The notes below the pieces were generated by a model. The model was not told where the DNA came from. It made no database searches and saw only the letters and a list, made by a program, of their open reading frames with translations. Made by a program: the position numbers and the translations under genes. A DNA stretch of 11,303 bases from Candidatus Nanopusillus sp. (lineage in GTDB: Archaea; Nanobdellota; Nanobdellia; Nanobdellales; Nanobdellaceae): contig JAPYVP010000017.1 in NCBI GenBank assembly GCA_028276785.1, positions 1 through 11,303 of the forward strand, given 5' to 3'. How positions within the stretch are numbered: position 1 is the first letter of the stretch; every line of letters begins with the position of its first letter. This document shows positions 1-11,303 of the stretch, piece after piece.

Positions 1-299
1 TCTAAATCGCCAACAGATGTATTTATATTATAAGCATTAATTATTATTGTTAACTCAATTTTCCAATTAATTTTTGGTTCTTCTTTCCAATAATTTTTAT
101 AAGCTTCCCATTTAGCTTCTACAAACAATAAACCTTCTGGAGTTAATCTATGAAAATAATATTTTTCATATCTATCTTTTTTAAATACCCCCTCCCATTT
201 ATTGCTTTCAAGAAATTTTTTGAATTTTTCATAAAAATCTTGTGGAATAAATTTTATTTTTGATTTTACTCTTGCTTTATATATTGTTTCCCAGCTCAT
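1..299 (-). CDS. hypothetical protein, partial (C-terminus lies beyond the window start); not in the supplied ORF track
   Basis: Hand translation of the minus strand from ATG 299..297 gives 99 uninterrupted codons to position 1: MSWETIYKARVKSKIKFIPQDFYEKFKKFLESNKWEGVFKKDRYEKYYFHRLTPEGLLFVEAKWEAYKNYWKEEPKINWKIELTIIINAYNINTSVGDL. An open frame this long is unlikely by chance in such AT-rich DNA. The start shares an ATGA with the stop of ORF 296..781. There is weak similarity to that ORF. Confidence 0.55.
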   Translation of the reverse strand, partial: MSWETIYKARVKSKIKFIPQDFYEKFKKFLESNKWEGVFKKDRYEKYYFHRLTPEGLLFVEAKWEAYKNYWKEEPKINWKIELTIIINAYNINTSVGDL

Positions 300-781
300 A
301 ATTTAAATGATGCTGTAAAATCTTTTGCTAAATTTAGAAAATCATCTGCAATTTTTCCAACATTTTTTTTATGATCTTTTAATTCACTGTCATATAAATA
401 TTTTTCAAATAACCCCCTAAGAAATATATTAAATGGCTTATCCCCAAAATATTTCTGATAATCTGTTATTAGATCTCCATTTATTTTTATATTTAAATTT
501 TCCGCATATTGTTTCATATTGTCAACTAATTTTAAACTATCTACGCTAATACTTATATCATAACTATATGTTACATAATCAGTTATTTTCTTTTCTGTAT
601 GCCACTCTAAATTTATAGATCTGGAACCATCATCTTTTACCTTTTCTTCATGCTTATTTTCAAGGAAGTCAAATCCTTTATTATCCCAAAATTCTTTCAT
701 TGATTTATAGAATTTTTGAAAATCAATTAGTCCAGTATATGAGAATGTTTTACCATCAACAATTCTTTCCTTTGGTGGCAT
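296..781 (-). CDS. hypothetical protein (161 aa), function unknown
   Basis: ORF of 161 codons with K/E/D-rich soluble-protein composition. A TATA-like box sits about 25 nt upstream of its ATG. It is coupled by ATGA to the downstream ORF 1..299. I recognise no family motif. Confidence 0.7.
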   Translation of the reverse strand: MPPKERIVDGKTFSYTGLIDFQKFYKSMKEFWDNKGFDFLENKHEEKVKDDGSRSINLEWHTEKKITDYVTYSYDISISVDSLKLVDNMKQYAENLNIKINGDLITDYQKYFGDKPFNIFLRGLFEKYLYDSELKDHKKNVGKIADDFLNLAKDFTASFKL

Positions 782-793
782 AATAAATAAAAA

Positions 794-813
794 AACTTTA
801 ATAATTAAAAGTT
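794..813. promoter_or_regulatory. imperfect palindrome carrying two TATA-like boxes; putative symmetric bidirectional promoter
   Basis: AACTTTAATAATTAAAAGTT has perfect 6-bp outer arms AACTTT/AAAGTT (794-799, 808-813) and an inner TAATTA palindrome. The outer-arm centre (803.5) equals the midpoint of the 44-bp gap between divergent ATGs at 781(-) and 826(+). TTTAATAA (797-804) and its minus-strand counterpart (about 803-810) each lie about 25 nt from the ATG they face. Confidence 0.3.
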
Positions 814-825
814 AAACTTTCTATA

Positions 826-1212
826 ATGTATAAGGTAATATCTTTTTTGTATAGGCTAAGAGAGAAGAGGGGTTTAATTATAATTGTAGAAGGTAAGAAA
901 GATAAAGAAGTATTAAAAGAGTTTGGATTTAATAATGTATATACAATATATGAATTGAAAAAGGATGATGGAATATTTTTGAATTATAGGGAGGCAATTA
1001 TATTAACGGATAATGATAATAAGGGAAGAATGTTATATAAATATATAAGAAATCTATTAGAATCTGATGGGATAATTGTAAATGATATTGAAAGGAAAAG
1101 ATTCTTTAAATATTTTAGAGTAAGAGAAGTTGAGGATTTAAGGAAACATATTGAGAAAATAAAGTTTTACATTAATTATTTTGAGAATCCTGAGAAAATT
1201 TTGTATTCTTGA
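826..1212 (+). CDS. small stand-alone Toprim-domain protein (archaeal UPF0292 / RNase M5-like type)
   Basis: The Toprim signature is present: a conserved Glu in IIIVEGKKDKEVLKEFG and a DxD in AIILTDNDNKGR. The size of 128 aa is typical of archaeal single-domain Toprim proteins. The last 41 nt overlap the 3' end of the convergent primase gene. Confidence 0.75.
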   Translation: MYKVISFLYRLREKRGLIIIVEGKKDKEVLKEFGFNNVYTIYELKKDDGIFLNYREAIILTDNDNKGRMLYKYIRNLLESDGIIVNDIERKRFFKYFRVREVEDLRKHIEKIKFYINYFENPEKILYS

Positions 1213-2563
1213 TTTTTTTAATTGGATATGATAAAGGGTTTTTAATTAATGAACAGATATTATCTGGGGTACATACTCCGATATCTTTATAATATATTTC
1301 ATTATTGCAATTTGGAGTTAAATATTTTTTATTATTTTTATATAATTTTTTATGCCATTCTAGTTGATATTCTATATATCTATCTTTTAATGGATCTTGT
1401 AAACTTTCATTCCACTCTTTTATATATCTTTCAATTTTATCCCAATCCCACCCAATATTTGCGAAGAAATTTATTAATATAAATAAAGATCTCTTTCTAC
1501 CATCATCCATTTCTTTATTGTTTAATATATTCTTTATACATGGGGGAAATAAATCTTCATTTATTTCTATTTTTCTTTTCTTTATTTCTTCTACATCTTT
1601 CTTTGTCTCTTCAAACCCCTCCTGATTTTTGTAATTTTCTGCTAATTTGCTAAATTTTATTATTTCAAATTCATTTTTTATTTTCCATAATAATGAATCA
1701 TTGATTAATTTTTTTAATTCCTTAGATTCTCTTCTTTCTAAATCTTCGGTTAAATATGGTATGCCTTCATATGAATAATTATTTATATTAGAATCTTCGG
1801 GATTTAACTTTTCTATATAATTCTCTTTTATTGGTATGGATAAATTTCCCGTTTTTTCATTTATTGAATATAAGCATCTAATTAAGTGTCTTGATGATAT
1901 TAATATTGTATCTATTTCAATAATATCATATGGATTAAATTCTCCTATATTATTTACTCCATATTCTTTTAATTCATCTTCACTAAATTTTAATAATATT
2001 ATCTTCTTTAATTTTTCTTCTATTTCTTTTGATATATATGATGCCAAAATTCTTGCAAGATCTGGGAATAATTTCCTAGTTTCTTCTTCTACAAGATTGT
2101 CCTTCTTGTATACATTTATTGTTTCTGGAAATATTTCCCAAGGAATTGCTATATGAAAGCCTTTTCCTCCAGAATATTTTATATATATAGGATTAATATT
2201 TTTTTCTTTTAAGTAATCAAATATAATCCTTGCAGCAATTTTAGATAGATCTAGAGATTTTGCATCTATATCTATTATGAAATCCCATCCCAATCTATAT
2301 TCATTTAAATCCTTTTTTGAAACCTTCTCACTTAAAATATTTAAATCAATCCATCTTTCAATCGATATATGAAATGAAATAGCACCCTTTTTGATATAAT
2401 TTATTATATCTTCTTTTGTTTCTATTTTTGATGGCCTATGTCCAAAATTGTTATTTGATAATAAATATCCAACTTCTCTATTTTGTGAAATTTTTACCAT
2501 ATCTTCCAAAATCTCTTTGTTATTTTGATAAAATTTAATTAGATTATTTATCATTATGCTCAT
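1172..2563 (-). CDS. priS: archaeo-eukaryotic DNA primase, single chain: PriS catalytic domain fused to a PriL C-terminal Fe-S-like domain
   Basis: PriS motifs are GWDFIIDIDA (DxD, aa 92-101), YSGGKGFHI (aa 130-138) and SSRHLIRCLYSINEKTGN (aa 223-240). After a K/E-rich linker (about aa 300-335) come PriL-CTD-like motifs: FPPCIKN, GRKRSLFILINFF, TPNC, GVCTPDNIC and KNPLSY. These give four Cys (342, 419, 431, 437 by my count), consistent with a 4Fe-4S cluster. The alternative start is M4 (2554). Confidence 0.9.
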   Translation of the reverse strand: MSIMINNLIKFYQNNKEILEDMVKISQNREVGYLLSNNNFGHRPSKIETKEDIINYIKKGAISFHISIERWIDLNILSEKVSKKDLNEYRLGWDFIIDIDAKSLDLSKIAARIIFDYLKEKNINPIYIKYSGGKGFHIAIPWEIFPETINVYKKDNLVEEETRKLFPDLARILASYISKEIEEKLKKIILLKFSEDELKEYGVNNIGEFNPYDIIEIDTILISSRHLIRCLYSINEKTGNLSIPIKENYIEKLNPEDSNINNYSYEGIPYLTEDLERRESKELKKLINDSLLWKIKNEFEIIKFSKLAENYKNQEGFEETKKDVEEIKKRKIEINEDLFPPCIKNILNNKEMDDGRKRSLFILINFFANIGWDWDKIERYIKEWNESLQDPLKDRYIEYQLEWHKKLYKNNKKYLTPNCNNEIYYKDIGVCTPDNICSLIKNPLSYPIKKIKNTKFSQDSQNN

Positions 2564-2600
2564 AATAATTTTTTATTGCAAAAAAATAAAAATTACAAAA

Positions 2601-2620
2601 ATTTATAAAAATTTATAAAA
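2601..2620 (+). promoter_or_regulatory. tandem duplicated TATA box (2 x ATTTATAAAA)
   Basis: Two exact 10-bp copies each contain the palindromic TTTATAAA (2602-2609, 2612-2619). The first is centred about 26.5 nt upstream of the rpo7 ATG (2632), the spacing expected for a leaderless archaeal mRNA. Because the box is palindromic, it could also serve the divergent primase gene (ATG 2563). Confidence 0.4.
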
Positions 2621-2631
2621 TCATTCTAATA

Positions 2632-3177
2632 ATGTTTTATGAAGTTCAGATATACGATGTAGTAAGGGTACCGCCAAATGAAATAACAGATAATGTAAGA
2701 GAAATGATAGAAAAGATATTATTAAATAATTATGTTGGAATGGGTGGGAAAGAATATGGAATAATTGTAACAATAAAGTCTATAGATGAAATATCTGAAG
2801 GTATAATGGTTTTTGAAGATGGTGGAGTATATTATAAGGTGAAATTTACTGCAATTTCATACTTTCCAATCATTTCTGAACTAACATATGGATTTGTATC
2901 ATCTATAACAGAATTTGGTGCATTTATAAACATAGGACCTGTAGATGCATTGGTTCATATTTCTCAAATAATGGATGATGAAGTATCTGTTTCTGGAAGA
3001 GAAGCACTAATTGGAAAAAATAGCAAAAGAGTATTGAAAGTAAATGATATGGTAAAAGCAAGGATAGTTACAGTAAGTTACAAGGGTGTATCAAATGTAA
3101 GGATTGCAATGACAATGAAACAGCCAGGATTGGGAAAATTAGAATGGCTTGAACAAAAGAAAAAAACTGGTAAATAA
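2632..3177 (+). CDS. rpo7: DNA-directed RNA polymerase subunit E' (Rpo7), with S1 domain
   Basis: The N-terminus MFYEVQIYDVVRVPPNEI is typical of Rpo7/RpoE'. An S1-like segment is present: GFVSSITEFGAFINIGPVDALVHISQIMDD. The length is 181 aa, and spt4 follows immediately, as in other archaea. Confidence 0.9.
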   Translation: MFYEVQIYDVVRVPPNEITDNVREMIEKILLNNYVGMGGKEYGIIVTIKSIDEISEGIMVFEDGGVYYKVKFTAISYFPIISELTYGFVSSITEFGAFINIGPVDALVHISQIMDDEVSVSGREALIGKNSKRVLKVNDMVKARIVTVSYKGVSNVRIAMTMKQPGLGKLEWLEQKKKTGK

Positions 3178-3380
3178 TGGCATATAGAAAACCAAAAAGA
3201 AAAATATGTAGAAATTGTAAGGCAATAATTGATAAAGATGTAGATAGGTGTCCATATTGCGGTTCTACAGATTTATCTGAAGATTATTCTGGATTTATTA
3301 TAATTGTAAATCAAGAAAATTCTGAATTTTCCAAAAAGTTAAATTTAAAAGAGGGAAAGTGGGCAATAAGAGTATTATAA
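3177..3380 (+). CDS. spt4: transcription elongation factor Spt4 (RpoE'')
   Basis: The 67-aa protein has a zinc ribbon CRNC...CPYC, followed by SEDYSGFIIIV and a GKWAIRVL C-terminus typical of Spt4. It overlaps the rpo7 stop by 1 nt (TAATG). Confidence 0.85.
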   Translation: MAYRKPKRKICRNCKAIIDKDVDRCPYCGSTDLSEDYSGFIIIVNQENSEFSKKLNLKEGKWAIRVL

Positions 3381-3381
3381 G

Positions 3382-5094
3382 ATGGATATAAATAAATTAA
3401 TAAAAAAATGGATACTATATAATAAATATAAGTATGGAAATGTAGATTTGAATTCTGTTATATCAAAAATAGTATATGAAAATCCAGATTTAAAGAAAAA
3501 TATAAAAGAACTAATTCCAAAAGTTAAAGAAGAAATTAATAATTTGATCAATATATCTAGAGAAGAAGCTTATAATATATTATTAAAAGAATATCCAGAA
3601 TTATTGGAAGAAAAGAAAAAAGAAGAAAGAAAGGGATTACCACCATTAAAGAATGCAATAGAAGGTAAAGTTAGGACAAGATTTGCTCCAAATCCTTCAG
3701 GATACTTACATATAGGTCATGCAAGAGCAATTATATTGAATTATGAATATGCAAGAATGTACAAAGGGAAATTTATATTAAGGATTGAAGATACAGATCC
3801 TAAGGTTAAAAAACCAGATCCAAATGTATATGAATCAATAAGAGAAGATGTCGAATGGTTAATAAATGATAAGGTAGATGAATTTTATATACAATCAGAA
3901 AGGTTAGATATATATTATAAATATATAAAAGAATTAATTGAAAAAGGGTTTGCATATGTGGATCTTTCTCCAAAGGAAATAATATCAAAATATAGAGCAG
4001 AAGGAATTCCTACAGAATATAGATTAAAAGAACCTGAATGGCATTTAGAACAGTTTGAAAAAATGTTAAATGGGCATTATGATGAAGAAAAAGCAGTAAT
4101 AAGAATTAAAACTGATTTAAACCATCCAAATCCATCTATAAGAGATTGGATTGCATTTAGAATTGTTGATCCAAATAAAAATCCACATCCATATTTATTA
4201 AAAAAATATGGAAAAAATTATGTAGAAAGATATTGGTTATGGCCAACTTATAATTTTTCTGTATCTATAGATGATCATTTAATGGGAATAACACATGTTT
4301 TGAGGATGAAGGAACATGAAGTAAATACTTATAAGCAAAAATATATTTATGAATATTTTGGCTGGGAGTTTCCAACAGTAATAAATTATGGAGCCCTATT
4401 AGTAAAAGATTTACCATTGCATAAATCCGAAATAAGGAAATTAATAAAGGAAGGAAAAATATCTGGATGGGATGATCCATTTTTACCAACATTAAAAGGA
4501 TTGAAGAGGAGAGGAATTGATAGAGAGGCAATAAGAAAATATATTGTAGAAATAGGTCCAAATCCTGTGGATGTGGTTATAAATTGGGATAAGATATATA
4601 CATACAATAGAGAAATATACGATAAAAAGGCCAAGAGATTTTTTATAATAAGAAATCCAATAAAAGTCATAATAAATGATTTACCATTAAATAAAATAAT
4701 AAAAGTTAAGAATCATCCAGAAGTAGATTTAGGATATAGAGAATTTATAATAAAATCTAATATAATTTATATAGATAGGAACGATATAAATAATAAGTAT
4801 TTAAGATTATTTGAAGGATTTAATATTGAAATAGTAGATAAAAAGGAAGATTACATTATTACCAAATATTTATCAGATAGTATAGAAGATGCAAGAAGAT
4901 TGGATGCAAAAATTGTACAATGGGTGCCTGAAGAATATAAGATTAATATAAAAATATGGGAAAAAGATGGTATAATAGATGCAATTGCGGAAAAATATGT
5001 ATTAGAATTAACAAAAGATGGAGAGATAATTCATGGAATAAGGTATGGATTCTTTAAGAGAGAAAAAGATTATCTAATATATATGCACAAATAA
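3382..5094 (+). CDS. gltX: glutamyl-tRNA synthetase, archaeal type
   Basis: The class I HIGH region is RFAPNPSGYLHIGHARA. Further conserved blocks are LRIEDTDP, WPTYNFSVSIDDHLMGITHVLR and ISGWDDPFLPTLKGLKRRGIDREAIRKYI. The N-terminal helical extension of about 90 aa is typical of archaeal GluRS. The gene starts 1 nt after the spt4 stop. Confidence 0.93.
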   Translation: MDINKLIKKWILYNKYKYGNVDLNSVISKIVYENPDLKKNIKELIPKVKEEINNLINISREEAYNILLKEYPELLEEKKKEERKGLPPLKNAIEGKVRTRFAPNPSGYLHIGHARAIILNYEYARMYKGKFILRIEDTDPKVKKPDPNVYESIREDVEWLINDKVDEFYIQSERLDIYYKYIKELIEKGFAYVDLSPKEIISKYRAEGIPTEYRLKEPEWHLEQFEKMLNGHYDEEKAVIRIKTDLNHPNPSIRDWIAFRIVDPNKNPHPYLLKKYGKNYVERYWLWPTYNFSVSIDDHLMGITHVLRMKEHEVNTYKQKYIYEYFGWEFPTVINYGALLVKDLPLHKSEIRKLIKEGKISGWDDPFLPTLKGLKRRGIDREAIRKYIVEIGPNPVDVVINWDKIYTYNREIYDKKAKRFFIIRNPIKVIINDLPLNKIIKVKNHPEVDLGYREFIIKSNIIYIDRNDINNKYLRLFEGFNIEIVDKKEDYIITKYLSDSIEDARRLDAKIVQWVPEEYKINIKIWEKDGIIDAIAEKYVLELTKDGEIIHGIRYGFFKREKDYLIYMHK

Positions 5095-5111
5095 TTTTTA
5101 AATAATTTTTT
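5095..5111 (+). promoter_or_regulatory. oligo-T tracts (possible terminator of rpo7-spt4-gltX) overlapping a TATA-like box for pfdB
   Basis: T5 (5095-5099) and T6 (5106-5111) follow the gltX stop directly, and archaeal termination uses oligo-T. TTTAAATA (5097-5104) matches the archaeal TATA consensus and is centred about 24.5 nt upstream of the pfdB ATG (5125). Confidence 0.3.
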
Positions 5112-5124
5112 AATATAATAAAGA

Positions 5125-5481
5125 ATGGTTAGTGAAGAAGAAATTGCATCAAAGTATGAAGAGTTTGAAAATTTAAGACAAGCATATTTATTAATAGAAA
5201 ATAAAAGACAGAAGGTTTTACAGGATTTGATTGAGACAGAAAATGCATTAAAAGAATTATCAAGCTTGCCGGACGATAAAAAGGTATATTATATGATAGG
5301 CAATGTACTAATAGAAAAAGATAAAAAAGAATTAATAAATAAGCTAAATGAAGATAGAGAAATATTAAAAGTCGAAGCAGAAAAGTTAAAAAAACAGTCT
5401 GATATATACAAAGAAAAGCTAAATTCTTTAACTAAGGAATTAAACGATCTATTAAAAAGATCAAATTTATCATCTAAATAA
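5125..5481 (+). CDS. pfdB: prefoldin beta subunit
   Basis: The 118-aa protein is coiled-coil rich, with the central hairpin motif ELSSLPDDKKVYYMIGNVLIEKDKKELINKLNEDRE characteristic of archaeal prefoldin beta. Confidence 0.85.
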   Translation: MVSEEEIASKYEEFENLRQAYLLIENKRQKVLQDLIETENALKELSSLPDDKKVYYMIGNVLIEKDKKELINKLNEDREILKVEAEKLKKQSDIYKEKLNSLTKELNDLLKRSNLSSK

Positions 5482-5550
5482 ATAATATCATAAAGGATAA
5501 TCAAAAACATTAACCAAAGGCATAAAAATGATAGAGAAATATATATTTAT

Positions 5551-5943
5551 ATGGTATCTTTAGGGAACATATTTAAGTCAAAGAAGAAAGAAACTTCTGA
5601 TCAGTATGTAGAAGTAGTACCAACTCAGAAAGCTGAGGAGGTAAAGATTTATGTTAGAGTATTTAGAATAAAAGATCCATCAGAAGTTAAAGCCGTTGTA
5701 GATTCATTAAGGGAAAGAAATTATATAGTATTTGTAGATATATCTGGATTAAATACTGGTAAAGACCTTGTAGAAGTAAAGAAAGTTGTATCTAGAATAA
5801 AGTCGGTTGTAGATGCAATTGGTGGAGATATAGCTGCTGTAAGTAAAGATTGGATCATTGCTACACCCCCATATGTAAAAATTTGGAGAGGACATCAAAT
5901 GTCCGCAGTTGAAGAAATAAAACAGGAAAATCAAAAATCTTAA
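5551..5943 (+). CDS. sepF: cell division protein SepF homologue (DUF552 family)
   Basis: The core IYVRVFRIKDPSEVKAVVDSLRERNYIVFVDISGL...VVSRIKSVVDAIGGDIAAVSKDWIIATPPYVKIWRG matches the SepF/DUF552 pattern. The N-terminus MVSLGNIFKSKKK could be the amphipathic membrane-targeting helix. Confidence 0.8.
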   Translation: MVSLGNIFKSKKKETSDQYVEVVPTQKAEEVKIYVRVFRIKDPSEVKAVVDSLRERNYIVFVDISGLNTGKDLVEVKKVVSRIKSVVDAIGGDIAAVSKDWIIATPPYVKIWRGHQMSAVEEIKQENQKS

Positions 5944-6428
5944 TATATTTTTGATAGTCCTTTTTCATCTTCTATTATTATAGTTAATTCCTTTTTATTA
6001 TTTAATACATCTTCTATATAATTTATTTTTTCAATTATTTTATCATATTTTTCTTTATCATCAGAATATAATATTTTAAATCTTTCTAAATTATTTTTTA
6101 TATTTATTAAAAAATCATCTATTGCTCTAATTTCAAATTTTGATTCAATACCTGGGGTTATTTCTATTTCAATTTCTTTTAATATTACTTTTGCATAAGG
6201 AGATTTTAAAAATAATTTTCTAGCTTTTTCTTTATTATCTATCTTATATTCTATTTTTATATAACCTCTATCTTCTAATGGTATTATTTCAAATGTTTTA
6301 TAACCGCAAGAATTGCATTTAAATACATAGAGTAATGATTTACCAATTTCTGGAAAATCGTATTCAATTGTTTTTATTTCAACATCTTTCGAATTACAAA
6401 CTGGACAAGAATCTGTTAAGATTATCAT
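5940..6428 (-). CDS. ZPR1-type zinc-finger protein
   Basis: A C4 zinc ribbon (CPVC...27 aa...CNSCGYK) is followed by a beta-rich module (IKIEYKIDNKEKARKLFLKSPYAKVILKEIEIEITPG...FEIRAIDDF), as in archaeal ZPR1-like proteins. The stop overlaps the sepF stop within TTAA (5940-5943). Confidence 0.7.
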   Translation of the reverse strand: MIILTDSCPVCNSKDVEIKTIEYDFPEIGKSLLYVFKCNSCGYKTFEIIPLEDRGYIKIEYKIDNKEKARKLFLKSPYAKVILKEIEIEITPGIESKFEIRAIDDFLINIKNNLERFKILYSDDKEKYDKIIEKINYIEDVLNNKKELTIIIEDEKGLSKIY

Positions 6429-6594
6429 ATATTTTTAATAATCTAAATATTAAATTCATCTGAGCCCTCGCTTTTGATATATCTCTTTTATTAATTATTA
6501 TAACATTATTTTCAATTTTTATTCCCTCTTGAGATTCTAAAAATTTTAGTATATCTATTAAATCTTGATCTTCAATATTAATTATTATTTTCAT
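6394..6594 (-). CDS. pcc1: short Pcc1-like protein (possible KEOPS subunit)
   Basis: The C-terminal helix NVIIINKRDISKARAQMNLIFRLLKIYDNL resembles the Pcc1 motif (A.DisalRAalNsflRli) as I remember it, and the N-terminal strands IIINIEDQDLIDILKFLESQ fit too. Its position directly after rpl37ae-rpoP matches the conserved archaeal neighbourhood. At 66 aa it is shorter than usual. It overlaps rpoP by ATGA and the ZPR1-like gene by 35 nt. Confidence 0.5.
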   Translation of the reverse strand: MKIIINIEDQDLIDILKFLESQEGIKIENNVIIINKRDISKARAQMNLIFRLLKIYDNLNRFLSSL

Positions 6595-6731
6595 ATAGCT
6601 TTTATTTTTTTAATTGTGTTTGGTCTTAATTTTACCAATATTTTTGATCCGCAATATATACATTTAACTTTTTTTAATGCAGTTTCTCCATCTATTATTC
6701 TTTTACAGTTTATACAAATATATTGAGTCAT
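6591..6731 (-). CDS. rpoP: DNA-directed RNA polymerase subunit P (Rpo12); not in the supplied ORF track
   Basis: Hand translation gives MTQYICINCKRIIDGETALKKVKCIYCGSKILVKLRPNTIKKIKAI (46 aa). The zinc ribbon CxxC...CxxCG followed by ILVKLR is the RpoP/RPC10 signature. ATGA overlaps occur at both ends (rpl37ae stop 6728-6730; pcc1-like start 6592-6594). Confidence 0.85.
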   Translation of the reverse strand: MTQYICINCKRIIDGETALKKVKCIYCGSKILVKLRPNTIKKIKAI

Positions 6732-6946
6732 TGTATATTATAAGCTTTTCCAGTAAATTTTTTGCCACAATGTGTACAATACCATATTCCATAAGATAAC
6801 CTTTTTACTGATATATTATTACAAAATGGACACTTTAATCTCTTATTTTTATATTTCTTTTCTGTTTCAGCTACAAGTTCTCTTATCTTCTTTCCATATC
6901 TAGAACCAAATCTTGCAGCAGGACCCAATAATTTAGTATGACTCAT
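6728..6946 (-). CDS. rpl37ae: 50S ribosomal protein L37Ae (eL43)
   Basis: GPAARFGSRYGKKIRELV, together with the zinc ribbon CPFC...GIWYCTHCGKKFTGKAY, is diagnostic of eL43. The protein is 72 aa. Confidence 0.93.
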   Translation of the reverse strand: MSHTKLLGPAARFGSRYGKKIRELVAETEKKYKNKRLKCPFCNNISVKRLSYGIWYCTHCGKKFTGKAYNIQ

Positions 6947-6958
6947 AATTTACATATA

Positions 6959-6978
6959 TTTTAAAAATGTTTTATAAA
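6959..6978. promoter_or_regulatory. two crossed TATA-like boxes in a 43-bp divergent intergenic region
   Basis: TTTTAAAAA (6959-6967) is centred about 27 nt upstream of the rps19e ATG (6990). The palindromic TTTATAAA (6971-6978) is centred about 28.5 nt upstream of the rpl37ae ATG (6946, minus strand). Each box therefore lies nearer the gene it does not serve. Confidence 0.35.
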
Positions 6979-6989
6979 TATTGCATATT

Positions 6990-7499
6990 ATGGTATCTGT
7001 AAGAGATGTGAATGGTCAAATGCTTGTAGAAAGATTAGCTAGATATCTATTTGAAAATTATAGAGATATAATAAAACCACCCAGCTGGGCATTTTTTATT
7101 AAAACAGGACCAGATAAGGAGAGAAATCCAGATTTTCCTCCAGATGTAGATTATGATGGTGGACCTGGATGGTGGTATTATAGAGCAGCATCGATTTTAA
7201 GAAAAGTATATTTATACGGACCTATTGGGGTTTCTAGATTAAGGAGAAAATATTCTGGATTAAGAAAAAGAGGAATGGAACCTGGAAAGGTTGTAAGAGG
7301 ATATGGAAAACTAATAAGGGAAATATTACATCAATTAGAAAATGCTGGATTAGTTATGAAAATAACTGAAGGAAAGAAAAAGGGAAGGGTTGTAACAAAT
7401 AATGGAAGAAGTTTATTAGATAAATTAGCCAATGAAATATATAAAGAATTAAATGACGAAAATAAGAATTTAATTAATTATATAAAATCCGTTTCATGA
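6990..7499 (+). CDS. rps19e: 30S ribosomal protein S19e (eS19)
   Basis: VRDVNGQMLVERLARYL, PPSWAFFIKTG, WWYYRAASILRKVYLYGPIGVSRLRRKYSG and LHQLENAGLV...GRVVTNNGRSLLDKLA match eS19. I prefer ATG 6990 (MVSVRDV) over the track's TTG at 6981. The protein carries a short insertion (DFPPDVDYDGGPG) before the WWY motif. Confidence 0.9.
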   Translation: MVSVRDVNGQMLVERLARYLFENYRDIIKPPSWAFFIKTGPDKERNPDFPPDVDYDGGPGWWYYRAASILRKVYLYGPIGVSRLRRKYSGLRKRGMEPGKVVRGYGKLIREILHQLENAGLVMKITEGKKKGRVVTNNGRSLLDKLANEIYKELNDENKNLINYIKSVS

Positions 7500-7966
7500 G
7501 AAGTATAAGCTTATGGGTTGAATTTTTGATATATACGGCATTTGCTATTTCTATACTTTCTTTTGTAATATACTTTGTTCATTTAACAGCTCAAAGTAAA
7601 CAGGATGAATTAAACTTAAAATATATTGTAAATTTATTGACAAATTTAAACTATCAAATAGAAACAATTGGATCTTGTTATTCATGTAATTATAAAGTTT
7701 TTGAAAATTTACCACCAAAAACAACCATATATATTTATCAGGGGAAAATAATGTGTATATATTATTCTACTGTAAATTATTCTCTACAAGTCCCTCCATA
7801 TATAAATTTAAATGTAACTAAATTATCTCCAAATAATTATAAATATAATTTTACTATTAATACAATCCCATTTAATTTATTAAATGGATCTAATCTTACA
7901 ATTACAAATAATCTATGTTTATTATTAGATAAAAATCAATCCGGTTTATATATTAGTTTATGCTAA
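7496..7966 (+). CDS. pilin-like membrane/secreted protein (156 aa), function unknown
   Basis: The start shares an ATGA with the rps19e stop. The N-terminus is MRS, then the hydrophobic ISLWVEFLIYTAFAISILSFVIYFV. The rest is N/Y/I-rich with 6 N-x-S/T sequons and 5 Cys (hand count). The N-terminus is paralogous to that of ORF 8400..8720. Confidence 0.65.
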   Translation: MRSISLWVEFLIYTAFAISILSFVIYFVHLTAQSKQDELNLKYIVNLLTNLNYQIETIGSCYSCNYKVFENLPPKTTIYIYQGKIMCIYYSTVNYSLQVPPYINLNVTKLSPNNYKYNFTINTIPFNLLNGSNLTITNNLCLLLDKNQSGLYISLC

Positions 7967-8403
7967 ATGCAAAAGAAATTAATATAATAACTATTGGAAC
8001 TACTTACATTATAACAAAAACAAATCCAATCTGGTGGATTATATAAAATAAAGTTTTCATTACAATATTTTAGTATACTTTTATTTACAATAAAGTATCC
8101 ATTAAAATAATAGCAACAATTTATATTATTTCTAGTACATTCTTGGATAGATAAATTATATGAAGATATACAAATGAAAGAAAAATTATAATTAATATAT
8201 TTTGTATAATTCTGAAAATATAATGTATAATTAGATATGTAAATATATCCAAGGTTTTTATATATGTATATTATTTGATCTTCAAAATTTTTTCCTACTA
8301 AATTTGGATTAATGTTATCTATTGGGGAAGGGTTATAATATGTAATAAAAGATAAAATAATAATAATTATAATTGTTGCTAATAATATATATTGAGATTT
8401 CAT
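7963..8403 (-). CDS. pilin-like membrane/secreted protein (146 aa), Cys-rich, function unknown
   Basis: ATGA overlap with the upstream 106-aa ORF. The N-terminus is MKSQ followed by YILLATIIIIIILSFITYY. The body has 6 sequons and 8 Cys (hand count). Its 3' end overlaps the convergent 156-aa ORF by 4 nt. Confidence 0.65.
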   Translation of the reverse strand: MKSQYILLATIIIIIILSFITYYNPSPIDNINPNLVGKNFEDQIIYIYKNLGYIYISNYTLYFQNYTKYINYNFSFICISSYNLSIQECTRNNINCCYYFNGYFIVNKSILKYCNENFILYNPPDWICFCYNVSSSNSYYINFFCI

Positions 8404-8720
8404 TTAAATATAATTAGTATATACGGATCAAAATAATCTTGGCCAGCATATAGATATTCAAATACTGGTTTATAATTTTGTATATATGTAGAATTTACTT
8501 GTTTTCCAAAATAACATACTGTGATATTATTATTTGTTAAGTTTATTATTTCATATATATATAGATTATTGTTGCATGAAGAATTTAAGTAAATTAAATT
8601 ATTGGGATCAAAAGTATAAATATTATAATTATTATATTTACTATAATAAGTATATAAAAAGAAAAATGTTAATATTGTTATTGAAAATGCTAATTCGACC
8701 AAAATTATCCAGCTCCTCAT
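8400..8720 (-). CDS. pilin-like membrane/secreted protein (106 aa), function unknown
   Basis: ATGA overlaps at both ends. The N-terminus MRSWIILVELAFSITILTFFFLY aligns with the 156-aa protein (MRS, VE[FL], AF[AS]I[ST]IL[ST]F). It has 4 sequons and 2 Cys. Confidence 0.6.
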   Translation of the reverse strand: MRSWIILVELAFSITILTFFFLYTYYSKYNNYNIYTFDPNNLIYLNSSCNNNLYIYEIINLTNNNITVCYFGKQVNSTYIQNYKPVFEYLYAGQDYFDPYILIIFK

Positions 8721-10924
8721 TTTATATATATTGTTAACTGATCTTTATATAATGTATTTACCATCGTATTATTTAATACATATATATTAAAGCTTTCAGA
8801 ATATCTGTAATTATTCGCAATATTCCCCACGTATATTGTACCGTTAAATACTGTTATATTTAAATTGTTAAAATAAAAATATACATCTTGATAATTTTTA
8901 GATATATTAATTAAATTATTTAAATTAATTATATTTATTGGTTCAATATAATTTATTTCGATATATGGAATTTGAGTAGAAAATGCTAAATATAGTGCTG
9001 TCTGTCTATCTAAATATGGATTTGAATATAGATAAAAATAGTAATTTAGATAACTATATTTATAATTTAATGTTGCATTTGTGAAATAAAGATTATTATA
9101 GTAGTCATATGATGAAGCATAAGAAATATTTATTATAGGATTATAATTTGTGTATAATATAGAATTTAAGTATCCTGAACAAAAAGATTGTATGTAGTAT
9201 CTTCTTAATATTATACCATTTTTATATTCATAATATAAATATCCATTATATAAATTGTCTAAATCAAATATTTTATTATAAATGTTCGTTGAGTTTAAAA
9301 TAAATCCATATTTGGGTTGAGAGGTATTCCAAAATATCATATCATTTGAATAATAATATTTTTGCGTATTAAATATATACCAATAAGTGTTAGAAAATAT
9401 TATATTCTTTATTGATAAATTTGTAGAATTGTATAAATATAATAGAGCTAATGAAGCATTATAAATATAGGGAGTTAAATTATAAGGCTCATATTCAGAA
9501 GTATAAAATGAAAATCCAATTATCAAATATAAAGAACATACATTTAAAAGAGTTGTTGGGATGGAATAATAGTTTCTATTATATGTATCTGTTAAATAAG
9601 AAAAATATGTTAAATTATTATTATATATTGCGAGATTATTATAAGAATCGGATAATAAAATTTTTCCCTTATTTAGATCGTTATATTGAGAAAAATCATA
9701 AGTTAAATTTGGACCTATAATAAATTTATAATTATTGGTTAAATTTGGTTGATAAATTATTTTCGTATTTGGTATTACATTATATGGAATTAAATTTATA
9801 TAATATGCATTAATATTTTGACCGGATATTTGCAATTTGGCATTATTTTTATCATTATAACAATAGTAGACATATAAAGAATTTTGATTTCCAGAAGATG
9901 GTAAATTTATATAACAATTATCTCCTAATTTTATATAAGCATTATAATAACTAGTGTTTTGAATATTAAATAATATTAAATAATTGCCTTTTGGAATGCT
10001 ATTATTATAAGTAATCTTAAAGATATTATATCGTATGCATAATCCAAAAAGATATTGAGAACAAGAATAAATATTATTTCCCGGATTCATATATGAAATA
10101 TTTATAGGAGTATCATTTGTCCAATATTGGCTAAATTGCTGATAATTTTGATAACTAAAATCATCATATACTGGAAATATTCTTTTTACATCACTTGAAT
10201 AAATGCTTATTCCATTTATTGGAGAAATATTTAATATTATATAACCATATGGGGGCATATTTAAACTAACCCAAATTCCATAGGCACCATTATTAAAGCT
10301 ATTACAATTTAAATTATCGTTTAAATAACAAAAATAATACTTATTTCCATTTAAATCTTTTACAGATAAATTGTAACCATTCTGTAGCCAATAAAATATA
10401 ACAGTAGAAGTTATGAATACAGGATAATTGATCAAATTTTGGTTTGATGGGTTTGAAACATTTATTAGAACATATTGAGGTTGACTATTATTTATATTAA
10501 AACTTGTAAAATTTGCATAGAAAAAAACCCCAACATTTGGATCTAAATATGTATTATTTGTATTATTTAATACTCCAGAATACTTTGTTAAAAAAGATAT
10601 ATTTATTGGATAATAAATTGGAAATGATGTACAAAAATCTTTGTATGCATTTTTATAAATTAAATCATCATATATTGGGGAATTTGGTAAACATTGATAA
10701 TACATAGATAAAGGTATCGAAACATTTAATGATAATAAATAATATTCACTTTCAATTGAATTTAATATATTGTTTATATAAGTATTATAATAATTTATTT
10801 GATTATAATTACTAATATTGCTTATTAAATATCCTTTATAAACTGTTAAATAAAATGTTAAAAATGAAATAAAAATTACAATGGCAATTATACCTTCTAT
10901 TTCTTTTATTATCCCTCTAACCAT
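8717..10924 (-). CDS. large pilin-like surface protein (735 aa) with a DUF2341-like region; candidate adhesin
   Basis: A 2.2-kb open frame in DNA this AT-rich cannot plausibly be chance. The N-terminus is MVRGIIKEIEG followed by IIAIVIFISFLTFYLTVY, where EG|IIAI fits the class III signal motif as I recall it. By hand count there are about 121 Asn, 112 Tyr, 29 N-x-S/T sequons and 10 Cys. Residues about 148-258 (YVLINVSNPSNQNLINYPVFIT...NLSVKDLNGNKYYFCYL...AYGIWVSLNMPPYGYIILNI...IFPVYDDFS) resemble the DUF2341 pattern. The start overlaps the ATPase gene by 16 nt. Confidence 0.85.
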   Translation of the reverse strand: MVRGIIKEIEGIIAIVIFISFLTFYLTVYKGYLISNISNYNQINYYNTYINNILNSIESEYYLLSLNVSIPLSMYYQCLPNSPIYDDLIYKNAYKDFCTSFPIYYPINISFLTKYSGVLNNTNNTYLDPNVGVFFYANFTSFNINNSQPQYVLINVSNPSNQNLINYPVFITSTVIFYWLQNGYNLSVKDLNGNKYYFCYLNDNLNCNSFNNGAYGIWVSLNMPPYGYIILNISPINGISIYSSDVKRIFPVYDDFSYQNYQQFSQYWTNDTPINISYMNPGNNIYSCSQYLFGLCIRYNIFKITYNNSIPKGNYLILFNIQNTSYYNAYIKLGDNCYINLPSSGNQNSLYVYYCYNDKNNAKLQISGQNINAYYINLIPYNVIPNTKIIYQPNLTNNYKFIIGPNLTYDFSQYNDLNKGKILLSDSYNNLAIYNNNLTYFSYLTDTYNRNYYSIPTTLLNVCSLYLIIGFSFYTSEYEPYNLTPYIYNASLALLYLYNSTNLSIKNIIFSNTYWYIFNTQKYYYSNDMIFWNTSQPKYGFILNSTNIYNKIFDLDNLYNGYLYYEYKNGIILRRYYIQSFCSGYLNSILYTNYNPIINISYASSYDYYNNLYFTNATLNYKYSYLNYYFYLYSNPYLDRQTALYLAFSTQIPYIEINYIEPINIINLNNLINISKNYQDVYFYFNNLNITVFNGTIYVGNIANNYRYSESFNIYVLNNTMVNTLYKDQLTIYIK

Positions 10925-11303
10925 AACCTCTTTCTAATTAAAGTTGGATCTGAACCTCCATGCCAAGAAACTCTAGGTTTCATTTGAACTGGATATATTC
11001 TTTCAGATTTATCATCTAAAATTAAAGCAGCACCCTTTTTCTTTGGTAAATTCTCATTCATATATATATCGATATCTTGTGCAGTAAAGTTTTTCATTAT
11101 TTCATTCAGAGATTTCAGATCTCGTTCTGCAGTTACTCTATGTGATATAACTATATCACTTTGGGTGATTACATCCGTATGCATTTTACCAGGTTGCTGA
11201 GTTGCTAATACTAATGTTATACCAGGTTGTCTTCCTTCTCTTATTATTTGTATTAATGGTTCTGTTGCTGGTGTAATTGATTCATTGGGAATTGCTTCAT
11301 GTG
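10909..11303 (-). CDS. FtsK/HerA-superfamily P-loop ATPase, C-terminal part only (N-terminus beyond the window end)
   Basis: The frame stays open upstream of the track's Met to the window edge: HEAIPNESITPATEPLIQIIREGRQPGITLVLATQQPGKMHTDVITQSDIVISHRVTAERDLKSL...PRVSWHGGSDP. The blocks EGRxxG(I/V)xLxLATQxP and (V/L)xxQxxxxIxxR are shared by the HerA (DUF87) and FtsK families. This does not look like the C-terminus of a PilB/FlaI-type ATPase. Confidence 0.8.
   Translation of the reverse strand, partial: HEAIPNESITPATEPLIQIIREGRQPGITLVLATQQPGKMHTDVITQSDIVISHRVTAERDLKSLNEIMKNFTAQDIDIYMNENLPKKKGAALILDDKSERIYPVQMKPRVSWHGGSDPTLIRKRLWLEG

Follow-up and report, generated by a model that had tools for sequence, protein, structure and literature searches.

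The 11,303-nt stretch of Nanopusillus DNA analysed here (the window) carries, next to the end of a HerA-clade ATPase gene, four genes whose products we tentatively interpret as a lineage-specific Nanopusillaceae set of type IV pilin-like glycoproteins, the ATPase being an accessory component linked to type IV pili (T4P) and most likely a DNA translocase. We hold this combined reading with slightly less than even confidence. Nanopusillus, a member of the Nanoarchaeota, is a tiny hot-spring symbiont, and if the reading is correct the large adhesin-like protein and its three small pilin-like companions may form a host-contact or DNA-uptake filament.

Read from the window end, the minus strand encodes the C-terminal 130 residues of the ATPase (10909-11303; the translation covers 131 codons and the gene leaves the window), the stop of which is overlapped by 16 nt by the start of a gene for a 735-aa pilin-like, putatively adhesin-like surface glycoprotein (8717-10924, minus strand). 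This gene has an ATGA overlap with that for a 106-aa small pilin-like protein (8400-8720, minus), which is joined by a further ATGA to the gene for a 146-aa small pilin-like protein (7963-8403, minus). A gene for a 156-aa pilin-like protein (7496-7966) converges from the plus strand with a 4-nt overlap; because its start shares an ATGA with the stop of the upstream ribosomal protein S19e gene (6981-7499, plus; PF01090 in the syntenic loci), the two are probably co-transcribed. The order ATPase, large protein (680-755 aa), 106 aa and 146 aa, faced by 156 aa and S19e, recurs in about 24 Nanopusillaceae loci including that of the cultured strain YN1, and the lengths of the small proteins are identical across these orthologs. 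The order from the ATPase to the 146-aa gene, with its overlapping stops and starts, is also found in two additional loci (L110 and L111) in which the large protein is 35-42% identical, and the linkage of the ATPase to these genes thus extends beyond Nanopusillaceae. The dN/dS values are 0.08-0.33 for the four surface-protein genes as against 0.01-0.08 for the ATPase. The four pilin-like ORFs are real genes.

The 735-, 106-, 146- and 156-aa proteins contain 29, 4, 6 and 6 N-x-S/T sequons and 10, 2, 8 and 5 Cys residues, respectively; these sequon counts, the Cys range of 2-10, the coordinates and the overlaps had all been described previously and are exact on recount. Composition-preserving shuffles yield 16.2±3.5, 1.2, 2.1 and 2.9 sequons, with the observed value reached in 0-4% of shuffles. 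All four have one hydrophobic segment, at the N-terminus, and charged residues make up 9-10% of the four proteins versus 24-36% of the cytoplasmic proteins in the same window. The sequon enrichment, the paucity of charge and the invariant Cys residues support an extracellular location, as judged from the sequences.

The N-termini likewise support the proposal that all four are archaeal type IV pilin-like proteins: Gly or Ser at -1 is preceded by a charged residue at -2 and followed by a hydrophobic domain, a Glu is conserved, and the N-termini resemble those of pilins encoded in actual T4P operons. Positions 2-3 of the three small proteins are always [KR][GS] (N once), an invariant Glu occupies +6 in two of the proteins and Gln is at +1 in a third; with [KR][GS] or EG preceding the hydrophobic domain, the N-termini agree with a published pattern in which -2 is charged, -1 is G/A/S and EppA-type pilins have Q+1/E+5 (PMC4371748). 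The 106-aa protein begins M[RK][SGN]/WII[LM][VI]ELAFSI (a slash separating -1 from +1) with its Glu at +6 invariant, and has two invariant Cys and 3-4 conserved sequons; its N-terminus aligns with an RG/W..I.E pilin family (W146) encoded directly before the ATPase in the T4P operons of relatives (hhalign E=1e-3 over 24 columns). The 146-aa protein begins M[KR]S/QYILLATI, with Gln at +1, eight invariant Cys and five conserved sequons, and no homologs were found outside Nanopusillaceae-type loci. The 156-aa protein (M[RK][SG]/[IV]SLW[VI]EFLIYTAFA, Glu invariant; four invariant Cys, three conserved sequons) aligns with the archaellin-like pilin that opens these operons (W177) at an hhalign probability of 87% (E=3.8e-6, 54 columns), extending beyond the TM segment, and is the exception among N-terminal hhalign matches that are otherwise short and weak. 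We infer that the 156-aa protein is a candidate major subunit, with the 106- and 146-aa proteins as candidate minor subunits.

The large protein begins MVRGIIKEIEG/IIAIVIFISFLTFYL, with an invariant EG/[IV]IAIVIF motif and a variable position 4 (G/I/V); 9% of its residues are charged, and its family is confined to Nanopusillaceae, where YN1_1890 is the YN1 ortholog, and a few distant relatives. It has no Pfam match itself, and it is through two homologs that it is shown to carry what appears to be a diverged DUF2341 domain at residues ~148-260 (10145-10483, minus strand): a full-length homolog with 35% identity (P0187) exceeds the gathering threshold for PF10102 in the corresponding region, and the segment aligns with a DUF2341 repeat of P0195 (BLASTP E=1e-12). 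DUF2341 proteins with class III signals have been proposed as archaeal pilus-tip adhesins (PMC4858521), in keeping with the earlier suggestion that the large protein is tip-adhesin-like.

The ATPase fragment carries a REGRQPG...ATQQPG core and an invariant C-terminal WHGG motif, and has weak HerA, HerA_C and Zot matches when searched alone. Full-length orthologs of ~433-435 aa match DUF87 at 1e-11 and have HerA-clade proteins as their nearest PDB chains, all of the closest solved relatives being DNA translocases. The N. acidilobi ortholog, Nps_02800, belongs to arCOG00284, and that genome encodes a separate canonical HerA (arCOG00280); the window ATPase is a member of a distinct HerA-clade family of ~435 aa, found throughout Nanoarchaeota/Nanobdellota under strong purifying selection. 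The alternative that the ATPase is simply the HerA of a NurA-Mre11-Rad50 operon had been considered and does not apply, with none of these three partner genes nearby.

The genomic neighborhoods of the ATPase in relatives are of several types. In a clade of 13 species, which must be counted as a single evolutionary event, the ortholog closes a co-directional operon of the order pilin, T2SSE, T2SSF, T2SSF, pilin, pilin, ATPase; the T2SSE gene (PF00437, 2.6e-31) is closest to FlaI (391 bits), the two platform genes are T2SSF/TadC, the pilin at the front resembles archaellins weakly (PF01917, 0.0017), two small proteins with N-terminal anchors are placed much as FlaF/FlaG are, and no FlaH-like gene is present in these operons. 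A further clade (L048) has a pilin-like gene directly after the ATPase, and in four other loci (L072, L079, L025 and L045) RPA, RadA and a Peptidase_A24 (prepilin peptidase) gene come after the ATPase. Among 1126 flanking ORFs, 23 have Glu-bearing pilin-like N-termini, and in 16 of these the offset from the ATPase is -1 or -2. The preliminary description had portrayed an unexpected ATPase family standing in for PilB and PilC, and this is not supported: the same ATPase lies in operons of relatives with a FlaI-like T2SSE and two T2SSF/TadC genes, its neighbors are unrelated in roughly three of every four relatives sampled, and Nanopusillus-type genomes are reported to encode two T4P systems, an archaellum and four FlaJ/TadC homologs elsewhere (PMC6142677). 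In the operons of relatives the ATPase accompanies classical T4P machinery, and the earlier interpretation as a whole is partly supported.

In the mechanism we propose, the four proteins would be inserted via Sec and held by a hydrophobic helix at the N-terminus, preceded by a leader as short as M-[KR]-[GS], with N-glycosylation and disulfide bond formation occurring outside the cell. T4P machinery encoded elsewhere in the genome (a FlaI/TadA-like ATPase with TadC) would polymerise them, following putative cleavage, into a short filament or tip complex contacting the host. In published work the pilins cognate to nanoarchaeal T4P machinery had gone unidentified (PMC4858521), which counts in favor of this reading. 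The soluble hexameric HerA-clade ATPase would be an accessory motor and not the assembly ATPase; it recurs both with T4P genes and with single-stranded DNA-binding and recombination genes, and could serve as a DNA translocase at or alongside the filament base in DNA import or exchange. We favor a pilus-associated, Ups/Ced-like DNA translocase; its frequent neighbors SSB, RFC, FEN1, RPA and RadA and its solved DNA-translocating relatives count towards a DNA-related role.

Against this reading count the unrelated ATPase neighbors in ~60 of 80 related loci and the nature of RPA, RadA, RFC and FEN1, which are housekeeping genes; fortuitous operons do arise in compact genomes, and shotgun proteomics of N. 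acidilobi detected none of the five orthologs. The adjacency may be accidental, the ATPase being a housekeeping HerA-paralog helicase or translocase of repair, replication restart or chromosome segregation and the surface genes an independent, perhaps still pilin-like, unit that genome compactness alone has placed in the same transcript; we regard this as somewhat unlikely. Most of the 80 loci have TYW2/Trm5 (45), a divergent DsbA-like gene (29), RFC (24), SSB (16) or FEN1 (10), and not T4P genes, beside the ATPase, one clade has RPA and RadA after it, and in Nanopusillaceae SepF and FtsZ are encoded no more than a few kb away; the ATPase is also under much tighter constraint than the surface genes, inteins typical of DNA-metabolism ATPases interrupt 10 of its orthologs, and the N. 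acidilobi annotation is 'HerA helicase, category L'. However, N. acidilobi has its canonical HerA elsewhere, at least three or four distinct clades of the ATPase have it next to T4P components, variously behind pilin genes, ahead of them, or strung together with an A24 peptidase gene, and the overlap of its stop with the start of the large gene persists at 35% identity. It is quite improbable that the ATPase is instead a non-DNA accessory ring, a RecA-fold hexamer analogous to FlaH (or TadZ/FleN) that would bind to the TadC platform and the FlaI-like ATPase and control or drive the assembly or secretion of the pilin-like proteins. The archaellum-like composition of the T4P operons, with a HerA-like ATPase last and FlaH absent, counts in its favor, and a second ATPase is common in archaeal T4P loci (PMC4858521), but the ATPase has no sequence relation to FlaH/KaiC, its closest relatives are DNA translocases, many of its loci have no nearby T4P genes, and the recurrent SSB/RPA/RadA neighborhood is left unexplained.

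The surface proteins themselves could be plain uncleaved type II signal-anchored glycoproteins that do not polymerise, such as proteins of host recognition or associated with the S-layer, and resemble pilins superficially, an interpretation we consider doubtful. None of the four matches the pilin/class III models of Pfam/NCBIfam, the small-protein leaders are at most three residues even from the most upstream possible start, and AF2 models are of low confidence (pLDDT 41 and 44; a helix is predicted at residues 2-49 of the 156-aa protein), leaving the pilin fold unconfirmed. Jarett et al. go no further than 'hypothetical external' for such proteins (PMC6142677), and two nanoarchaea were reported to lack a recognisable prepilin peptidase (PMC4858521). 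Set against this are the retention of [KR][GS] with interchanging G and S, a Glu within the hydrophobic segment that is unusual for a simple anchor, the alignment of the 156-aa protein with an operon-encoded pilin past the TM segment, and a DUF2341 domain typical of pilus-associated adhesins. The GC dip to 0.19 over 7.5-10 kb and weak similarities to Zot and to the STIV B204 packaging ATPase might suggest an integrated virus or mobile element in which structural proteins accompany a packaging ATPase of the FtsK/HerA type. This is effectively refuted: the locus lies in core-genome synteny in all relatives, between S19e, L37Ae and SepF and GatD and deoxyhypusine synthase, a search of 2.9 million viral contigs found no relative, Asn/Tyr/Ile-rich coding accounts for the low GC, and the strongly constrained ATPase occurs across the phylum.

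Among known systems, archaeal T4P loci (Makarova, Koonin & Albers 2016; clade 1, Methanococci/Thermococci) combine class III-signal minor pilins with a DUF2341 tip-adhesin candidate, and the set favored here similarly has a large DUF2341 protein and several small ones with the common build of charged residue, G/A/S and hydrophobic domain, Gln +1 or a Glu near +5 as in EppA-type pilins, and probable N-glycosylation outside the cell. It differs in that a HerA-clade ATPase leads the genes, the leaders are reduced, the DUF2341 domain has diverged beyond Pfam recognition in a family restricted to Nanopusillaceae and close relatives, and no PilB, PilC/TadC or prepilin peptidase is encoded in the window. 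With the canonical HerA of HerA-NurA-Mre11-Rad50 end resection the ATPase shares the DUF87/HerA core, the EGR(K/Q)xG...TQ(R/Q)P signature and HerA hexamers as closest solved relatives, but it has ~45 residues before Walker A and therefore no HAS-barrel-sized N-domain, and its arCOG and neighbors are different. The relatives' T4P operons recall the archaellum operon (FlaB, FlaF/G, FlaH, FlaI, FlaJ) in their FlaI-like T2SSE, opening pilin, two small anchored proteins and second RecA-fold ATPase, whereas their FlaI score does not reach the equivalog cut-off, FlaJ is divided between two genes, FlaH and FlaC/D/E are lacking and the second ATPase is HerA-like; Nanopusillaceae have a separate complete archaellum locus (PMC11420986). 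The precedent for the proposed cooperation is DNA import by Ups pili (UpsA/B/C, UpsE/F) and Ced (CedA/A1/A2 with the HerA-clade ATPases CedB and CedD) in Sulfolobales, where a type IV pilus and HerA-clade ATPases are both needed for import that is followed by homologous recombination (PMC11868833). Unlike Ced, the ATPase family has no TM segment or VirB4-like N-domain, scores 13 and 45 bits against CedB and CedD models with cut-offs of 700 and 600, and has no ComEC-like or CedA/VirB6-like channel or CedA1-type pilin adjoining it; and whereas ups and ced are separate loci, here the ATPase physically adjoins T4P or pilin genes.

The four genes beside the end of the HerA-like ATPase gene lie in a window with a G+C content of 24%, together with archaeal housekeeping genes (encoding a fused primase, RpoE', Spt4, GluRS, prefoldin, SepF, a ZPR1-like protein, L37Ae and S19e). 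Every open reading frame reported in the preliminary description was found at the coordinates that it gave. On the minus strand, the C-terminal ATPase fragment (11303..10909) overlaps the large 735-aa ORF (10924..8717) by 16 nt, and ATGA overlaps join this to the 106-aa ORF (8720..8400) and that in turn to the 146-aa ORF (8403..7963); the 156-aa ORF (7496..7966, plus strand) converges on the 146-aa ORF with a 4-nt overlap. The sequons, previously counted by hand, number 29, 4, 6 and 6 in the 735-, 106-, 146- and 156-aa proteins on recounting as well, and exceed the expectation from composition-preserving shuffles (16.2±3.5, 1.2, 2.1 and 2.9, respectively). In the same order the proteins contain 10, 2, 8 and 5 cysteines, and charged residues make up 9-10% of all four, versus 24-36% in cytoplasmic proteins of the same window. 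The Asn/Tyr/Ile-rich coding accounts for a dip in G+C content to 0.19.

The 156-aa gene is on the strand opposite its three partners, and its arrangement with S19e is kept in all Nanopusillaceae loci. The two genes (6981-7966, plus strand) share an ATGA in which the 156-aa start lies inside the S19e stop, and the 156-aa gene is therefore probably expressed from the ribosomal-protein transcript. Elsewhere in the window a single 463-aa ORF (1172-2563, minus strand) joins small and large primase subunit domains as a fused PriS-PriL, an assignment based on weak DNA_primase_S and DNA_primase_lrg matches in the syntenic genes of the cultured Nanopusillaceae strain YN1 and of the related locus L085; a 128-aa Toprim-domain ORF (826-1212, plus strand) overlaps the end of the fused primase ORF.

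Close homologs of the large protein, one of them a Candidatus Nanopusillus protein with 94% identity, are all from Nanopusillus, Nanobsidianus stetteri, other Nanopusillaceae and strain YN1, in which the ortholog is YN1_1890. The ATPase gene (433 aa) is followed by the large gene (680-755 aa) and the 106- and 146-aa genes, with the 156-aa and S19e genes converging on them, in about 24 loci (including L003, the YN1 locus L083, L085 and L086-L109), among which the lengths of the small proteins are identical. Because the entire region is syntenic in these loci, conservation of order alone tells us little. Two contigs from more distant relatives, L110 and L111, nonetheless keep the order ATPase, large gene, 106-aa gene (then 146-aa gene) with overlapping stop and start codons at just 35-42% identity in the large protein, and the linkage of the ATPase to the surface genes noted in the preliminary description is thus conserved in relatives, both within and beyond the Nanopusillaceae loci. 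Purifying selection acts on all five genes, with dN/dS at 0.01-0.08 in the ATPase gene and at 0.08-0.33 in its four neighbours, and the three small families are marked by conserved sequons and by invariant cysteines, of which the 106-, 146- and 156-aa families have 2, 8 and 4. All four surface proteins are present in two cultivable systems, YN1 and N. acidilobi. In N. acidilobi all five orthologs escaped detection by shotgun proteomics, which is expected for glycosylated proteins and notable for a soluble ATPase. Loci L003 (296-592, plus strand) and L085 (919-1215, plus strand) also contain a 98-aa ORF (MKSESAAGIGLLFPALLLFATIATT...) between FtsZ and GatD, ~6 kb upstream of the ATPase; it has no Pfam match, and with its N-terminal hydrophobic segment and several cysteines it may be a further small secreted or pilin-like protein.

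In each of the four surface proteins a single N-terminal hydrophobic segment of ~20 residues is the sole transmembrane (TM) segment (Kyte-Doolittle). Across orthologs (22-25 for each of the small families) the N-terminal patterns are M[RK][SGN]/WII[LM][VI]ELAFSI for the 106-aa family, M[KR]S/QYILLATI for the 146-aa family, M[RK][SG]/[IV]SLW[VI]EFLIYTAFA for the 156-aa family and M[VA]R[GIV]..KE[IV]EG/[IV]IAIVIFISFLTFYL for the large protein, where the slash separates positions -1 and +1. A charge at -2 and G, A or S at -1 thus precede the hydrophobic domain, as M[RK][SG(N)]/ in the small families; in the large protein EG/ is invariant and RG/ is variable. Since none of the starts can be placed further upstream, the leaders of the small proteins are truly three residues long, and with leaders so short processing might be dispensable. 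Only EG/IIAI of the large protein would fit what we take to be the FlaFind motif. For archaeal prepilin processing the hydrophobic domain must be immediately preceded by a charged and then a small residue (PMC4371748), and the exchange of G and S at the small position is consistent with that requirement; EppA-type pilins are marked by Gln at +1 and by Glu near +5 (PMC4371748). Judged from sequence, we regard these N-termini as diagnostic despite the absence of family matches.

The large protein of the window has no Pfam match to PF10102 (DUF2341), and the relationship emerges through distant homologs recovered by exhaustive HMMER searching. One of them, P0187, is homologous over its full length and reaches 24.5 bits with PF10102, for which the gathering cut-off is 23.4 bits, and a second homolog, P0195, contains three DUF2341 repeats and a LamG-like domain; residues ~151-240 of the window protein align with one of these repeats at E=1e-12 (phmmer 5e-5). 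DUF2341 proteins with class III signals have been proposed to be archaeal pilus-tip adhesins (Makarova et al. 2016, PMC4858521).

Full-length orthologs of the ATPase are ~435 aa long, with DUF87 matches of 1.9e-11 and 1.2e-11, HerA_C, and the HerA signature REGRQPG...ATQQPG; there are just ~45 residues ahead of Walker A and no TM segment. By profile matching, the protein carries a HerA-clade core (DUF87, HerA_C), and the nearest PDB chains to the family profile are HerA-clade DNA translocases (8xau at 2e-13, 8wiv, and 4d2i at 2e-9), with FtsK a weak match and no VirB4 chain found. The C-terminus of the family has an invariant P[RK]x[ST]WHGG[ES][AD]P motif (10909-11000 of the window, minus strand, in the ortholog alignment) that is not seen in the matched HerA chains and could be a family-specific interaction surface. 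Ten of 81 orthologs are 807-885 aa long (L012:4862-7390 and L034:4736-7384, as well as those of L007, L011, L013, L020, L037, L040, L046 and L051), and the two that were tested harbour inteins with an Intein_splicing match, accompanied or not by LAGLIDADG; their insertion sites differ, lying close to the P-loop in L012 and close to Walker B in L034. Many database matches of 130-230 aa had raised the idea of a split gene, which we rejected, as intact 433-aa genes are the rule; the gene is broken in metagenome-assembled genomes (MAGs) by an N-run (L001:9960-9975) and a homopolymer frameshift (L002:9760-9810), and the short C-terminal "proteins" in databases are due to such broken assemblies.

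The ATPase family is phylum-wide, with at least 540 loci found, and in most of the 80 species representatives examined its neighbours are unrelated or DNA-metabolism genes: TYW2/Trm5 in 45 loci, a divergent DsbA-like gene in 29, RFC in 24, SSB in 16 and FEN1 in 10. The DsbA-like neighbour, directly upstream and in divergent orientation, encodes a membrane-anchored thioredoxin-fold protein (L001:8009-9049, minus strand; L002:8158-9114, minus strand; and 27 more); its presence could have to do with forming disulfides in secreted proteins that contain Cys, or could be inherited synteny. A clade of 13 species presents a different picture, with the ATPase downstream of co-directional type IV pilus (T4P) genes in 12 loci; for the 13th member, upstream sequence is missing. 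The most complete of these operons, as in L039, reads pilin(177), T2SSE, T2SSF, T2SSF, pilin(232), pilin(146), ATPase, and T2SSE and T2SSF occur together with the ATPase ortholog in eight loci (L012, L023, L037, L039, L056, L058, L064 and L075). Upstream sequence is short in L008, L015, L026 and L070, where only one or two pilin genes are visible, and in L008 a gene for a 616-aa secreted protein lies between pilin and ATPase.

Further linkages are found outside this clade. In L048, a Pacearchaeota-labelled MAG from a separate clade, a gene for a 223-aa pilin-like protein (L048:7406-8077, plus strand; MKINRKA/IHHVEYVVAVSIF...) starts 22 nt past the ATPase stop, shortly before the contig ends, and this order of ATPase then pilin mirrors that in Nanopusillaceae. 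Four loci (L072:6062-10351, L079:567-4897, L025:3183-7323 and L045:1667-5981) contain a co-directional string of ATPase, RPA (Rep_fac-A), RadA (Rad51) and an archaeal Peptidase_A24 prepilin peptidase; it is unusual for an enzyme of pilin processing to stand with recombination genes in this way. Among 1126 flanking ORFs, 23 have Glu-bearing pilin-like N-termini, and 16 of these are at position -1 or -2 from the ATPase. With the Nanopusillaceae arrangement included, there are three or four separate and differently organised linkages of the ATPase to T4P genes, and the linkage is not obligate.

An alternative for the four surface proteins is that they are plain signal-anchored glycoproteins. The Pilin_N, Arch_flagellin and class III models of Pfam and NCBIfam match none of them at E<=1, those matches that do appear (GEX2 Ig, HPS5 TPR and AID) being noise, and the structure predictions lend no help: AlphaFold2 gives low-confidence models of the large protein (pLDDT 44) and of the 156-aa protein (pLDDT 41; a helix at 2-49 followed by strands) from shallow alignments of 31 and 12 sequences, respectively, that are 55-96% identical, and Foldseek against the PDB, to which we give no weight, pairs the large protein with CBM/jelly-roll modules at TM-scores of ~0.1 and finds no match to the 156-aa protein. 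The pilin fold is therefore unconfirmed. Against a plain anchor stands the relationship of the 156-aa family to the pilin that opens the T4P operons of related Nanoarchaeota (87% probability, E=3.8e-6), in which RS/ is aligned on RG/ and which, spanning 54 columns, extends beyond the TM segment. The 106-aa family matches the RG/W..I.E pilins just before the ATPase in these operons (E=1e-3) at the N-terminus only; hhalign of the large protein with the 232-aa operon pilins gives only short matches at the level of the TM segment, and since the same is true among the four window families we do not claim that they are paralogous. There is no prepilin peptidase gene in the window; this enzyme went unrecognised in two nanoarchaea, and the pilins of nanoarchaeal T4P ATPases were not identifiable in the 2016 archaeal census (PMC4858521). 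Weighing these observations, we think it likely that the four genes encode extracellular, N-glycosylated and disulfide-bonded type IV pilin-like proteins, with the DUF2341 protein as distal adhesin and the 156-aa protein, whose gene would ride on the S19e transcript, as probably the most-expressed subunit. An origin from a virus or mobile element is effectively excluded, given the core synteny and the absence of relatives among 2.9 million viral contigs.

As to the ATPase, the preliminary description saw the pilin-like set wired to an unexpected ATPase family, which would make it a stand-in for PilB and PilC. Neither the window nor any of the Nanopusillaceae-type loci inspected contains T2SSE or T2SSF, but the related operons hold a classical ATPase and platform alongside the HerA-like ATPase, and such a substitution is not supported; the literature alone places two T4P systems and an archaellum, with four FlaJ/TadC genes, elsewhere in Nanopusillus-type genomes (PMC6142677). 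Because the classical ATPase and platform occupy the same operon in relatives, we favour on balance a HerA-clade ATPase that works with T4P-type machinery as an accessory. It might instead be a housekeeping DNA helicase that adjoins surface genes by chance, a reading that suits its neighbours in most representatives; the separate linkages to T4P genes are, however, in our view too numerous to put down to chance. A FlaH-like accessory ring would suit an operon in which T2SSE (PF00437, 2.6e-31) is nearest to FlaI, and sits less easily with a HerA-clade core. For the accessory ATPase that we prefer, Sulfolobales offer a precedent, in that DNA import there needs both Ups pili and the HerA-clade ATPases CedB and CedD (PMC11868833). 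This precedent, the HerA-clade kinship and the SSB, RPA, RadA, RFC and FEN1 neighbourhoods together hint at DNA as the substrate, a suggestion that we make tentatively.

Nanoarchaeota are unable to synthesise nucleotides, lipids or most amino acids, and the contact through which a host must supply them measures only tens of nanometres in width. We know of no molecules that have been assigned to the building of this contact, and the locus gives concrete candidates in four conserved, pilin-like and predicted glycosylated proteins, one of them adhesin-like. It also points to an uncharacterised, phylum-wide HerA-clade ATPase whose neighbourhoods join T4P machinery with single-stranded DNA-binding and recombination proteins. 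At its most extended, and we consider this unlikely, the interpretation would be of a hybrid machine in Nanoarchaeota, in which a soluble HerA-clade DNA translocase, coupled to a DUF2341-tipped T4P-like filament, would pass incoming DNA to RPA and RadA, for competence or the scavenging of host DNA at the host contact. Such a filament could be the intercellular filament seen by cryo-ET in the attachment organelle of strain YN1 (PMC11420986). YN1 has exactly the window locus (YN1_1890 and its neighbours), and because locus and filament-bearing organelle occur in one strain the hypothesis is directly testable.

The ATPase is set apart from the systems that it most resembles. Unlike canonical HerA it lacks an equivalog-level score (36-55 bits against HerA models with cut-offs of 800-970 in NCBIfam) and an N-terminal HAS-barrel; the preliminary description had allowed that it might prove to be an ordinary HerA in a NurA-Mre11-Rad50 operon, and none of these three genes was found near it in ~110 loci inspected. 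N. acidilobi encodes a canonical HerA (arCOG00280) elsewhere in the genome that contains the ortholog Nps_02800 (arCOG00284). The ATPase also differs from the Ced/Ted ATPases (CedB, CedD and VirB4-like) in having no TM segment and no VirB4 match, scoring 44.6 bits against CedD (cut-off 600) and 13.4 bits against CedB (cut-off 700), and no multi-TM CedA-like neighbour was found in the loci inspected. Searches of the literature (for arCOG00284, and for HerA and type IV pili in DPANN) turned up no archaeal T4P locus described as containing a HerA-like ATPase; nor, in the literature that could be searched, did we find a report of a soluble HerA-clade ATPase that recurs beside T4P genes and beside RPA, RadA and A24 peptidase. 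The pilin and adhesin set is a highly diverged addition to an already known type, and the ATPase is a testable candidate motor for archaeal DNA uptake outside Ced/Ted, where to our knowledge no cytoplasmic motor has been known.

What the first reader, a model, noticed from the sequence alone, without database searches (positions are those of the whole stretch)
8717..10924. 735-aa pilin-like giant with DUF2341-like core and about 29 glycosylation sequons: possible tip adhesin
Seen in the sequence: Asn plus Tyr make up about one third of residues (about 121 N and 112 Y by hand count). There are very few K/E/R/D, 10 Cys, and about 29 N-x-S/T sequons spread along the whole chain. The N-terminus MVRGIIKEIEG|IIAIVIFISFLTFYL places a charged residue and Gly before a hydrophobic helix.

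From memory of family patterns: residues about 148-258 (10151-10483) follow the DUF2341 logic (…INYPVFIT… / …LSVKDLNGNKYYFCYL… / …GIWVSLNMPPYGYIILNI… / …IFPVYDDF). In other proteins this is usually followed by a LamG-like beta-sandwich, and the next ~100 aa here are beta-strand-like.

Inference: this is a heavily glycosylated extracellular protein anchored or polymerised through a pilin-like N-terminus. It is analogous in logic to large minor pilins or tip adhesins.
Basis: partly seen in the sequence, partly recalled or inferred. Interest (0 to 1): 0.65.

Follow-up and report, generated by a model that had tools for sequence, protein, structure and literature searches.

The report
Nanoarchaeal pilin-like DUF2341 surface adhesin
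This gene encodes a large, probably sugar-coated surface protein of a tiny parasitic hot-spring archaeon (Nanopusillus). It has a pilin-like anchor and a domain typical of pilus-tip adhesins, so it is a good but unproven candidate for how the parasite grips its host.

Summary
ORF 8717-10924(-) encodes 735 aa with 121 Asn, 112 Tyr, 10 Cys and 29 N-x-S/T sequons. Shuffling gives 15.9±3.5 sequons (p≈4e-4), and 14 sequons are kept in all 18 aligned homologs.

The window comes from Candidatus Nanopusillus, and the family is confined to Nanopusillaceae.

Pfam and NCBIfam give no direct hit.
- A family profile finds bona fide DUF2341 proteins (HMMER E to 6.6e-9).
- Profile-profile comparison gives 98.9% probability (E 1.2e-17) for residues 152-263.
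- The AlphaFold model's best structural matches are DUF2341 proteins of Sulfolobales viruses (E about 2e-8).

The N-terminus is a 56-residue helix with a conserved class-III-signal-like "EG|[IV]IAIVIF". This is compatible with a pilin but not proven to be one.

The gene sits in a conserved cassette: HerA/DUF87 ATPase, then this gene, then a 106-aa and a 146-aa protein, with a convergent 156-aa protein. In a related lineage the cassette abuts type IV filament core genes (two T2SSF and one T2SSE).

Best reading: a divergent archaeal MJ1470/DUF2341-type pilus-associated adhesin. The kind was already hypothesised in 2016, so I rate it a new variant of a known kind, of moderate interest.

The parts
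8717..10924 (-). 735-aa gene (p735): a helix-anchored surface protein, probably N-glycosylated. Stop codon at 8717-8719.
   Evidence: ORF. Composition and sequons. 53 homologs, all in Nanopusillaceae. dN/dS 0.23-0.26.
10847..10924 (-). aa 1-26: a short charged leader, MVRGIIKEIEG, followed by the hydrophobic segment IIAIVIFISFLTFYL. A candidate class III (prepilin-type) cleavage site lies after G11.
   Evidence: This segment is nearly invariant even in homologs only 50% identical. The FlaFind-type pattern hits at residue 10 in 28 of 35 family members. Cleavage itself was not tested.
10472..10846 (-). aa 27-151: the rest of the long N-terminal helix (to about residue 57), then a small alpha/beta region with the Cys78 and Cys98 pair (invariant in the 18-sequence alignment) and four invariant sequons (N67, N108, N120, N123).
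   Evidence: AF2 predicts helix 2-57 and strands from residue 58, with pLDDT about 80-92 in the full-length model. The same region is poorly modelled when folded alone. Conservation.
10136..10471 (-). aa 152-263: DUF2341 (MJ1470-type) domain of the archaeal 'FCY...C' subtype, with invariant C199 and C207.
   Evidence: HMMER profile hits to Pfam DUF2341 proteins. hhalign 98.9%, E 1.2e-17. hhalign 92-94% against single sequences. Foldseek hits to viral DUF2341 proteins.
9695..10135 (-). aa 264-410: a beta-sandwich domain following DUF2341. It is jelly-roll or CBM-like, and possibly LamG-like.
   Evidence: The AF2 model is all-beta here with pLDDT about 78-90. PDB matches are CBM6-type modules with TM 0.52-0.55 on the target. 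Viral DUF2341 matches span 350-456 alignment columns. The tool does not report which residues align.
9500..9694 (-). aa 411-475: a hypervariable, indel-rich segment.
   Evidence: Lowest conservation, and insertions of up to 16 columns in the alignment. dN/dS 0.43-0.57, against 0.12-0.3 in most other segments. AF2 pLDDT below 50.
8720..9499 (-). aa 476-735: conserved C-terminal region of unknown family. aa 476-625 are poorly modelled. aa 626-735 form a confident alpha/beta domain.
   Evidence: pLDDT 84-94 for residues 630-735. Conservation 0.85-0.93. There is one weak sequence match, to the EXT1 GT64 domain at residues 490-606.
10909..11303 (-). C-terminal 131 codons of a DUF87/HerA-family P-loop ATPase, about 432 aa in full. 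Its last 16 nt overlap the start of p735.
   Evidence: The full-length orthologue in L001 matches Pfam DUF87 (4.9e-11) and HerA_C, and PDB HerA 8xau at 4e-10. The ATPase-p735 adjacency is kept in all Nanopusillaceae contexts seen, including those with different upstream genes.
8400..8720 (-). 106-aa protein (p106): N-terminal hydrophobic helix MRSWIILVELAFS... followed by an N/Y-rich ectodomain. Its start overlaps the p735 stop by 4 nt.
   Evidence: Composition. Conserved at 106-109 aa in all 18 loci found, counting duplicates. Glu9 in the helix is conserved.
7963..8403 (-). 146-aa protein (p146): N-terminal helix MKSQYILLATI... followed by an ectodomain with 8 Cys. It overlaps the p106 stop by 4 nt.
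   Evidence: hhalign gives 86% (E 5e-6) to the 130-aa protein at the same operon position in L013.
7496..7966 (+). 156-aa protein (p156): N-terminal helix MRSISLWVEFLIYT... followed by an N/Y-rich ectodomain. It is convergent with p146 and its start overlaps the end of the S19e gene by 4 nt.
   Evidence: Membership of the system rests only on shared composition, topology and conserved position.

Best explanation
p735 is a Nanopusillaceae-specific cell-surface adhesin of the archaeal MJ1470/DUF2341 class. It is made as a membrane protein held by one N-terminal hydrophobic helix.

Inferred steps:
- A class III (prepilin-type) peptidase may remove the 11-residue leader at EG|IIAIV.
- The roughly 700-residue ectodomain faces the acidic, hot outside and is N-glycosylated at many of its about 29 sequons.
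- Through its pilin-like helix it is mounted on a type IV filament, or on a short pseudopilus-like stalk. The three small helix-anchored proteins p106, p146 and p156 would act like the minor-pilin set that carries a tip adhesin.
- The DUF2341 plus beta-sandwich module binds a ligand on the host archaeon's surface, probably a glycan. The hypervariable 411-475 segment may tune specificity.

Shown here: the gene is real and conserved; the composition and sequon excess; DUF2341 homology by sequence profile and by structure; the long N-terminal helix and its motif; the conserved cassette; and the adjacency to type IV filament genes in a related lineage.

Not shown: glycosylation, cleavage, incorporation into a filament, and host binding. 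The role of the upstream HerA-type ATPase is left open.
For: Surface location and glycosylation.
- Composition and sequon excess, with sequons conserved across homologs.
- No sequon lies before residue 36, which fits an N-in, C-out topology.
- Nanopusillus acidilobi grows at pH 3.6 and 82 C and has a GlcNAc-bearing surface (PMC4935971).

DUF2341 homology.
- HMMER profile hits to Pfam DUF2341 proteins.
- hhalign 98.9%, E 1.2e-17.
- Foldseek matches to viral DUF2341 proteins at E about 2e-8 over 350-456 columns.
- CBM-like jelly-roll matches in the PDB.

Pilin-like N-terminus.
- Helix 2-57 in the AF2 model.
- An invariant hydrophobic segment.
- The FlaFind-type motif in 28 of 35 members.
- P0064, a DUF2341 relative outside the family, has a canonical 'KG|QFFIIAAALVM' class III signal.

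Genomic context.
- In L013/L014 the cassette (ATPase, 541-aa homolog, 92-aa, 130-aa) lies directly beside two T2SSF platform genes and one T2SSE ATPase gene.
- In L004 and L008 it lies beside archaellin-type (PF01917) genes and a second DUF2341 gene.
- YN1 and a Nanopusillaceae MAG encode T2SSE proteins 55-56% identical to the L013 one.

Literature.
- Large DUF2341 proteins in Methanococcus Epd pilus loci were proposed as PilY1-like tip adhesins, and nanoarchaeal pilins were reported as unidentified (PMC4858521).
- Transposon insertions in a DUF2341 gene of the epd locus were recovered in a screen for transformation-defective M. maripaludis mutants (PMC10133366).

Evolution. The gene evolves faster than its housekeeping neighbours but under purifying selection. 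This matches the 'hypothetical external' class of nanoarchaeal proteins described in PMC6142677.
Against: - No Pfam or NCBIfam pilin or class III signal model hits p735 or the small proteins, even at E up to 10.
- The N-terminal 148 residues folded alone give a poor model and no structural match to pilins.
- The small proteins lack the FlaFind-type motif. Their residue before the helix varies (G, S, N, D, T).
- The small proteins show no profile similarity to archaellin-type proteins or to each other.
- The EG motif is absent from the L013/L008 lineage (MRSIALSWVIG...), which is the lineage where filament genes are adjacent.
- In Nanopusillus itself no filament-assembly gene is within 10 kb.
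- A prepilin peptidase was reported missing from two nanoarchaeal genomes (PMC4858521).
- The co-operonic ATPase is of the HerA type, not the T2SSE type.
- Ligand binding is wholly inferred.
Confidence: 0.5

Rival explanations
1. p735 is a plain membrane-anchored surface lectin or glycoprotein. The N-terminal helix is an uncleaved signal anchor, making it a type II membrane protein. It stands in the pseudo-periplasm or S-layer zone, perhaps in complex with p106, p146 and p156. It is never part of a type IV filament. The DUF2341 plus sandwich module still binds a glycan, of host or of self.
For: - There is no sequence or structural match to pilins.
- The small proteins lack a class III motif.
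- A prepilin peptidase was reported absent in two nanoarchaea (PMC4858521).
- No filament genes lie nearby in Nanopusillus, YN1, Nanobdella or Nanoclepta.
- The N-terminal region models well only in the context of the whole protein.
Against: - The hydrophobic helix is far more conserved than a mere anchor needs: it is invariant at 50% overall identity.
- Conserved Glu residues sit at the start of the helices of p735, p106 and p156.
- Filament core genes are adjacent in L013.
- The DUF2341 class is associated with type IV pili (PMC4858521, PMC10133366).
Confidence: 0.3
2. The cassette is a distinct apparatus powered by a HerA-type ATPase rather than an accessory of type IV pili. The hexameric DUF87 ATPase would drive assembly or translocation of p735 and the small proteins, for example as part of the attachment organelle (cone, portal, sheathed filament) seen in Nanobdellota.
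For: - The ATPase gene always immediately precedes and overlaps the p735-family gene. This holds across lineages with different upstream neighbours and down to about 25-35% identity of the large protein.
- The ATPase is under very strong constraint, with dN/dS 0.03-0.05.
- The components of the attachment organelle are unknown (PMC11420986, PMC11104419).
- HerA/FtsK/VirB4-class ATPases are pumping motors (established knowledge; Iyer et al. 2004, cited in PMC4858521).
Against: - ATPase homologs of the same length at 45-50% identity are widespread in other DPANN. In the three contexts examined they stand alone, without any large membrane protein beside them.
- Gene overlaps are the norm in this compact genome, even between unrelated genes. 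For example, S19e overlaps p156.
- The ATPase has no membrane segment, and no polytopic membrane partner is in the cassette.
- There is no experimental link.
Confidence: 0.12
3. p735 is the S-layer protein, or an S-layer anchor, of Nanopusillus.
For: It is large, N/Y-rich, poor in charged residues and dense in sequons, like S-layer proteins of acidophilic archaea. The N. acidilobi S-layer protein also has few tryptic sites (PMC4935971).
Against: - The putative S-layer genes named for the cultivated relatives are different genes: MJ1_0160 and MJ1_0707 in Nanobdella, and YN1_5000 and YN1_2560 in YN1 (PMC11420986; bioRxiv 10.1101/2023.10.27.564410). The YN1 orthologue of p735 is YN1_1890.
- Those candidates are built of Ig-like folds, with no terminal TM helix reported for MJ1_0160 and a C-terminal one for MJ1_0707. 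They do not have an N-terminal 56-residue helix followed by DUF2341.
Confidence: 0.04

Closest known systems
Large DUF2341 (MJ1470-type, arCOG03508-like) proteins of archaeal type IV pilus loci, e.g. the DUF2341 protein MMJJ_08210 in the Methanococcus maripaludis epd locus
   Same: Both have a DUF2341 domain followed by a beta-sandwich, are large, and have an N-terminal hydrophobic helix of the class III type. Both are encoded with several small pilin-like proteins and, in L013, next to T2SSF and T2SSE genes. Both are proposed as adhesins.
   Different: - The sequence is so divergent that Pfam's DUF2341 model misses 34 of the 35 family members.
- About 330 C-terminal residues belong to no known family.
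- The composition is extremely rich in Asn and Tyr.
- The gene is always coupled to a HerA/DUF87 ATPase gene.
- In most Nanopusillaceae it is not in a pilus locus.
- No dedicated peptidase is in the cassette.
Bacterial PilY1 with the minor pilins FimU-PilVWX (and the GspH-I-J-K tip complexes of type II secretion)
   Same: The logic is the same: one large non-pilin-sized adhesin together with a set of about three or four small helix-anchored partners that would prime and cap a filament.
   Different: No homology to the PilY1 beta-propeller or vWA domains was found. PilY1 has a Sec signal, whereas p735 carries its own pilin-like helix. The comparison is an analogy only.
DUF2341-containing structural proteins of Sulfolobales viruses (Sulfolobales Beppu rod-shaped virus 1, Sulfolobus ellipsoid virus 1, Sulfolobus polyhedral virus 2)
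   Same: These are the best structural matches of the AF2 model (E 2e-8 to 2e-5, 350-456 aligned columns). Their owners also have to attach to Sulfolobales-type cell surfaces.
   Different: Sequence identity is only 11-13%. They are viral virion proteins without the long N-terminal pilin-like helix context. Their own functions are untested.
Sulfolobus bindosome-type binding proteins with class III signal peptides
   Same: In both, a large ligand-binding ectodomain is attached to a pilin-like N-terminal helix and is thought to be mounted on a type IV filament base.
   Different: Bindosome proteins are ABC-transporter solute-binding proteins, whereas p735 has a DUF2341 plus jelly-roll architecture. 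No transporter genes are nearby.

Membership tests
DUF2341 (Pfam PF10102; MJ1470 domain) | A significant match to the family's sequence profile | tested here: met
   The direct Pfam scan of p735 found nothing, and only 1 of 35 family members passes (P0055, 24.5 bits against a cut-off of 23.4). However, the family profile hits three Pfam-verified DUF2341 proteins only at positions 121-281 (E 6.6e-9, 7.8e-5 and 1.3e-4). hhalign against an alignment of DUF2341 segments gives 98.9% and E 1.2e-17 for residues 152-263. The test is met by transitive and profile-profile evidence, not by the curated threshold.
DUF2341 (Pfam PF10102; MJ1470 domain) | The same fold as other DUF2341 proteins | tested here: met
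   Foldseek of the AF2 model (pLDDT 84-93 in this region) against BFVD: the second and third hits are annotated DUF2341 proteins (E 2.6e-8 and 1.8e-5, probability 1.00). The comparison is between predicted structures.
LamG / concanavalin-A-like domain following DUF2341 | A profile or structural match specifically to LamG or ConA-like lectins | tested here: inconclusive
   A beta-sandwich is predicted at residues 264-405. PDB matches are CBM6-type jelly rolls with TM 0.52-0.55. There is no Laminin_G Pfam hit in p735. Its relative P0064 has a weak Laminin_G_3 hit (0.0086). The aligned residue ranges are not reported.
Archaeal type IV pilin-like proteins (class III signal peptide proteins) | An N-terminal motif with a charged residue, then G/A, then a hydrophobic stretch of about 20 residues (FlaFind-type pattern, recalled from memory) | tested here: met
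   'EG[IVL]IAI' at residue 10, followed by VIFISFLTFYL, is found in 28 of 35 family members. It is absent in the P0057/P0068 and P0062/P0065 lineages, and in one N-terminally truncated entry (P0041) and one fragment (P0060).
Archaeal type IV pilin-like proteins (class III signal peptide proteins) | Cleavage by an A24-family prepilin peptidase (PibD/FlaK/EppA) encoded in the genome | not testable with these tools
   Whole genomes could not be scanned. None of the loci with precomputed Pfam gene calls lists Peptidase_A24. The literature reports the peptidase missing from two nanoarchaeal genomes (PMC4858521).
Archaeal type IV pilin-like proteins (class III signal peptide proteins) | The pilin fold: an N-terminal helix of about 50 residues packed on a beta-sheet head, similar to solved pilins or archaellins | tested here: inconclusive
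   Helix 2-57 followed by strands is seen in the full-length model. The isolated domain has pLDDT 68 and pTM 0.38 and gives no Foldseek hit. No pilin appears among the 50 listed PDB matches of the full model.
Archaeal type IV pilin-like proteins (class III signal peptide proteins) | Encoded with type IV filament core genes (T2SSE ATPase, T2SSF platform) | tested here: met
   This is met only in the related lineage L013/L014, where two T2SSF genes and one T2SSE gene directly flank the cassette. It is not met in the window's own genus.
PilY1 family (bacterial pilus tip adhesin) | A C-terminal PilY1/PilC beta-propeller, or an N-terminal vWA domain | tested here: not met
   No such Pfam hit, and no propeller in the AF2 secondary structure or the Foldseek lists. 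The resemblance is functional analogy only.
HerA/FtsK-superfamily ATPase (upstream gene) | DUF87 P-loop core and HerA C-terminal region | tested here: met
   Pfam DUF87 4.9e-11 and HerA_C 6.3e-5. PDB HerA 8xau 4e-10. All NCBIfam equivalog scores are far below their cut-offs, so it is a family member of unassigned subtype. The P-loop starts about residue 54, so there is no room for a full HAS barrel (by inspection).

The most novel reading that the evidence does not exclude
The conserved five-gene unit (HerA-type ATPase, p735, p106, p146, p156) may encode parts of the so far molecularly undefined attachment organelle of Nanobdellota (the cone, portal and sheathed filament that pierces the host). 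The HerA-like hexamer would be its motor. p735 would be the host-binding tip, and it uses the same DUF2341 plus jelly-roll module that Sulfolobales viruses carry in their virions. That would be a HerA-powered cell-to-cell apparatus distinct from canonical type IV filaments, with an attachment module shared between viruses and cellular parasites of the same hosts.
Probability: 0.1. Interest if true: 0.85.

Novelty: new variant of a known kind. Interest (0 to 1): 0.5.

Why it matters
Nanopusillaceae are obligate ectosymbionts or parasites of Sulfolobales- and Acidilobales-type archaea. How they recognise and hold their hosts is unknown. [quoted passage not shown] The parts of their recently imaged attachment organelle are unnamed.

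This analysis puts a name and a domain map on a conserved, fast-evolving surface protein and its three small partners. It ties them to type IV filament genes in a sister lineage. It also shows that the protein shares its putative binding module with virion proteins of viruses infecting the same kind of hosts.

That gives experimentalists working with the cultivated systems (N. acidilobi 7A, Nanobdella aerobiophila MJ1, YN1) specific targets: YN1_1890, the Nanobdella gene at L005 7284-9362, and the N. acidilobi gene at L017 10001-12238. These could be used for antibodies, cryo-ET labelling and glycan-binding tests.

It also shows that Pfam's DUF2341 model misses this whole branch.

Tried and rejected
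- Direct Pfam and NCBIfam scans of p735 and the three small proteins at E up to 10 gave nothing meaningful. Scanning all 35 family members gave one DUF2341 pass only.
- Sequence searches of the PDB with the family profiles found no pilin, lectin or adhesin. The only hit was a weak EXT1 GT64 match.
- Foldseek of the full model against the PDB gave only generic CBM jelly rolls and low-TM multi-domain noise.
- The N-terminal 148 residues folded alone gave a poor model and no Foldseek hit.
- hhalign of p106, p146 and p156 against each other, against the N-terminus of p735 and against three PF01917 archaellin-type proteins showed no relationship. The exception was p146 against the L013 130-aa protein.
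- The S-layer idea was rejected because the published S-layer candidates in relatives are other genes (PMC11420986; 10.1101/2023.10.27.564410).
- 'RG|II' at residues 3-4 was rejected as the cleavage site. G4 is I, N or S in divergent homologs, and K-E-x-E would then sit in the mature hydrophobic N-terminus.
- Treating the gene overlap with the ATPase as proof of functional coupling was rejected. 4-nt overlaps also join unrelated genes here (S19e and p156). ATPase homologs of the same length stand alone in the three other DPANN contexts examined.
- No tRNA or Rfam family was found in the window.


Full report
**1. What is in the sequence**

The window has about 23% G+C. It carries archaeal housekeeping genes: a fused primase, RNA polymerase subunit E', Spt4, GluRS, prefoldin, SepF, ZPR1, L37ae and S19e.

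The ORF at 8717..10924(-) encodes 735 aa. Only 9.1% of residues are K, R, D or E.

Shuffling the protein's own residues gives 15.9 ± 3.5 sequons, and 0.04% of 5000 shuffles reach 29. The sequon excess is therefore not a by-product of the Asn/Ser/Thr content.

The three neighbouring small proteins share this composition and sequon density (3.8-4.1 per 100 aa). They are p106 (8400-8720, minus strand), p146 (7963-8403, minus strand) and p156 (7496-7966, plus strand). The 13 cytoplasmic proteins of the window have 24-41% charged residues and 0-1.5 sequons per 100 aa.

The first sequon is at residue 36, after the hydrophobic segment.

**2. Whose gene it is, and that it is real**

The protein has 53 database homologs at 50-94% identity. 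All are unnamed or 'hypothetical', and every named source is Candidatus Nanopusillus, Nanobsidianus stetteri, Nanopusillaceae or the cultivated strain YN1.

A scan of one genome per GTDB species found 15 loci. All are in Nanopusillaceae: Nanopusillus including N. acidilobi 7A, Nst1, YN1, Nanobdella aerobiophila MJ1 and Nanoclepta minutus.

Against close relatives, dN/dS is 0.23-0.26. The housekeeping neighbours score 0.03-0.17 and the upstream ATPase 0.03-0.05. So this is a real gene under purifying selection that evolves several-fold faster at the protein level.

Residues 411-475 are hypervariable, with dN/dS 0.43-0.57 and most of the indels.

Fourteen sequons are at the same column in all 18 aligned homologs.

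This fits the 'hypothetical external' class of nanoarchaeal proteins (single N-terminal TM helix), which had elevated non-synonymous SNP density (PMC6142677). It also fits N. acidilobi, which lives at pH 3.6 and 82 C and has a lectin-detectable GlcNAc surface (PMC4935971).

**3. DUF2341**

hmmscan of p735 against Pfam and NCBIfam returns nothing, even at E = 10.

However, an HMM built from 18 family members and run against 1.8 billion representative proteins found more distant full-length relatives (P0055, P0056, P0057, P0062). It also found three proteins that match only profile positions 121-281: P0064, P0066 and P0067, with E 6.6e-9, 7.8e-5 and 1.3e-4.

Those three are independently Pfam DUF2341 proteins at just those places (E 1.3e-17, 4.3e-7 and 6.6e-13). 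The 34%-identical orthologue P0055 itself passes Pfam's DUF2341 gathering score.

hhalign gives:
- 92-94% probability for the family profile against single DUF2341 proteins;
- 98.9% probability, E 1.2e-17, for the broader profile against a six-segment DUF2341 alignment, covering p735 residues 152-263.

Independently, the AlphaFold2 model has mean pLDDT 72.6 and pTM 0.72, with pLDDT 84-93 in this region. Its best matches in the viral structure library are:
- the Sulfolobus ellipsoid virus 1 'signal peptide protein' (2.1e-8);
- a DUF2341 protein of Sulfolobales Beppu rod-shaped virus 1 (2.6e-8, 456 columns);
- a DUF2341 protein of Cafeteria roenbergensis virus (1.8e-5);
- a structural protein of Sulfolobus polyhedral virus 2 (2.4e-5).

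The family is simply too divergent for the curated model: only 1 of 35 members passes.

**4. The rest of the architecture**

The model shows:
- a continuous helix over residues 2-57;
- a small alpha/beta region up to about residue 150, with Cys78 and Cys98 (invariant in the 18-sequence alignment);
- the DUF2341 domain;
- an all-beta region at 264-405 with pLDDT about 78-90;
- a poorly predicted stretch at 415-570;
- a confident alpha/beta C-terminal domain at 630-735.

Against the PDB, the only consistent matches are CBM6-type jelly-roll modules (TM 0.52-0.55 on the target). I could not show that it is LamG specifically. The relative P0064 has a weak Laminin_G_3 hit after its DUF2341 repeats.

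The C-terminal 260 residues match no family. The one exception is a borderline sequence match to the GT64 domain of human EXT1 at residues 490-606 (E 5.7e-4). In that alignment an N-S-T sequon replaces the stretch 'D-E-D' of EXT1, which is probably its DXD motif. I treat this as unexplained.

**5. The N-terminus**

'KEIEG' followed by [IV]IAIVIFISFLTFYL is nearly invariant down to 50% overall identity. The 'RG' at residues 3-4 is not conserved (RI, RN and KS in divergent homologs).

The FlaFind-type class III pattern, recalled from memory, is [KRDE][GA][ALIFQMVED][ILMVTAS]x3. It matches 'EG[IVL]IAI' at residue 10 in 28 of 35 members.

The motif is missing in two divergent lineages (P0057/P0068 and P0062/P0065), which start MVKGILKKIEGT... 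or MKGTSLSWVIG... It is also missing in one N-terminally truncated entry (P0041) and one fragment (P0060).

The three small proteins have ultra-short leaders (M-[KR]-x) directly followed by the helix, and they do not fit the pattern. p106 and p156 have a conserved Glu at position 9 inside the helix, and p735 has Glu at 8 and 10. This is reminiscent of the conserved Glu5 of bacterial pilins (established knowledge). It is suggestive only.

Folding residues 1-148 alone gave a weak model and no structural neighbour. No pilin model in Pfam or NCBIfam hits. Pilin-likeness is thus supported by the motif, the helix length and the extreme conservation of the helix. It is not demonstrated.

**6. Genomic context**

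In a 57-kb Nanopusillus contig the order is: DUF87/HerA-family ATPase (432 aa), then the large protein, then the 106-aa and 146-aa proteins. The 156-aa gene is convergent and overlaps the S19e gene.

The same unit, with almost fixed lengths of the small proteins (106-109, 146-148 and 156-157 aa), is present in YN1, Nanobdella, Nanoclepta-like contigs and a divergent Nanopusillaceae MAG.

In a further lineage (GCA_054017035.1; the large protein is about 35% identical over its N-terminal third), the order is: M48 peptidase, DUF87 ATPase, a 541-aa homolog, a 92-aa protein and a 130-aa protein. This block is immediately followed by two convergent T2SSF platform genes and a T2SSE secretion ATPase gene, i.e. 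the core of a type IV filament machine. The 130-aa protein is related to p146 (hhalign 86%).

Two other contexts place the pair next to archaellin-type (PF01917) genes and a second, conventional DUF2341 gene.

YN1 and another Nanopusillaceae MAG encode T2SSE proteins 55-56% identical to the L013 one. According to the literature, terrestrial Nanoarchaeota have two type IV pilus systems besides the archaellum (PMC6142677).

**7. The ATPase**

The ATPase belongs to the HerA/FtsK superfamily (Pfam DUF87 and HerA_C; PDB HerA 4e-10). There is no room for a full HAS barrel.

Its adjacency to the p735 family holds wherever that family occurs, including where the upstream gene differs. However, homologs of the same length at 45-50% identity are very common in other DPANN. 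In the three contexts examined they have no large membrane protein beside them.

Overlapping genes are routine in this genome. I therefore leave its involvement open and treat it as a separate, lower-probability hypothesis.

**8. Comparison with what is known**

Makarova, Koonin and Albers (PMC4858521) found large DUF2341 proteins in Methanococcus-type pilus loci. They proposed that these act like the PilY1 tip adhesin. [quoted passage not shown]

Transposon insertions in a DUF2341 gene of the M. maripaludis epd locus were recovered in a screen for transformation-defective mutants (PMC10133366). [quoted passage not shown] A 2026 preprint again lists PilY-like adhesins in archaeal filament subsystems, including one found in some Nanoarchaeota (10.64898/2026.04.22.720090).

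The kind of thing is therefore already known as a hypothesis. New here are:
- a Pfam-invisible nanoarchaeal branch;
- its fixed partnership with three small helix-anchored proteins and a HerA-type ATPase;
- a 330-residue C-terminal extension of unknown family;
- structural kinship with virion proteins of Sulfolobales viruses.

p735 is not one of the putative S-layer proteins of these organisms. Those are other genes (PMC11420986; 10.1101/2023.10.27.564410). The text of the published surface-protein survey of Nanobdella does not mention the p735 orthologue.

**9. Verdict**

The pilin processing and the tip location remain inference.

My best explanation, at confidence about 0.5, is a glycosylated, pilin-helix-anchored DUF2341 adhesin that works with a small minor-pilin-like set on a type IV filament base to bind the host surface.

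The main rival, at about 0.3, is the same binding protein acting as a plain membrane-anchored surface lectin.

A HerA-powered novel apparatus, possibly the attachment organelle imaged in YN1 and Nanobdella (PMC11420986, PMC11104419), is not excluded (about 0.1). It would be the exciting outcome.

Noticed in passing
window 10909-11303 (-); full length in L001 8718-10016: A DUF87/HerA-family ATPase of about 432 aa, with no room for a HAS barrel, is extremely conserved (dN/dS 0.03-0.05; 88% identical in YN1, where p735 is only 50%). Homologs of the same length at 45-50% identity occur in a great many DPANN genomes. Its function is unknown. It precedes the p735 family everywhere that family exists, but stands alone in the three Woesearchaeota-like contexts examined.
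   Followed up: partly
window 9107-9457 (-), p735 residues 490-606: The family profile gives a borderline match (E 5.7e-4, 21 bits) to the GT64 glycosyltransferase domain of human exostosin-1 (PDB 7sch). In the alignment an N-S-T sequon replaces the stretch 'D-E-D' of EXT1, which is probably its DXD motif. AlphaFold models this stretch poorly. It could be chance or a degenerate GT-A remnant.
   Followed up: partly
p735 model (window 8717-10924) against the BFVD library: The best structural neighbours are virion or 'signal peptide' proteins of viruses infecting Sulfolobales (SEV1, SBRV1, SPV2), two of them annotated DUF2341. A parasite and the viruses of similar hosts may use the same attachment module.
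   Followed up: no
window 6981-7966 (+): The 156-aa surface-type protein gene starts 4 nt inside the end of the ribosomal protein S19e gene on the same strand. It is probably co-transcribed with a ribosomal protein gene. It also converges on p146 with a 4-nt overlap of their stop codons.
   Followed up: no
L013 10285-14220 and L014 11576-14605: In a related nanoarchaeal MAG (GCA_054017035.1), two T2SSF genes (284 and 496 aa) and a T2SSE gene (509 aa) lie between the cassette and the S19e gene. This is the position that p156 occupies in Nanopusillus. The synteny suggests that the filament genes were moved or lost from this locus in the Nanopusillus lineage.
   Followed up: partly
L004 4009-5852 (-) and L008 10311-11764 (+): A pair or trio of archaellin-type (PF01917) small proteins lies near the ATPase-p735 pair in two divergent lineages. 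With them is a 462-aa protein that fuses an ArlF/G-like N-terminal part to a conventional DUF2341 domain.
   Followed up: partly
window 8400-8720 (-) and 7496-7966 (+); N-termini: p106 and p156 both carry an invariant Glu at residue 9 inside the N-terminal hydrophobic helix (MRSWIILVE..., MRSISLWVE...), while p146 has none. The residue before the helix varies (G, S, N, D, T), which is unusual for prepilin peptidase substrates.
   Followed up: partly
window 1172-2563 (-): A single 463-aa protein carries weak matches to both the small and the large primase subunit families, i.e. a fused PriS-PriL primase. I recall this being known for Nanoarchaeota. It overlaps a 128-aa Toprim protein gene on the other strand by about 40 nt.
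   Followed up: no
L013 5881-6741 and L008 5864-6724: In the lineages where p735 lacks the EG motif, an M48/M56-family membrane metalloprotease gene directly precedes and abuts the DUF87 ATPase gene.
   Followed up: no
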